From positions 1 through 38,166 of the IMG/VR virus record IMGVR_UViG_3300014039_000009: a stretch of 38,166 bases of DNA. One strand, written 5' to 3'. The notes beneath the pieces are model-generated. The model was not told where the DNA came from and made no database searches. It saw only the letters and a program-made list of their open reading frames with translations. Made by a program: the position numbers and the translations under genes. Numbering within the stretch: position 1 is the first letter of the stretch; each line of letters starts with the position of its first letter. Positions 1 through 38,166 of the stretch are shown piece after piece. The stretch is from a virus.

Positions 1-99
1 AGACTAAATAAAAAAGGCGAGCAGTTCCCTTTTTGTGTTCAACGAAGAGAAGCTGAAGATAAATTTAACTATGTTTGTATCATCATCAAGAAAGAACCC
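1..99. repeat. Left copy of 99-nt exact terminal direct repeat (circular-closure overlap)
   Basis: nt 1..99 are identical by eye to nt 38068..38166. Confidence 0.95.
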
Positions 100-321
100 G
101 AAGTTAAGTATGTTCCTTTCGATTTATCAAAAAAGGAAGACAGGGACTTTCTAAGAGATAAGTGGGTAAGACACAAGGAACGCCATGTCGAGTTTGTAAT
201 TAGAGAATTTTCTTCTAATGAAAGTGGCAAGTGGAACACCTATTGCTGTTCAGCTAAAAGTCTTTTCAAAAACTACACATTTTTAGACGGCACACCGGTA
301 GGGAAGAAGGTGGAAGAGTAA
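1..321 (+). CDS. 3' part of the junction-spanning CDS (continues 37921..38067); hypothetical two-domain early protein
   Basis: Frame 1 is open from nt 1 to the TAA at 319..321 and is in phase with the ORF starting at ATG 37921. Joined length is 155 aa. Confidence 0.7.
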   Translation, partial: RLNKKGEQFPFCVQRREAEDKFNYVCIIIKKEPEVKYVPFDLSKKEDRDFLRDKWVRHKERHVEFVIREFSSNESGKWNTYCCSAKSLFKNYTFLDGTPVGKKVEE

Positions 322-324
322 ACC

Positions 325-555
325 ATGGTAGACATGAAGGGCAAGAAGAAGGGCTCTACATGTAGGCTTGTATGCATCTCTTATGCAGATGCATATGAGC
401 TCCCGATATTATTCACAAGCAGTTTAGACGAGATTTCGGAATTTACAGGCGTTAAGAAAAAATCAGTAGCCGAGCAGTTATGCAGACAGAGAAGAAAACA
501 TACACCAGTCATTTGTATCGGTGGCTTCCATGTAGAGCAATTAGAGAAGATGTGA
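325..555 (+). CDS. Small hypothetical protein, possible HTH/DNA-binding
   Basis: 76-aa ORF. The segment LPILFTSSLDEISEFTGVKKKSVAEQL resembles the short DNA-binding modules found in phage regulators and homing-endonuclease tails. A terminator follows. Confidence 0.5.
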   Translation: MVDMKGKKKGSTCRLVCISYADAYELPILFTSSLDEISEFTGVKKKSVAEQLCRQRRKHTPVICIGGFHVEQLEKM

Positions 556-579
556 CAATTTGTCACAGTGTATTTTTTT
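551..579 (+). terminator. Rho-independent terminator
   Basis: tgtgaca-att-tgtcaca forms a 7-bp stem, followed by gtgtattttttt. Confidence 0.6.
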
Positions 580-601
580 GGAGAGAAAGAGATGGGTGTA
601 T

Positions 602-739
602 ATGAAGAATATATTTAAATTAATTTTACAAATCTTGTTTGCTCTTTTAGAGGTCGTTCTATGTGCAATTTTCTTATACATAGTTATCAGTGTAGGACTG
701 CCTCTAATTAATCAAATTAGCAATATGAAAAGGATATGA
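602..739 (+). CDS. Possible 45-aa hydrophobic peptide (not in ORF track)
   Basis: Hand translation gives MKNIFKLILQILFALLEVVLCAIFLYIVISVGLPLINQISNMKRI, with a single predicted TM segment. The RBS is weak. Confidence 0.3.
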   Translation: MKNIFKLILQILFALLEVVLCAIFLYIVISVGLPLINQISNMKRI

Positions 740-746
740 AAAAGTC

Positions 747-1304
747 ATGAAAAAAACATCATTAACAGAAATAGGGACATTCTTTAGAGATACAGTTACT
801 CCAGCCACAAGTTGGGTCTGCATGGATATGGACGGCATTCACATTTATGATGCCTCGGCAGGAGCAGATTATGCTCACTCTCCAAATTTTAATCATGCTG
901 TTGGTACTTGGGACGCAAACGGTAATAAAGAAATTGCCACTCTACACATAGCTATCAAATACATTAATATTCGTAATTACACTATGTATAAAGATATCTT
1001 ATTCTCTAAGTGTATAGAGTGTGTAAATATTAATATTCTAGATAATATATATAATACGAGCGTAAGACAAAAAAAGGCTCATAACAAATCAAAAGTTATT
1101 GCTTATTTTGTAGACGGTTCAACGATTCTTTTTGATTCGAAAGTTGAAGCTAAAAATTTCTTTGGTCTAAAAAGAACAGAGCAAATCAACAGATATATCG
1201 AATCAGGTAATCCTCTCCCCGACGGCACTACTACTATAGATGAGGCTTGTGACGATGCTTTCGTTCATAAGATTTTTAACCAAAAATCAAGTTCAAAATT
1301 TTGA
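747..1304 (+). CDS. Hypothetical protein with a C-terminal NUMOD/IENR-like DNA-binding tail
   Basis: 185 aa. The C-terminal segment KVIAYFVDGSTILFDSKVEAKNFFGLKRTEQINRYIESG follows the pattern seen in DNA-binding tails of phage homing endonucleases. No nuclease motif is visible. Confidence 0.6.
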   Translation: MKKTSLTEIGTFFRDTVTPATSWVCMDMDGIHIYDASAGADYAHSPNFNHAVGTWDANGNKEIATLHIAIKYINIRNYTMYKDILFSKCIECVNINILDNIYNTSVRQKKAHNKSKVIAYFVDGSTILFDSKVEAKNFFGLKRTEQINRYIESGNPLPDGTTTIDEACDDAFVHKIFNQKSSSKF

Positions 1305-1499
1305 AATCCAACTTTTATGCATTAGAGATTTACCCCACATCTTATAATGCAGGTGTTGATATCTTCTTTCCTCCAAAAAAAAGAGGTGCAACAATTGCTG
1401 ATTTTCATTATCGAGGTGCCTTTTTTATAGCCTTATCTTCAAGCGACAGCTATTGGCGACCCGTTTGTTAATTAAAAAAAGACAAAAGGAGTTTTCAAT

Positions 1500-2108
1500 T
1501 TGAAAGTTTTTGAAGCAAATATCAAAGATATAAAACCTTATCCAAATAACCCTAGAATCATAACTAATGAGGCAATAGAGAAGGTTGCAAACTCAATTAA
1601 AGAATTTGGAATGCAACAACCAATTGTTGTTGATAAAGACATGGTTATAATCGTCGGTCATACCCGATTAAAGGCTTGCGAATCTTTGGGCATGGGAACA
1701 GTTCCTTGTGTTATTGCAGACAATCTCTCCGAGGAGCAAGTTAAAGCCTATCGATTAGCCGATAACAAAACGAACGAATTTACAGATTGGAATTTAGAGT
1801 TACTTGATTTTGAATTAGAGGATTTATTTAAAGATAACTTCGATATGGAGCAGTTCGGATTTGAGCTTGATTCAACAGACGACTCTAAGGATTACGGCAC
1901 AGATTTTACTCTTCCTGACGGGGATAAACCAGAAATCTGTCAGATGACTTTTACACTGCATGAACAACAAAAAGAGTTAATAGACGAAGCATTAGGATTA
2001 ATTGGTGATAATTTTCAGGAGACTTTTGGTAATACAAATAAAAACGGTAATGCATTATACGAGGTAGTCAGAGAATGGGTAGAGCTAAAGAAATCGTCGT
2101 TAAGGTAA
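1500..2108 (+). CDS. ParB-like nuclease domain (ParB/Srx fold) protein
   Basis: TTG start preceded by AAGGAG. Motifs IKPYPNNPR and VGHTRLKA are typical of ParB N-terminal domains. Confidence 0.85.
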   Translation: MKVFEANIKDIKPYPNNPRIITNEAIEKVANSIKEFGMQQPIVVDKDMVIIVGHTRLKACESLGMGTVPCVIADNLSEEQVKAYRLADNKTNEFTDWNLELLDFELEDLFKDNFDMEQFGFELDSTDDSKDYGTDFTLPDGDKPEICQMTFTLHEQQKELIDEALGLIGDNFQETFGNTNKNGNALYEVVREWVELKKSSLR

Positions 2109-2791
2109 TACCTGCAAATATTGCAGTTCCTTTCGTAAAAAAACATCACTATAGCGGTAAAGTTGTCCCTAATAGCCAGCTCCATTTTGGAGCATTTCTT
2201 GACGGCAAACTTCATGGCGTCATGTCTTATGGTCCAAGCCTAAACAAAAAAGGGACAATTAACCTTGTTAAAGATACTGGCTGGAATGAATTCTTAGAAT
2301 TAAACAGGATGGCGTTTGATGATTATCTTCCTCGAAACTCAGAGAGCAGATGCATTTCTCAAAGTATAAAATTAATCAAAAAAAATGCGCCCCAAATCAA
2401 ATGGCTTATTTCTTTTGCAGATGGTTGTAGTTGTGGAGACGGAACTATTTACAGGGCGAGTAATTTCGTTCTAACAGATATAAGAGAGAATGATTCTTTG
2501 TTAATAGACCCTCAGACAGGCGAAAAGATTCATCATATTTCTTGTTGGCATAAGGGCATCAGAGATTTATCTAAGTTTAAACCCTTAAAAGGTTATCAAC
2601 TCAGATATGTCTATTTTATTGACAAATCCTACAGACAAAAATTAACAGTTCCTGAAATTCCTTTTTCTAGAATTGACGAGCTAGGTGCAGGCATGTACAA
2701 AGGCGAAAGAGTAACAGTCGAAGAACGACACGAACAAGGAAAGCTCACACTTGAAGAGAAAAACGAAACTAAAGAGGAATCTGAAACTTGA
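2075..2791 (+). CDS. Mom-like GNAT-fold acyltransferase (candidate DNA adenine-modification enzyme)
   Basis: The motif order FVKKHHYSGK ... FLELNRMA ... PRNSESRCISQSIKLI ... ISFAD ... GTIYRASNF matches my recollection of the Mom family. It overlaps the ParB-like gene by 34 nt. Confidence 0.6.
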   Translation: MGRAKEIVVKVIPANIAVPFVKKHHYSGKVVPNSQLHFGAFLDGKLHGVMSYGPSLNKKGTINLVKDTGWNEFLELNRMAFDDYLPRNSESRCISQSIKLIKKNAPQIKWLISFADGCSCGDGTIYRASNFVLTDIRENDSLLIDPQTGEKIHHISCWHKGIRDLSKFKPLKGYQLRYVYFIDKSYRQKLTVPEIPFSRIDELGAGMYKGERVTVEERHEQGKLTLEEKNETKEESET

Positions 2792-3234
2792 GCAAAAACT
2801 CCGCCTATCCCGAATTAAATAAAGCATCTTTCGAAACTCTTCTCCGATTACAATTCACACGAGAAGAGGTTCTTGTTTTTTTTGGGAAATCAAAAACGAG
2901 TCTAATCGAATGGGTTAAGAAAGAATATGAAGGAAGAACCTTTGAAGATGTCAAGCAAATGTGCACAATGCAGACACAAGTTAGATTGAAATCGACCGCT
3001 TTAAAAATGTCAGAAAAGAATCCTGCTGTTATGATTTTCCTTTTGAAATCAATTTGCCGAATGACAGAAGAAACTCCAGTACAGAAAGAGAACAACGATA
3101 AGAATGTTATATCTTTCACAAACTCAATCAAGATTGCAACTAAGGCTCTAGCCTCAACAGATAATAGCCCTTATATCGCGGGGCTACCAGAAAAGACAAA
3201 TAACAACGATAACGAAAATCAAGACCATGAATAA
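2788..3234 (+). CDS. terS: Terminase small subunit
   Basis: TTGA overlap with the upstream gene and position just before terL. It has an HTH-like N-terminus and the NPAVMIFLLKS motif typical of TerS. Confidence 0.7.
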   Translation: MSKNSAYPELNKASFETLLRLQFTREEVLVFFGKSKTSLIEWVKKEYEGRTFEDVKQMCTMQTQVRLKSTALKMSEKNPAVMIFLLKSICRMTEETPVQKENNDKNVISFTNSIKIATKALASTDNSPYIAGLPEKTNNNDNENQDHE

Positions 3235-4552
3235 AAAGACTCCCAAAAAGCATACTCGTCAAATAATGCAAATTCCTGAATGGAAATTCTCCCCGAGGCA
3301 GTTAATTTCTATGTATTGGTGGACAGACCCTCGATATAGTTATTGCGCTGGCATCATAGCAGACGGAGCAGTAAGAAGTGGAAAGACAGTTGCTCTATCT
3401 TTTGGCTTTTTGATTTGGTCTATGTCAAATTTTAATAACCAAAATTTCGCAATGTGCGGTAAAACCATTCAATCTTTTAATCGTAACGTCTTAACTGGCA
3501 TGGCGAAGATGTGTTTTTCTCTCGGGCTTTATATTCAGCATTACAAGTCCGAGAATTTGGTTGTAATTTGGAACTCAGACAGGAGTGTTGTTAATAGCTA
3601 TTATATTTTCGGTGGTAAAGATGAAGGCTCACAAGATTTAATTCAGGGCATCACTCTTGCAGGCTTACTATTAGACGAGGTCACTCTCATGCCAGAGAGT
3701 TTCGTTAATCAGGCTTTGGCTAGATGTTCTGTCACAAATGCTAAGGTATGGATGAATTGCAATCCCGAGGGCAATCAGCATTACATCAAGCGTCGATTCA
3801 TCGATAACTATAACAAGCTTCAATTTTTATACATGCATTTCACAATGAATGACAATTTCACACTATCTCCCGAGCGCCGAGAATATTACGATAGGCAATA
3901 TACAGGCTTATTCTATCGACGATATATCCTCGGAGAATGGTGTCTAGCCAGTGGCTTGGTTATGTCTTCTTTCAATCCTGATACAATGATTTACAACGAG
4001 GACGACCCCGAAGAGAGTTACACCGTTTCTTTTTCTGCAGGTGACTATGGCACAACGAATCCGACAGCTTTCTTGTGGTTAAGCTATAATGCAGAGAGAG
4101 ATTGCTTTGATGTTAGAGACGAGTTTTATTATGCCTCTCGACAGACAGAAATCCAAAAGAGTGACATTGAATATTGCGAGATGCTTATAGAATGGGTAAG
4201 AGGCAAGAGCATACAGAGAGCCTATGTTGACCCGTCGGCAGCATCTTTTGCAGTTGCTTTAAAACAAGCTCATGTTTTTAACAGGCTTGAAAAGGCAAAT
4301 AACGATGTTTTAGATGGCATACGTTGGACGAACTCTCTATTTGCCCTTGGATTATTGAGAGTTAATCGAAAATGCAAGAATCTAATTCGAGAACTTGGAG
4401 TTTACTCATGGGACGACGAAAAGAGTGAAAAGAGTGGAGAAGATTGTGTTATTAAGATTGATGACCATGCTGTAGATGCCTTGAGATATGCTTGTATGAC
4501 TGAAATTTATGGACGAAAGACACAGTATGGGCTGAAGCATATAGGCTTGTGA
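3227..4552 (+). CDS. terL: Terminase large subunit
   Basis: Walker A GAVRSGKT, Walker B LLLDEV, and C-terminal nuclease motif DDHAVDALRY. Confidence 0.95.
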   Translation: MNKKTPKKHTRQIMQIPEWKFSPRQLISMYWWTDPRYSYCAGIIADGAVRSGKTVALSFGFLIWSMSNFNNQNFAMCGKTIQSFNRNVLTGMAKMCFSLGLYIQHYKSENLVVIWNSDRSVVNSYYIFGGKDEGSQDLIQGITLAGLLLDEVTLMPESFVNQALARCSVTNAKVWMNCNPEGNQHYIKRRFIDNYNKLQFLYMHFTMNDNFTLSPERREYYDRQYTGLFYRRYILGEWCLASGLVMSSFNPDTMIYNEDDPEESYTVSFSAGDYGTTNPTAFLWLSYNAERDCFDVRDEFYYASRQTEIQKSDIEYCEMLIEWVRGKSIQRAYVDPSAASFAVALKQAHVFNRLEKANNDVLDGIRWTNSLFALGLLRVNRKCKNLIRELGVYSWDDEKSEKSGEDCVIKIDDHAVDALRYACMTEIYGRKTQYGLKHIGL

Positions 4553-4577
4553 TGATAGGGATAGGAGAAAAAAATAG

Positions 4578-6017
4578 ATGGGCTTTTTCTCGAAGTTGAA
4601 GGAGTTTTTTGGCAATATGTTTTCAAGAGAAGATATTAAAAAAGTTACTGGAGTGCCCCCACAGATTGCTAGTGGAATGGTTTCTGAGATTGAGTTATGG
4701 AGAGATATATATAGCAACACTCCTCCATGGAAGAAAGACCAAGAATTTGACAAATGCACAGGCTTTGCAAAAACTGTCTGCTCTGATATAGCTCGAAAAG
4801 CTACCGTCGAATCAAACATCTCAACAGGCAACGAAGAAGTTGATAAAACTCTACAACCATTTTTAAGTTCTCTTACTGACAAAGTCGAAAAAACTCTTGC
4901 ACTTGGTGGCAGTGTTGTTCGACCTTTTTTTGATGATAATAAAAGAATTATCGCGACGACTTGGTATCCTGCAGATAGACTTGTGCCTCTTGCATGGGAA
5001 GGAGAGACCCTTGTTTCTGTTGCTCTTTTGGATTATGTAAAAGTCGCCGAAATGGAAGGAAAGACATATGTAAAAGTTGAATCACATATTTGGAATCAGA
5101 ATGCAGAAACGATTACTAGCAAGGCATTTCAGTATCAGAACGGGACTTTTGGAGCAGAAGTTCCTCTTTCTGTTGTTAGGGAATGGGAGAATATAACACC
5201 AGAACCTATATTAATTGAAAATATTGAACACCCTCTTTTTACATATGTAAGAACACCAATAGCAAATAATATTGACGGCTCTTTTGTTGGTGTATCTTTA
5301 TTTTCAAATGCAATAGACCAAATAGAAGAGTTGGATAAGAATTTCTCATCCATGGTATGGGAGAGAAGAGCTGGAGATTCGAAGGTATTTTTATCAGATT
5401 CTATGATTCCTCAGCGTAAAACATCCGACGGCAGATATGTGGACGATTTATCAGTATTTGATAGAAAGTTATACAAGAAATTAGAGGGTGGTATAGAGCA
5501 AGGCAATGCACTATTTGAAACAGTTTCACCAACATTAAGATTTGAGCAATATGTCAAGGAGGCTGATTCTATCATCTCTCTTGCTTGTAAGAATATGTCT
5601 CTAGATGCAAAAGCCTTCCTTGTCGACAGACAGGGCAATCCGGTAACAGCAGAGCAAATCTTAAGCGAGAAAAACGAAACTTATACAACTATTCTAGCTT
5701 TGCAAGAAAAGATGCTTATTCCTGCAATCTATCATCTTTTGGATAATATCCGAGCATTACAGACCCTCTATTCAGTCTCTCCAAAACTACCAGAAAATAA
5801 CGAAGATATTGCAATTACATTCGGTGACTCTGTAATGATTGATGAGCAGACCGAGAAGAAGACAGCTATGGAAGAGGTCACTCGAGGAGTTAGGAGTAAA
5901 CTCTCTTATCTTATGGAATATAGAAATCTTTCAGAAGAAGAGGCTATCAAAGAGTTAGAGAGAATTAAGGCTGATACTCCGTCAATTGATTATTTTGGAA
6001 ATGAAGCTGGAGTCTAA
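4578..6017 (+). CDS. Portal protein (SPP1 gp6-like)
   Basis: 479 aa, immediately after terL, with an AGGAG RBS. Confidence 0.85.
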   Translation: MGFFSKLKEFFGNMFSREDIKKVTGVPPQIASGMVSEIELWRDIYSNTPPWKKDQEFDKCTGFAKTVCSDIARKATVESNISTGNEEVDKTLQPFLSSLTDKVEKTLALGGSVVRPFFDDNKRIIATTWYPADRLVPLAWEGETLVSVALLDYVKVAEMEGKTYVKVESHIWNQNAETITSKAFQYQNGTFGAEVPLSVVREWENITPEPILIENIEHPLFTYVRTPIANNIDGSFVGVSLFSNAIDQIEELDKNFSSMVWERRAGDSKVFLSDSMIPQRKTSDGRYVDDLSVFDRKLYKKLEGGIEQGNALFETVSPTLRFEQYVKEADSIISLACKNMSLDAKAFLVDRQGNPVTAEQILSEKNETYTTILALQEKMLIPAIYHLLDNIRALQTLYSVSPKLPENNEDIAITFGDSVMIDEQTEKKTAMEEVTRGVRSKLSYLMEYRNLSEEEAIKELERIKADTPSIDYFGNEAGV

Positions 6018-6032
6018 GAAAAGAAAAATAAA

Positions 6033-7163
6033 ATGTTAACGCCAACCGATTTTAGAGAAATAGAAAGTGAAGTTTCACGAATTTATTCTGATATCGAGAC
6101 AGATTTAGTTAGAGCAATCTGTCGATATGTTGCCAAACACGAAGGCGATATCTCTATCGAAGAATGGCGAGCAAAAAAAAATATCGGTTGGTCTTCTTTT
6201 AAGCTTAATCTTGAAAAGATAGCATCAGTCGACTCTAAAAAAATATCAAAACAAATAGATACCCTCGTTGAAAAGGTTATCAATAAAAACAATGCGTCCG
6301 ACCAAAAAATAATAAAAGCAATACATGAATACAAGAAAGATTCAGAGCAAGAAGTAAAAATTGAACCTACACAAATTCAAAAAGAAAAAATTCGTGCAAT
6401 TATCGAAAATGCAAAGAATGGCATCAATCTGACAAATACAAGAGCAATTACAAATTCTCAAAGAATATTTGAGAGTGCAGTTAATAGAGCATACATAGAA
6501 GTCTTTGAGGGAAATCAAACCTTATCAAATGCAGTTGCAAAAGCTACGAAACAATTAGCAAGAGAAGGAATTACTGTTGCCAATTATAGCACATCTGGAA
6601 GACCTTATCAAATGTCAATAGATGCAGTTGTTAGAAGGAATGTTGTAACATCTGTTGCTCAGGCAACCTCTCAAATGACCTTAGAGACGGCTCAACAGAA
6701 TAATTGCGATTTGGTTAAAACCTCGGCACACCTTGGAGCAAGACCTGAGCATTATTTATGGCAGGGTAAAGTTTTTTCGATCTCGGGCACGAGTGATAAA
6801 TATCCTTATCTTTCAGACCCTCAAGAATCAGGAGGGACAGGTTATGGTACAGTGGATGGGCTATGTGGTTGCAATTGTAGGCATTTTTTCTTTCCTTACG
6901 TCGAAGGCTTTAATCCTGCATCTTATGGCATAGAAGATGCTACAGCATCAGAGAATGAAGAGATTTATCAAGCTACCCAAAAACAAAGATATTTAGAACG
7001 AGAGGTTCGTTCATGGAAAAGAGTGTTAAAAGTGTCACAAGACCAAAAAAACGCAAACGATATAAATACTGCGAATTTAAAAATTCAGGAATACGAAAGC
7101 AGAATAAAATTGCTTACAACTAAGTATGGAATCCCTCGACAGAAAGAGAGAGAGGAAGTTTGA
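6033..7163 (+). CDS. Minor head / head-morphogenesis protein (SPP1 gp7 / Mu F-like)
   Basis: Position after the portal gene and the motif GLCGCNCRHFFFPY typical of this family. Confidence 0.8.
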   Translation: MLTPTDFREIESEVSRIYSDIETDLVRAICRYVAKHEGDISIEEWRAKKNIGWSSFKLNLEKIASVDSKKISKQIDTLVEKVINKNNASDQKIIKAIHEYKKDSEQEVKIEPTQIQKEKIRAIIENAKNGINLTNTRAITNSQRIFESAVNRAYIEVFEGNQTLSNAVAKATKQLAREGITVANYSTSGRPYQMSIDAVVRRNVVTSVAQATSQMTLETAQQNNCDLVKTSAHLGARPEHYLWQGKVFSISGTSDKYPYLSDPQESGGTGYGTVDGLCGCNCRHFFFPYVEGFNPASYGIEDATASENEEIYQATQKQRYLEREVRSWKRVLKVSQDQKNANDINTANLKIQEYESRIKLLTTKYGIPRQKEREEV

Positions 7164-7299
7164 AATCCATTGAATTGCAAATTATGTAAATTGTTAGACG
7201 CTATCCTTTTAATTGCCTTAGAGCTAAAGGCATATAAAAAGCTCTATCTCAAACATTAGAGGGGAGAACTCTATAAAAAACTCAAAAGGAGATAATGGT

Positions 7300-7893
7300 A
7301 TGGCTATCAAAGGTTTAGCAGATTTGCTAAAGAAATTCAAAAGCAACGAAATTGACGAAGCAAAGTTTGAAGAAGAATTCGGAAAAAATCTCGCAACAGA
7401 GTTTATTCCAAAGTCTAAATACAACGAACTTTCAGAGGCAAAGAAAGTTGCAGAGAAGAATTTAGAAAGTGCAAATGTTACTCTCGAAGAACTCAAAAAG
7501 AATGCAGGGCTTTCTGATGAGTATAAAAAGCAAATCGAAGAACTTAAGTCCTCAAATAGCAAGGCACAAGAAGAATATCAGGCACAGTTGAAAAAGTTAA
7601 GAATTGATTCTGCAATTGATAGTGCTCTATCTAATGCAAAAGCAAGAAATATTAAGGCAACTAAGGCACTCTTAGACCCTTCAAAGATTATTGTTTCTGA
7701 TAGTGGAGAAGTTACAGGAATCAAAGAACAACTCGAATCAATCGTGAAAGACAACCCTTTCTTGTTCGAATCTAAGACAGAAGAAAAACCTCGTTTTGGT
7801 AATGGCAAAAGTAGAACGAATGATGATGGTTCAAAGCCAACGCTAGAAGCTCTAATGATGCAGGCTGCAGGTTTATCATCTTCTGAAAAGTAA
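7300..7893 (+). CDS. Scaffolding protein
   Basis: 197 aa, rich in K/E with a coiled-coil character, directly upstream of the capsid gene. Confidence 0.75.
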   Translation: MAIKGLADLLKKFKSNEIDEAKFEEEFGKNLATEFIPKSKYNELSEAKKVAEKNLESANVTLEELKKNAGLSDEYKKQIEELKSSNSKAQEEYQAQLKKLRIDSAIDSALSNAKARNIKATKALLDPSKIIVSDSGEVTGIKEQLESIVKDNPFLFESKTEEKPRFGNGKSRTNDDGSKPTLEALMMQAAGLSSSEK

Positions 7894-7925
7894 AAAAACA
7901 ACCATAAATAGGAGAAATAAAGATT

Positions 7926-8840
7926 ATGGCTAATTCAATCGCTTCTGTTCAGGAATATTTGAATTCGATTATTGAACAGACTTATAGAATGGCATCTCTT
8001 ACAACATTCCTTGATACTCAGGGAGTTGAAGTTAATGCCTTTGCAAATGCAAAAACTGTTAATGTTCCAAAACTCGTTCTTGAGGGCCTCTCTGATTATA
8101 ATAGGTCCTCTGGCTACACATCAGGTGATGCTACTCTTACTTATGTGCCTTATACTCTCACAAAGGATAGAGGCAAGAAATTCATGCTCGATGCTGTAGA
8201 TAATATCGAATCTGCTGGCGTTGCTCTTGCAAATCTTGCTTCAACATTCCTTCGTGATTACGTTGTTCCAGAACTCGATGCTTATAGATTCTCTCAGTAT
8301 GTAGATGGTGCAGACTCTGGACAGGTAAAAGCTCAGGCTCTTACTAAATCTAATATTATCGGAGCTATTGATGATGCAAGCTCTGCTCTCACAGATGCCG
8401 AAGTGCCACAGGAGAATAGAATTCTCTTTGTTTCTTCTGCTACAAAGGCTCTCATGATGCAGGCTATGGATTCTTCAAGATTCCATACATCAACAGTTAT
8501 TAATAGAAATATTACAATGTTTGATGATATGCCTCTCGTTGTTGTTCCTTCTGGTCGTTTTTATGACGCCGTAACTCTTAAGACAACAGGTTGGGGGCCT
8601 CGTGAAGCAAGTGGTGCAGGAGTATCTCCAGCAGTTGCAGCAGCAGTTGGTCTTAACTTTATTATGATGGATAGAACAGCACCTCTACAAATTGTAAAGC
8701 ACAACCCTGCAAGAATCTTTTCTCCTGACCAAAATCAGGATGCTGATGCTTGGGTTTACAATTATCGCTGTTATCATGATGCAATCATCAGGAAGAACAA
8801 AGCTAAGGGTGTTTACGTCCACAAGAAGGCTTCAGCTTGA
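7926..8840 (+). CDS. Major capsid protein
   Basis: 304 aa, follows the scaffold gene, strong RBS. Confidence 0.8.
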   Translation: MANSIASVQEYLNSIIEQTYRMASLTTFLDTQGVEVNAFANAKTVNVPKLVLEGLSDYNRSSGYTSGDATLTYVPYTLTKDRGKKFMLDAVDNIESAGVALANLASTFLRDYVVPELDAYRFSQYVDGADSGQVKAQALTKSNIIGAIDDASSALTDAEVPQENRILFVSSATKALMMQAMDSSRFHTSTVINRNITMFDDMPLVVVPSGRFYDAVTLKTTGWGPREASGAGVSPAVAAAVGLNFIMMDRTAPLQIVKHNPARIFSPDQNQDADAWVYNYRCYHDAIIRKNKAKGVYVHKKASA

Positions 8841-8893
8841 TAATGTTTGATTTGTCGAAGTTAAGAGAGAGATAAAAAGGAAAATAGAAAAAC

Positions 8894-9346
8894 ATGGCTT
8901 ATTTGTCATACGAAGAATATAAAGAATTATCACTCGTGCCAGATGAAAAGAGATTATCTGAATCTTTATTCGAGGCTTTCGAAATCTATGCAGAGGTCGT
9001 TATTAACAGTTTTACTTTTGATGCAATCGAAAAATATAATCTGTTGAACGATGAATATTATGCACCGAAGGTTAAGAAGGCTGTAGCTTATCAAATAGAC
9101 TATATGAACGATGAAGAAAACAACTCGGATTCTTCTCTTTCAACTTTTACAAAAGAGGGGGAGAAGGTTATATCTTCGCACTCTGTTACAGTCGGCGAAA
9201 CAAGTGAATCAATTTCGTATGACAATAGTGCCATTAATTCAAACGGCAACAGCATAGAAAATAGAGCAAGTGGTGGTCTTAAGGTTTCTCCTCTTGCTGT
9301 TCCAATTCTTGCAAAAGTCCGAGCATTAGGCAGGGGGATTAGATGA
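8894..9346 (+). CDS. Head-tail connector/adaptor
   Basis: First gene after the capsid gene; call based on gene order. Confidence 0.55.
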   Translation: MAYLSYEEYKELSLVPDEKRLSESLFEAFEIYAEVVINSFTFDAIEKYNLLNDEYYAPKVKKAVAYQIDYMNDEENNSDSSLSTFTKEGEKVISSHSVTVGETSESISYDNSAINSNGNSIENRASGGLKVSPLAVPILAKVRALGRGIR

Positions 9347-9699
9347 AAAATTCCCAATTACAGTTGATGTTCTCACAATCTGTTTTATGGTCCGAAACAG
9401 TCGAAGCTACTTCTTCACTCCAAGCCGAAACAAATAAAGAGCATAAATTAGAGTGCGTTAGAATTTCAAAAAATAACAGCGGTCGGGCGCTGAATAAGGA
9501 CGGAGAGAGTACTGCCAGTTCTTCAACCCTCTATATCCTTATTGGTTATTCTCTTTGTGACAGCAAGAACGAGTTACCGAATTTAAAAATCGGAGACGAA
9601 ATTACAACTGTTGCAGGGCATATAATGGTTGTTACAGAGATTCGGCAACTCTATGGAGTTAACGGTTCTCTGCATCATCTAGAGGTTGTATTGCAATGA
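9343..9699 (+). CDS. Head closure / head-tail joining protein
   Basis: ATGA overlap with the upstream gene; call based on gene order. Confidence 0.5.
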   Translation: MKNSQLQLMFSQSVLWSETVEATSSLQAETNKEHKLECVRISKNNSGRALNKDGESTASSSTLYILIGYSLCDSKNELPNLKIGDEITTVAGHIMVVTEIRQLYGVNGSLHHLEVVLQ

Positions 9700-10058
9700 T
9701 TACTGTTAAGATTCAGATGCAAGATTTAACAAAGAAGTTTGAAAAAAGAGTAAATCGAGCACAGTTTTTGTTAGATTCTCAAATCGTACAAGACACAAGC
9801 CCTTTTGTTCCTTTTAGAACTGGCATGTTGGATTCATCCGTTATGCGTGCATCACAAATTGGCAACGGCGAAATTGTTTATGATACTCCATATGCAAGAG
9901 AAGTTTATTACGGAATAAGCAACAGAACAGGTAGAAAACTGAATTACAATAAAACCTTTCACCCTCTAGCTTCGGCACAATGGATTGAGCAGAGCAAATC
10001 TGCTTATTTAGATAAATGGATTGAAATAGTAAAGGAGATTCTTTCAAATGATAATTGA
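9696..10058 (+). CDS. HK97 gp10-like tail-completion protein
   Basis: Motif SPFVPFRTGMLDSS and an ATGA overlap with the upstream gene. Confidence 0.65.
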   Translation: MITVKIQMQDLTKKFEKRVNRAQFLLDSQIVQDTSPFVPFRTGMLDSSVMRASQIGNGEIVYDTPYAREVYYGISNRTGRKLNYNKTFHPLASAQWIEQSKSAYLDKWIEIVKEILSNDN

Positions 10059-10452
10059 TTCTATAATAGAGTTTCTTAATGAACAGTCGAAAAAGGTCAA
10101 TCTGCCTTCGGTTATGCTTGATTATTTAGCAAATAAGGATTCTTTGTCTTTGCAGACTATAGGGCAACCGAGCATTGAAAAGGCATATATCGACGGCACC
10201 ACATTAAGAAAGGTCTCTTTCAGATTAGCAAGGAAAAGTAGTGAGAAATACTCATCTTCTCTTCCTTCATTGCAGATTATTTCTTCTTTAGAATCTTTCG
10301 CGTTACTTTTTGAAGGTATGAACAATTTTAAGCTTGACGATGATTATACAATTGTAAAAGCAGATGTTTCCTCCCCTTCAATTCTGGCACGAGAAACTGA
10401 AAAAGATGTCGTTTACGGAGTGACGATAAATGTCACATATATAGGAGATTAA
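10048..10452 (+). CDS. Tail terminator/completion protein
   Basis: Call based on gene order; it overlaps the upstream gene. Confidence 0.5.
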   Translation: MIIDSIIEFLNEQSKKVNLPSVMLDYLANKDSLSLQTIGQPSIEKAYIDGTTLRKVSFRLARKSSEKYSSSLPSLQIISSLESFALLFEGMNNFKLDDDYTIVKADVSSPSILARETEKDVVYGVTINVTYIGD

Positions 10453-10461
10453 AAAGATATT

Positions 10462-10959
10462 ATGGCAGGAAAAATTGCTGTAAAAAACACTCATAGGGCT
10501 ATTTTTCTCGATACCTCTGGTGGTTCGGGGGATGCATCTTATGAGAGACTCGGAAATGGTGTAACAAGTTTTACACCTTCAACAAATCCAACTGTTGACA
10601 CGAAGCATTATATTGATGCAAGCTCTCCTTCTCATAGTGTTACTGCAGTAGAGAGACAGTATGCTTTTAATGCTGATGTTATTAAAGGAGAACCCTGTCT
10701 TGATTATTTATCAGGACTTGACGGAGCTACTGGCGATAAGTGTAAGAGTATCATGATTGATGTCGACCTTGCAGGAGAGGCAACAAGCGGCGCTTATCCT
10801 GCTAAAAAATATAACGTCCTTATTGCTATTGAACAGCCATACTCTATTGAGGGTGGCGAGAACCAACAGATGTCGGGAACGATTTATACGAACGGTGATT
10901 ATGAAGAAGGAACATTCAACCCTTCAACTAAAGCATTTACTGCAAAATCTACAGGCTAA
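10462..10959 (+). CDS. Major tail protein
   Basis: 165 aa, located before the chaperones and tape measure, and followed by a hairpin. Confidence 0.7.
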   Translation: MAGKIAVKNTHRAIFLDTSGGSGDASYERLGNGVTSFTPSTNPTVDTKHYIDASSPSHSVTAVERQYAFNADVIKGEPCLDYLSGLDGATGDKCKSIMIDVDLAGEATSGAYPAKKYNVLIAIEQPYSIEGGENQQMSGTIYTNGDYEEGTFNPSTKAFTAKSTG

Positions 10960-10993
10960 GAGATTGTTGTAGAAATCCGTAGAATTAACCTCT

Positions 10994-11038
10994 TGAACCT
11001 CGGTATAGAGCTATCCTTATATCGAGGTTCATTTTATT
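10994..11038 (+). terminator. Hairpin/partial terminator after the major tail gene
   Basis: tgaacctcg (10994..11002) pairs with cgaggttca (11023..11031), followed by ttttattt. Confidence 0.55.
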
Positions 11039-11039
11039 T

Positions 11040-11462
11040 ATGGAAGAAAGCAAAGCAGAAAGAAAAACAGTTGAAACATTTAAAGAAAAAATTATTCTAA
11101 CTACTACCGACGGAAAAGAATATTATTATGTCTTTAACAAATCGATACCAAAATATTGGCAAGAATTGAGAGACCTTGTTGCAAAAGATAGAAATGATTT
11201 CTATCAAGCTAAATTAATCTCTGCAAAAGATGCAGAGCAGGGGGCTTGTTACCTCTTAACAAAAGATGCAGAAAATGCTCGGGAATATATCAATCTTTTT
11301 TACCAAATTGCAGTTGATGATGATACAGTTGACGGCGATAAATGTGCAATGAAAATCTTTGAGCTTGTTGATTTGGATGCATTAAGAAAGATAGCTGTTA
11401 CAATTATTGAGGCATATTCAAATTATTATCACAAGAAGATTCAAGAGGGATTTTCTAGATGA
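11040..11462 (+). CDS. Tail assembly chaperone
   Basis: Position between the major tail protein and the tape measure. Confidence 0.55.
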   Translation: MEESKAERKTVETFKEKIILTTTDGKEYYYVFNKSIPKYWQELRDLVAKDRNDFYQAKLISAKDAEQGACYLLTKDAENAREYINLFYQIAVDDDTVDGDKCAMKIFELVDLDALRKIAVTIIEAYSNYYHKKIQEGFSR

Positions 11463-12058
11463 TAGAATACTCAATCCTCACCCATGATTTACCGACATCA
11501 ATCAAAGTCAAAGACAAAGAATACAAAATAGATTGTAGGGTTTGTAAAATTCTACAGGCTCTCTATATTTTAAGTATGGACGAATTAGACCTGCCCTTTA
11601 GAATTGGTGAGGTTACATCTTTGCTTTTGGGGGATAATACCAAATTTGAGGCTGATGATTTTTTAGAAGTATGGAGCGAAATCGTAAATTTTCTCAGTGG
11701 CTATCCAAAAAGAAATACAACAGAAAGCAAGAAACAAGTCCTCTCTTACTCTCAAGACCATGACATCATTTATTCTGCATTCAGGCAGGCTTACGGATTA
11801 TCTCTAAACGAGATTAAAAACATGCATTATTGGGAGTTTCTCTCTCTATTAGCTGGTCTCCCTGCTGATACTCGATTGAGTGGAGTTATACAGATTCGAT
11901 TAACCGAAATTACATCAAAAGACAGTGCCGAAGTGAGAAGGGCAAAGATTAAAGCAAAACAGGCTGTAAGCATCAAACCGAGAGTTAGAGAAGGGCAAGA
12001 AAGGGAGTCGGGCACAGATATCATTTCGAATGCATTAAATAACGAAAACGACGAATAG
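11459..12058 (+). CDS. Second tail chaperone (Gp15-like)
   Basis: ATGA overlap with the upstream gene and position directly before the tape measure. Confidence 0.5.
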   Translation: MIEYSILTHDLPTSIKVKDKEYKIDCRVCKILQALYILSMDELDLPFRIGEVTSLLLGDNTKFEADDFLEVWSEIVNFLSGYPKRNTTESKKQVLSYSQDHDIIYSAFRQAYGLSLNEIKNMHYWEFLSLLAGLPADTRLSGVIQIRLTEITSKDSAEVRRAKIKAKQAVSIKPRVREGQERESGTDIISNALNNENDE

Positions 12059-12077
12059 AAGGAATTAAAAAAACAAA

Positions 12078-14777
12078 ATGGCTGACGGAAAAGTAATCAT
12101 AGAAACAAAATTAGACACCTCGGGGCTAGAGACTGGAGCAAAGCAGGCAACAAGCACTGTTAATAATCTCGGCAAGAGTATGAAGAATGCGAGCGAAAAT
12201 TCAGAAGCTCTCGATAATGGACTTCAGGGGGCAACAAAAAGTTTAAAAACTCTTGAAACCGTTGCAAAAAGCAGTATAGTTATAAAACTCGCGAATTTAG
12301 CAATCGAGACAGTCGAGAAAATAGGTGAAGAAACAGATAAGGTTTCGACGAAGTTAAATGCAGCTTCTACCCTCTATGGTGATGTTGCTGTTGACCAACA
12401 GAGACTTCTCGAAAATCTCTATGCTATTTCTAGTCAAACGGGTGAGAGTGTAGAAAACCTCGGACAATCAATCTATGATGCTTTATCTGCAGGAATCGAA
12501 CCGACCGAAGATATGGCAAATGTCCTTCAAATCGTTGGAGAATCTGCAAAGTTGGCAAAAGGTGGTTTTACAGATACAAGTACAGCTTTGTCTGCAACTA
12601 TCTCTGTTTTAAATGCCTATAAAATGGATGCATCTAAAACGAACGAAGTCCAAAATATGCTATTACAGACACAAAACAAAGGTGTTACAACTGTTGGAGA
12701 GTTGGGCTCGGCTTTGGCGAAGGTAACTCCGACTGCGGCAGCTTTTGGCGTTAAATTTGAGGATATAGCAACATCAATTGCCTTGATGACAAAACAGGGA
12801 ACAAAGACAGAGGTTGCTACAACAGCCCTTGCTCAAGTAATTTCAGAGCTCGGAAAAAGTGGCACAACTGCTAGCAAGAATTTAGAGAAAGCTGCAAAAA
12901 AAGCAAAGCTTACAGATACAAGTTTTAAAGGCTTACTCTCTAGTGGAAAATCACTCGGGGAGATTTTAGAATTAATGTCAGATTATGCAGAGGCTAATGG
13001 TCAGAGCATGGTCGATATGTTCTCTTCAATCGAGGCAGGAAGGGCGACTCTCCAATTAGTCGGCGAAAATTCATCATCGTATGCAGAGATTCTTGACTCA
13101 ATGCATGATTCTACGGGCTTAGTACAGCAGGCATTTGAAAAGACTGTAAAACCCACAGAACAGCTAGCCTCGGCATTTAATAATTTATTCTCAAATATCG
13201 GCATGCAGTTTAAACCTTTGGTTGATACATTAGCCTCGGGGCTTGCATCTGTTATAACAAAAATGACGAAGCAGGAGACAACCTCTCAAGACCTTTCTAC
13301 GGCTTTAGATTCTTTAAAAAACTCTACAAATGGAGTTAAAAAGGCACAGGAAGATTTAAAGACAGCAACAGATGAAACAACGACAAGCCAGTATAAGCAG
13401 TCTCTAGCATCTCTGTATGATTCGGTCAATAAAGTTTCAGATGCCTATAACAATGCACAGGCACAATTGAAGAAATATAATAAGCAAGCAAATGACGCGT
13501 GGACGATTGCAGATGAAGCAGCAAATAAAAGCGCTGCTGCTTTAAAAGAGGCGCAGAAATTAAACGAAAAAATCACATTTGAAGACTTAATAAAGCAATG
13601 TAAAGAATGGCGAGATGGTGCAGAAGATTTGGCTAGCATTTTTCCTTATCTTGCAGAAAATCAAAGAGATATTTATGCCGAGAGCGTTCTTGAGTTTGAC
13701 GATTTATATAAAAATTATGAAGCAAGCAAAAATGTTGCTCGAAGTTATTCAAATGCGATAGCCGAGTATGTTAACGAAATGGCTCAACTCGTCAAAGAGG
13801 GAGGATTATCGATTGATGTCCTTACTACTGTAAACGCAGACCTTGCGAGGGCTGTCGAGAAGGCTCTTGAAAATACAAAAGATGCTACAAAAGCAACAAA
13901 TGATGCTGTTAACAATACAAGTACTAATGCAAACAACAAAATAAGTAAATTCAAGGACGGTTGGAAAAATTTCTGCAAATATCTTGGCTCTAGTGCCGAG
14001 GATTTATCAAAATCTCTCGCAACAGGACTCGGCTCATCTTTAGAATCTTTTATTGAAGATTTATTAACGATAGATGAGCAAGTTGCCGAAATTGACACAG
14101 AATTACAAGATGCATTCAGTAATCAAGAAGACAATGCAAATTCCCTTCTATCAGCTGAACAAAAATTGCAAGATGCCAAAGCTCGAGGAAATGCCTCGGC
14201 TATAGCACAAGCACAAGAAGAAGTTGATAGATTGAAAAAACAACAAGAGGCAATAAAAACAACAATATCTAGTCTTCAAGACCAAAAGAAGAGCATACAG
14301 GACGGTTCTAAAGCTTGGGGAGATTTTGGAAAAACAGCTTTGCTTGCTCTTGCTGATGTTCTAGAAGCACTCGGAGCACAGTTGGCAGCTCAAGCAGTTT
14401 CAATGGCATTTTCTTTTCGTTGGGTTGAAGCTGGTCTTGCAACTGCAGGTTCTATTGCAGCATATGCTGCAGCCGCTGCCATAAAAGCAAACGCTCAAAA
14501 ATTCGCAACAGGTGGTATTGTGCAAGGTTCTAGTCGGCAAGGAGACAATGTGCTTATAAGGGCTAATGCAGGAGAGCTTGTGCTTAACACAGCCCAGCAA
14601 GACAATCTTGCTCGATTAATTGAAGCCTCGGCAAGTTTAGCACAGGCAACAGGAGAGGGAAGTAGTGCAGTAAATATTAGATTTGAAGGCTCTTTCTTCT
14701 ATGGTCTCGATGAGCCTGCAGTTGGTAAGGCTATTTATGACAATATCCAAACTCTCAAATATGAAGGAGTTATTTAA
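12078..14777 (+). CDS. Tail tape measure protein
   Basis: 899 aa, Ala/coiled-coil rich, with a TP901-type core (NAYKMDASKTNEV...GVTTVGELGSALAKV) and the C-terminal motif FATGGIVQG. Confidence 0.95.
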   Translation: MADGKVIIETKLDTSGLETGAKQATSTVNNLGKSMKNASENSEALDNGLQGATKSLKTLETVAKSSIVIKLANLAIETVEKIGEETDKVSTKLNAASTLYGDVAVDQQRLLENLYAISSQTGESVENLGQSIYDALSAGIEPTEDMANVLQIVGESAKLAKGGFTDTSTALSATISVLNAYKMDASKTNEVQNMLLQTQNKGVTTVGELGSALAKVTPTAAAFGVKFEDIATSIALMTKQGTKTEVATTALAQVISELGKSGTTASKNLEKAAKKAKLTDTSFKGLLSSGKSLGEILELMSDYAEANGQSMVDMFSSIEAGRATLQLVGENSSSYAEILDSMHDSTGLVQQAFEKTVKPTEQLASAFNNLFSNIGMQFKPLVDTLASGLASVITKMTKQETTSQDLSTALDSLKNSTNGVKKAQEDLKTATDETTTSQYKQSLASLYDSVNKVSDAYNNAQAQLKKYNKQANDAWTIADEAANKSAAALKEAQKLNEKITFEDLIKQCKEWRDGAEDLASIFPYLAENQRDIYAESVLEFDDLYKNYEASKNVARSYSNAIAEYVNEMAQLVKEGGLSIDVLTTVNADLARAVEKALENTKDATKATNDAVNNTSTNANNKISKFKDGWKNFCKYLGSSAEDLSKSLATGLGSSLESFIEDLLTIDEQVAEIDTELQDAFSNQEDNANSLLSAEQKLQDAKARGNASAIAQAQEEVDRLKKQQEAIKTTISSLQDQKKSIQDGSKAWGDFGKTALLALADVLEALGAQLAAQAVSMAFSFRWVEAGLATAGSIAAYAAAAAIKANAQKFATGGIVQGSSRQGDNVLIRANAGELVLNTAQQDNLARLIEASASLAQATGEGSSAVNIRFEGSFFYGLDEPAVGKAIYDNIQTLKYEGVI

Positions 14778-14780
14778 CAC

Positions 14781-17700
14781 ATGACTAATGAATTACAGGT
14801 TTTTATTAAAGAATTAGGAGATGCCTCTTGGACAGATATTACATCAAGAGTTGTTAAGGCTAATTTTAAAATTAAAGAGGGGTTCGGTTCTCTTGGTGGC
14901 TCCCTGAATCTTTCTAAATTAGATATCACATATAAGGCATCAGACCTTGCTGTAGCATCTATCTTTCATACAACAGCAAAGATTATCAGAATTAAAAAGA
15001 ATGGTGCTGTTATTTGGGAAGGCTTTACAGAAGGCAGTTCTACTGTGAACTCAACGGATTCTTCCAAATTGGCATGGGTTAAAGTTTCAGCATATCCATA
15101 TATTCATGCATTAGAAAAGATTGTTGCTCCTGCTGATGAGGTTTTCTATGATATTTTTATATCGAAACAGACTACCGACAAGACATCATTATTAGAGCGT
15201 CTTTGGTCAAGGATGATAGGGAATGCAGAAAGTCCATACAGAGAGTTTCTAAAAGATTCTGTTACAATTATCTTCCCAACAATTGAAGTGAAAAGACCAA
15301 TTGTTGTAATTGAAGAGGGTGATAATTATCTAACAATCTTCAATAAAATCTTAAAACAATATGGTTATGTTTTTAATCTTGACGGATTTATTGTTCGTTT
15401 TGTTCAACCTTTTGCTGACGATTATCGAGAGATAAAACAGATTCCATTTTCTAAAATTGAAACAAAACCAACTATAAAAACAGCTCCTTATAAATCAAGC
15501 TCTCGACCAATTATCACTATCTCTAAAATTATCACTAGAGATAATTGTCAGGTTTACTCTTTAGCACAGGAAGGAGAGAATGCCGAGCACGAGTTGTATA
15601 TCAATTCAACATTCCCAGAAGAGGGAGAATATGAAGACATTAAATACAGCAATCAAAATATAGAGACTGATAACATTTCTTTTTATTATGCAAAGAATCC
15701 GACTATGTCATATCAGGCTCGATACTCTGATAACTCAAGTGATGCTGTCCTTGCAGAAGAAGTAAAAGAGTTAAATGGCACTAGTGCTAAAGTCAAATTA
15801 AGAAATACAAGCACAGTTTTATCTTGTTATCTTAATCAGCTAAAAATTACAGCGGAAAAAGCTTATTTTTTGGACAAAACAACACAGGTCACTCCAACGG
15901 CATCAACTATCGGAGATAAGAAAGAAGAAACAACAGAATGGCTCTCTACTGAAAACGATGCTAATAATTACATTAATTTTTTGCTTGCAGAACAAAAAGC
16001 CGAAACATCATCTTTCACATTTAAATCTGAACTTCTAGGAAACGAAGTCCGTCCGAATAATTTAATAAAAATTGGAGATATTCAAGCTCTTTATCTTGTA
16101 AGAAACATCAGCACGGATATAACAACTAACGGAAAAGAGTATAGCTGTGTTCTTTTTGAATTACAAAAAAAGACTACAAAAGTTTATGCAATGAGAGGAT
16201 TAAAAAGAGTCGGTGCAAAAGGCAACAAGGGAGATAGGGGAGCAAATGGCTCATCCAATGCCCTTATCACTCTCTATAAGAGGTCTGCAACACAGCCTTC
16301 TAGCTTTGACGGTGGAGCTTTAACTTATACATTTGCAACAGACACTCTATCAGGCAACCTCGGTACTTGGAGTAGAAGCATCTCTAGTGGCTCTAATCCT
16401 CTTTATGCAATTACAGCTCGAGCATATGGCACAGGAGAGACAGATATAATCGACATCGGAGAATGGTCAACTCCAGCTATTCTTTCAGAGAATGGCACTA
16501 AAGGAGAGAATGGCTCTACTGTAGCTGTTATTACTCTATACAAGAGAGGAGATTCAGCACCTGCCACTCCTTCGAAGACTGTTTCATTCTCTTTTCATAC
16601 CTACACAGTCACAAACTCTGACGGATGGACATTAGGCATTCCTTCAGGCTCTGCACCTTGTTGGTCTATATATGCTACAGCAGTATCTGCAAATGGTGTC
16701 TCGGATACAATCGAGCCGAGTGAATGGTCTACTCCAATTAAGGCATTTGAGAACGGTGCTAAGGGAGAGAAAGGAGACACTGGAACAGCAGGCTCTTATC
16801 TATCTTTCTTTGTCTCAAGAATCCTTGTTGATTGCTATGCAGAAGGAGATATCATCGGAGATGAAAAGATTACATTTAATGCCCAATCAGACGGAGAAAT
16901 AACATTAGAAATAGATGCAACTCCAATTAAGACAGCAACAAGGCTCTTAGAGTATTCTGCTACTCCGGCTCAAGTTCTTGGAGATAAGCAATCTGTTTTA
17001 GTTGTTGCAAAAACAAGCAAGATTCAGCAGAGCTATACAATTTCTAGAGTTATCAGAAAGGGTTCTCTTTCAATTACTGCTGATAAGTCATCAATCCCTT
17101 TCTATGCTGATAATGTTCCACATTCTTCAGCAGATAAGATTACTCTTTCTGTCTCTGCTGTAAATTATAAAAATACTCCGAAATTGTATTTGAATGGAGT
17201 TGCTCAGACTGTAGAGAGCAAGAGTGACTATACATTTGATGTCTCACAGTCAGCATTTAAGAATACAGATACAATTGTTGCCAAGATAATATGTGGGCAA
17301 GATATTGATAGCATTATTCTTTCTAAAGCTCTTGATATTGGTTCTCTTACTCTTACAGCAGATAAAACAGGCTTTGAATACTATGCAGACAATGTAGCAG
17401 TTAATACAAGCGAAAAAGCTACAATTACAATAGAGCAACAGGGCTACTCGAAGATGCCTGATTTAATCCTCAACTCTGTAAAAACAACATACACATCAAC
17501 AGGGAACAAAGGCTCTTATTCTATCCCAATTACAGCTTTGCAAGACATATCATCTCTTGAAGTAAAGATTGCTAATGAAAAGGAGATGAAGGCTTTACAG
17601 ATAATCAAGACAAAGCAGAATCCAAGCATTATATTACAGGTCTCTACACCTGTTGTTGAATTTTATTATGATAATGTCGCAATTTCAGGCAATGTCACTT

Positions 17701-20700
17701 TAACGGTTAAATATTCAGGGCTTTTCTATGCTCCTCTCTGCAAGATTGGAACCACACAGGTTGCTTTATCATCAGCAGGAGTGGGCACAATTTCTATTTC
17801 ATCTTTTAAAGATGTTGATAGCCTCACAGTTGATGCTTATGCTCAGAAGAATCTTATTTATTCAGTCTCTCAGACTATCACAAAGACAAAGAGACCATTG
17901 AATTTATCTGTCGGAGCATCTGCAACTCAATTTAGTTATGACAGTAAAAATGCTGTATCTCCTAGCTCTATTACTCTAACCAACTATACAACCGGATTAT
18001 CTAATCCAAAATTGGTTATTCTTAAAGTTGGTGGTACTGCTAAGACATGGAGTGATACAAATACATTTTCTATTACTCCCGATATGATTACAGGCAGATA
18101 TCTCAATATTGAGCTTAGTTATGGCACTGAAAAGACTAGCATGATTATCACTAAGACCTATGACGGAAAAGCAGAGATTATACAGTATTCCAAGACTAAA
18201 AGTTTTAAAATCTATCCTGATGATGAATATAGCTTTACTTATAATGCCTCGGGCTTAACATACAACGGTCAAACATTTGTATGGACCATTACTTGGTCTG
18301 AAACAATCCCTGATATATCATCTAATGAGTATCTATGGAGAAGGTCAAGGAACTCTGAGACTGATGCTTGGCAGTATACTCGATTAACTGGCATTCAGGG
18401 AGATAAAGGAGAGCAAGGTGGTGGAGAGTATCTCGGTCATTACACAACTGCCCCGACAAAAAAGCCAAATGGAGATTCTATTGCAAATGGTGATTATTAT
18501 CTAAACACAGCTACAGTTGGCTCTCCTCTGCCTTATAGATACAAGAATGGTCAATGGGTTCTTATTACTACATCTGACAAAGACTGGTCACTAATAGCAT
18601 CTGCAACTATGGAAGATGTTAACAACTTTGGTGGTGCTCTTCTTTCTACATCATCTTATTATGCATTCTTTCAGCTCTTATCAGCACAGAAAGCTTTCGT
18701 GAACTCCTTAGGAGCACAGAATATCACTCTAAATGAAAATGGTCTCATACAGAGCGAAAACTATGAGTCTACCGAGGGTGCAGAGGGCTTTAGAATCAAT
18801 GCTGACGGTTCTGTCGATTTTTCTACAGGCACTTGGAGAGGTAGTTTTGCAAACGGTCTATCCTTTATCCCTGCAACTCACATGATTGCAAAAAAGACTA
18901 TGACTCACAAGCAAGTTTATCAAGCAATGAAAAAGGCAGGCATAGTATCAGGCATTTACAAAACTGCAGATTTACAAGCCTTTGTTGATACAGGAGCAAT
19001 TAGTGGGGAAAATGGTGAAAGTGCTCCATATACATCATCAGGAATCAATACCGGTAATGGTTTTGCTTGTCTCGATTATGCCCAGTCAGCATTAACGATG
19101 AATATTCCTCTTTTCACAACATTCTCGGGCATCTTACCAATCAATCCTGATTTGTATTTAATTTTTCATGGCACAAAAAATGGTAGTACAGTAACAAAAA
19201 ATGTTTACCTTGTTACAAAAACAATGCTTGCAACAGCTCAGTTTAATACATCAGAAATCTATGACTTTACTAGTTTAAAGCAATACCCTCAGTCAAGCTT
19301 GGTTAATTGTATTACAATTTCTGCAGATGATAAGCCTAAAGTTGTTTTCATTGGTGCAGTCGTAAATGGAAAACTGATTGCTCACGATATTGAAGCAGGA
19401 ACAGTCGGTCTCTACTCTTTTAATACAACAACAATGTCTACAACAAAAGAGGCTACTCTCAACTTAATATCATCATCTTGGACTATAGAGAGAGGATATG
19501 CACCAAGCTATAATTACCATGAGTTTACAGATAGTTCAGGCAAATACTGGGAGACAAGCCTTGTATCAGCTGATTTTAAGAGCTTTGCAATAAGTAAGAC
19601 TGCTGACTTAAAGACATACAGCGTAATCTCAACTTATACTACTGCATATACTTCTAACCCACCAATTCCTCTTGATGTCGTAAGAGTAGGCTCAAGAATA
19701 TTTGGTCAAATCTTAGAACAAACAACTGTATCTAATACAATTCATAACACTCTTTATTTTGCCGAGTATAACACGACAACAAAAAAATGGGATAGAATCC
19801 CTGATTCGTATTCTACTGTTGAAGATTTGGCATCAATAAATATTCCTTCTCTTTTAGTAAAAAATGGAGTAATTTATGGCTCAAAATCGGGTTATGATTT
19901 ATTCTCTTATAATCCGACAACAAGTGTTTTTGCCGACCTGTCCAGTATTTTAAAGACAGGCTTACCAACAACTGTTTCCTGTGACAAGAAGATTAAAGAA
20001 TTAGTTGAAGTTGTTAAGCCTCTAACTTTTGACTATGTAACAAACTATACAAATAATACTGTTAAATACTCTAAAACTAAACATTGGCAAAATCTAAGAG
20101 TGACCGGCATTTCATGGAGTACAAAGCTTAATGCTCTTATAATTTCGGCTAATGTGCACGAAAATGATGGCATTTATGCTCCACTATTTAACATTGTTTA
20201 TTCGTACGATATTACAACAGGCAAAACAAAGATGATTAGTCCTATCTTTGCAGCAATTGAGACAGAGAATACAACAGCTGAATTTAATCCGATTAACCCT
20301 TATGTGGAGAGTTCATCTATCTATGCAATTTCAGCAGGCAATTCAGTTCTTGTTTCAGAAATTCCAACAGCAAATGAAATGTCTTTCACTGTAAATAACA
20401 TCAAATTTACTGACCTTTTTGCTTTCTATAACGGCGAAAAAACTCTTGATTCTGTGCTATTTCCTACTCCTGCATCTGTGCCTCTTGGCATTAAATCACA
20501 GTTTCAGCTGTGGGCAAGCTTAGAAAAAGAGGTCCTTATATCTAAAGCTGTGGAATATGGAGATAACAGACTCTATAACACAACTGACACAACTCTGACA
20601 TTCCATTGTGCAGTGCCATTTGCACACGAAACCAAAATGATCATCAGAGAAAAGGCAGATGCTTATGAGATAATCTTGGGCACATATCGATTACTGGGTT

Positions 20701-20948
20701 ATTCATCAGGCATGTTCCCTTCATTTTTCGGACCAAACAATAAGGCTATGATGTCAATATTGAGATTTGAAATCTTTTCATCTGCTGATGCAGAGCCAAT
20801 ACTCACAGTTAAAAAGAACTCTGACGAAGATTTTAATGCAAGCTTTATATGGGATTTCCCTGCACAGCTGACTGTAGCAGAGGATATAAAAACAGTAGTT
20901 AAAGCTGATGTTTTTAGGGACAACATAACCATTACAAATAAATCTTAA
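14781..20948 (+). CDS. Giant tail-tip / baseplate-receptor-binding protein (2055 aa)
   Basis: It directly follows the tape measure. It contains short collagen-like G-X-Y runs, repeated fibre modules and four tandem ~93-aa repeats. Confidence 0.85.
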   Translation: MTNELQVFIKELGDASWTDITSRVVKANFKIKEGFGSLGGSLNLSKLDITYKASDLAVASIFHTTAKIIRIKKNGAVIWEGFTEGSSTVNSTDSSKLAWVKVSAYPYIHALEKIVAPADEVFYDIFISKQTTDKTSLLERLWSRMIGNAESPYREFLKDSVTIIFPTIEVKRPIVVIEEGDNYLTIFNKILKQYGYVFNLDGFIVRFVQPFADDYREIKQIPFSKIETKPTIKTAPYKSSSRPIITISKIITRDNCQVYSLAQEGENAEHELYINSTFPEEGEYEDIKYSNQNIETDNISFYYAKNPTMSYQARYSDNSSDAVLAEEVKELNGTSAKVKLRNTSTVLSCYLNQLKITAEKAYFLDKTTQVTPTASTIGDKKEETTEWLSTENDANNYINFLLAEQKAETSSFTFKSELLGNEVRPNNLIKIGDIQALYLVRNISTDITTNGKEYSCVLFELQKKTTKVYAMRGLKRVGAKGNKGDRGANGSSNALITLYKRSATQPSSFDGGALTYTFATDTLSGNLGTWSRSISSGSNPLYAITARAYGTGETDIIDIGEWSTPAILSENGTKGENGSTVAVITLYKRGDSAPATPSKTVSFSFHTYTVTNSDGWTLGIPSGSAPCWSIYATAVSANGVSDTIEPSEWSTPIKAFENGAKGEKGDTGTAGSYLSFFVSRILVDCYAEGDIIGDEKITFNAQSDGEITLEIDATPIKTATRLLEYSATPAQVLGDKQSVLVVAKTSKIQQSYTISRVIRKGSLSITADKSSIPFYADNVPHSSADKITLSVSAVNYKNTPKLYLNGVAQTVESKSDYTFDVSQSAFKNTDTIVAKIICGQDIDSIILSKALDIGSLTLTADKTGFEYYADNVAVNTSEKATITIEQQGYSKMPDLILNSVKTTYTSTGNKGSYSIPITALQDISSLEVKIANEKEMKALQIIKTKQNPSIILQVSTPVVEFYYDNVAISGNVTLTVKYSGLFYAPLCKIGTTQVALSSAGVGTISISSFKDVDSLTVDAYAQKNLIYSVSQTITKTKRPLNLSVGASATQFSYDSKNAVSPSSITLTNYTTGLSNPKLVILKVGGTAKTWSDTNTFSITPDMITGRYLNIELSYGTEKTSMIITKTYDGKAEIIQYSKTKSFKIYPDDEYSFTYNASGLTYNGQTFVWTITWSETIPDISSNEYLWRRSRNSETDAWQYTRLTGIQGDKGEQGGGEYLGHYTTAPTKKPNGDSIANGDYYLNTATVGSPLPYRYKNGQWVLITTSDKDWSLIASATMEDVNNFGGALLSTSSYYAFFQLLSAQKAFVNSLGAQNITLNENGLIQSENYESTEGAEGFRINADGSVDFSTGTWRGSFANGLSFIPATHMIAKKTMTHKQVYQAMKKAGIVSGIYKTADLQAFVDTGAISGENGESAPYTSSGINTGNGFACLDYAQSALTMNIPLFTTFSGILPINPDLYLIFHGTKNGSTVTKNVYLVTKTMLATAQFNTSEIYDFTSLKQYPQSSLVNCITISADDKPKVVFIGAVVNGKLIAHDIEAGTVGLYSFNTTTMSTTKEATLNLISSSWTIERGYAPSYNYHEFTDSSGKYWETSLVSADFKSFAISKTADLKTYSVISTYTTAYTSNPPIPLDVVRVGSRIFGQILEQTTVSNTIHNTLYFAEYNTTTKKWDRIPDSYSTVEDLASINIPSLLVKNGVIYGSKSGYDLFSYNPTTSVFADLSSILKTGLPTTVSCDKKIKELVEVVKPLTFDYVTNYTNNTVKYSKTKHWQNLRVTGISWSTKLNALIISANVHENDGIYAPLFNIVYSYDITTGKTKMISPIFAAIETENTTAEFNPINPYVESSSIYAISAGNSVLVSEIPTANEMSFTVNNIKFTDLFAFYNGEKTLDSVLFPTPASVPLGIKSQFQLWASLEKEVLISKAVEYGDNRLYNTTDTTLTFHCAVPFAHETKMIIREKADAYEIILGTYRLLGYSSGMFPSFFGPNNKAMMSILRFEIFSSADAEPILTVKKNSDEDFNASFIWDFPAQLTVAEDIKTVVKADVFRDNITITNKS

Positions 20949-20974
20949 AGAGAAGAAAGGAGTATAATCTATTT

Positions 20975-22552
20975 ATGGCAGTCGAATTTAAAAATCCAAT
21001 CACATTAACTAAAGACTCAACTATATATGGGCATCAATCTCTAGATGAAGGAGGCTTTCCAAAAAATGCAGGCAATGCAAAAGTCTCTCAAATTTTAGAT
21101 TTAGCCCAAACACAAACGCTAGAAAATACCCATGTCGGGGGGAGAAATCTGCTATACAACTCAAAAGGACCAAGAGTTGTAGGACCCTCTAATACAGGGG
21201 CACCGGCAGATAACTATAAGTATGCAACTTATGTCATAACCGAGCCTGTTGAAGTAAATGCAATATATACCTTTACTGCAAGAATAGAGGTTCTAAAAGG
21301 TGACATAGACACTATTACTGTTTATCCACACGACCCACCAGCAGTTAGTAGGAACTTGCCATTAAAAGAAGATGGAACGATTTCTTTTACTGGTATACTC
21401 ACAAATAATAAATTGCCAACGACAATACTGGTATATGCAGGAATAGCAGGGCAAACTCGAGACAAAAGCATAGAAATCTCCGAAGTCAAGCTCGAAAAAG
21501 GCAACATTGCCACCGATTGGACTCCAGCACCTGAAGACGAAATCAAATCTGTGACAACCGAGTATTATCTCTCTACATCTGCAACATCTCTCTCCGGTGG
21601 CTCATGGTCTACAAGTGCTTCCACATGGGTTAATGGTAAATACATGTGGATGAGGACTGTGGTAACTAATGGTTATGGAGATAAGACATATACCCCATCT
21701 GCCAATGGTGTATGTATTGCAGGAGCAAAGGGTGATAAAGGAGATAAGGGAGATAAAGGTGATAAAGGTGAAGCAGGAACTACAACTTGGGCAGGCATTA
21801 CAGATAAGCCGTCATCATTCCCACCAAGTGCTCATAATCACGATGACCGATATTATACAGAGGCAGAGATAGATACCAAATTAGAGGGCAAGGCTAATGC
21901 TAGCCATACACATGATGATAGATATTTCACCGAAACCGAAATCGGCGAATCGGTAACAACTGATACTCTCACCGCAGGCTCAATACAGCCGAAGGGAGAT
22001 GCCAACATCGGCTCTCCTAACCAGAAGTTCAATAAGGTGTATGCGAAAACTCTAAATTTCGATTCTCTGCCCCAATCTGCAAGAGAAATTATTAACATGC
22101 CTATAGCAGGAGCAAACACGAGAGATGGAACAGAGGGTTATCTCAAATGCATATCCATAGAAATCACCGGTTCTTATGCAAATGCCCCTATCTCTTGGAG
22201 AATTACCCAGAGGAATACTCGATCTTCATATAATCTTAGATTCATGAATGCTCCCCACTCCGTGGTTAAAGCGGGCATAAAGCTTCTTAGAATTACTGAT
22301 GTAGCCGACGGTTTTCCTTTTGGTGTTTATGGTGTTGTTTCAGATTCAACAACAATTGATATATATATCCAAAAAAGCGAAGGGTATGATTATATCTCTA
22401 TTAATAGTTGCGATTTACCGGGCTATATGATCAACAGATGCATAATCACATATCCATTAACATTTACATCGTCTTTGCCGGACGGTGCAGTACAAGCATC
22501 ATGTCCAGCCTATATAACCGAATCAGGTCTCTATGGTGCAGTCTTTAACTAG
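20975..22552 (+). CDS. Tail fibre with a collagen-like segment
   Basis: GAKGDKGDKGDKGDKGEAG and a duplicated H-x-H-DDRY-x-TE-x-EI motif. Confidence 0.85.
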   Translation: MAVEFKNPITLTKDSTIYGHQSLDEGGFPKNAGNAKVSQILDLAQTQTLENTHVGGRNLLYNSKGPRVVGPSNTGAPADNYKYATYVITEPVEVNAIYTFTARIEVLKGDIDTITVYPHDPPAVSRNLPLKEDGTISFTGILTNNKLPTTILVYAGIAGQTRDKSIEISEVKLEKGNIATDWTPAPEDEIKSVTTEYYLSTSATSLSGGSWSTSASTWVNGKYMWMRTVVTNGYGDKTYTPSANGVCIAGAKGDKGDKGDKGDKGEAGTTTWAGITDKPSSFPPSAHNHDDRYYTEAEIDTKLEGKANASHTHDDRYFTETEIGESVTTDTLTAGSIQPKGDANIGSPNQKFNKVYAKTLNFDSLPQSAREIINMPIAGANTRDGTEGYLKCISIEITGSYANAPISWRITQRNTRSSYNLRFMNAPHSVVKAGIKLLRITDVADGFPFGVYGVVSDSTTIDIYIQKSEGYDYISINSCDLPGYMINRCIITYPLTFTSSLPDGAVQASCPAYITESGLYGAVFN

Positions 22553-22561
22553 GAGGTGGTC

Positions 22562-23167
22562 ATGGCAAGTGGCGATTTAATTAATTACGCAAATTTCAAG
22601 GCAACCCATGGTGAAAGTTGGGACCAAACGACAGAAGGAACTAACAGTAGTAGTGCTCAAACAACTTTTATTTGTGCACCCTGTTTTGTTACAGGCTTAT
22701 ACATCAATTCTGCATGGGCTTGGGATGGGATAACAGCAAATTGGACTGTATCTTACTACAATGGGTCATCATGGGTTACAGTCTTAAATGAGAACAAATC
22801 AACGTCAGGCATTAATAATGGCTATTGGACTAAATTCTACCACAATCGTAGTTCAGAAGGCACAAGCAGTGGTGATAAATCCAATTATCACTTGTGGAAA
22901 ATAACTGCATCTCCAGTATCATCCACAGGAGGATGGACTAGTAGTTTGTCATGCAAGATAGGAGCATGGGTTGGGGGCATTGCTATGATGACTGAAGCAG
23001 AATACAACAATGTTTGCAAAGGAAAATTAATGAAAGGGTATCAGCCTGCATATTTCACTGGAAGTGAATCAGACTTTCTTTCAAACTATAGTCCTCAAGC
23101 AAAGAGAGGAACACTAATATCGGTATCGACAGGAACATATAAATGGCTAGGAGCGGGAGATTATTGA
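22562..23167 (+). CDS. Trp-rich tail accessory protein (possible carbohydrate-binding fold)
   Basis: ATG at 22562 lies 6 nt after AGGAGG, so I prefer it to the GTG at 22556 used by the track. Pattern WTVSYYNGSSWVTV. Confidence 0.6.
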   Translation: MASGDLINYANFKATHGESWDQTTEGTNSSSAQTTFICAPCFVTGLYINSAWAWDGITANWTVSYYNGSSWVTVLNENKSTSGINNGYWTKFYHNRSSEGTSSGDKSNYHLWKITASPVSSTGGWTSSLSCKIGAWVGGIAMMTEAEYNNVCKGKLMKGYQPAYFTGSESDFLSNYSPQAKRGTLISVSTGTYKWLGAGDY

Positions 23168-23168
23168 T

Positions 23169-23528
23169 ATGGCATTACAAATGAATTTACCAAAAGACAA
23201 AAACCAAATGTATTTCGACTTTCCAAATGCTTATTGGGTTATCGAAGATTTAAATTACACAACAACTGCAGTTGTATTTAGACTAAATGTCTATCCCAAT
23301 AGAGAGAGTAAGCTAATGCAGAATCATGTTTTAGAGAATCCTTCTGTTGGTATTGGTGGTTGTCTAAATGTTATCTCATCAAGACTTTACACATGGCAAG
23401 CTGTCACAGAGATTTCAACAATTTTTCCCACGGGTATTCCTCTATCTGAAAACGAACAGAAGACAGCAATCTACAACTGGATTAAATCTTACACAGGGCT
23501 ACCATTCGAAGATGTCCTTGAAGAATAG
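23169..23528 (+). CDS. Hypothetical protein, last gene of the tail operon
   Basis: 119-aa ORF tightly packed after the preceding gene. Confidence 0.6.
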   Translation: MALQMNLPKDKNQMYFDFPNAYWVIEDLNYTTTAVVFRLNVYPNRESKLMQNHVLENPSVGIGGCLNVISSRLYTWQAVTEISTIFPTGIPLSENEQKTAIYNWIKSYTGLPFEDVLEE

Positions 23529-23754
23529 CTAGAGTTTATGGCTCTTCAAGGGTATAGAGAGCAGTTTAAAAAGTAAACAAAAGCCCCCTCGGGCATTCAG
23601 AGGGAGCAGGGGGTGTAGAGTTAACTACACATTGGTAGAAATTGTTACACAGCTACCAAATTGATTAAAATTATTTTAATCCACAACTTTCGTTGACGTG
23701 TTTAAATATAGATTAGCTTTCTTGCTCTGTCAATCTTTATTTTTTTTTAATTAA

Positions 23755-23786
23755 AGGGCTGACGATTAAATCAGCCCTAGTTTTTT
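23755..23786. terminator. Bidirectional rho-independent terminator
   Basis: agggctga-cgattaaa-tcagccct, with a T-run downstream (agtttttt) and a T-rich tract upstream (tttatttttttttaa) that places an A-run 5' of the hairpin on the minus strand. It sits between convergent operons. Confidence 0.8.
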
Positions 23787-23812
23787 GGTGTCTTTTTCAA
23801 AAGGGACAGATA

Positions 23813-24139
23813 TCAGAGTATTAGCTGTTGTAATTTTACGACATCTGCTTCACTCAAATTCAAATTTTTATTAATAAATGGAATAGGAATATAGGTAACA
23901 CCATATTTGTGCGCGGCTTCCTTCATTCCATTTAAAAATTTTTCAGCATCTATTTGCCCGTCCTCGCATATGCAACCCATTCTTTTTAAAAATGGTAAGG
24001 CATCGTTCAAATATGAAGCAAGTACAGGTCTCTTAAAAAAGCCAACAACCCATTTCACAGGAGTATGAAATCTAGTGACGATTTCTTCTTCGACGAAGAT
24101 TTCGAGTCCGTCTAATATCTGTTCTTCTGATACTGGCAT
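23813..24139 (-). CDS. Hypothetical protein (108 aa)
   Basis: GAGGAG RBS. Last gene of the reverse cassette. Confidence 0.7.
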   Translation of the reverse strand: MPVSEEQILDGLEIFVEEEIVTRFHTPVKWVVGFFKRPVLASYLNDALPFLKRMGCICEDGQIDAEKFLNGMKEAAHKYGVTYIPIPFINKNLNLSEADVVKLQQLIL

Positions 24140-24156
24140 CTTTCACACTCCTCGCC

Positions 24157-24651
24157 TTAGGCTGATGCTCCTGTTGTGGGGGCAGTCCAAGAGTTAAATT
24201 CTTTCATTGGCTGAGGACATACATTAGTGATAGGAATGACAGTCTTTGTTAAGCTGTTTAAGACTGCAATCTGATTTTGCATGACACTGATGTTAGAGAT
24301 TACCTGAGCATTGATTACACCCTGTTCTGCCTTAAAATTGTTTACAGTTCCTTCAAGGGTTCTAATTTTAGAATCCAATCTTTCGTAAACATCAATCATT
24401 TTGCTATCGGTGTTTTTTTCTGCTCTTAATAGTGCATTTTCAGATTCCAATGAGCTAATTTTCTGTCCCTGCTCAAATTCATCCTTGCTGACCCATTGTG
24501 GGACTTTCTGTCCTTGTGCCCCATAGCCGTTATTAAAGCCATTGAAAAACCCACCGAGTCCATTTCCAAGGACTCCGAGTCCTGTGCCGATTGCTCCAAG
24601 GGTGACACCGAGATTTCCCTTGCCGTTGCTTGCATAAGTCATTTCTGCCAT
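24157..24651 (-). CDS. Glycine-zipper membrane / coiled-coil protein (164 aa)
   Basis: AGGAGG RBS. The N-terminus GNLGVTLGAIGTGLGVLGNGLGGFFNGF is followed by heptad-like segments. Confidence 0.75.
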   Translation of the reverse strand: MAEMTYASNGKGNLGVTLGAIGTGLGVLGNGLGGFFNGFNNGYGAQGQKVPQWVSKDEFEQGQKISSLESENALLRAEKNTDSKMIDVYERLDSKIRTLEGTVNNFKAEQGVINAQVISNISVMQNQIAVLNSLTKTVIPITNVCPQPMKEFNSWTAPTTGASA

Positions 24652-24692
24652 ATATAAGCCTCCTACCTATATACCAGAATTATCTCATGTCT

Positions 24693-24992
24693 TTAGGCTC
24701 TCAATTCTCCTAATTTCCTTATAATTTCTTCCTCAGTTACACTTTTTTTAGGATTAGTAAAACCAATAAAAAAAAGAATCTTTTTTAGTGCAAGTAATTT
24801 TTTCTTTTGCAATCCCCCGACGCTGAGGTTAAGAAAATCAGCAACAAACCTTTCATCTTGCATTCTTGAGTATGAGCGTGCAAGAATTTCTTTTTCTAAA
24901 TCTGTAAGCATCGCAAGTTCACAGATTTTCCTTAAAGAGTATTCGTCTATACTCTTTAAACTTTTTGTGAGTAAATTTCTTCTTATATCCAT
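24693..24992 (-). CDS. Small sigma-70 region-4-like HTH regulator (99 aa)
   Basis: LTDLEKEILARSY...ADFLNLSVGGLQKKKLLALKKI resembles sigma region 4 and ArpU/YlxM-type HTH domains. No SD is visible upstream. Confidence 0.6.
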   Translation of the reverse strand: MDIRRNLLTKSLKSIDEYSLRKICELAMLTDLEKEILARSYSRMQDERFVADFLNLSVGGLQKKKLLALKKILFFIGFTNPKKSVTEEEIIRKLGELRA

Positions 24993-25011
24993 ATAACTAA
25001 TTATGATACCT

Positions 25012-25027
25012 TGTTATTATAATAACA
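25012..25027. promoter_or_regulatory. Perfect 16-bp palindrome tgttattataataaca (candidate operator containing TATAAT)
   Basis: Read directly from the sequence; 20 nt upstream of the start of the sigma-like gene. Confidence 0.5.
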
Positions 25028-25079
25028 GTTCAATTTCACTACTAAAAACTTACAAAAAACTTACTTTGCGACAAAATGA

Positions 25080-25193
25080 TTAATAAAAAGACAGATTGTT
25101 AATTTTCTGAAAGATTGTAAATTTTTCTTTACAACTTGATTTTAATCTTTTATAGTTTTCGACATAAAGAAGTAAATCTTCCTTATAATCCAT
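25080..25193 (-). CDS. Possible 37-aa ORF (not in track)
   Basis: Hand translation gives MDYKEDLLLYVENYKRLKSSCKEKFTIFQKINNLSFY. The GGAAGG RBS lies inside the 3' arm of a hairpin. Confidence 0.25.
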   Translation of the reverse strand: MDYKEDLLLYVENYKRLKSSCKEKFTIFQKINNLSFY

Positions 25194-25198
25194 ATTTT

Positions 25199-25233
25199 GC
25201 CTTCCCTGTCCTTGGAATGGGTAGGCTTTTTTT
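25199..25233 (+). terminator. Plus-strand intrinsic terminator
   Basis: gccttccc pairs with gggtaggc (8 bp, one mismatch), followed by ttttttt. Confidence 0.6.
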
Positions 25234-25239
25234 ATGCGT

Positions 25240-25281
25240 AAAAAAAGCACCTAGCAACACCTCTTTGAAGTTGCTGGTGCT
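25240..25281 (-). terminator. Minus-strand intrinsic terminator
   Basis: 12-bp stem agcacc(t)agcaac / gttgctggtgct. The A7 run on the plus strand gives a T7 run after the hairpin on the minus strand. Confidence 0.65.
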
Positions 25282-25410
25282 AAATATTTATTCTAGTAGA
25301 CTTATGATACATTAATTATATATCAAAACTCCGAAATCCACTACAAAAAAAGTTATAAAAAATTATAGTGCTAAGATTTTTATAGTTGGAAAAGGTGTAA
25401 AAAAATCACA

Positions 25411-25560
25411 ATGCGAAAAAGAAAAGAAAGAGAGCCATTATCTGATGAACAGAAAGAGAAGAGGAGTGAAGCAATTTCGAGGATTGTTCTTCCCTTGGCT
25501 AATGCTACCTTGGCAAGTATTGCTCGGGTTGTGGTGGAACACCTATTCAAAGGAGCATAA
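25411..25560 (+). CDS. Possible 49-aa ORF directly upstream of the holin (not in track)
   Basis: Hand translation gives MRKRKEREPLSDEQKEKRSEAISRIVLPLANATLASIARVVVEHLFKGA. Its stop lies 1 nt before the holin ATG. Confidence 0.35.
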   Translation: MRKRKEREPLSDEQKEKRSEAISRIVLPLANATLASIARVVVEHLFKGA

Positions 25561-25561
25561 C

Positions 25562-25915
25562 ATGACAGAATTAATTACAACATTAATTCTCTTTGTTGAC
25601 CAAACATTAATCTATTGGGTTCCATTTTTGGTTGGCGTTGGCTACGCATTAAAGCATTGTACAAAGCTATCAAATAATCTTATCCCTCTAGCAGAGATAG
25701 GAATCGGAGCAATAATCGGGTTATTGTACGGTCTTGCAACTTATGCAGATTCAGAACTTGGTTTTCTGACAGTGCTAGGTTTTGCAGGACAGGGAGCATT
25801 GATTGGTATTATAGCAATCGCTCTTTATGACATGATTCATGGAGTTATCAAGCAGAGAGGATTGTGCAAGCTTGAAAAAAAAGAAAAAGCTAAAAAGGAA
25901 GGTGAGCCAAAATGA
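25562..25915 (+). CDS. Holin-like membrane protein
   Basis: ATG at 25562 is preceded by AAAGGAG, so I prefer it to the track start at 25445. It has three to four hydrophobic segments and a charged C-terminus. Confidence 0.7.
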   Translation: MTELITTLILFVDQTLIYWVPFLVGVGYALKHCTKLSNNLIPLAEIGIGAIIGLLYGLATYADSELGFLTVLGFAGQGALIGIIAIALYDMIHGVIKQRGLCKLEKKEKAKKEGEPK

Positions 25916-26325
25916 AAAAAATTGATTTTTCCAAAATGAGAACATTTACTTGTAATTTTATCGGTGCAATCATTGCCACAATCGTTGCATTCTTGTGCAC
26001 ATTGCCTTGGGGAGTTGGCTATGCTATTGACTGGGTTACAAACCTCATTCTCTATACTGTAATCATAGAGGTTTCTCTCGATTTAGTTATCAAGCTAAAA
26101 AATCAGAAAGAGTTACTCTGTTGGCAGTATTATGTTGGTCTTGTAGCAATCCTCTTGTCTAACTGGAGTTTCATGGCAACAGCAAAGCAGACAGAGAACA
26201 AGCCTTTCTTTATTTGGCTATCCATAACTGCTGCACTTACTGCAGTAACTGGCATTTGGTGGAATAAGGCAGTTAAGGGAGCATACGAAAAGAAGAAAGA
26301 AATTACTGAAGTCAAGGAGAATTAA
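25912..26325 (+). CDS. Four-TM membrane protein (second holin or antiholin candidate)
   Basis: ATGA overlap with the holin gene; hydrophobic segments. Confidence 0.65.
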   Translation: MKKIDFSKMRTFTCNFIGAIIATIVAFLCTLPWGVGYAIDWVTNLILYTVIIEVSLDLVIKLKNQKELLCWQYYVGLVAILLSNWSFMATAKQTENKPFFIWLSITAALTAVTGIWWNKAVKGAYEKKKEITEVKEN

Positions 26326-26327
26326 AG

Positions 26328-26936
26328 ATGTGGAAAAAATCATTTATCTTTTTGGTGGTCTGTCTCTTGGCAGCATCTTCACTTTATTGCTATCCCTCTT
26401 GGGTCTATGGCAAAAAGGAAACTCTGCAAAAAGTGGAGATTCCTGTAGAGACCAAGGAAGAGATTCCAACAGTGGCAATGGAAGAGGAACCAGCACCAGC
26501 AGAGGAGCAGGAGACACCCGAGAGCTCTTTGAACTCGGACGAACCATTGCCAAACGAAACATTGAAGGAGCAGGGAGAACAGTTGAAAAACTCTCTGAAA
26601 GAGGAGAAGGTATCAACGGCAGTAATCGAACAGGTATCTGAATATATCGAAAATACAAATCTCGGAGTTGATGTTATGACAGAGGCTTATAATTTAGAAG
26701 TTGAAAATCATGCAGAAACAGAGAGAGCATTAAAGAAGGTAACAAATGCTTTTCGTTTTACTGTTAATCCTTATATATCCTTTGATAAGAATTTTAAACA
26801 GCTAGAAGGCTATGGCTTGAATTTGATTGTAGCAAAGAAAGGCTTAGGAATCTCAATTGGAGCATATAAGCCAAGCTTCAGTTTTGAAAATTGGGAAGAC
26901 ACTCTGTTAACCACTGGTTTGTCTTTTACCTTTTAA
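26328..26936 (+). CDS. Secreted protein with an acidic/Pro-rich linker and an OMP-like beta C-terminus ending in Phe
   Basis: Signal peptide MWKKSFIFLVVCLLAASSLYC; alternating hydrophobic pattern in the C-terminal region; terminal GLSFTF. Confidence 0.7.
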   Translation: MWKKSFIFLVVCLLAASSLYCYPSWVYGKKETLQKVEIPVETKEEIPTVAMEEEPAPAEEQETPESSLNSDEPLPNETLKEQGEQLKNSLKEEKVSTAVIEQVSEYIENTNLGVDVMTEAYNLEVENHAETERALKKVTNAFRFTVNPYISFDKNFKQLEGYGLNLIVAKKGLGISIGAYKPSFSFENWEDTLLTTGLSFTF

Positions 26937-27313
26937 AAATAATATACAATATTAAATGTAGATAAAAGTTTTTGTTCATTTCTAAAAGCAAACTCCTTAT
27001 TTAAAGATTATTTGTCCCTCGATGTTTTTATCTTCCTTTGGTTTCATCGGGGGGCATCTTTTTGTGTATAAAATGTGTAAACACAAAAGCAAGATTTCTT
27101 TTGCTCTATATAAAAATCAAAAATATATCTTTTATTCACAAAACAATGCTTTTGCTGTTTATAAAAAGGATGGCACAGACTTCACACGGCAATGCCTTTA
27201 TCGGGCTATTTCTATATAATATAAATATTTATAAAAAGTCATGCTGTTTATTTGTGTATGTTTTTGTGTATGAATCACTTGTTTTATCAAAAAAACAGGC
27301 TTAATCTATTTTT

Positions 27314-28516
27314 ATGAAAATCAGTGAAAAATTATATAAGTTGCATTTTTTTAAAAATCGCAACATTGAAGCCGTGTTCTCTCATATGCCATACAAAAGA
27401 GTTTCGACAGGAACAAAGGATATAACAGAGGCTGTTCTTTTTTGTGAGAATTTTCTAAAGAATGAAGGAATCCTCGGCGATAAGATTCCTTTATTTTCTG
27501 AATTTGCAAAAGATTTTTACACAAGAAGAGATTATGACTCTATCTATGCAAGAGATAAAGCATTCGGTAGAGAGAAAAGAGAAAACTGGTATATAGATAT
27601 GCAAAGAAATTTAGATAAGTATCTAATGCCAAGATTCAAAGATTATCCGATTGATTCCGTAAAACCTCTAAACATAGAAACATGGTTAATAGGACTACAG
27701 GAAATTGGTGCATGTTCTAAAAGAAAAATTCTCAATACTCTTAGAGTTATTCTCGATGATGCAATAAGAAAAGATTATATAAAAATAAATCCTGCAAGAA
27801 CTGTGAAGCCTCCAACAGAAAAAAGAGCTCAAAAAGAAAGACGAGCTTTTTCTTTTTATGAATTAGACGAATTATTCCCTAAAGATGCCAACAAAAGAAT
27901 CAAGATATGGGAAAATTTGATGTATGCAACATATTTTTCAATCATGTTTGATACAGGATTTAGACCCTGTGAAATTTCAGGCTTATTTGTTGGCAATGTC
28001 TATTCTACACCTCAAGGATTGGCAGTTTATACAACACACACATATAACACAGAATTGGGAAAAATCGTCGAAAGGGTAAAAACATCAGGCAAGGGCATGG
28101 AATCAAGGGTTGGTCTTTTATCTGATTTAACAAAAAAACTAGTTATTATGTATTTGGACGAAATAAAAACAACAGAGGAAAGAGAACCTCTCTTTTTAAA
28201 AAACAGAGCAAATAAAAACAGTATATTCACTCCACGGCTTGCAAATAAGAATTTTAAAAGAATATGCAAAAAATATAATATCGAAAATGTTACACAATAT
28301 GCTCTTCGTCATACCTTTACAACATATAGAAGAGGGAATGTAAACGAAAATGCCCTTGCAATTGCAATGGGACATACAAACGGTGTTAGAGATGATTATG
28401 ACCACAGAACAGCATCTATATTAATTGCACAGCTAGAGCAGGAAAGAGGAAAGATGTTCTCAGAAGAAGCACAGGATAAAGGTATTACACCTTTACTAGA
28501 AAAAAAACATGGATAA
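27314..28516 (+). CDS. int: Tyrosine recombinase / phage integrase
   Basis: Motifs DTGFRPCE, ALRHTFTTY and GHTNGVRDDYDHR supply the Arg, His-x-x-Arg and Tyr signature. Confidence 0.93.
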   Translation: MKISEKLYKLHFFKNRNIEAVFSHMPYKRVSTGTKDITEAVLFCENFLKNEGILGDKIPLFSEFAKDFYTRRDYDSIYARDKAFGREKRENWYIDMQRNLDKYLMPRFKDYPIDSVKPLNIETWLIGLQEIGACSKRKILNTLRVILDDAIRKDYIKINPARTVKPPTEKRAQKERRAFSFYELDELFPKDANKRIKIWENLMYATYFSIMFDTGFRPCEISGLFVGNVYSTPQGLAVYTTHTYNTELGKIVERVKTSGKGMESRVGLLSDLTKKLVIMYLDEIKTTEEREPLFLKNRANKNSIFTPRLANKNFKRICKKYNIENVTQYALRHTFTTYRRGNVNENALAIAMGHTNGVRDDYDHRTASILIAQLEQERGKMFSEEAQDKGITPLLEKKHG

Positions 28517-28522
28517 AAAAAT

Positions 28523-28542
28523 GAGAGGGTCGATGCCCTCTC
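28523..28542. terminator. Hairpin between convergent int and minus-strand genes
   Basis: gagaggg-tcgatg-ccctctc, followed by ttt. Confidence 0.6.
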
Positions 28543-28544
28543 TT

Positions 28545-28733
28545 TCAGTCTCTACTCCAAATCATAAAGCCTTTTTTCAATGTCCTGATATCTTCTCTTT
28601 GAGCGTCAATGTAACGCTGAACCCTTTCAGGCTCATTTGTCCACTCCAGCTCTTTTCTTAAAAGTTGGATATAGTGGCGAGCCTGTATAATTAACTCGCC
28701 TGCAACATGTTTATTTACCTTTTTTACTATCAT
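28545..28733 (-). CDS. Hypothetical 62-aa protein
   Basis: The internal Met (MIVKKVNKH...) is preceded by GAGGAA. The longer track ORF would overlap the upstream gene by 113 nt. Confidence 0.55.
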   Translation of the reverse strand: MIVKKVNKHVAGELIIQARHYIQLLRKELEWTNEPERVQRYIDAQREDIRTLKKGFMIWSRD

Positions 28734-29022
28734 CTTTTTCCTCTTCTTCGTCCCATGCAACAACATAACCTTTATATCTAAACTCGTCTGCCAAATTGCA
28801 AGCAACAGCAATAAGGTTGGCAAATTTTAGAGCCTTTGAAGAATTTACAGCTCCCAAACTCTCGAAACGAATATCGAGGCGAGCGCCATCAGCTTCTTTA
28901 TAATCGTCAAACACGACAGTATATTTGCTAAAGCCAAAATGCCTACAGGCTTCAGCTAGATTATTTTGAGCCATTTTAACCGACCTTCTAAACCTATCAA
29001 TTTTTACTATCTTCTTATCCAT
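28711..29022 (-). CDS. Hypothetical 103-aa protein with an acidic tail
   Basis: AAGGAG RBS and its own promoter block upstream. Confidence 0.65.
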   Translation of the reverse strand: MDKKIVKIDRFRRSVKMAQNNLAEACRHFGFSKYTVVFDDYKEADGARLDIRFESLGAVNSSKALKFANLIAVACNLADEFRYKGYVVAWDEEEEKDDSKKGK

Positions 29023-29030
29023 CTTTTCTA

Positions 29031-29063
29031 TCTCCTTATTTACATATATAATATTATATATTT
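29031..29063 (-). promoter_or_regulatory. Promoter/5'UTR block, copy A
   Basis: In sense orientation it reads aaatatataatattatatatg-taaataaggaga and abuts the ATG at 29022. Confidence 0.55.
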
Positions 29064-29103
29064 CAAAAAGAGTCTAGCAATTTGTTATAAAAGAACGAAT
29101 TAT

Positions 29104-29133
29104 TAAAAAAATAAGCCATTTTAATTATGGCTT
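29104..29133 (-). terminator. Minus-strand terminator overlapping the stop codon of the RHH gene
   Basis: aagccat/atggctt stem, followed by atttttttaa on the minus strand. Confidence 0.6.
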
Positions 29134-29298
29134 ATTCATTTGTTGCTTAATCCAAGCATTGAGAGAGATTCCTTCTTCTCCTGCCTTTTTTTTGGCATGA
29201 TAATAAATATCATGCTCCTCGGGAGCAAAGGTTAGATTGAATTGAATCAACCTTTGCAAGTTCTTCTGTTGAGCTCTTTTCAGGGCTTCTGACCTCAT
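29125..29298 (-). CDS. Ribbon-helix-helix (CopG/Arc-like) protein, 57 aa
   Basis: Start at MRSEAL... is preceded by GAGGAG and forms an ATGA overlap with the upstream gene. The IQFNLTF strand is followed by two helices. Confidence 0.6.
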   Translation of the reverse strand: MRSEALKRAQQKNLQRLIQFNLTFAPEEHDIYYHAKKKAGEEGISLNAWIKQQMNKP

Positions 29299-29498
29299 AG
29301 TATCTCTCCTCTTGCGATTCTCTCGCAATCCTTTTTTGAGGTAATTAGATTTACCTCTAGACCTTTTTGGGGTTTTACGCCGTCAAAAGTGTTGTTGATG
29401 ACGTTTTTTACCGAGAGCCAACGATTTACGTAGGCTCTATCAAGGTGGTATCTGTTTCGATACCATGCTCTAACTTTTTTAATCTCTTTACCTGTCAT
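29295..29498 (-). CDS. Small basic hypothetical protein (67 aa)
   Basis: GAGGAG RBS; 6 nt after the acidic-protein gene. Confidence 0.6.
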   Translation of the reverse strand: MTGKEIKKVRAWYRNRYHLDRAYVNRWLSVKNVINNTFDGVKPQKGLEVNLITSKKDCERIARGEIL

Positions 29499-29504
29499 TT
29501 TTTC

Positions 29505-30131
29505 TTACTCCTCGTCGTAGTCGTAATCCATGTCGCCTAAATCGACATCGCAAGCATTCCAGTCTGCAAAGAATCCGTCCTCAAATTCTATGCGACCTTC
29601 GCCTTCATATGGTTTGACATTAAACCATTTTCTGAATTCGAGAATTTTCCCGTCTTTTACAATCTGTAAAAAGCTATCCTCTCTATAACCGCCATTTTTA
29701 ATAATGGCGTCAGCCTCTCGTTCTGCCTCCACTAAAGACTTAGCATTGAGTTTTGCTTCATCATATAAGCAATCATAAAGATGAAATTTCCCGTCTTTGA
29801 TGATTGTTACTGAATCAGGCTTTGATAGTTCGAGAGTGATATCGTAATCCTCTGATACAGCTATCTCTTTCAGATGCTCTTCATCATCAACTGAAAAATA
29901 CTCTTCTTTAATAAGATTAAACTCTTCATCAGAGAGTTCTCGCTTAACAGCCTTAATGACTGTTTCGTGCTTGTCAGATGAGCATAATCTTTCCCACATA
30001 GAACAAGCCTCTATGCCAGCATCTTCGGCACTCTTGCAGAGAACTGTCCAAGAGCCCTCAGACTTAAATTCTTTACCAAAAATTCCGTCTCTCCAAAATC
30101 CTGATTCCTTTAAAACTCCAAATAATTCCAT
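29505..30131 (-). CDS. Strongly acidic 208-aa hypothetical protein
   Basis: AAAGGAG RBS. Very high D/E content, and the protein ends DMDYDYDEE. Confidence 0.75.
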   Translation of the reverse strand: MELFGVLKESGFWRDGIFGKEFKSEGSWTVLCKSAEDAGIEACSMWERLCSSDKHETVIKAVKRELSDEEFNLIKEEYFSVDDEEHLKEIAVSEDYDITLELSKPDSVTIIKDGKFHLYDCLYDEAKLNAKSLVEAEREADAIIKNGGYREDSFLQIVKDGKILEFRKWFNVKPYEGEGRIEFEDGFFADWNACDVDLGDMDYDYDEE

Positions 30132-30180
30132 ATTTTTCTCCTTTATTAAATTTAGAGGGCTAGGCTATAGCCCTCCTATT

Positions 30181-30483
30181 TTAAAATTCAAATGTCCCAG
30201 CTTTCTTGTAAATCTTAGAGACATTTTGCTCAGTCAAGAAAGCAGTGAATCTCTTGTCAGCTTCTTCTCTGTTAGAAGCATGGAAGCTTTCACAGAGAAC
30301 CTGTTTTCCCCATTTATGAAGAAGATATTTACCTTCTTCATAGTCCTCTTTCTTGCTAGTTTCGATGTAGAATTCGGACTTATTGTCCTCTTTCATGTAC
30401 ATTGAAAATGACACACGGGGGAACATATTGTTTGGATATGCTTCACAATATGCAACTAAATAATCATCATGTATGTTTAACAT
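30181..30483 (-). CDS. Hypothetical 100-aa protein
   Basis: AAGGAG RBS and its own promoter block upstream. Confidence 0.7.
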   Translation of the reverse strand: MLNIHDDYLVAYCEAYPNNMFPRVSFSMYMKEDNKSEFYIETSKKEDYEEGKYLLHKWGKQVLCESFHASNREEADKRFTAFLTEQNVSKIYKKAGTFEF

Positions 30484-30490
30484 CTCTTTT

Positions 30491-30524
30491 TCTCCTTATT
30501 TATACATATATAATATTATATATT
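30491..30524 (-). promoter_or_regulatory. Promoter/5'UTR block, copy B
   Basis: Same block as copy A with a 2-nt insertion; it abuts the ATG at 30483. Confidence 0.55.
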
Positions 30525-30582
30525 TAATATTTTGTCTACTCTTATCGGAAAAAATCAGACATTTTTTCTTAATTTTTTATGA

Positions 30583-31062
30583 TTACCAGTTCGTCGGCTT
30601 ACTGTTTAATGCTTGCTCTAAAGATAATGCAGTGGCAATTCTATCAGCTTCATAAAGATTTAAAGCATTCTCTGTGAGAGGAGATGATGAATAGTCGTAG
30701 CTATCCTTGATTGAGGTCGGATTAGATATAGTCAATCTAACTTTGCCGTCTTTCGTCTCAACTGTAATAATGCTCTCGATAATCATTGATGTTAAGCCTT
30801 GTGCAACTTCTGTTGTATATTTTCCTTTCAAAAGTCCCGATTGTTTATCACTAATTTCTAAGACCGATTTTGAGTCTTTAAAGCTATCAACAAACCAAGA
30901 TGCAGCAGAAACAAACAGTTCGTCTTTTGTTTTGTTCTCAACTGTAATAATTTGCGAGAAAGACGAAATATCATCTTTGTAGATAGTTGCACATGATGTG
31001 CATAGAGTTACAATTGCAAAAACGATTAACAATAAATACAATACGGATTTTTTCATTTTCAT
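30583..31062 (-). CDS. Lipoprotein (DUF4468-like pattern)
   Basis: Signal peptide plus LCTSC lipobox. The mature part resembles the pattern KDELF..A..WF...F......L...D...G.L.GK. Confidence 0.8.
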   Translation of the reverse strand: MKMKKSVLYLLLIVFAIVTLCTSCATIYKDDISSFSQIITVENKTKDELFVSAASWFVDSFKDSKSVLEISDKQSGLLKGKYTTEVAQGLTSMIIESIITVETKDGKVRLTISNPTSIKDSYDYSSSPLTENALNLYEADRIATALSLEQALNSKPTNW

Positions 31063-31065
31063 TTT

Positions 31066-31100
31066 CTCTCCTTAATAATCCTATATATATATTATATAGA
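31066..31100 (-). promoter_or_regulatory. Promoter/5'UTR block, copy C (diverged)
   Basis: Shares the ctatataatatat core and AAGGAGA with copies A and B; lies upstream of the lipoprotein gene. Confidence 0.45.
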
Positions 31101-31129
31101 CCATTTTTTTTGATAATAAAAAAATATCA

Positions 31130-31501
31130 TCAACTAATTTTGTTTTTATTTTTATTTTCTGTCTTCTCAAAGCTCTCTATAACAAGGGATAGAGCCTCCA
31201 AAAGATGCTCATCCCTCATAATGGCTCTAATCAGAGCTCTTGCTTGTGGATTTGTTCTCACATATTCAACTTCAGGAGAGTTGCAGAATGATTCTCTTCC
31301 CGTTAATAAGTAATTCACATCTGTATGCAAATAATCAGCAATTCTTATTAAATCTTCTATATTTGGTAACCGATTTTCACTCCGATTGTCTCTTATTCGA
31401 TTGTATTTCAGATTTAAATCTTTACATATCTGAGTGACAGTCAGATTTCCTTTCTTTTCATCGACTCTTTGCCAAAATTCATATCCTAAATTTTCATTCA
31501 T
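31130..31501 (-). CDS. CI-like XRE-family HTH repressor (123 aa, no S24 peptidase domain)
   Basis: I start it at MNENLGYEFW (ATG at 31501). The HTH is TVTQICKDLNLKYNRIRD...IEDLIRIADYLHTDVNYLLTG. The upstream part of the track ORF runs through the operator region. Confidence 0.8.
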   Translation of the reverse strand: MNENLGYEFWQRVDEKKGNLTVTQICKDLNLKYNRIRDNRSENRLPNIEDLIRIADYLHTDVNYLLTGRESFCNSPEVEYVRTNPQARALIRAIMRDEHLLEALSLVIESFEKTENKNKNKIS

Positions 31502-31526
31502 AAGCTCATTTAAATTTTTTGTCGGA

Positions 31527-31559
31527 AAAAATGCTACAAAAATGTAACAAAAATGTAGC
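31527..31559. promoter_or_regulatory. Three tandem 11-bp direct repeats (candidate operators)
   Basis: aaaaatgctac / aaaaatgtaac / aaaaatgtagc, located between the divergent repressor and Cro-like genes. The outer gctaca/tgtagc pair forms an inverted repeat. Confidence 0.6.
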
Positions 31560-31639
31560 TTAGTCTGAAAAAATACTATATAATATATTTGAATGTAGGG
31601 TAAAACCCGATATATTTTTATTATGGAGGTTTGTAAGGA

Positions 31640-31825
31640 ATGAAGGATTACACAGGGCAGTTGAGGACAAGAATTACTCCTGCCGAGTATAAAGCCTTCA
31701 AGGCTCTTGCTAGAGAGCATGGCATGACAATTACTGGCTATATTGATGCCATAATTCGTCAGGAATTAAGCAAGAAACAATGTGTTTCTTGTAATGATTT
31801 TAGAAGGAACTCAGTCTCAGAGTAG
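31640..31825 (+). CDS. RHH protein in the Cro position
   Basis: GGAGG RBS. QLRTRITPAEYKAFKALAREHGMTITGYIDAIIRQEL is an Arc/CopG-type fold pattern. Confidence 0.65.
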   Translation: MKDYTGQLRTRITPAEYKAFKALAREHGMTITGYIDAIIRQELSKKQCVSCNDFRRNSVSE

Positions 31826-31860
31826 TGAGAAAATCTTAATTATAAGGAGAAAATCAGCAA

Positions 31861-31971
31861 ATGAAAAAGGAAGAAAAAAAGACAAAGGCTATTAACATCT
31901 CTGCTAATAGCTGGGTAATTATCGACAATGAATTTATCATTATCGATAGAAAAAAGGGAGCTAAGAAATGA
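31861..31971 (+). CDS. Possible 36-aa ORF (not in track)
   Basis: AAGGAG RBS and an ATGA overlap with the next gene. Translation: MKKEEKKTKAINISANSWVIIDNEFIIIDRKKGAKK. Confidence 0.45.
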   Translation: MKKEEKKTKAINISANSWVIIDNEFIIIDRKKGAKK

Positions 31972-32312
31972 CAGTCCAGCTCCCTGAAATTGAAAAATTA
32001 GAGACTACAATCTCTAATCTCAAATGTGAATTTAATTATTTCATGACTACAAGTTATCTTGTCAAGAAGACTGTGACAATTTCGGATATTGCAAGATTGG
32101 AAGGTGTATCTGTTTCACAGCTTAGAAAAGGTGGCAAAGAGCGTTATTTACTCCCACGCTTTGGCGTGTCAGGATACCCAACTGGCGCCGTCAGGTGGAA
32201 TATCTCTGAATATCTCGAGTGGAGGGCTGTAGACCCGAGAGAAAGACAGCAAGCCTATTTAGAGTCCTTAAAAAATAGGACTATAAGGGCTTATAACGAG
32301 AAGAGGGCTTGA
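31968..32312 (+). CDS. HTH DNA-binding protein (excisionase-like candidate)
   Basis: TISDIARLEGVSVSQLRK followed by a W..SEYLEW pattern; located in the early operon. Confidence 0.5.
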   Translation: MTVQLPEIEKLETTISNLKCEFNYFMTTSYLVKKTVTISDIARLEGVSVSQLRKGGKERYLLPRFGVSGYPTGAVRWNISEYLEWRAVDPRERQQAYLESLKNRTIRAYNEKRA

Positions 32313-32315
32313 GCC

Positions 32316-33020
32316 ATGAAAAGACTCGTTATCCATGATTATGACACATGGATTGCTCAGAGGAAAAACCTCATACAGGCTTCGGACGCAGCATCTATCC
32401 TTGGAATAAGCCCTTGGAAGACAGACGCTCAGTTATGGGACGAGAAGTCAAAAGGCATCACAGAAGATATATCCTCAAAGCCATGTATCATTTATGGCAA
32501 GAAGATGGAGCCCGTCATTAGAGAATCTTTCTTGATTGATAATCCATATTTCTCATGCGATTATCATGAGTTTGATATTCTCGTGAGTGATGCTAGACCA
32601 TGGCAGGGTTGCACCTTAGACGGAGAGTTATCTGTAGAAACTCCCTTTAATCCGTGGGGCTTATGCTTTGGAGATAGAGGCATTCTTGAATGCAAAACTG
32701 GTTCTTTTAGAGGCTTTAAAGACTTGCAGGATTGGGAAGAAATTCCTCGGCATTACTACTGGCAGATTCTACATCAATTGTCAGTAACGGGGTGGGATTT
32801 CGTCATTCTCACAGCACGCCTTAAGAGAGACGCCTTTAAGGACGAAGATAAGGGATTCCCACAGATAGAGCACAGATCCTTCATTCTTTACAGAAAAGCC
32901 GTAGGAGATGATTTAGAGCTTTTGAATGAAGCAGAAGAGAAATTCTATCAGTCACTCAAAAGTGGAATAAGACCAACATTTAAATTATCAACAAAGGAGA
33001 TTATAAAATGGCAGATTTAG
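32316..33020 (+). CDS. YqaJ-like (lambda Exo-type PD-(D/E)XK) exonuclease
   Basis: ASDAASILGISPWKT...YGKKMEP...LDGE...ILECKTG. Confidence 0.85.
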   Translation: MKRLVIHDYDTWIAQRKNLIQASDAASILGISPWKTDAQLWDEKSKGITEDISSKPCIIYGKKMEPVIRESFLIDNPYFSCDYHEFDILVSDARPWQGCTLDGELSVETPFNPWGLCFGDRGILECKTGSFRGFKDLQDWEEIPRHYYWQILHQLSVTGWDFVILTARLKRDAFKDEDKGFPQIEHRSFILYRKAVGDDLELLNEAEEKFYQSLKSGIRPTFKLSTKEIIKWQI

Positions 33021-33865
33021 AAATGAGATTAAGTACCGAAGTAGGAACGATAAGTTATTCTGATTTGGAAAAGTTACCTGCTTACATTGATGAAGCATTA
33101 AGACAGATAATGCCTATCGACGAACAAGGAAACTTACCTCTTCATGCAGTAAGTGCAAGCAATCTTCCTGAAGCTAAAGATACTCTAGCTAAACTAAGAA
33201 AGTTAGACAAAGCTCTTGAAGACGAAAGAAAAAGAATAAAGAAAGAGTGGCTCAAGCCATATGAAGAGTTTGAAGCTACATACAAGTGCAAGAAAGAAGC
33301 TCTAACAAGAGCAATTACAACTCTTGCTAGTGATGTGTCTGACGTTGAAAGAGATATCGACAATTACAAGCGAAACGGATTGACCTTGAATATCCAGAAA
33401 GACGCAGACGCTATGAGAGTAGGCTTAGGAGATTTAGTCAAAGATAATCCTTCTCTTTGGAGCAGAGTTTGGAACGATAGTTATCTTAACAAAACAACAT
33501 CTTCCACCAAAATTGTCGAGACTTATCGCACAGCTTTGAGAGACATCATGACAGAGCTTGAAACGATTGATGCATCAGAAGACCGAGATAAGCTTTTGCA
33601 GGCTTATTATCGATTAGGCAATCTCACATTAGCTCTAGCCGAGGTACAGAGATTTAAAGATTTAGAAAAGAAATTTAAAGCTAAAGCACCTGAGCCACAG
33701 CCTGCACCACAACCACTACAGCCAACTCCACAAGTAGAAGCGCCCAAAGAAGAAGAGGAATTTACATACAAGTCTTTCAAATGTTGGCATAAAGATGCAA
33801 CGGCTTTTAAGGGCTTAATTCAGTATATGAAAGATAAAGGCTTTCACTGTGAAATATTAAAATAA
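33008..33865 (+). CDS. DUF1351-like phage protein
   Basis: The LAKLRKLDKALEDERKRIKKEWLKPYEEFE pattern; it sits between the exonuclease and annealase-like genes. Confidence 0.65.
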   Translation: MADLEMRLSTEVGTISYSDLEKLPAYIDEALRQIMPIDEQGNLPLHAVSASNLPEAKDTLAKLRKLDKALEDERKRIKKEWLKPYEEFEATYKCKKEALTRAITTLASDVSDVERDIDNYKRNGLTLNIQKDADAMRVGLGDLVKDNPSLWSRVWNDSYLNKTTSSTKIVETYRTALRDIMTELETIDASEDRDKLLQAYYRLGNLTLALAEVQRFKDLEKKFKAKAPEPQPAPQPLQPTPQVEAPKEEEEFTYKSFKCWHKDATAFKGLIQYMKDKGFHCEILK

Positions 33866-33895
33866 TTTTATATAATATAAGGAGATAGACATAAT

Positions 33896-34837
33896 ATGTA
33901 TAACAGATTAGCAAAAACAGGAATAGAAAACAACAACGAAAACGAGATGTCAGTAACTATGCCGATGAAGAGCAATTTAATGAATAATGTTTTGGCATCA
34001 AATCCAGCTATTGCGAGAGAAGTTGCGACTGTACAAACTCAGATGATAATTGCTCAAATGTGTCCGAGAGATATGTCAGAAGTACAGCAAAGAGTTGCAT
34101 CTGCTTGCTCAAGATTACAGTTAGCATCGTCAGCTATTTATGCTTATGCAAGAGGTGGCTCTGATATCAAGGGTGCATCAATTAGACTTGCTGAAGCTCT
34201 CTTAAATGCTTATGGCAACTCAAAAGCGGGCTTTGAGATTACAAGTCAAACAGAAACGGAAAGCACTGTCAGAGCTTATGCCTTTGACATGCAGACAAAC
34301 ACATTAATGGAAAGAACGTTTGTTGTGCCTCATGTAAGACACACAAAGACTATGGACTATGCCTTAACAGACCCTCGAGATATTTATGAAGCAGTTGCAA
34401 ATCAGAGCTCAAGAAGGGTTAGAGCCTGCATCTTGGCTATAATTCCCAGCGATTTACAAGAGTTTGCAATCAACAAATGTAATGAAACCTTACAAGCCAA
34501 AGTTAAAATTACGCCAGATTCTTTAGAGAAACTTATCGAATCTTTCTCTGCATTTGGAATTTCTAAAGCACAGATAGAAGACTTTATTCAAAGGAAGCTT
34601 GAAGCAATCACTACAAGCCAGTATCTAAATCTAAAGCAGATATATGCATCTTTGAGGGACGGAATTGCAAAGCCTGAAGACTTCTTTAAGAACGAAGAAA
34701 AAATCGCCGTAGACGTACCGAAAGTCGAAAATAGTATAAACTCACCACTTTTAAAAGAAAACGCACCTACACCGTCAAATTCTGCGTCTGACGAAGAGTT
34801 TGAAGAAGAGTTTAACGACGACGAATTTAATTTCTAG
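33896..34837 (+). CDS. RecT/Red-beta-superfamily single-strand annealing protein candidate
   Basis: Synteny with the YqaJ exonuclease; the SSRRVRACILAIIP segment is analogous to the conserved RecT/Red-beta helix; acidic C-terminal tail. Confidence 0.6.
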   Translation: MYNRLAKTGIENNNENEMSVTMPMKSNLMNNVLASNPAIAREVATVQTQMIIAQMCPRDMSEVQQRVASACSRLQLASSAIYAYARGGSDIKGASIRLAEALLNAYGNSKAGFEITSQTETESTVRAYAFDMQTNTLMERTFVVPHVRHTKTMDYALTDPRDIYEAVANQSSRRVRACILAIIPSDLQEFAINKCNETLQAKVKITPDSLEKLIESFSAFGISKAQIEDFIQRKLEAITTSQYLNLKQIYASLRDGIAKPEDFFKNEEKIAVDVPKVENSINSPLLKENAPTPSNSASDEEFEEEFNDDEFNF

Positions 34838-34957
34838 TAAATTCTGCTCTCTAGCTGTTCTCGGTTTTCCTCTCGATTAAGCAAACAACACAAATATAAC
34901 AGTCATTCATGGGGACAGTTAGGGAGCTTTTGGTAATTGATAAATAGGAGTTTTCTA

Positions 34958-35161
34958 ATGGAGATAATCAGGTTTGGAAAGGAAAAAAAGCAAAATGAAT
35001 GGAGAATTAATGCCATTCTCGGATTTTGCCATTCTCGGGCAAACTGCAGGCTTTGTCCTCTTTCTAAAACAACTTGCTATCGACGAAAAAAAACGCTCAC
35101 TGATTTATCTGTGGACGAACAAAAAGAGGCTCTTCGAATCATCGTTAAAGAGGATTTTTAA
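34958..35161 (+). CDS. Small Cys-rich protein (67 aa)
   Basis: ATG at 34958 follows TAGGAG. Motif CHSRANCRLCPLSKTTC. Confidence 0.5.
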   Translation: MEIIRFGKEKKQNEWRINAILGFCHSRANCRLCPLSKTTCYRRKKTLTDLSVDEQKEALRIIVKEDF

Positions 35162-35166
35162 CAGAT

Positions 35167-35601
35167 ATGGAATTGAAATTTGAAATATTAGGAAAAGCTC
35201 AAGGGTTAGATAGAAGTAGACAAACATCTCAAGGCTTTAGATTTGATTCTGCGAAAAATAGAAGCAATAAAGCTCTAATCAGAATGGTTGCAGAAAATGA
35301 AGCTGAGAAGATAAATATTTCTCTGCCTATTCCTGCAGGTCGAACTGGTTATCAAATCTGTTTAGATATCGAAATTGCACCGACTAAATCGTGGACGAAG
35401 AAAAAGCTTAAAGAAATTGAAGAGGGACTTTGGAGACCTTTATCAAAGCCCGATATCGATAATGTCTTAAAGCTCTATCTTGACGCCTTGAATGGCGTTG
35501 TAATCGAAGATGATAGGTTTGTAACATCAGTTTCCCTTACAAGAAAGTTTTCAAAAAAAGACAAGGTTATCTGTTCTCTTTCTTGGCAAGAGGAGAGATA
35601 G
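35167..35601 (+). CDS. rusA: RusA-like Holliday-junction resolvase
   Basis: Motif KPDIDNVLKLYLDALNGVVIEDDRFV. Confidence 0.85.
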   Translation: MELKFEILGKAQGLDRSRQTSQGFRFDSAKNRSNKALIRMVAENEAEKINISLPIPAGRTGYQICLDIEIAPTKSWTKKKLKEIEEGLWRPLSKPDIDNVLKLYLDALNGVVIEDDRFVTSVSLTRKFSKKDKVICSLSWQEER

Positions 35602-35605
35602 ATAA

Positions 35606-36025
35606 ATGGCTAAAAGAAAAGAGCCTTACATAACCATTCCCTGCACATTTATTGAAAATCTCAAAATCAAAAAAATGATTGCAAAAATTGGAAAGGCTGC
35701 AACTTTTGATTATCTGATGATTCTAGCTAAACACAGAGAATTTGAAGAATCGGATTTTATGATTCCTGATGAGATGATTCCTTATCTTGCTCAATCTTTA
35801 GGCACAGAAGAAAAAGAACTAAGAAAGACTATCTGTTACTGTTTAGGTGAAGGATTTCTTACTGGAATACAAAAAGAAGACGGAACTGAATATTTCTTCT
35901 CAGAAGACCAACGGCTAGACCTTCTTAATTGGAAAGTTGCGAGAGAAAGAATGAGTGAAGCAGGAAAGAAAGGTAATGAAAAAAGGTGGAACAAAGGAGA
36001 AACAACAGATGAAGAGCAAGAATAA
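35606..36025 (+). CDS. DUF4373 / DnaD-like replication-organiser candidate
   Basis: N-terminal pattern YITIPCTFIENLKIKKMIAKIGKAATFDYLMIL; lies directly upstream of the repeat cluster. Confidence 0.5.
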   Translation: MAKRKEPYITIPCTFIENLKIKKMIAKIGKAATFDYLMILAKHREFEESDFMIPDEMIPYLAQSLGTEEKELRKTICYCLGEGFLTGIQKEDGTEYFFSEDQRLDLLNWKVARERMSEAGKKGNEKRWNKGETTDEEQE

Positions 36026-36093
36026 AACTTTCTCTTATTTCTTATTACGTAAAGAAATATCTATCTTATTCTTCCTTTCTTGTTTGTGTAAAA

Positions 36094-36187
36094 GCGTTTT
36101 TGTGAAAAACGCGGTTATGGTTATGGTTATGGTTATGGTTATGGAGCGATCGGGTAGGCGATACAGGTAGGCGATCGGGTACCCGAT
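36094..36187. promoter_or_regulatory. Origin-like repeat cluster
   Basis: Contains the hairpin gcgttttt-gtg-aaaaacgc, (ggttat)x5, two copies each of gcgatcgggta and ggtaggcgat, and the 14-bp palindrome atcgggtacccgat. Confidence 0.5.
36113..36144. repeat. Hexanucleotide microsatellite (GGTTAT) x5.3
   Basis: Read directly from the sequence; perfect copies. Confidence 0.95.
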
Positions 36188-36212
36188 AAGAAAGAGTAAG
36201 GAAAAAGAGAAT

Positions 36213-36347
36213 ATGCAGAAAGAAATTTTAAAGATTGTGAGATTGAAGTATGAAAGCCAGTCTTTGCAGTTTTCAAGCAGAGAAAGGCAAAAGAAAGCAA
36301 GGCAGCTTAAAGAGCTAAAGGAGAGGTTAAAAAATGGCAATAGATAA
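36213..36347 (+). CDS. Possible 44-aa basic ORF (not in track)
   Basis: Hand translation gives MQKEILKIVRLKYESQSLQFSSRERQKKARQLKELKERLKNGNR. AAGGAAAAAGAGA lies upstream. Confidence 0.35.
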   Translation: MQKEILKIVRLKYESQSLQFSSRERQKKARQLKELKERLKNGNR

Positions 36348-36507
36348 GACAAAAGCAATTTTCAATATTTTGATTAACGACTATTCAGAGCAAATGAAAA
36401 AGCAGGGAATTTCGAGGCATCAAAAAAGAATCCTGCATTGGAAGAGCGAAGCAATCATGCAGGCTTATGAAATGTACAACAAAATTGTAAAAAGCGACGA
36501 CAAATGA
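36334..36507 (+). CDS. Possible 57-aa ORF (not in track)
   Basis: Hand translation gives MAIDKTKAIFNILINDYSEQMKKQGISRHQKRILHWKSEAIMQAYEMYNKIVKSDDK. GGAGAGG lies upstream. Confidence 0.4.
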   Translation: MAIDKTKAIFNILINDYSEQMKKQGISRHQKRILHWKSEAIMQAYEMYNKIVKSDDK

Positions 36508-36629
36508 AAAAAAACGCGCACAAACAGTTCTTTTTGTTAAAAACGTTAAATTATACCAATTTTAATAAACAATACGTTAGCGCGCGAATTTTGCGTACTG
36601 TAGTAAAGATTAGGAGTTTAAAGGAAAGT

Positions 36630-36860
36630 ATGAATGTAAATACTGAAACATTTAGAGAAATTAAGACGGCTAAGGACTTAGATAAAGCCACAGCCGAGGT
36701 TGTGGCTGTAGTTGATGCTTATTGCAAGCAAGTGAGTGAATCAAAAACGGTTAGATTTGCTCATTGCGAGGCTTGCCCTTTTTATAGCAGCCAAAAAGAC
36801 GACTGTCTTAAATATTTTATGCATGACTCAATAAATGAGCAGGCAGCATTAGGAGAATAG
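36630..36860 (+). CDS. Small protein with a C-terminal HCxxC...C motif (76 aa)
   Basis: The internal ATG at 36630 is preceded by AAGGAAAG. The track start at 36504 adds a low-quality 42-aa extension. Confidence 0.55.
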   Translation: MNVNTETFREIKTAKDLDKATAEVVAVVDAYCKQVSESKTVRFAHCEACPFYSSQKDDCLKYFMHDSINEQAALGE

Positions 36861-36864
36861 AAAT

Positions 36865-37086
36865 ATGGATGAAAAGAAAGAAATGGTTACTTTGAAGATT
36901 AGCGTCCATAACGCAATCGAAATATTTAACGCGTTGTATGTACTTATCAACAAAGAGGCAGACGGCAAAGTGGATTTTCTTTTAGATTCAGAATTTCAAG
37001 CAATTTTGGATTTTCTAAAAGGGCTTTATGATGCTCTAGACAAAAAAGGTTGCATTATATGGGGCAAAAGAGGAGAGATTAAATGA
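36865..37086 (+). CDS. Hypothetical protein (73 aa)
   Basis: TAGGAG RBS and tight packing. Confidence 0.6.
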   Translation: MDEKKEMVTLKISVHNAIEIFNALYVLINKEADGKVDFLLDSEFQAILDFLKGLYDALDKKGCIIWGKRGEIK

Positions 37087-37280
37087 TTGATATGTACACA
37101 ATCGGAGTAATCGGGCTAATAACAATGTTTGCTTTGGTAATCATCTTGTTAGTGATGCTTATCAAAGACCAAGCAAAGGTCACATATAGGCAACAGGCTC
37201 TAGAAGAGAGGACATCAAGAGAGCTTGAGAGCTTCAGAGAAAGAGTTAAGAGCCTAGAGAGGAGAGAAAGGAATGACTGA
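37083..37280 (+). CDS. Small N-terminal-TM / C-terminal coiled-coil protein
   Basis: ATGA overlap with the upstream gene. IGVIGLITMFALVIILLVMLI is followed by a charged helix. Confidence 0.6.
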   Translation: MIDMYTIGVIGLITMFALVIILLVMLIKDQAKVTYRQQALEERTSRELESFRERVKSLERRERND

Positions 37281-37467
37281 AACGGAAGAGAAGAAGTTAT
37301 ATATAGAATTTAAAGCGGAATGCAAAGCAAGGCACTACAGGTGCAGTAATACCTGTGATACATACAACACCGAAGATAGAGACTGTGAGATATATGGAGA
37401 TAGTCATCCGACCTACTCTCACTGTCAAGAGGCATTTGAAGCATGGCTAGAAAGGAAGGAGAAATAG
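37273..37467 (+). CDS. Small Cys/His-rich protein
   Basis: CKARHYRCSNTCDTYNTEDRDCEIYGDSHPTYSHC; overlapping start. Confidence 0.6.
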   Translation: MTETEEKKLYIEFKAECKARHYRCSNTCDTYNTEDRDCEIYGDSHPTYSHCQEAFEAWLERKEK

Positions 37468-37665
37468 ATGAGTAACATATTTATTGCAGTCTTAACTCTA
37501 ACTGACATTGTTATGTGCATAGGCTTTTTCGTAATGGGAAAGCTAATTGAAGAGCTAGAAGACAGAGTGAAGGTTTGTGAAAGCTACAACGAGCTAAATG
37601 AAAAAGAAATCATGGCATTAAAAGGCAGATGCCGAGATTTAGAAGAAAAGATTGAGGAGAATTGA
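37468..37665 (+). CDS. Small N-terminal-TM / C-terminal coiled-coil protein
   Basis: FIAVLTLTDIVMCIGFFVMG is followed by a heptad-like helix. AAGGAGA RBS. Confidence 0.6.
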   Translation: MSNIFIAVLTLTDIVMCIGFFVMGKLIEELEDRVKVCESYNELNEKEIMALKGRCRDLEEKIEEN

Positions 37666-37667
37666 GA

Positions 37668-37928
37668 ATGAAATACACATATGAAGATATTATTATTAAC
37701 CCTAACGACAAAAGATTAGAGGGAGCTATTGGAAAGAAAGTCTATTTAGATTCAAGTGCCCTTGATATTTTGAGGCAGGCAAACGAAAAAGGTATCCCAG
37801 ACATCCTAACGGCAATCAACAAAGAGATAGCTTGCCCCTTTGACGGGGTCAATTACGGCTATCCTTTCGTCATCATCAAGAAAAAAAAGAAACTAGCTGA
37901 AAGCAAGAAGGAGCAATCAAATGGCTGA
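37668..37928 (+). CDS. Hypothetical protein, paralog of the N-terminal domain of the next gene
   Basis: ATG at 37668 lies 8 nt after GAGGAG, so I prefer it to the TTG at 37662. KYTYEDIIINPNDKRLEGAIGKKVY. Confidence 0.65.
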   Translation: MKYTYEDIIINPNDKRLEGAIGKKVYLDSSALDILRQANEKGIPDILTAINKEIACPFDGVNYGYPFVIIKKKKKLAESKKEQSNG

Positions 37929-38166
37929 ATACACATACAAGGATGTAATAATTGACCCACAAGACAAGAGGCTAAAAGGGGCTATTGGAAAGGAAGTTTA
38001 CTATGACGATAAACCCATACTTGCGGTACAGTATGCAAATCAAAATGTAAAGACTGGCACTCTGATAAGACTAAATAAAAAAGGCGAGCAGTTCCCTTTT
38101 TGTGTTCAACGAAGAGAAGCTGAAGATAAATTTAACTATGTTTGTATCATCATCAAGAAAGAACCC
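37921..38166 (+). CDS. 5' part of the junction-spanning CDS (continues at nt 100..321 of the circle)
   Basis: ATG at 37921 overlaps the upstream stop by 8 nt. EYTYKDVIIDPQDKRLKGAIGKEVY. The frame is open to the window end. Confidence 0.7.
   Translation, partial: MAEYTYKDVIIDPQDKRLKGAIGKEVYYDDKPILAVQYANQNVKTGTLIRLNKKGEQFPFCVQRREAEDKFNYVCIIIKKEP
38068..38166. repeat. Right copy of 99-nt exact terminal direct repeat
   Basis: Identical to nt 1..99. It lies inside a CDS whose frame continues into nt 100..321. Confidence 0.95.

Follow-up and report, generated by a model that had tools for sequence, protein, structure and literature searches.

The genome of an uncultured virus (IMG/VR record IMGVR_UViG_3300014039_000009) carries, at the head of its packaging genes, a gene for a relative of the phage Mu enzyme Mom whose 5' end lies inside a gene for a ParB-like protein. 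The locus raises the question of whether the two proteins act together and, if so, what a ParB fold contributes to a DNA-modifying enzyme. The window, meaning the whole stretch of DNA that was analysed, covers all 38,166 nt of the record and is a complete 38-kb temperate phage (siphophage).

Organization of the locus

ParB-Mom-TerS-TerL is a translationally coupled operon with ParB and Mom at its head (Table 1). The first-pass annotation had placed two overlapping open reading frames at this locus; both, and their overlap, were read in the sequence, and the same two frames were called by independent gene callers in at least 23 public contigs. The TTG start of terS overlaps the TGA stop of the mom gene (cTTGAg, a junction also read from the sequence), terL and terS overlap by 8 nt, and an SPP1-type portal gene is located after terL. 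The earlier observation that the pair directly precedes the terminase genes holds well beyond this phage. In 74 related loci, the closest large ORF on the downstream side encodes a TerL, and the families differ, at least five of them being unrelated; a small ORF occupies the terS position in most related loci. A palindrome, CTGCAAATATTGCAG, is located at 2112-2126, directly past the ParB stop and within the 5' end of mom. No parA was found in the operon. No tRNA genes, including tRNA-Gly, were found in the window, so host tRNA would serve Mom. A search for nucleotide similarity to isolated phages found none.

Table 1. Features of the ParB-Mom locus, in window coordinates
Feature	Position	Strand	Evidence or remark
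Shine-Dalgarno AAGGAG	1486..1491	+	8 nt 5' of the TTG start of the ParB-like gene; read from sequence
ParB-like accessory protein (putative), 202 aa	1500..2108	+	TTG start; PF02195 E 1.9e-11, phrog_620 2.8e-51
ParB N-terminal (CTPase-fold) domain and acidic helical linker, residues 1-125	1500..1874	+	
Mom-linked C-terminal domain (CTD) of the ParB-like protein, residues 128-202	1881..2105	+	
Overlap of ParB 3' end and Mom 5' end, 34 nt	2075..2108	+	Translational coupling
Mom-family GNAT, 238 aa	2075..2791	+	ATG start; PF25680 E 1.9e-53; predicted DNA adenine-N6 acyl/aminoacyl transferase
Mom active-site loop SFADGCSCGDG, residues 113-123	2411..2443	+	
Mom clade-specific C-terminal tail motif IPFSRIDELGAGMYKG, residues 195-210	2657..2704	+	
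Probable small terminase subunit (terS)	2788..3234	+	phrog_606 E 8e-4, weak match
Terminase large subunit (terL), PBSX family	3227..4552	+	TIGR01547 E 7.3e-56

The Mom-family protein

The 238-aa protein had been assigned to the Mom family from a series of short motifs (KKHHYSGK, ELNRMA, PRNSESRCIS, ISFAD and GTIYRASNF). All of these motifs are present, and profile searches confirm the assignment. The protein scores 181.6 bits against PF25680 (cut-off 27.1), covers profile positions 2-201 of 202, and matches phrog_1384 (Mom-like; 2.2e-47) and the sequence of Mu Mom, 8BV8 (5.5e-25), with which it shares 33% identity. Its AF2 model (pLDDT 85) has 8BV8 as the nearest fold in Foldseek (E 3.6e-20, TM 0.71-0.78, rmsd 2.6 Å), followed by the next GNAT at 2e-6. 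Residues H58, Y59, R111, S124, D149 and Y159 of Mu Mom (numbering per PMC13219725) correspond to H25, Y26, R78, S91, D116 and Y126, which are invariant among 78 Moms linked to ParB.

In 2026, Mu Mom was shown to hypermodify DNA as a lone enzyme, with a charged tRNA as donor; Gly-tRNAGly-dependent glycyl transfer to N6 of adenine is followed by rearrangement, and the product is 6-NcmdA (PMC13219725). The chemistry of the modification, previously described as unknown, is therefore solved for Mu Mom, and that description now applies only to the present clade, which lacks R151 of Mu. This essential arginine is replaced by C118 here, and the column holds C in 48 and T in 30 of the 78 linked Moms, and R in none. 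The adjacent C120-G121-D122-G123 (CGDG) is invariant in the linked clade, and the CGDG loop is absent from unlinked Moms. The dimer-interface residue W48 of Mu is N15 here and mostly K across the clade. R151 is retained by several unlinked Moms and missing from others (Roseobacter, Polaribacter), indicating that it marks a Mu-like subgroup rather than the whole Pfam family. For the same reason, the loss of R151 is weakened as proof of altered chemistry. Judged from sequence, the donor or product in the linked clade may differ from that of Mu, and a few clade members could be inactive.

The linked Moms differ from Mu Mom in two further regions. The HTH-like insertion between the last core strands measures 22 aa here and 31 in Mu. 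A shortened insertion was considered as a universal trait of linked Moms and rejected, since their insertions are of 22-27 aa or, in one subgroup, 46 aa; the insertion is thus re-modelled and not simply shortened, an alteration that the unlinked Moms do not have. The linked Moms also possess an extra C-terminal tail, IPFSRIDELGAGMYKG (GAGMYKG), modelled here at a pLDDT of ~74-93. A strict pattern finds the tail in 73 of 79 linked Moms, with near-variants in the rest, including that of Psychrobacter phage Y8A. The tail is absent from Mu, from six other unlinked Moms and from divergent tandem paralogs.

The genetic setting resembles that of Mu in that a small upstream gene overlaps the start of mom, mom is a late gene, and protection of the phage DNA from restriction is predicted. 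The neighbours differ, however. The gene ahead of Mu mom encodes Com, a Zn-finger activator of translation, and the gene ahead of mom in the present clade encodes ParB; the cassette sits before the terminase genes, whereas Mu mom is located at the genome end.

The ParB-like protein

The upstream gene had been described as encoding a stand-alone ParB N-terminal-domain protein with the motifs KPYPNNPR and GHTRLKA. Both motifs and the domain assignment (44.3 bits against PF02195, cut-off 26.3) were recovered. The protein consists of a nucleotide-binding domain (NBD; residues 1 to ~95), a helical acidic linker to ~125, and the CTD. Residues 1-125 are modelled confidently by AF2, and the best Foldseek matches are ParB structures with bound CDP or CTPgS (6SDK, E about 6e-7, rmsd 2.6 Å; also 7BM8 and 7BNK). 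Across ParB CTPase structures the rmsd is 2.6-2.8 Å over ~130 columns. SerK and Srx are weaker neighbours (5X0B 4.7e-4 and 6KY4 1.7e-4, ~82-87 columns), and the SerK NCBIfam match is weak. The label of nuclease attached to the protein by the first-pass annotation is unsupported; its best structural matches are ParB CTPase domains with bound nucleotide, and there is no sign of nuclease activity.

Conservation was scored over 64 and 16 family members, aligned to ParB of B. subtilis and H. pylori. The conserved residues of the N-domain are N17, R19, S32, G53-H54-x-R56 (Box II) and D88-N89 (Box III position). Box II (GxxRxxA) corresponds to G53-H-T-R56-L-K-A59; G53 and N89 show no variation, and conservation of R56 is 98%. 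The fold, the Box II G-x-x-R and the Box III N are shared with the partition ParB CTPase clamps Spo0J (6SDK), Noc and KorB. Unlike these proteins, the present one lacks a HTH/parS-binding domain, a ParA partner or ParA-binding motif, and a match to the canonical C-terminal dimerisation domain. A Pfam search found no HTH, ParB_C or other recognised nucleic-acid-binding domain, the residues for CTP hydrolysis (Mx Q52 and E93) are replaced (Q by N17 and E by H54), and the score against TIGR00180 (partition ParB) is 52.7, below the cut-off of 58.45. These properties and the absence of parA indicate that the protein is not a partition ParB.

A search for homologs of the ParB-like protein found 6187. 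In prophages, the N-domain module (50-63% identical over residues 1-124) is fused to N6_N4 methylases, in agreement with the earlier remark that this domain is usually fused to phage DNA methyltransferases and with the literature (PMC12704722). The 72 relatives that share only the N-domain mostly have it joined to a methylase (N6_N4 or D12) or to DUF4417, and no Mom was found within 3.5 kb of them. The proposal here is that phages use the ParB/Srx nucleotide-binding domain as a general-purpose module and join it to enzymes that modify DNA.

The best conserved section of the protein is the CTD, the conservation of which exceeds that of the N-domain. Its signature is F-LPDGDK..Q-TFTL..Q..I..FGN-N-NGNALY-V..W, and G141, L153, Q157, N178, N180, G183, N184 and W193 are invariant. 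Clustering at 50% gave 360 CTD representatives, nearly always C-terminal in proteins of ~200 aa. Profiles of Pfam, PHROG and the PDB yielded no relative, and the 75-aa CTD is, by sequence comparison, a previously undescribed domain. In the AF2 monomer it is of low confidence (pLDDT 43-66), with only two low-confidence helices. A RHH fold (strand QMTFTL and two helices) was considered and is unsupported, given the two weak helices and the lack of any PDB, Pfam or PHROG relative. In loci L180 and L197, where ParB stays and Mom is lost, the CTD motifs have decayed. It is proposed that the CTD is the Mom-specific element of the ParB-like protein.

Linkage of ParB and Mom across viruses

IMG/VR loci anchored on Mom have a full-length ParB homolog immediately upstream wherever upstream DNA exists; ParB is missing in 2 of 80 loci, both on truncated contigs. 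Conversely, Mom is the next gene in all 79 loci anchored on a CTD-bearing ParB. All 128 distinct related ParB-to-Mom junctions overlap, by 1, 22, 25 or 28 nt, and the two genes remain contiguous even where a methylase, a PAPS reductase or a second Mom intervenes before terL. No ParB was found within 3 kb of seven unlinked Moms, even at E<=1. The pairing is far beyond chance, and the gene linkage is obligate both ways.

The cassette occurs in several phyla, in prophages or MAGs of Treponema, Clostridia, Bacilli and Leyella as well as a Psychrobacter phage. The clade comprises thousands of metagenomic proteins and one isolated phage, and almost all members belong to uncultured phages. The sole cultured carrier is Psychrobacter phage vB_PmaS_Y8A (OQ059336), in which ORF16 encodes ParB and ORF17 the linked Mom; ORF69 of this phage encodes a second Mom that is unlinked. 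No ParB-Mom or CTD-Mom fusion was found among the best 120 Mom homologs or among 150 of the 360 CTD representatives; the long outliers among the latter are ParB or methylase+ParB proteins. Physical contact between ParB and Mom thus receives no support of the "Rosetta stone" kind.

Comparison with other ParB-fold partners of DNA-modifying enzymes

The first-pass annotation had stated that the ParB-Mom pairing has no established mechanism. This stands insofar as no paper on the pair or its mechanism was found in a literature search; Iyer/Aravind 2013 NAR and 2009 Cell Cycle lay outside that search. The latter two reportedly describe ParB-TerL loci with methylases and TET/JBP, and might list Mom. 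As a statement on mechanism it needs revision, since ParB-fold helpers of other modifying enzymes are known (PMC13229309, PMC10164549). Given these precedents, ParB-Mom would be a new instance of an emerging principle.

The closest precedent is ParB176, which has an NBD and a CTD, lacks a DNA-binding domain, and is needed by 5mYOX176 only when the substrate is dsDNA (O'Toole et al., PNAS 2026, PMC13229309). The present protein has the same architecture, a small ParB with NBD and CTD, without a DNA-binding domain, next to an enzyme. In both systems, this small phage ParB adjoins a post-replicative DNA base-modifying enzyme, and N14/R16/S29/R56 of ParB176 and N17/R19/S32/R56 here have near-identical numbering. 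In both, the enzyme family has one subclass that depends on the partner and another that does not, and a variable insert tells them apart; dependence has been demonstrated for 5mYOX176 and is inferred for Mom. The enzymes differ, as Mom is a GNAT acyltransferase on adenine and not a Fe/2OG dioxygenase on thymine. The CTD signature here contains FGN-N-NGNAL, and ParB176 was compared by its description.

A second precedent is the bacterial 7-deazaguanine Dpd system, in which ATP hydrolysis by DpdB is required by DpdA (PMC10164549). There too, a ParB-fold NTPase is required by a base-modifying enzyme on dsDNA, and no stable DpdA/DpdB complex is detectable. DpdB differs in its size (~400 aa), its DGQQR motif and its large helical C-domain, and has no sequence relation to the present protein beyond the fold; the Dpd system is a cellular R-M-like system with transglycosylation chemistry. 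The third precedent is the fusion of ParB_N to N6_N4 methyltransferases (PF02195+PF01555; PMC12704722, PMC4738411), which shares the niche near the terminase and the presumed use of a ParB module to serve a DNA modifier. In the fusions, the enzyme follows the linker covalently, whereas here the linker is followed by the 75-aa CTD and Mom is encoded by a separate overlapping gene.

Proposed function of the ParB-Mom module

The domain identities, the folds, the conserved catalytic residues, the two-way linkage and the co-signatures of the clade are shown by the sequence and model comparisons. The reading favoured here, with a probability of roughly 0.58, is that ParB and Mom form a two-protein DNA-hypermodification module in which Mom is catalytic and ParB is an accessory activator on dsDNA, expressed with the packaging genes. 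The linked Moms would then be a subclass that depends on a helper, within a type of anti-restriction enzyme previously taken to act alone. By homology to Mu, the predicted substrate of Mom is adenine in double-stranded phage DNA, whose N6 would receive an acyl group. This is most likely an aminoacyl group supplied by a charged tRNA, and DNA modified in this way would resist host restriction. The ParB-like protein would be a dedicated accessory subunit that activates Mom on dsDNA; it might keep Mom in place on the duplex, or it might prime the duplex itself. Both proteins would be co-produced late, and the coupled order of ParB, Mom, TerS and TerL suggests that the DNA is modified just before or during packaging. 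ParB action may be under NTP control. Such control is doubtful, because NTP-motif mutants remained functional in the 5mYOX system (PMC13229309) and the hydrolysis residues are changed here. A helper is also not an intrinsic need of the family, as Mu Mom is active as a single enzyme in vitro (PMC13219725), and adjacency alone cannot tell an activator from a regulator or an antagonist.

The cassette joins two findings of 2026, the tRNA-using Mom and the ParB-like activator of one class of phage DNA dioxygenases, and it defines a large Mom clade invariably coupled to a ParB with a dedicated undescribed domain. If Mom depends on ParB, ParB-fold helpers would be a general route by which unrelated modifiers (dioxygenase, transglycosylase, methylase and GNAT) reach duplex DNA, and the CTD and Mom tail would be a tractable surface pair for the study of mechanism. 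A new adenine adduct is then possible, with a bearing on restriction evasion, on sequencing artefacts in gut viromes and on enzyme tools.

A bolder version, which seems rather unlikely, is a nucleotide-gated "writer on a clamp" with a different donor and an adenine adduct other than 6-NcmdA. Here, a ParB dimer would close around or open dsDNA. Mom, docked through the CTD and its own GAGMYKG tail, would be carried with it along the concatemer in front of the terminase. With R151 lost and CGDG invariant, the rebuilt active-site loop would go with a change of donor, to a different aminoacyl-tRNA or to an acyl donor that is not a tRNA, and hence with the different adduct. If correct, phages of the gut and the environment would widely carry a DNA hypermodification of a new kind.

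Alternative explanations

Two alternatives retain a functional pair and give ParB a role opposed to, or in control of, Mom. In one, which is improbable, the pair resembles a restriction-modification system, with a ParB/Srx DNase attacking unmodified host or competitor DNA and Mom shielding the phage genome. A toxin and its protector would be expected to co-occur strictly, and jumbo-phage Mom-REase fusions have been read in this way by Aravind's group (PMC7824862). Moreover, certain ParB/Srx members (Osa, RK2 ParB and pNOB8 ParB 5K5D) nick or degrade DNA, as cited in PMC12839542, and 5K5D is among the structural matches of the ParB model. However, the nearest structures are CTPase ParBs and not nucleases, no recognisable metal-dependent nuclease motif was found in the protein, and the same N-domain is fused straight to methylases, where no separate protector logic is required. 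ParB without Mom in L180 and L197 would be intolerable were it a toxic nuclease, though the decay of the CTD there tempers this argument. In the other, to which an equally small chance is given, ParB regulates mom expression or activity, as Mu Com or DndB do for their targets, and so limits a potentially toxic enzyme instead of aiding catalysis. Mom is under tight regulation and harms the host (PMC7261163), Mu com is likewise a small gene that overlaps the start of mom and controls its translation, a DNA-modification operon is repressed by the ParB-fold protein DndB, and the palindrome noted above lies within the 5' end of mom. Yet the ParB-like protein has no HTH or recognised nucleic-acid-binding domain, and translational coupling gives co-production rather than prior control. 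The covalent fusion of homologous N-domains to methylases argues for action at the protein level beside the enzyme, and the co-signatures in the Mom tail and loop suggest co-adaptation through protein-protein contact or a shared substrate.

The remaining two alternatives are more remote than these. ParB/Srx might be a small-molecule phosphotransferase, like SerK or sulfiredoxin, that activates the acyl or amino-acid donor of the R151-less Mom and so bypasses charged tRNA. SerK and Srx are significant neighbours, the linked Moms lack R151, a residue that the Mu model places beside the flipped adenine and the CCA end of the tRNA, and the residues with which CTPase ParBs hydrolyse CTP are substituted. 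This idea is nevertheless given very little weight: the SerK/Srx matches are far weaker and shorter than those to ParB CTPases, the unlinked Moms of Roseobacter and Polaribacter also do without R151, and the protein has no counterpart of the SerK substrate-binding domain. Nor is it at all probable, if marginally less remote, that ParB is a packaging component, marking the pac site or assisting the terminase, with the adjacency of Mom merely positional. ParB beside terminase genes is a recognised phage locus with a predicted packaging role (PMC4738411), 5mYOX/ParB loci co-occur with terminases, and the cassette almost always lies directly upstream of terS/terL. Against this, relatives with only the N-domain occur near terminases with neither Mom nor CTD, ParB and Mom stay contiguous despite other genes before terL, and the CTD-bearing ParB tracks Mom rather than any single TerL family.

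Gene context of the ParB-like and Mom genes

The two overlapping ORFs reported by the first-pass annotation, with their 34-nt overlap in the window sequence, were recovered as described (see table). Its identification of the 238-aa product as Mom-like was upheld by the profile matches and by a predicted fold nearest 8BV8, and the HMM searches that it suggested returned both the Mom and the ParB families. The pair does lie immediately before terS, as it had placed it: the TTG start of the probable terS overlaps the Mom stop (cTTGAg). terL (TIGR01547, 7e-56) overlaps terS by 8 nt and is followed by an SPP1-type portal gene. The successive overlaps of ParB, Mom, terS and terL therefore indicate a single translationally coupled unit heading the packaging module. 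The ends of the window are an exact direct repeat of 99 bp, indicating that the assembly is circularly closed and the phage genome, at 38,067 bp, complete. The phage is a temperate siphovirus, and its genes include an integrase, a repressor-like regulator, a RecE-like exonuclease, RusA, a tape-measure protein and a major capsid protein. An identical Mom protein is encoded on >23 public contigs, and the gene calls agree.

Several other features were observed. Just upstream of the ParB-Mom cassette is a 185-aa ORF, conserved in every contig of the window phage, for which Pfam and PHROG searches gave no match. A 2055-aa ORF right after the tape-measure gene also had no Pfam or PHROG match. It presumably represents an undescribed family of giant proteins acting in the tail, in host recognition or as a central fibre. 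A perfect palindrome (CTGCAA-ATA-TTGCAG) 4 nt past the ParB stop, within the 5' end of mom, could act in translational control, by analogy with the Com-dependent hairpin of Mu mom. AT-rich direct repeats of 36 nt (TACATATATAATATTATATATTT..., 83% identical) flank small genes that run in divergent directions between the integrase and the repressor-like gene; the repeats may be copies of an operator or promoter in the lysogeny switch.

Coordinates of features in the window and in related loci
Feature	Record	Position	Strand	Details
ParB-like gene	window	1500-2108	+	202 aa; TTG start; Pfam ParB_N PF02195, E 1.9e-11; phrog_620
Shine-Dalgarno AAGGAG	window	1486-1491	+	ahead of ParB TTG start
Mom gene	window	2075-2791	+	238 aa; Pfam PF25680, E 1.9e-53 over full profile length; phrog_1384
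185-aa ORF	window	747-1304	+	
2055-aa ORF	window	14781-20948	+	
Palindrome	window	2112-2126		
Further site of palindrome entry	window	551-567		
Second hairpin	window	2179-2193		
36-nt repeats	window	29041-29076, 30503-30538		
Identical ends	window	1-99, 38068-38166		
ParB-linked cassette region	Psychrobacter phage Y8A (L001, OQ059336)	4397-5654		linked Mom = ORF17
Unlinked Mom	Psychrobacter phage Y8A	39393-40157		ORF69
ParB without Mom	L180 (MAG contig)	3483-4103		
ParB without Mom	L197 (MAG contig)	137-556		
Split ParB	L002	5434-6022		
Split ParB	L003	1032-1620		
Split ParB	L004	312-900		
DUF4417 gene	L002	10739-11416		
DUF4417 gene	L003	6388-7014		

Linkage of ParB and Mom

The Mom clade numbers at least >8000 proteins in metagenomes. 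The best 80 of 314 IMG/VR relatives of Mom were fetched as loci, and a full-length ParB homolog (query residues ~2-198, E 1e-20 to 1e-71) was found directly upstream wherever upstream DNA exists; the only exceptions were two contigs that start inside the cassette. In the reverse direction, the ParB alignment used as query (A1) and the motif [GT]NxNx[ND]GNA[LI] yielded >565 IMG/VR relatives, and Mom lay immediately downstream in 79 of the 79 ParB-anchored loci. All 128 distinct ParB-Mom junctions from both sets overlap, by 1, 22, 25 or 28 nt. Linkage is obligate whichever of the two genes serves as anchor.

Of 74 loci, almost all have a terminase large-subunit gene as the nearest large ORF downstream; a ParB_N-N6_N4 methylase takes its place in six and a PAPS reductase in one. 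These terminases belong to different families (Terminase_6N, Terminase_3, TerL_ATPase, GpA and T7-type), which indicates that the cassette holds the head position of packaging operons without being bound to a particular terminase. Carriers are MAGs or genomes of Treponema, Clostridia, Eubacteriales, Bacilli and Leyella stercorea, and Psychrobacter phage vB_PmaS_Y8A. Y8A is the sole carrier of the ParB C-terminal domain (CTD) among 50,697 isolated phage genomes, which explains why the module is unstudied. Its linked Mom is annotated as a hypothetical protein, and a second, unlinked copy is annotated as Mom.

Specificity was examined with seven unlinked Moms, from Mu and phages of Enterococcus, Roseobacter, Arthrobacter, Elizabethkingia, Polaribacter and Porphyromonas; no ParB is annotated near them, and none was detected within ~3 kb even at E<=1. 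In a scan of one genome per species, 72 relatives matched only the N-terminal ~125 residues of ParB. At 50-63% identity they are closer to the window ParB than many Mom-linked ParBs are to one another, and no Mom was found within 3.5 kb of any of them (0/72). Such relatives continue into an N6_N4 methylase (30 of 58 scanned, in agreement with the earlier remark that this domain is usually fused to phage methyltransferases), a D12 methylase or DUF4417, or are short stand-alone proteins. The N-domain is thus a generic module, and it is the CTD that tracks Mom. Two MAG contigs (L180 and L197) encode a CTD-bearing ParB without Mom, with a methylase upstream and a portal directly downstream. Their CTD is decayed (LPDGDK to LTTKTN, NKNGNAL to NHFGNAL), and this ParB appears to be a remnant in decay following the loss of Mom.

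Fold and residues of Mom

The Mom sequence matches the Mu Mom crystal structure 8BV8 at 5.5e-25. The AF2 model (pLDDT 85, pTM 0.79) matches 8BV8 at E 3.6e-20 (TM 0.71-0.78, rmsd 2.6 A), fourteen orders of magnitude better than any other GNAT. The first-pass account of Mom chemistry requires updating, as that of Mu has been established: acting alone, Mu Mom moves glycine from Gly-tRNAGly onto adenine N6 in dsDNA, and the product rearranges to 6-NcmdA (Silva et al., Nat Commun 2026, PMC13219725). R111, S124, R151 and an HTH-like insertion are essential in Mu Mom, and D149, H58, Y59, Y159, W181 and the dimer-interface residue W48 are important (PMC13219725; numbering is GenBank or Karambelkar numbering + 10). 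With the numbering corrected, H58, Y59, R111, S124, D149 and Y159 are invariant among 78 relatives of the window Mom. The R151 position is always Cys (48) or Thr (30), and W48 is Lys in most.

Linked Moms carry co-signatures: a CGDG loop, a re-modelled insertion and a GAGMYKG tail. The loop in the 78 relatives reads SFAD[GA][CT][SQ]-C-G-D-G, with CGDG invariant. The insertion spans 22-27 aa (46 aa in one subgroup) in linked Moms, whereas it spans 30-37 aa in unlinked Moms. The tail, [IL]PF-x-I[DE]-x-GAGMYKG, is kept in the Psychrobacter protein, though this is only 50% identical, and was not found in any unlinked Mom examined or in divergent tandem paralogs.

The ParB-like protein and its C-terminal domain

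Residues 1-125 of the ParB protein are confidently modelled by AF2. Foldseek places the model beside the nucleotide-bound CTPase domains of ParB (6SDK, 7BM8, 7BNK), Noc and KorB (E ~1e-6, rmsd 2.6-2.8 A). Box II (G53-H-T-R56-L-K-A59) is conserved, as is the Asn of Box III (N89). The Q and E residues of CTP hydrolysis in M. xanthus ParB, whose roles are described in PMC13229309, are N17 and H54 here. Residues 128-202 make up a further domain, F-LPDGDK..Q-TFTL..Q..I..FGN-N-NGNALY-V..W, whose conservation exceeds that of the ParB domain. It is nearly unchanged in members with very divergent N-domains, and neither Pfam, PHROGs nor a PDB profile search gave a match for it. When 1.84 billion representatives were searched exhaustively with HMMER, 360 CTD clusters were returned. 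Among the matches listed (150 of 360 representatives), the CTD ends a ~190-215-aa protein in nearly all clusters, and no CTD-Mom fusion was found. A few proteins of 72-98 aa (P0252, P0266, P0302, P0303, P0311, P0318, P0334, P0348) consist of the CTD only, with a Met start just ahead of DFG-DF-LPDGDK; they come either from true CTD-only genes or from ParB genes that have been split. Split genes were observed in Leyella stercorea and related contigs (L002-L004), where three independent assemblies encode ParB in two frames (query residues 1-46 and 49-198) beside an intact Mom at 74% identity; similar splits occur in L022 and L084. The splits in L002-L004 represent either a fixed frameshift, which leaves a protein with a truncated NBD and the CTD, or programmed frameshifting.

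Proposed mechanism and alternatives

The finding is a Mom subclass that is coupled to ParB and comes with a new putative coupling domain; it is widespread and essentially uncultured. The mechanism proposed for it, to which as a whole we give a probability of about 0.58, has Mom as the catalyst of acyl transfer to adenine N6, probably dependent on aminoacyl-tRNA, and ParB as a dedicated activator that would enable Mom to act on duplex DNA. The CTD would be the Mom-specific element, with ParB and Mom in putative contact, and the NBD a generic DNA-engaging module, possibly nucleotide-regulated. Co-translation with TerS and TerL would time modification to packaging, and the phage DNA would escape restriction. 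To the observed identities, fold, residue conservation, linkage and co-signatures this model adds an inferred activity, donor, ParB dependence, contact, timing and phenotype.

A close parallel is found in the phage thymine dioxygenases, which comprise ParB-independent and ParB-dependent subclasses (O'Toole et al., PNAS 2026, PMC13229309). The ParB of that system has an NBD and a CTD without a DNA-binding domain; NBD and CTD are both needed, and the dioxygenase depends on ParB for dsDNA only. ParB dependence is set by a variable insert of the enzyme, modelling brings both C-termini together, NTP-motif mutants still function, and no stable complex was seen (PMC13229309). DpdB, a ParB-fold ATPase, is required by DpdA (PMC10164549), and a 2025 survey describes the ParB fold fused to phage methylases and binding CTP, ATP or GTP (PMC12704722). 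The ParB-Mom pair is unmentioned in these three papers and in PMC13219725; the Iyer/Aravind papers defining 'ParB-TerL loci', as cited in PMC4738411, could already mention it. The earlier statement that the pairing has no established mechanism agrees with these papers for the pair itself, and precedents for ParB helpers now exist (PMC13229309, PMC10164549).

Other roles for ParB are weaker explanations than activation of Mom. One is a nuclease/protector pair; the ParB N-domain (PF02195) in the first-pass label is correct, but 'nuclease' is without support, the neighbours being CTPase ParBs. A donor-activating kinase is also a weaker reading; a serine kinase appears lower in the Foldseek list, together with pNOB8 ParB, PadC and sulfiredoxin. 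ParB could instead be a packaging factor with Mom a neighbour by position only, a weaker account of a pair that is obligate from either side. The published Y8A description names ParB a chromosome-partition protein. Pfam found neither an HTH nor a canonical ParB C-domain in the window protein, there is no ParA, and the TIGR00180 score is below cut-off; it is not a partition protein. Control of mom expression by ParB is likewise a weaker reading than activation.

Some cassettes read ParB-Mom-Mom or ParB-ParB-Mom, and in others a divergent Mom stands between ParB and Mom. Two tandem Moms follow one ParB in L014, L015, L017, L020, L024, L030-L035, L039, L040, L046 and L063, and also in L036, L037, L056, L057, L059, L073 and L074. 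In one tandem group the first Mom is highly divergent (E ~1e-17): its loop reads THAGGCKNDCG, and it lacks the GAGMYKG tail. Tandem Moms may provide two adenine modifications or two sequence specificities under one ParB. DUF4417, a phage-enriched ParB fusion partner (PMC12704722), is a separate gene in the head module of L002 and L003 and is fused to the same ParB N-domain in 4 of the 58 N-domain relatives in alignment A4; it may be another DNA modifier served by ParB. Finally, P0308 (453 aa) contains an N6_N4 methylase, ParB_N and the CTD within one polypeptide, which reflects either a genuine fusion of three domains or a merge by the gene caller. In the case of a genuine fusion, a single ParB would serve methylase and Mom alike.

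Follow-up and report, generated by a model that had tools for sequence, protein, structure and literature searches.

The window, which is the whole stretch of viral DNA that was analysed (38,166 nucleotides), contains a block of three minus-strand ORFs amid plus-strand tail and lysis genes. The ORFs encode proteins of 99, 164, and 108 aa, hereafter called r99, p164, and p108. Plus-strand tail-fibre genes lie on the 5′ side (20975-23528), and the other flank carries a plus-strand holin-like gene (PHROG holin, 2.7e-9) and then an integrase gene. The gap between r99 and p164 is 41 nt, and p108 begins 17 nt past the p164 stop codon. The coordinates agree with those of an earlier note on this DNA, and its description of the block as a separate, self-contained cassette was borne out. 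The features of the locus are as follows.

23755-23786, both strands: hairpin that separates the cassette from the convergent tail operon (terminator scan and folding)
23813-24139, minus strand: p108, 108 aa, ORF with a GAGGAG Shine-Dalgarno/ribosome-binding site
24157-24651, minus strand: p164, 164 aa, ORF with an AGGAGG Shine-Dalgarno/ribosome-binding site; Gly-zipper hydrophobic segment (residues ~14-37), coiled-coil helix (56-135), C-terminal motif, and Ser/Thr-rich tail
24693-24992, minus strand: r99, 99 aa, HTH of the sigma-70 region-4 or LuxR-GerE type (ORF and family profile)
24993-25410: 418-bp divergent control region from r99 to the holin operon (predicted elements)
25001-25021 and 25302-25322: direct repeat TTATGATAC..ATTATA (repeat search)
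25080-25193, minus strand: 37-aa leader ORF, or 56 aa from a GTG at 25250 (ORF list)
25128-25156, plus strand: promoter-like site (promoter scan)
25205-25234, plus strand: terminator-like hairpin (terminator scan)
~25246-25281, minus strand: terminator-like hairpin followed by U7 (-18.7 kcal/mol, z -3.3)

The hairpin at 23755-23786 had been proposed to be a bidirectional terminator. Its stem-loop, at 23755-23778, folds on both strands, with -13.8 kcal/mol on the plus strand (z -2.7) and -14.8 kcal/mol on the minus strand (z -4.0), but only the plus-strand tail transcript has the proper U-tract of a canonical intrinsic terminator. On the cassette strand, the hairpin is followed by UUUAAUUAAAAAAAA, in which the U-tract is weak. 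Therefore, the term “bidirectional” is only partly right. In the control region, 0 of 200 shuffles fold as well as the minus-strand hairpin at ~25246-25281. The roles of the elements between 24993 and 25410 are putative, and the control regions match no Rfam family. The leader ORF suggested in the earlier note is present in the sequence, but a tblastn search found no counterpart in any related locus. Moreover, its start lies directly downstream of the minus-strand terminator-like hairpin, which leaves the ORF unsupported, and it is probably not a gene.

In contrast to the leader, the three cassette ORFs are real genes. The p164 family numbers 1241 relatives in a 90%-clustered collection, falling into 904 clusters at 50% identity, and the order and strand of the three genes are kept in dozens of otherwise unrelated prophage loci; both are incompatible with chance ORFs. 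The trio forms an unnamed cassette that is widely distributed among the prophages of gut Clostridia, and most of the hosts are apparently monoderm. In the relatives' loci, including those of high GC content, genes were called with a codon-usage-scored caller. Of 35 distinct relatives, 34 have a p108-family gene as the next gene downstream of p164, with a gap of 3-87 nt, and 23 of 31 have a small r99-family HTH gene just upstream of p164 in the same orientation. The trio was relocated jointly in the inversion of the present phage and in the loci L041-43, L012, and L046-48. Thus, the genes co-occur and move together, as the test set in advance by the earlier note had asked. Between unrelated phages, DNA-level conservation within the region is confined to p164 (72-76% identity), while the position and orientation of the cassette differ between the phage backbones.

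How is the cassette placed in these relatives? The earlier description, a reverse-oriented block between tail and lysis genes, fits the present phage lineage, to which the reverse orientation is limited. Most relatives, however, carry the cassette co-oriented with the late genes; usually, the holin and endolysin genes precede it and the integrase gene follows. The usual order is the endolysin/holin genes, a close r99 gene, often a terminator, p164 and p108, and often a fourth gene, which varies between loci and encodes either a half-rubrerythrin or a DUF7841 protein. The distance from the preceding gene to the r99 start is -44 to +35 nt in at least 13 relatives. That gene encodes an Amidase_2 protein in L039 and its family-mates in L030 and L035, a Peptidase_M15_4 protein in L044, and a Phage_holin_1-family protein in L022. 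This close spacing indicates that r99 belongs to the late/lysis operon in those phages. Terminator-like hairpins are enriched past both r99 (13 of 26 relatives) and the fourth gene (8 of 17) over a background of 8%. The 90-270-nt gap on the 5′ side of p164 rarely contains a full -35/-10 promoter, with 24 of 25 gaps scoring no better than shuffled sequence, and this scarcity is consistent with an activator-dependent promoter.

Lysis-type genes lie a few genes away at most in the majority of the mapped loci. They are near the cassette in L041-43, though on the strand opposite to the tail genes, and also in L049-51, despite the adjoining polyvalent-protein genes; in L025, no recognisable lysis gene adjoins the cassette. 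In L041-43, the cassette is located downstream of genes for a CI-like repressor and a SocA_Panacea protein, and is co-oriented with the integrase gene. A search for cassette-free phages among viral-contig relatives gave 0 matches with the holin gene and one unrelated phage with the tail-fibre gene.

The family alignment, the structural model, and the hydropathy analysis of p164 verified the glycine-zipper segment, the heptads, and the Cys/Pro tail noticed earlier. The N-terminal glycine-zipper segment is conserved in the family. The best 19-residue hydropathy window has a mean of 1.37 (1.14-1.54 in the family), which is borderline for a transmembrane helix. The AlphaFold2 model, built from a 50-sequence alignment, shows a single 80-residue helix spanning residues 56-135 (pLDDT 70-89), with a heptad register in the sequence and low-confidence termini. 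The C-terminal motif, IPIxNVCPxPM..NSWTAPTT, is invariant in the family, and its invariant residues include C145, P146, P148, and M149. While the partners evolve fast, with median identities of about 29% in the p108 family and ~29% in the r99 family, p164 evolves slowly, with a median identity of 48%. This strong constraint suggests that p164 has a conserved target in the host envelope.

No relative of p164 was found in Pfam, PHROG, NCBIfam, PADLOC, the PDB, or BFVD, and the profile search against the PDB returned only coiled-coil noise. In a Foldseek search of viral structures, the model matched only one uncharacterised protein of its own family, and this search is uninformative because the model is one long helix. 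Three apparent domain fusions of p164, P0162 (1369 aa), P0211 (887 aa), and P0164 (273 aa), retain the internal Met start, and we therefore discarded them as ORF read-through artefacts.

The p108 protein is predicted to be soluble, without a signal peptide or lipobox (alignment A2), and its family shares the motif G..DE.G..D.D.L ... DVD.L. Searches of Pfam, PHROG, and the PDB yielded no relatives, and the member-by-member family scans were also empty. A local motif match to 3fh3 was dropped, as its domain E-value is 0.35. The AlphaFold2 model of p108, from a two-sequence alignment, has a pLDDT of 45 and is unusable.

The assignment of r99 as a sigma-r4-like protein, made in the earlier note, stands at the level of the family, but not for the window sequence by itself, which has zero matches in the Pfam scan. 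A PDB search with the family profile (A3) gave matches to region 4 of the ECF sigma factors 3hug (1.4e-5) and SigL (6dv9, 3.1e-5), as well as the LuxR-type HTH domains of EsrB (1.9e-5) and DevR (3.4e-5), and also NarL. In Pfam, the family members match Sigma70_r4_2 (5 members), Sigma70_r4 (4), GerE (3), and HTH_23, and none of them matches Sigma70_r2, the family of sigma region 2. The members range from 66 to 151 aa, with the HTH as the sole alignable block. We rejected a bona fide sigma factor, either of the UviA/TcdR group 5 or of the ECF type, as r99 is too short and lacks region 2. We presume that r99 regulates transcription of the cassette. Its gene has no visible Shine-Dalgarno site.

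None of the three window proteins matches Pfam, PHROGs, NCBIfam, or PADLOC. Consistently, no described defence, lysis, or bacteriocin family corresponds to the cassette, as the earlier note had supposed, and we detected no homology to virion proteins. With the co-occurrence of the genes, neither outcome that the earlier note named as refuting was observed. In PADLOC-DB 2.0, neither the trio nor its relatives gave a significant match, the best being PbeC (E 0.022), in the coiled-coil region. DNA and protein searches of cultured phages and plasmids provided no useful relative of the cassette, and the literature searches returned nothing relevant on DUF7841, or on a glycine zipper combined with prophage and exclusion.

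What, then, does the cassette do? Our preferred reading, to which we assign a probability of roughly 35%, is that the cassette is a conserved, horizontally mobile three-gene accessory unit of temperate phages of gut Clostridia (Bacillota), and serves as a regulator-driven, late-expressed envelope module accompanying lysis. In most of these phages, r99—a small sigma-r4/LuxR-type DNA-binding regulator—would be made at the very end of the holin-endolysin operon. It would then turn on the next transcription unit, comprising p164, p108, and often the fourth gene. The glycine-zipper N-terminus would anchor p164 in the cytoplasmic membrane, and the coiled-coil stalk of ~12 nm would carry the invariant Cys/Pro knob into the cell wall zone. 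The p108 protein may be a cytoplasmic partner that binds or controls p164. The two proteins would jointly target the envelope during lysis, for instance by adjusting the holin trigger or by aiding envelope breakdown, and would not be parts of the virion. In the present phage, the inverted cassette would be co-transcribed from the 418-bp region that it shares divergently with the holin operon.

The build of p164 resembles that of lysis accessory proteins. T4 holin T and the i-spanin Rz combine a single N-terminal hydrophobic segment with a long coiled coil, and p164 may be analogous to them. Several observations count against a role in lysis. None of the cassette proteins is homologous to lysis proteins. 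Canonical holin-endolysin pairs already adjoin the cassette (L044, L039), and the cassette is thus not needed for basic lysis. A terminator splits r99 from p164 in half of the relatives. The borderline hydropathy of the N-terminal segment and the lack of a recognisable adjoining lysis gene in L025 also count against it. Finally, the unit ends at the prophage edge beside the integrase gene, the classic site of lysogenic-conversion genes, and the half-rubrerythrin and DUF7841 fourth genes look like host-fitness cargo more than lysis machinery. A lysogen-expressed exclusion or fitness cassette is nearly as likely, and the comparative evidence tilts only slightly toward the late, lysis-linked role.

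Several known systems lie close to the cassette. The RinA/ArpU-type proteins are small phage late-gene activators, in which the DNA-binding part resembles sigma-70 region 4 (PMC3152322). The r99 protein is likewise small, phage-encoded, and sigma-70-region-4-like, and its relative in L007 has a weak match to DUF1492 (E 0.1), but the family-database scans gave no significant match of r99 to the RinA or ArpU family. The positions also differ. The RinA/ArpU genes precede terS, and their products turn on the entire operon for morphogenesis and lysis. In contrast, r99 is located past the endolysin gene (here divergent from the holin gene), directly ahead of p164.

The nearest analogy in the earlier note was UviA-UviB, of the Clostridium perfringens plasmid pIP404. 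Like this pair and TcdR-TcdE, the cassette combines a sigma-related regulator with a small membrane protein candidate in Clostridia, and p164 shares an N-terminal hydrophobic segment and a coiled coil with the UviB/TcdE-type proteins. Nevertheless, homology gives the analogy no support. Both UviA and TcdR are complete sigma factors of group 5 and include region 2; the region-4-like HTH is all that r99 has of a sigma factor. Moreover, p164 is more than twice as long, and matches neither Holin_BhlA (PF10960) nor XhlA (PF10779) in Pfam at E <= 1 or in PHROG, nor a holin family of any class in these two databases. The XhlA-like proteins of the relatives are encoded by separate genes neighbouring p164, and p108 has no counterpart in these loci.

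In T4 holin T, one N-terminal membrane segment is joined to a large extracytoplasmic domain with cysteines, and the protein is controlled by the antiholins RI and RIII, of which RIII is a small soluble cytoplasmic partner. The T/RIII architecture may parallel that of p164 and p108, but there is no similarity in sequence or fold, the hosts here are Bacillota, and canonical holins already lie beside the cassette. Similarly, p164 shares with the lambda i-spanin Rz a putative N-terminal anchor, an extended coiled coil, a conserved cysteine, and a location near lysis genes. In contrast to Rz, p164 has no embedded or adjacent gene for an outer-membrane lipoprotein partner, p108 bears neither a signal peptide nor a lipobox, most of the hosts are apparently monoderm, and a terminator often separates the cassette from the lysis genes. 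A two-component spanin was therefore rejected: p164 fits an i-spanin, but a lipoprotein gene and an embedded ORF are missing, and the hosts appear to be mostly Clostridia.

A stronger form of the envelope reading, which we consider unlikely at present, is that p164-p108 under r99 constitute a previously unrecognised, widespread envelope-acting system of Clostridial phages. In this form, p164 would represent a new class of single-anchor coiled-coil proteins that gate or complete lysis of monoderm cells, as a counterpart of an antiholin or spanin accessory, or else a new kind of membrane-based exclusion, with p108 as the cytoplasmic controller. Although the temperate phages that infect Oscillospiraceae, Lachnospiraceae, and related gut Clostridia are abundant, they have been little characterised, and most of their genes for lysis and lysogenic conversion lack annotation. 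The cassette is common in them, with one strongly conserved component tied to the same partners, outside any named family. If the envelope-system reading is true, then the cassette (904 clusters) is among the commoner uncharacterised functional modules of human-gut prophages. Assigning its role would annotate a sizeable block of the “dark matter” of the gut virome, would clarify the link between a sigma-r4-like mini-regulator and the end of a late operon, and would possibly reveal a new phage action on the Gram-positive envelope, either in the timing of lysis or in the exclusion of other phages. Even an ordinary conversion gene set would provide a defined gene family open to testing, and would mark the lysis-integrase junction in these prophages.

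Such a conversion gene set is the best-surviving alternative, a serious and somewhat doubtful candidate. Here, the lysogen would express p164 and p108, alone or along with the fourth gene, from their own promoter, and p164 in the membrane or wall would block adsorption or injection by superinfecting phages, or aid host fitness, while the late-made r99 would repress or modulate the unit. The location at the prophage end beside the integrase gene in most loci, the terminators bracketing the p164 unit, the cargo-like fourth genes that differ between loci, and the mobility of a p164 gene with 72-76% DNA identity across differing backbones are all in line with this proposal. They recall the conversion genes at the lysin-attachment-site junction in temperate phages of Gram-positive bacteria (for example, Sie2009/Ltp-type). 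The placement past the CI-like repressor and SocA_Panacea genes in the integrase orientation (L041-43) and the independent, inverted unit in the present phage also favour the proposal. However, the Sie2009/Ltp-type loci usually consist of one gene without a regulator, while here a regulator is wired into the late operon; to our knowledge, the known exclusion proteins (Sie2009, Ltp) have no dedicated regulator placed in that operon. The coupling of r99 to the endolysin/holin gene in at least 13 loci implies that r99 would be absent in lysogens, and a recognisable sigma-A promoter is missing from most gaps on the 5′ side of p164. Furthermore, p164 is highly conserved across many hosts, which is an unusual pattern for exclusion proteins, as these normally co-vary with their target phages. 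No homology of the cassette proteins to known exclusion proteins was found, and PADLOC gave no match.

A membrane toxin with its antidote, in the manner of abortive-infection or toxin-antitoxin systems, is quite improbable. According to this proposal, pores formed by the glycine-zipper protein p164 would depolarise the membrane, p108 would neutralise p164, and r99 would be an autoregulator. Glycine-zipper motifs are typical of pore-forming membrane segments, and p164 carries one; the tight p164-p108 linkage with a regulator upstream, the pairing of a slowly evolving protein with a fast-evolving partner, as in some toxin-antitoxin pairs, and the SocA_Panacea gene near the cassette in L041/L043 also agree with it. 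On the other hand, a putative toxin preceding its antidote and a 164-aa coiled-coil build are both atypical for known membrane toxins, PADLOC and Pfam gave no toxin or antitoxin match, and the conserved Cys/Pro knob, far from the membrane segment, would be superfluous for a simple pore former.

It is very improbable that p164 is a virion or tail-fibre accessory, as a trimeric coiled-coil fibre or chaperone: the cassette adjoins tail-fibre genes in the present phage, and the long coiled coil with its conserved C-terminal knob superficially resembles a fibre, but the cassette lies on the strand opposite to the tail genes, is accompanied by an HTH regulator, shows no similarity to the PHROG structural families, and in most relatives is found either in the lysogeny region or beyond the lysis genes, where a terminator often precedes it.

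Finally, we considered an invertible segment of the shufflon or Gin/Hin type as the source of the reverse orientation in the present phage. Inverted repeats are absent around 23300-25700, so the flanks give no hint of an invertible switch, and the orientation of the cassette is identical in all of the near-identical contigs L001-L004.

The cassette comprises three consecutive minus-strand open reading frames, r99, p164 and p108 (named for the lengths of their products), exactly where the earlier note had placed them.

Cassette genes and flanking features in the window
20975-23528, plus strand: tail-fibre genes, one flank of the cassette
23755-23778: hairpin between the convergent tail operon and the cassette (terminator scan and folding)
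23813-24139, minus strand: p108, ORF of 108 aa, GAGGAG ribosome-binding site ahead
24157-24651, minus strand: p164, ORF of 164 aa, AGGAGG ribosome-binding site ahead
24693-24992, minus strand: r99, ORF of 99 aa
25001-25021 and 25302-25322: direct repeat within the 418-bp region between r99 and the holin operon
about 25246-25281, minus strand: terminator-like hairpin, then U7 (-18.7 kcal/mol, z -3.3)
within the 418-bp region, plus strand: promoter-like site, then a terminator-like hairpin (scan and folding)

The intergenic gaps are 41 nt (r99-p164) and 17 nt (p164-p108), and the strong Shine-Dalgarno sites of p164 and p108 argue for a Bacillota rather than a Bacteroidota host. The other flank, entirely on the plus strand, contains a holin-like gene (PHROG holin, 2.7e-9), two more membrane or secreted proteins and the integrase. 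No inverted repeats flank the block. The hairpin at its end, previously described as a bidirectional terminator (23755..23786), is canonical for the plus strand, while the cassette strand has only UUUAAUU... after the stem. The proposed 37-aa “leader” ORF is present, yet it is conserved nowhere.

Do these genes travel together? The p164 family has 1241 relatives in a 90%-clustered collection, and a profile run against 1.84 billion cluster representatives returned 904 clusters at 50% identity, of which 449 have E <= 1e-10. Since a word-indexed search found only two clusters for p108 and five for r99, we fetched 50 loci encoding p164 relatives (35 distinct variants) and searched their six-frame ORFs with iterative HMMs. 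A p108-family gene lies directly 3′ of p164 on the same strand in 34 of the 35 variants, and an r99-family gene just 5′ in 23 of the 31 whose 5′ sequence extends far enough; co-occurrence as a unit, the test set beforehand, is thus what the relatives display. The three-gene cassette is real, widespread and without earlier characterisation. Most of these loci are assigned to Clostridia metagenome-assembled genomes (Oscillospiraceae, Lachnospiraceae, Eubacteriales, Ruminococcus), and the searched cultured phages and plasmids contained no relative. Across 24 distinct loci, median identity is 48% for p164 and 29% for both p108 and r99; DNA-level similarity to unrelated phages (72-76% identity) involves p164 and nothing else of the region.

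Scans of the three window proteins against Pfam, PHROGs, NCBIfam and PADLOC gave no match. The r99 family alignment has an L-T-x-x-E ... I-A-x-x-L-x-x-S ... pattern, and its profile matches ECF sigma region 4 and LuxR/GerE HTH domains in the PDB (1e-5 to 1e-7). Individual members match Sigma70_r4_2, Sigma70_r4, GerE and HTH_23 in Pfam, in agreement with the sigma-r4-like reading made from the sequence. Region 2 is absent from r99, which rules out a sigma factor and leaves a region-4-like DNA-binding protein.

In p164, an alignment of 50 relatives and its conservation profile bear out the Gly-zipper, heptads and Cys/Pro tail. One highly conserved block lies at each terminus: the YASNGKGNLGVTLGAIGTGLG glycine zipper and a C-terminal LTKTVIPIxNVCPxPMxxYNSWTAPTT motif, in which C145, P146, P148 and M149 are invariant, followed by a Ser/Thr-rich tail. 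The hydrophobic segment (mean hydropathy 1.37) is borderline for a transmembrane helix. AlphaFold2, given the same alignment, predicts a single continuous helix at 56-135 (about 12 nm, pLDDT 70-89) with low-confidence termini, and comparison with PDB and viral structures gave nothing useful. p108 has no signal peptide, carries conserved G..DE.G..D.D.L and C-terminal DVD.L motifs, and has no relative in Pfam, PHROGs or the PDB.

We mapped gene context with a codon-usage-scored gene caller, Pfam checks of neighbours and gap measurements. The commonest order is tail genes, XhlA-like gene and holin (Phage_holin_1 or Phage_holin_4_1), endolysin (Amidase_2 or Peptidase_M15_4), r99, terminator, a 90-270 nt gap, p164, p108, a fourth gene, and the integrase or prophage end. 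In at least 13 loci, r99 starts -44 to +35 nt from the preceding lysis gene, which places it in the late operon. Within 90 nt, 13/26 loci have a terminator-like hairpin after r99 and 8/17 have one after the fourth gene (background 8%), and a full -35/-10 promoter is seldom found in the gaps ahead of p164. The fourth gene, absent from the window, encodes in 16/35 variants a half-rubrerythrin (about 100 aa) that has one E...ExxH motif (L044:8871-9170, L017:8876-9175, L025:8725-9030 and 13 other loci). Its profile matches symerythrin (4e-10), sulerythrin, rubrerythrin and bacterioferritin (4e-10 to 1e-6); such a half-ferritin would need to dimerise for a di-iron site, and is an unusual gene for strict-anaerobe prophages to carry. 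Elsewhere the fourth gene encodes a DUF7841 protein (4e-24).

Other layouts place the cassette ahead of XhlA-like and holin genes (L005-L008), against the integrase, preceded by a polyvalent-protein gene and a holin-like trio (L049-L051), or 3′ of genes for a CI-like repressor and Panacea and 5′ of lysis-like genes, all opposite the tail genes (L041-L043). In L046-L048 it follows a reverse transcriptase gene; this RVT_1 gene, directly 5′ in L046:5359-6396 and L048:4771-5841, probably belongs to a diversity-generating retroelement, and the phages with it carry p164 at 85% identity. Lysis-type genes lie a few genes or less away in most mapped loci, L025 being an exception. The reverse orientation between tail and lysis modules describes the window correctly, but only its own lineage (near-identical contigs L001-L004), the relatives being arranged otherwise. 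Giant polyvalent proteins (LPD3 and ART-PolyVal domains; 2351 to >4000 aa) are encoded just 5′ of the cassette or its lysis neighbours (L025:7-7062, L049:1-4688, L041:16122-16486). Some database entries that join such proteins to p164 (P0162, 1369 aa; P0211, 887 aa) were rejected as artefacts of ORF read-through.

What might the cassette do? Homology yields no function, and the mechanism thus rests on architecture and wiring; the earlier note was right to be cautious here. r99 would be made late and would activate p164-p108 in a short cascade. This is the simplest account because r99 stays with p164/p108 through rearrangements and usually closes the lysis operon, and because a terminator usually precedes the p164 unit, which has no obvious sigma-A promoter. 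The closest characterised regulators, the RinA/ArpU late activators, likewise resemble sigma region 4 (PMC3152322), but sit before terS, unlike r99. With its N-terminal anchor, long coiled coil, conserved tip containing a cysteine, and Ser/Thr-rich tail, p164 is similar in build to envelope-spanning lysis accessories such as T4 holin T and the Rz i-spanin, and p108 recalls the small soluble partner RIII. With the cascade wiring, these likenesses tentatively favour a late-expressed envelope module accompanying or tuning lysis (probability roughly 0.35). The proposed UviA/UviB analogy holds for architecture and nothing beyond it.

A conversion or exclusion cassette expressed in lysogens is a nearly equal possibility: the cassette sits at the prophage edge, terminators bracket the unit, its fourth genes look like cargo, its location varies and it is independent of canonical holin-endolysin pairs. 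A membrane toxin paired with an antidote is distinctly less likely than either, and a virion accessory hardly credible. The cassette is best filed with the accessory cassettes that temperate Gram-positive phages carry at the lysis-integrase junction.

Several further observations concern the surroundings. Directly 3′ of the cassette lies a candidate small RNA gene (23575-23733, minus strand), with a near-consensus promoter (TTGACA-17-TATATT, 11/12 matches, 23733..23705) and a predicted RNA of about 124 nt (about 23698-23575). The fold of this RNA has four hairpins (-38.2 kcal/mol, z -4.3; 0/200 shuffles equally stable), the last an intrinsic terminator (GCUCCCUC..GAGGGGGC + UUUUGUUU). Rfam contains no match, an antisense target is not obvious within the window, and the candidate gene is common only to the window and L001-L004. 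In L016, L030, L035 and L039, a conserved hairpin ending in GCTTACTAC directly precedes the p164 Shine-Dalgarno site; its stem shows apparently compensatory changes (GCTGG/CCAGC versus GCCG/CGGC). As an RNA element, this hairpin may regulate or stabilise the p164 unit.

The genes at the tail-fibre end (203 aa and 119 aa; 22484-23577) are 96.5% identical to L045:1185-2277, from an otherwise unrelated 48.6-kb viral contig, and L001-L004 break away from the window at precisely 23516 or 23567. By this comparison these are recombination breakpoints; abutting the cassette, they show that the fibre genes there are exchanged as modules.

The Pfam scan of the window ORFs found no recognisable endolysin. 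The “lysis” cluster (25411-26936) is a conserved trio of a holin-like multi-pass, a second multi-pass membrane and a secreted protein, also found at L010:5895-7850, L041:9921-11518, L046:10097-11516 and L049:4901-6502. In the secreted protein, a signal peptide and an acidic/coiled-coil region are accompanied by a beta-rich domain of about 60 aa at the C-terminus; this domain ends on an aromatic residue (..SFTF, ..GWEW, ..GWMF) and recalls an outer-membrane or trimeric-autotransporter-type anchor. The trio may be an undescribed lysis system or a sign of an unusual host envelope. The holin ORF (25445-25915) probably has the wrong start: a GGAG ribosome-binding site precedes the ATG at 25559, the holin family match spans only residues 47-137 of the long ORF, and a 49-aa ORF (25411-25560) terminates at this ATG. 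Finally, at 1500-2791, just 5′ of the packaging genes, a gene for a ParB_N-domain protein (1.9e-11) precedes one for a Mom-family protein (1.9e-53), which suggests Mu-Mom-like modification of the DNA of this phage.

Follow-up and report, generated by a model that had tools for sequence, protein, structure and literature searches.

The stretch of DNA analyzed here (the window) is a complete viral record of 38,166 bp with direct terminal repeats at its ends. It belongs to a temperate, siphovirus-like phage whose records come from human-gut metagenomes only. Packaging, head and tail genes occupy the plus strand up to 23528, and the tail operon is ended by a plus-strand terminator at 23755-23785. 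An 11/12 promoter-like site on the minus strand in the gap between tail genes and cassette (TTGACA-17-TATATT, 23705-23733) adjoins this terminator and is oriented so as to read back into the tail genes. Next comes a minus-strand reverse cassette comprising a putative 37-aa ORF (25193..25080), the gene of a 99-aa sigma-70 region-4-like protein (24992..24693, hereafter the sigma-4-like protein) and genes of 164-aa and 108-aa proteins. The lysis side returns to the plus strand with a 49-aa ORF (25411..25560), the holin gene (25562-25915, matching Phage_holin_5_2 and phrog_1129), two further genes and the integrase gene int (27314); in the prophage, attP/attR lies at the end of the lysis genes. 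The 49-aa ORF, first in the lysis operon, is a real gene: homologues of 45-51 aa stand immediately 5′ of the holin gene in every clade examined, and three of the three substitutions among the haplotypes described below are synonymous. Its product may be a holin partner. No endolysin domain was recognizable in the 137-aa and 202-aa proteins encoded after the holin (25912-26936), for which Pfam and PHROG gave no significant lysin match. Just upstream of the packaging genes, the usual site of the late-gene activator in Firmicutes phages, a 77-aa ORF (388-498, plus strand) gave a second Sigma70_r4_2-like match, too weak to reach the family cut-off (E 0.005).

Cassette and lysis genes diverge from a 418-bp gap that holds two opposed intrinsic terminators, and the original prediction of two back-to-back convergent terminators about 6 nt apart was borne out when both strands were folded. 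T1, on the plus strand, consists of a hairpin at 25199-25226 (GCCUUCCC-N12-GGGUAGGC, with one U.U mismatch; dG = -11.4 kcal/mol) and a U7 tract at 25227-25233. T2, on the minus strand, has a hairpin at 25281-25247 with a stem of 11-12 pairs, one bulged A and the loop AAAGAGGUG (dG = -16.4 kcal/mol; z = -4.2 relative to shuffled sequences), and its U7 tract spans 25246-25240. Both present the G+C-rich stem-loop and the run of at least six U by which intrinsic terminators are recognized in sequence, and only 6 nt (ATGCGT) separate the two U-tracts. The energies are far from negligible: among the 52 sites obtained by folding the sequence upstream of every run of six or more T on both strands of the 38-kb genome, T2 ranked first in stability and T1 fifth. 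By a rough estimate, the chance that two of the five best sites would be convergent within 50 nt is about 0.01. A single bidirectional terminator was considered and rejected, because the U-tracts belong to two distinct hairpins and the minus-strand sequence after T1 reads AAAAUAU. With a U-tract on the plus strand only, T1 should thus terminate in one direction.

Profile searches with the 99-aa protein retrieved 14 near-identical loci (clade A), which fall into six haplotypes. Within clade A, hardly any position varies between the A-run before T1 and the 99-aa gene, a span that includes the 37-aa ORF, and T1 itself is unchanged throughout; on the lysis side, beginning with T2, the variation is 8-14%, and identity breaks exactly at T2. 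Two further loci, L032 and L033, were reached through holin homologues at 65-70% identity. In L032, the holin is 66% identical and the divergent layout is alike, the reverse cassette is unrelated (proteins of 69, 57, 116 and 33 aa), and T1 has no counterpart. At the equivalent place on its minus strand, L032 carries TGGATA-16-TATACT with an extended -10 TG, one of only two promoter-like sites found by a scan of 620 bp, and this is followed by a leader of about 27 nt alignable with that of the window, a hairpin (GAGUACCACCGAC-UUAUAAAGAGGU-GUCGGACGGUGCUC) and a run of eight U. The homologous unit of L032/L033 scored 60.9 bits with covariance model R1, which recovered no further copy in 238 kb of collected loci. 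When viral, genome and metagenome collections were scanned for both hairpins with exact and degenerate patterns, only one more clade A copy and unrelated matches came back; a match in L038 with a similar loop was set aside as an ordinary terminator that follows a head gene. Against GenBank phages, megablast and tblastn gave no match, and no relatives were found in viral and genome collections using the sigma-4-like protein, the holin or the integrase as queries.

The second clade also carries changes in the T2 stem. Relative to the window, L032 has one A-U pair replaced by G-C and one G-C pair by C-G, with both sides changed in each case, and a third pair replaced by U.G, which is valid only in the minus-strand RNA, while the loop AAAGAGGUG is identical at nine of nine positions. 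Clade A contributes two stem substitutions of its own, both giving G.U in the minus RNA and C.A in the plus RNA. Over seven sequences from two clades, the only ones on which the covariation rests, 98.7% of the cells of the 11-pair helix are paired, compared with 17-53% when the partners were slid as a control. The stem thereby shows two compensatory double changes and three one-sided changes giving G.U in the minus strand only, so that all three strand-informative substitutions keep pairing only in the minus-strand RNA. The T2 variants also lost more stability on the plus side, their folds reaching -15.4, -12.7 and -8.5 as plus RNA versus -16.2, -15.5 and -12.3 as minus RNA. Across these two clades, T2 is a structured RNA element kept through compensatory changes.

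For the minus strand, the original prediction had an RNA of roughly 120 nt running to T2 from a promoter at 25391..25362 (TTCCAA-N18-TATAAT). A short RNA ending at T2 is retained in our reading, with another start and a smaller size. The -35 of the 25391..25362 site matches at only 3/6 positions, three of the six haplotypes (L005/L013, L006 and L007/L010) have CATAAT in place of its TATAAT, and the site overlaps the lysis promoter P_lys and is absent in L032; it is probably not the working promoter. The candidate that we favor, P1 (TAGTGG-N17-TATAAT, 25343..25315, minus strand), stands back to back with P_lys and has a -10 (TATAAT, 25320..25315) that is invariant among the six haplotypes between flanks that vary, and a poor -35 (2/6). 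The pattern TAGTRG-N17-TATAAT occurs twice in the genome, at P1 and at the cassette promoter P2, a post hoc count given that the pattern was derived from these two sites. Part of the region upstream of P1 belongs to a block that every lysis module retains, with or without T2, so some of the conservation of P1 may serve P_lys. The geometry of P1 and T2 predicts an RNA of about 68 nt (25240..25308), formed by a 27-nt AU-rich 5′ tail, the T2 hairpin and its U-tract.

Control of the cassette by attenuation, also proposed at first, is not supported. The minus leader is only about 27 nt long, variable and unstructured; neither Rfam nor folding of the leader gave an aptamer or an antiterminator pairing upstream of T2, and Rfam returned nothing meaningful for the region at gathering or relaxed thresholds. 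On these grounds a riboswitch, a T-box and a leader attenuator all lack support. Furthermore, L032 has its cassette promoter, a strong TTGACA-17-TATGCT, downstream of the T2 counterpart, a position that excludes a leader-attenuator role for T2 in that clade. Because the loop AAAGAGGUG is fixed while the stem co-varies, the minus RNA is probably a functional small RNA rather than a by-product. This loop is a Shine-Dalgarno look-alike, and one tentative, rather doubtful extension is that the RNA running from P1 to T2 represents a new phage small-RNA family associated with this holin module's control region, in which the invariant Shine-Dalgarno-mimic loop would be the working part, binding CU-rich (anti-Shine-Dalgarno-like) RNA or protein and thereby influencing the timing or occurrence of expression of the lysis operon or the neighboring reverse cassette. 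Among all ribosome sites of the phage, trans targets predicted for the minus RNA and for the plus-strand RNA discussed below were no better than those of shuffled RNAs.

On the other side of P1, the lysis operon has a predicted promoter of its own. P_lys (25368..25377, plus strand) is an extended -10 element, GTGCTAAGAT, with a predicted start near 25384. In the alignment of clade A, L032, L029, L034 and L041, its pattern GTGnTAnnnT occurs exactly once per sequence, in the same register, 23-33 nt 5′ of the start codon of the small ORF, and the invariant positions (TG, -12T, -11A and -7T) are those that sigma-A reads in an extended -10 promoter. P_lys lies downstream of both T1 and T2, and its sequence TGCTAAGAT would be the lysis-promoter element relevant to holin expression in the model proposed below. 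A block of the form GATATCCAA...CCGA, 40-70 nt further upstream of the extended -10, is also shared among clades and may be a regulator binding site; no motif common to the lysis control region and other intergenic regions was found.

The position of T1 recurs in clades whose lysis genes follow tail genes or the cassette on the same strand. There, a sense-strand intrinsic terminator was found just before the lysis promoter region in L020 (12-bp stem and U8), L042 (z -3.5) and L041/L034/L029, a recurrence across clades which indicates that a terminator followed by a lysis promoter is a recurring design and that T1 is its positional equivalent in the window. The L020 terminator (6646-6703, clade B) is strong and lies 45 nt before the small lysis ORF, within an apparent single operon running from the sigma-4-like gene to the holin gene; in L002, an A-to-G and a G-to-A change in this terminator preserve pairing. 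The holin module itself (small ORF, holin, two further genes and int) recombines with different upstream cassettes. Among loci with the same lysis module, L029-L031 (1731-2975) and L034 (816-1808) carry a reverse transcriptase gene (RVT_1) beside a DUF6273 tail-fibre gene, a pair that is probably a diversity-generating retroelement, and L005, L019 and L027 have a radical-SAM gene among their tail genes.

The reverse cassette likewise appears to be separately controlled. Its predicted promoter, P2 (TAGTAG-N17-TATAAT, 25016..25044, minus strand), has a -10 overlapped by a perfect 16-bp palindrome, TGTTATTATAATAACA (25012-25027), and is conserved in three clades. The motif TGTTATAATAATAACA directly 5′ of the ATG is kept in clades B and C, and the P2 counterpart in L027 reads TTAACG-17-TATAAT with TG (10/12 match). 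The 99-aa gene lacks a Shine-Dalgarno sequence, and in clades B and C the ATG comes only 8 nt after the -10, a distance that suggests a leaderless mRNA. The AlphaFold model of the 99-aa protein (P0001; pLDDT 90.8) matched ECF sigma region 4 best among PDB entries, for example, SigD4 (rmsd 0.7-0.9 Å over 54 residues), and then KorA, with weak E-values and close superpositions; no Pfam sigma domain was matched. Judged by this model, the sigma-like protein of the original prediction does have a region-4-like helix-turn-helix (HTH) fold, and the absence of region 2 makes it a small HTH regulator rather than a complete sigma factor.

The sigma-4-like gene and the two genes downstream of it form a cassette that occurs in three layouts (the window; L002 and L019-L027): inverted between tail and lysis genes in the window, co-directional and directly upstream of the holin operon in clade B, and divergent from lysis-like genes in L027, where a 59-aa ORF precedes it whose product may be ribbon-helix-helix-like as judged by eye, with no Pfam support. 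The idea of an invertible segment was examined, and no convincing inverted repeats flank the reverse cassette. In one metagenome contig, L014 (101-2392), the 3′ end of the sigma-4-like gene is replaced and followed by Y1 transposase and DDE transposase genes, which points to an IS insertion into the cassette. Another explanation would have the paired terminators as just a relic or chance arrangement, functionless today and left behind when inversion and recombination produced the divergent layout. The three layouts would fit this, as would the haplotype identity break exactly at T2, which is what a module junction would give. We nevertheless give this explanation only a very slim chance, since T1 and T2 are two of the genome's five strongest terminator-like sites, are perfectly placed, and include one that has been kept by compensatory change.

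Between T2 and the cassette lies the 37-aa ORF, MDYKEDLLLYVENYKRLKSSCKEKFTIFQKINNLSFY (25080..25193, minus strand), which was not called by gene callers and is putative. It has a start codon and a Shine-Dalgarno sequence, GGGAAGG, that falls in the T1 hairpin, on its 3′ arm, where folding of the minus strand leaves none of it unpaired. A 56-aa version started at GTG was ruled out, as this frame crosses the U-run of T2, which varies from 6 to 9 in length among relatives. Neither Pfam, PHROG nor protein comparison gave a homologue of the 37-aa ORF, and it is not similar to the 59-aa ORF that replaces it in L027. In 14 relatives it shows one substitution, which is non-synonymous, and no sign of coding constraint. 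The interval from T2 to its start holds no promoter for the ORF. Transcription can reach it only by passing T2.

On the plus strand, the promoter-like site put forward originally, P(+) (TTTACA-N17-TATAGT, 25128..25156), is present as a 10/12 match and is the best plus-strand site of the whole gap in every haplotype. It would start an RNA of about 70 nt near 25162-25164, ending at T1 (25233). The genome holds 17 sites of this quality on both strands, from which about 0.03 would be expected by chance on the right strand in the 120 nt upstream of T1; genome-wide, such sites are no commoner than chance. P(+) is invariant in the 14 relatives, yet the surrounding DNA is equally invariant, and no counterpart was found in other clades. 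A plus unit that is both specific to clade A and invariant makes the comparison uninformative about it. Hence, of the two short opposing units originally proposed, the minus one is kept as a block in a second clade, and the plus one (P(+) to T1) is predicted from sequence alone.

The predicted plus RNA would overlap the mRNA of the 37-aa ORF, an overlap deduced from the 10/12 promoter-like site and T1, and this invites a reading as a type I toxin-antitoxin-like or sar/OOP-like locus in which the RNA of about 70 nt would block translation of a small ORF whose Shine-Dalgarno sequence is locked in a hairpin. The complete sequestration of that sequence agrees with this idea. The predicted RNA would cover it together with the first 10 codons, it has a CUUG (YUNR) apical loop, and its only strong predicted duplex is with the ribosome site of the 37-aa ORF. 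Type I toxins, however, are small hydrophobic membrane-active peptides, whereas the 37-aa product is hydrophilic (GRAVY -0.61), with a top Kyte-Doolittle 15-residue window of -0.11 and no membrane segment. The type I reading is thus weak, for an ORF that is hydrophilic, without homologue and behind T2, and the lack of coding constraint, the missing promoter and the confinement of the plus unit to one clade weigh further against antisense control, which we regard as quite improbable.

The original prediction likened the locus to a lambda PR′-6S-tR′ arrangement in duplicate with antitermination, and a reading in this spirit would make the terminators points of regulated read-through. A phage factor would allow passage through T1 into the lysis genes and/or through T2 into the sigma-4-like cassette, as lambda-like or attenuator control points, or the facing promoters would act as an interference switch. 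The geometry of promoter, RNA of about 70 nt and terminator on both strands is what such a system would show, P(+) is the best sigma-A-like plus-strand site in the gap, the 37-aa ORF is transcribable only by passing T2, and several clades have terminators 5′ of their lysis genes. However, both downstream operons have conserved promoters beyond the terminators, namely, P2 in three clades and P_lys in five. At the sequence level, lysis genes preceded by their own extended -10 downstream of both terminators are not those of a Q module, whose lysis genes lack a promoter of their own. Moreover, PF06530 and PF03589 gave no match to a Q-type antiterminator at E ≤ 1 in the complete 38-kb genome. The short variable leader without antiterminator pairing, aptamer or Rfam match argues against attenuation in the same way, and in L032 T1 is absent and the cassette promoter comes only after T2. 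The lambda-like reading fails on the Q gene, which is missing, on the promoters conserved downstream and on the layout of L032, and regulated read-through in general appears improbable.

We therefore favor, at roughly even odds (about 0.5), a model in which two convergent terminator-capped short units constitute a two-way transcriptional insulator between two operons with their own promoters; the promoter activities, the termination events and the roles of the RNAs in this model we infer from the DNA. P_lys and P1 would act as back-to-back promoters, P1 starting the minus RNA of about 68 nt and T2 ending it at 25240. By stopping P1 transcripts, T2 would keep transcription that leaves the lysis control region out of the 37-aa ORF and the sigma-4-like cassette, the latter being driven by the palindrome-bearing P2. 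In the opposite direction, T1 would end at 25233 any plus-strand transcript leaving the reverse cassette; its most likely input would be the RNA of about 70 nt from P(+), whose sequence is complementary to the 37-aa ORF's ribosome site; tail-operon read-through is another possible input. The holin operon would then be expressed solely from P_lys at 25368-25377. What speaks against a two-unit model is that, if P1 is real, keeping a promoter whose transcripts stop after 68 nt makes sense only if the RNA is functional.

A simpler version would dispense with the short units altogether. T1 and T2 would work as passive insulators only, P1 and P(+) would not be real promoters, no dedicated short RNAs would be made, and the hairpins would halt stray transcription such as host read-in past attR through the lysis genes, tail read-through and antisense noise. 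This version, unlikely on balance in our view, has several points in its favor: both flanking operons have their own promoters, promoter-like sites are not above chance frequency, Tn916 offers a precedent, and, with the prophage lysis genes ending at attP/attR, inward host transcription would meet T2 before the first co-oriented phage genes. It leaves unexplained why a fully conserved loop, unneeded by a plain terminator, sits on the co-varying stem of T2 and why a promoter-like site lies equally far upstream of T2 in both clades, and it leaves about 150 bp of invariant DNA between T1 and P2 without a role. Should the small RNA prove functional, a phage lysis module would have a newly recognized regulator linked to it; otherwise the locus would be an ordinary insulator.

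Early holin expression kills the host, so how temperate phages keep stray transcription out of their lysis genes is of biological interest; to our knowledge, this has been little described for phages of gut Firmicutes. The locus offers a compact layout for it, with two opposed terminators, a conserved extended -10 lysis promoter and a candidate small RNA absent from Rfam. Several known systems share parts of this layout. Lambda PR′-6S RNA-tR′ likewise combines a constitutive-looking promoter, about 70 nt of transcript and a strong terminator upstream of lysis genes, whereas the phage has no Q-family match, carries its own lysis promoter downstream and has the arrangement duplicated on the opposite strand. 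The small phage cis-antisense RNAs sar of P22 (against ant) and OOP of lambda (against cII) resemble the predicted plus RNA in their length of about 70 nt, their own promoter and intrinsic terminator and, here as a prediction, their complementarity to the ribosome site of a small gene; in the phage, however, the target ORF is putative and behind a terminator, and there is no sequence or Rfam relationship. Firmicutes prophage type I loci (yonT/SR6, bsrG/SR4 and fst/RNAII) also comprise a small ORF with a sequestered Shine-Dalgarno sequence, a convergent small RNA and terminators between them, but the hydrophilic 37-aa product is not a membrane peptide. The convergent-promoter switch prgQ/prgX of the Enterococcus plasmid pCF10 similarly has face-to-face promoters, short terminated RNAs and read-through into downstream operons. 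As the two predicted RNAs of the phage end 6 nt apart and do not overlap, counter-transcript-driven attenuation of the prgQ/prgX type is impossible here.

The closest experimentally established analogue, by comparison of layouts, is the terminator T1 of the Gram-positive mobile element Tn916, which was shown experimentally to act as an insulator and is accompanied by a separate antiterminator (Wirachman and Grossman 2024, PMC11658703). Unlike Tn916, the phage locus has two opposed terminators in a divergent control region, at least one of which appears to cap a short RNA, and no canT-like antiterminator was identified in the phage. As in Tn916, an intrinsic terminator of the phage would bar outside transcription from genes that are harmful if expressed early, the protected genes being separately controlled.

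Follow-up and report, generated by a model that had tools for sequence, protein, structure and literature searches.

Small RHH proteins are known to control the operons in which they are encoded. Arc from phage P22 switches off the strong promoter that drives its operon, through an operator located inside this promoter. Aca14 from Pasteurella multocida, a 66-aa RHH protein, represses both its own operon and the downstream one, with an AT-rich inverted repeat overlapping the -10 element of each of them (bioRxiv 10.64898/2026.07.27.740549). Operons of the HTH type, acr-aca operons with the regulators Aca1-Aca13, have been the basis of guilt-by-association searches (PMC9410906, PMC6765145). The interval between int and the repressor gene is also where the lipoprotein Ltp of Streptococcus phage TP-J34 is encoded, which is an exclusion gene (PMC3952083). 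The locus described here is a new example of a layout already published for Aca14 in 2026, and what it adds is breadth and detail, not principle.

The window analyzed is the complete 38-kb record (38,166 nt) of a temperate gut phage, whose host is probably a gut spirochaete. On one side of the interval lies a tyrosine integrase of 400 aa (27314..28516, plus strand; Pfam Phage_integrase; PHROG 1, E 1e-29), convergent with the units described below, and on the other the gene of a CI-like HTH repressor of 123 aa (31130..31501, minus strand), which matches PHROG families of transcriptional regulators and repressors (best E 8e-9). Divergent from the latter, an RHH gene occupies the cro position (31640-31825), and two switch repeats TACATTTTTGT at 31536-31557 form the only site of this kind in the window. 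The lipoprotein gene (unit 1), the four-gene operon (unit 2), and the overlapping pair (unit 3) lie on the minus strand where the first-pass annotation had placed them. It had also described all three as self-contained, which holds only for units 2 and 3, each with a near-identical block upstream and its own terminator, while unit 1 has neither the block nor a convincing terminator; an own promoter together with an own terminator, one of the marks of a moron, is thus present in units 2 and 3 but not in unit 1. Rfam and tRNA scans of the region gave nothing, no integrated copy of the phage was found in the genome collection, and blastn and tblastn searches against GenBank phages returned no match.

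Block B (30491..30538, minus strand) comprises a -35 element TAGACA (30533-30538), a 17-nt spacer, a -10 element TATTAT (30510-30515), a short leader, and the Shine-Dalgarno (SD) AAGGAGA. Block A (29031..29080, minus strand) holds the -35 TAGACT (29071-29076), the same spacing, the -10 TATTAT (29048-29053), and an SD. The core of both is a perfect 18-nt palindrome, ATATATAATATTATATAT, with the -10 inside it (30506-30523 and 29044-29061), and the leader after the promoter is about 20 nt long, with a strong SD. The promoter of block B scored 10/12 in the promoter scan, and for block A an alternative promoter, TTGCTA-16-TATAAT, can be drawn. The 21-mer AAATATATAATATTATATATG occurs exactly twice in the window (29043-29063 and 30505-30525) and in none of its shuffles, and after a TA indel both copies go on with TAAATAAGGAGA. 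The near-identical duplicate noticed earlier is thus real, although its extent is not the ~33 nt then proposed but about 50 nt, from the -35 to the RBS: a 36-nt direct repeat (29041-29076 and 30503-30538) reaches the conserved TAGAC at a fixed distance, and therefore the repeated unit is the whole promoter.

The dyad-symmetric site overlapping the -10 had escaped the first reading. A perfect palindrome of 18 nt was reached in 51 of 200 shuffles and is not rare in AT-rich DNA, so the palindrome was rejected as a significant feature by itself. The TATAAT of its left half was also discarded as the -10, as its spacing to the conserved -35 is only 12 nt. The TATATAA directly upstream of the -10 occurs at other promoters of the same phage too, and part of the symmetry may therefore reflect promoter composition. 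Searches for the block in 185,579 species genomes yielded 11 and 16 scattered exact matches, none of them in a spirochaete, and those in 301 Spirochaetia genomes gave matches at control level. A generic host promoter consensus was rejected on these grounds, leaving the block as a conserved cassette of promoter and RBS that precedes unrelated cargo, as originally suggested.

The dyad site on the -10, together with an RHH gene ending unit 2, argues for a self-repressed circuit of the Aca type rather than for plain constitutive morons. The best reading of the locus, to which a probability of about 0.55 can be given, is an RHH autorepressor circuit driving two cargo operons. Blocks A and B would be two copies of one regulatory cassette, each consisting of a sigma-70-type promoter whose -10 is embedded in an 18-nt dyad-symmetric putative operator. 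The 57-aa RHH protein encoded by gene 2d is proposed to bind this palindrome and to repress both its own operon (unit 2) and the one immediately downstream (unit 3). Upon infection, both operons would fire strongly until the accumulating RHH protein brings them down to a low steady level, at which they would stay in the lysogen.

Gene 2d (29125..29298, minus strand), whose start overlaps the stop of 2c as ATGA, had likewise not been recognized as an RHH gene in the first reading. In the AF2 model of the protein (pLDDT 86.7), an N-terminal helix is followed by an extended segment and two helices, and the chain stops right after helix 2. Its fold matches are almost all RHH proteins, with Arc (probability 0.93), NikA, CopG, and RHH antitoxins on top. 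Arc, the closest solved structure, is also the best PDB sequence match, with the QFNL β-strand aligned (37% identity over 38 columns). In 13 loci unit 2 invariably ends with the RHH gene, while the genes upstream of it vary (F8, F9, F10, F11, F12, or none). An RHH alignment search of genome contigs found nothing.

The palindrome and the RHH protein vary together among related phage contigs (designated by L numbers). In the L035 clade both copies read ATATATACTAGTATATAT, where an A-to-C and a T-to-G change compensate each other and the palindrome is still perfect. More distant relatives show the same layout with other palindromes, TGTATATCGGTATACA twice in L021, TATATATCGATATATA three times in L020, and ATATATACCGATATATAT in L109, all of them overlapping the -10, and in each of these three the first operon ends in an RHH homologue. 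The position of the palindrome on the -10 is the same in L035, L021, and L020 as in the window. Its sequence changes along with the DNA-reading strand of the RHH protein: IQFNLTF is found with the centre AATATT, IQFNLSF with ACTAGT, and VEIQFSP and VEITFTP with TCGA and TCGG, a co-variation that comprises only four to five classes. In L073, L068, and L050, promoters with the -35, the -10, and the leader kept and the symmetry broken stand ahead of replication-type operons, and no RHH gene was seen with them on those short contigs. L111 has the palindrome promoter, with no RHH gene within the 10 kb examined.

The likeness to Aca14 extends to several features. In both cases the regulator is a small RHH protein (here according to the model, the fold matches, and the PDB sequence matches) extended by a helix at its N-terminus, and the genes that share its operon are small and variable. 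The inverted repeat of the window is AT-rich and overlaps the -10 in the promoter of the operon encoding the regulator, and the identical 18-nt palindrome lies on the promoter of the immediately downstream unit 3. The Aca14 repeat, TGTATATGTAAGCATATACA, even has the same outer arms, TGTATA/TATACA, as the palindrome of L021. However, the operons of the window contain no known acr or anti-defence gene (Pfam, NCBIfam, PHROG), the probable host is a gut spirochaete instead of a member of the Pasteurellaceae, and repression of both operons, which has been reported for Aca14, is here only proposed, as is binding to the repeat. Pairwise comparison with Aca14 gave E 0.47 for the RHH protein of the window, and 29% identity over 55 aa (E 4e-5) for that of L021. 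The RHH family profile scored Aca14 with 30.3 bits (hhalign probability 94%), and a second, closely similar profile of this family (alignment A6) scored AvtR, ParG, and Arc with 35, 26, and 25 bits. By these scores the RHH protein of the window is not detectably closer to Aca14 than to Arc or AvtR, and with RHH controls from the PDB scoring similarly, specific membership in the Aca14 family was set aside.

Like the Aca1-Aca13 operons, the locus has a strong promoter with the inverted repeat placed in its core and a conserved regulator gene at the 3' end, preceded by small cargo genes that vary, although the regulator is of the RHH and not the HTH type and the cargo is uncharacterised. The arc gene, in contrast, opens its operon and precedes the antirepressor gene ant, whereas 2d comes last in unit 2. 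Arc also lacks the N-terminal helix of 2d, and no counterpart of the antirepressor or of Mnt of the P22 immI region (promoter Pant) was seen here. Morons and exclusion genes resemble the locus in their position between int and the repressor gene, in the autonomous promoter and terminator of units 2 and 3, in their patchy distribution, and in the lipoprotein directly after the repressor gene. Nevertheless, units 2 and 3 carry a putative operator and their own candidate regulator.

Relatives were gathered through alignment-based searches with the integrase and exact-protein look-ups, while single-protein locus searches with the integrase as query found nothing. Around 20 related phage contigs retain the block, with the genes behind it exchanged and the homology breakpoints located exactly at its 3' end, in the RBS. 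Homology between the window and its relatives stops at 30487-30491 (block B) and 29026 (block A), and resumes at 28744. Block B is identical in L084-L087, L018, L076-L079, and L083, and the duplication of the palindrome is conserved in L018, L076, L078, L084-L086, L035, L021, and L020. Relatives also hold versions of the promoter with a perfect TTGACA-17 arrangement. The block is the most strongly conserved DNA: against L035, whose integrase is 44% identical, only the blocks align at the nucleotide level (38 nt at 94.7%). The presence of units 2 and 3 varies, and some relatives with the same switch architecture have neither (L111 and L112). The modular acquisition or exchange envisaged by the first-pass annotation is corroborated by this comparison, both by the breakpoints, which indicate swapping of cargo between relatives, and by the second block (A), which is missing wherever unit 3 is missing. 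As judged from the alignments, the recombination arms are the block on the left and either the junction of hairpin plus SD or the constant last gene on the right.

The first slot of unit 2 is variable. Gene 2a (30181..30483, minus strand; 100 aa, no family match) was found in the window, L084, and L086; L085, L087, and L078 lack it, F8 (139 aa) takes its place in L076 and L077, and F11 (95 aa) does so in L018. It is followed by the intercistronic junction element (30140..30180, minus strand), a GC-rich hairpin and then TTTAATAAAGGAGA (fold -15.5 kcal/mol, z -2.35). In the window, L018, L084, L076, and L077, where it occurs twice, this element stands behind each variable cargo gene, and its stems show compensatory changes among these sequences. 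The indel of gene 2a is bounded by the SD of this element and that of block B. Gene 2b (29505..30131, minus strand; 208 aa, pI 4.4, net charge -27) encodes a conserved acidic N-terminal domain, found in 11 relatives in proteins of 78-212 aa, and a variable C-terminus. Its model is confident only for residues 1-104, corresponding to this domain, and fold searches against the PDB and viral models retrieved uncharacterised proteins only, with nothing interpretable. A homologue search for 2b, limited by a length filter, returned no more than its own cluster. Gene 2c (29295..29498, minus strand; 67 aa, basic, no family match) is found in most close relatives, is absent in L035, and has F12 in its place in L018. 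Behind 2d, the operon closes with an intrinsic terminator (29109..29137, minus strand) of an 11-bp stem and a T-run (-12.5 kcal/mol, z about -4.1).

Unit 3 follows the same plan, with a variable slot, gene 3a (28711..29022, minus strand; 103 aa, no family match), and a constant last gene, 3b (28545..28733, minus strand; 62 aa, basic, helical), which overlaps 3a by 23 nt and is present in nine relatives. Gene 3a is replaced by F6 (79 aa) in L076, L078, L079, L082, and L019, while in L018 an additional gene, F13 (85 aa), stands before it. A terminator hairpin with a T-run (28523..28542; -12.8 kcal/mol, z -3.5) is common to unit 3 and the convergent int gene. The cargo genes are small, mostly orphan, and several of them very acidic. 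PADLOC, NCBIfam, Pfam, and PHROGs gave no informative match for the cargo, and neither that of the window nor 10 cargo proteins of relatives matched anti-CRISPR, anti-defence, or defence families in Pfam, NCBIfam, or PHROG. Due to the resemblance of the layout to Aca-type anti-defence operons, notably that of the RHH regulator Aca14, anti-defence cargo is the leading guess by analogy, at about one chance in three.

The evidence for a self-repressed circuit has to be weighed against a simpler explanation, in which a plain constitutive promoter and its RBS were duplicated and copied along with cassettes of prophage-expressed morons, for instance exclusion genes, and the palindrome is not an operator. 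The autonomous promoters and terminators, the variable presence of the units, and a lipoprotein in the position of the TP-J34 Ltp gene (PMC3952083) would suit it. So would the promoters of L073, L068, and L050, which do without perfect symmetry, the palindrome promoter of L111 with no RHH gene nearby, and the ease with which palindromes of such length arise by chance in AT-rich DNA. Against it stand the symmetric double change of the L035 clade, which keeps the palindrome perfect in both copies, the unrelated palindromes at the same promoter position in L021, L020, and L109 with diverged RHH proteins, and the RHH gene that always closes unit 2. This explanation, which is unlikely but carries some weight, also overlaps the preferred one, since low expression in the prophage is possible even with an RHH repressor.

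If the palindrome is an operator, the protein reading it could also be one other than 2d: the CI-like repressor, the cro-position RHH protein, or some host factor. Units 2 and 3 would in that case be early-left operons tied to the lysis-lysogeny switch. The early operon that the repressor controls in lambdoid phages includes the genes to the left of the repressor gene. The cro-position protein is itself an RHH protein, and CTATATAATATA, shared with the palindrome's left half, recurs in copy C (see below), upstream of int, and at the predicted cro-side promoter. Yet the blocks do not contain the switch repeats, units 2 and 3 are missing altogether from relatives with this switch architecture, and the strand of the cro-position protein hardly differs between the window (LRTRITP) and L021 (FRTRLTK), although their palindromes are different, all of which makes this alternative quite improbable. 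An RHH protein with a palindromic operator on its promoter also recalls the classic autoregulation of type II toxin-antitoxin systems. Units 2 and 3 would then hold toxin-antitoxin or abortive-infection modules, with 2d as the autoregulating antitoxin of 2c and 3a-3b as a second pair. The genes are small and overlapping or coupled (2c/2d, 3a/3b), and a weak HicB-type Pfam match, below the family cut-off, falls on the RHH helix (E 0.003). Nevertheless, neither a conserved toxin partner nor a C-terminal antitoxin extension was found: the modelled 57-aa protein has no toxin-binding extension, L018, L035, and L021 retain the RHH gene although their 2c is replaced or lost, 3a is swapped for unrelated genes ahead of a constant 3b, and no toxin, antitoxin, or PADLOC family was matched. 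Modules of this kind are very improbable here.

The RHH autorepressor circuit, should it work as proposed, would make the palindrome-promoter block a cheap marker for accessory, possibly anti-defence, genes in phages of uncultured gut spirochaetes, whose conflicts with their hosts are, to our knowledge, barely described. A bolder extension, possible though doubtful, is that in gut spirochaete phages new anti-defence proteins form a phage-wide regulon recognizable by the palindrome promoter. It would comprise at least 15 orphan families, among which the strongly acidic 2b/F1, F8, and F10 might be DNA mimics. Cargo would be exchanged gene by gene with no need of a dedicated recombinase, the block and the junction element supplying the homology arms on the two sides of each gene. 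The natural variants, four or five operator classes with diverged strands, represent a ready specificity series for DNA reading by RHH proteins, and the breakpoints at the RBS and the intercistronic hairpin reveal, base by base, the exchange of single genes inside an operon.

Unit 1 differs in kind from the other two. It consists of a lipoprotein gene (30583..31062, minus strand; 159 aa) with a DUF4468 domain (Pfam E 3e-10; PHROG 4002, E 2e-18) and the lipobox LCTSC, and a scan for hairpins and T-runs together with RNA folding revealed no convincing terminator after it. The protein is not a homologue of Ltp. It is also encoded directly after the repressor gene in L111 and L112, both devoid of units 2 and 3, while in L035 a 174-aa membrane protein replaces it. 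The AT-rich stretch ahead of the gene, copy C (31066..31100, minus strand), had been said to share the core of the blocks. What it has in common with them is the decamer TATATAATAT and the SD (TAAGGAGA), and nothing beyond these two; no good -35 was found by eye, and the stretch resembles a promoter only weakly. The decamer recurs at four other sites, including PR (the predicted promoter on the cro side), position 33869, and the DNA upstream of int; in all, eight matches stand against 0.22 expected.

Units 2 and 3 of the window probably form a ribbon-helix-helix (RHH)-controlled, Aca14-like pair of accessory operons, a kind already known, to which the present case adds cassette junctions at base level and a clean set of natural variants in operator and regulator. 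What the first-pass annotation observed holds and is extended here, and its interpretation is supported in part. The window (38,166 bp) spans an entire virus record bounded by direct terminal repeats. Plus-strand genes of structural and lysis-like type come first, followed by a non-coding stretch and a tyrosine integrase gene (27314–28516, plus strand). Between the latter and a CI-like HTH repressor gene (31130–31501, minus strand) lies a run of minus-strand genes (28545–31062), comprising a lipoprotein gene (unit 1), genes 2a–2d (unit 2), and genes 3a–3b (unit 3). The early genes diverge from the repressor gene and start, in the cro position, with one for an RHH protein. Among named genomes, the nearest integrase relatives come mostly from gut spirochaete bins, with a Sphaerochaetaceae MAG on top (60% identity), followed by Spirochaetales, Ornithospirochaeta, and Spirochaetaceae, while near-identical phages were obtained from human-gut metagenomes, with Hadza and related cohorts among the samples. 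Judging from the binning of these integrase relatives, a gut spirochaete is the probable host.

The first-pass annotation reported seven genes, two terminators, and two copies of the promoter/RBS block (A, ahead of unit 3, and B, ahead of unit 2), and all were confirmed at their positions. The 21-mer AAATATATAATATTATATATG occurs exactly twice in the window, with no matches in shuffles. Although this duplication holds, the extent of ~33 nt originally proposed does not, as the similarity extends upstream to a TAGAC at a fixed distance, resulting in a 36-nt direct repeat. A promoter scan reads TAGACA-17-TATTAT in block B and TAGACT-17-TATTAT in block A, and the core of the block is a perfect 18-nt palindrome, ATATATAATATTATATAT, whose downstream half holds the -10. 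The stretch ahead of the lipoprotein gene (copy C), formerly regarded as a third block, does share TATATAATAT and the Shine-Dalgarno with the others, but nothing else, and is a far weaker relative. Similarly, the proposal that each unit has its own terminator is correct for units 2 and 3, but unit 1 has none of its own. The decamer TATATAATAT gives 8 matches at 6 sites in the window (27213, 29045, 30507, 31098 on the minus strand, 31577, and 33869), compared to 0.22 expected, all of them in predicted regulatory DNA: the int upstream region, blocks A and B, copy C, the predicted cro-side promoter, and the gap preceding a RecT-like gene. Its presence beyond the blocks and copy C suggests a general trait of the regulatory DNA of this phage; it could represent a promoter-proximal consensus of phage or host, or RHH half-sites.

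The possibility that the block is just a generic host consensus was checked against species genomes, Spirochaetia genomes, and viral and metagenome collections, and the answer is no. Among 185,579 species genomes, there are 11 scattered matches to the exact 21-mer, which has another 4 in IMG/VR, and 16 scattered matches to the downstream half with its leader, none of the 16 from a spirochaete; a 25-mer with ≤3 mismatches is found in 3 of 301 Spirochaetia genomes vs. 2 control matches. Block-like matches in the viral and metagenome collections correspond to related phage contigs (L005/L070, L039–L042, L047, L074, L050, L068, and L073), the others being unrelated, chance matches to the AT-rich pattern. 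Three of these contigs—L073, L068, and L050, short and from the single metagenome OQWM01—hold the same -35, -10, and leader (TTGACA-17-TATTAT, ATGTATAAATAAGGAGA), with a broken symmetry and no RHH gene visible on them. The operons behind these promoters are of a replication type (nuclease-ATPase, SNF2-type helicase, and DNA methyltransferase). These phage contigs are otherwise unrelated, and the promoter–leader module ranges wider than the int-to-repressor interval.

Around 20 related loci, obtained through integrase and RHH look-ups, illustrate how the cargo varies from the repressor gene to int. The window, L084, and L086 share the lipoprotein gene, a unit 2 with families F9 (2a, 100 aa), F1 (2b, 208 aa), F2 (2c), and the RHH gene (2d), and a unit 3 with F7 (3a, 103 aa) and F4 (3b, 62 aa), while L085 and L087 hold the same layout without F9. 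The lipoprotein gene is also maintained in L076 (unit 2, F8 of 139 aa, F1 of 83 aa, F2, and RHH; unit 3, F6 of 79 aa and F4), L077 (unit 2, F8, F10 of 84 aa, F1 of 108 aa, F2, and RHH; unit 3 and the second block absent), L078 (unit 2, F1 of 212 aa, F2, and RHH; unit 3, F6 and F4), and L018 (unit 2, F11, F1 of 106 aa, F12, and RHH; unit 3, F13, F7, and F4). In L035, a membrane protein replaces the lipoprotein, followed by F1 (117 aa) and RHH in unit 2, and by F15 (148 aa) in unit 3.

Each unit in these relatives is preceded by a block, and where a unit is missing, its block is missing too. Comparison of the window with its relatives shows homology ending at 30487–30491, where the Shine-Dalgarno of block B has its 3' end, breaking again at 29026, directly past the corresponding end in block A, and restarting at 28744, before the constant gene 3b. 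The presence or absence of 2a is bounded exactly by two copies of AATAA(A)GGAGAAAAA. Moreover, a conserved junction of ~45 nt follows every variable unit 2 gene (30140–30180 in the window, 4485–4570 in L076, 2983–3068 and 3300–3385 in L077, and 10735–10830 in L018), consisting of a GC-rich hairpin and then TTTAATAAAGGAGA, with compensatory changes in the stem (GGAGGGCTA/TAGCCCTC vs. GGAGAGCTA/TAGCTCTC). This element may act to stabilise the mRNA or to partition it, and it supplies a homology arm for gene exchange. The breakpoints at the block ends, the limits of the 2a indel, and the conserved junctions thus support well the modular exchange suggested in the first-pass annotation, and make its homology arms identifiable.

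The proposed repressor of blocks A and B, 2d, is 57 residues long, and an ATGA couples its translation to that of 2c. In its model (pLDDT 86.7), an N-terminal helix precedes an extended segment and two helices, with Arc, NikA, CopG, and RHH antitoxins as fold neighbours; Arc is also the best PDB sequence match, aligning on QFNL. When 1.84 billion representatives were searched with a profile, only 79 clusters were recovered at E ≤0.001, mostly of 55–75 aa. A palindrome of 18 nt is unremarkable for this composition, being reached in 51 of 200 shuffles, so the case for an operator rests on comparative data. In the comparison with L035, whose integrase is 44% identical, the blocks are nearly the sole DNA still aligning (38 nt at 94.7%). 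Both copies in the L035 clade read ATATATACTAGTATATAT, where two symmetric changes leave the palindrome perfect, with a perfect TTGACA ahead of it at 17 nt. The more distant relatives L021, L020, and L109 keep the architecture with other palindromes: TTGACA and then TGTATATCGGTATACA over the -10, in two copies, in L021; TATATATCGATATATA, in three copies, in L020; and ATATATACCGATATATAT in L109. A 2d homologue closes the first operon in each relative with a differing palindrome, and the predicted DNA-reading strand of this protein changes in sequence along with the palindrome centre (IQFNLTF with AATATT, IQFNLSF with ACTAGT, VEIQFSP with TCGA, and VEITFTP with TCGG). The palindrome thus looks like an operator. 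The repeats of the lysis–lysogeny switch (TACATTTTTGT, twice) are absent from blocks A and B. Negative autoregulation by 2d would be expected to result in low prophage expression as well as in an early burst upon infection and, as it predicts both regimes, the earlier idea of lysogeny-expressed genes is still compatible with it.

A palindrome promoter is also present in the integrated relative L111, with no RHH gene within the 10 kb examined. In this locus (6063–6385; host genes lie to the left of int), the DUF4468 lipoprotein gene is separated from the palindrome-bearing promoter by ~235 nt that lack a credible gene and contain a pair of TTGACA boxes as well as two terminator-like hairpins. 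This stretch could be a decayed RHH unit or encode small RNAs. The L020 contig (GCA_963621035.1; 2622–3845 and 8001–9107) contains two integrase genes and three promoters with its own palindrome, spread over two separate places, with the RHH gene ~4 kb from the third, suggesting that a single regulator may control accessory operons in more than one hotspot.

Aca14 is an RHH protein of 66 aa encoded within anti-CRISPR operons, with an AT-rich inverted repeat over the -10 in two promoters, its own and that of the next downstream operon, both of which it represses according to gel shifts and reporters (2026 preprint, bioRxiv 10.64898/2026.07.27.740549); the repeat is TGTATATGTAAGCATATACA (supplement of the same preprint). 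The same arrangement of RHH gene and repeats is seen in the window. The arms of the Aca14 repeat are identical to those of the L021 palindrome, and the L021 RHH protein shares 29% identity with Aca14 over 55 residues; 2d itself has no detectable pairwise similarity to Aca14. The 2d family profile scores 30 bits against Aca14, and a closely similar profile (alignment A6) scores 35 bits against AvtR, 26 against ParG, and 25 against Arc. We propose by analogy that units 2 and 3 would work like the Aca14 circuit but, as other RHH proteins score comparably, claim no membership in that specific family.

Neither the cargo of the window nor that of its relatives matches a known family, except for the DUF4468 lipoprotein and one DUF7698 protein (L020). 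Several of these proteins are strongly acidic (2b, pI 4.4 and net charge -27; F8, pI 4.05; F10, pI 4.56); the confidence of the 2b model is limited to its conserved N-terminal domain, and a fold search with 2b gave no informative neighbour. Small, orphan, acidic, and fast-swapping genes behind a self-limiting promoter would fit anti-defence genes, which is our guess. Distant paralogues of 3a (28711–29022) are F11 in L018 (10827–11114) and an 89-aa protein in L073 (467–736); the three have F(K/R)Y-(K/R/S)-(G/D)Y-V-W as a common C-terminal motif, and their genes each take the first position after a block-type promoter. In L109 (1533–2777), a reverse transcriptase gene (RVT_1) adjoins a DUF6273 tail-region gene, and could be part of a diversity-generating retroelement. 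Finally, the palindrome-like ATATACAATATTAAATGT, which differs from the block core by 3 mismatches, is conserved where the non-coding region upstream of int begins, the attP candidate region (26942–26959 in the window, 7632–7649 in L018, and 2399–2416 in the related locus L019).
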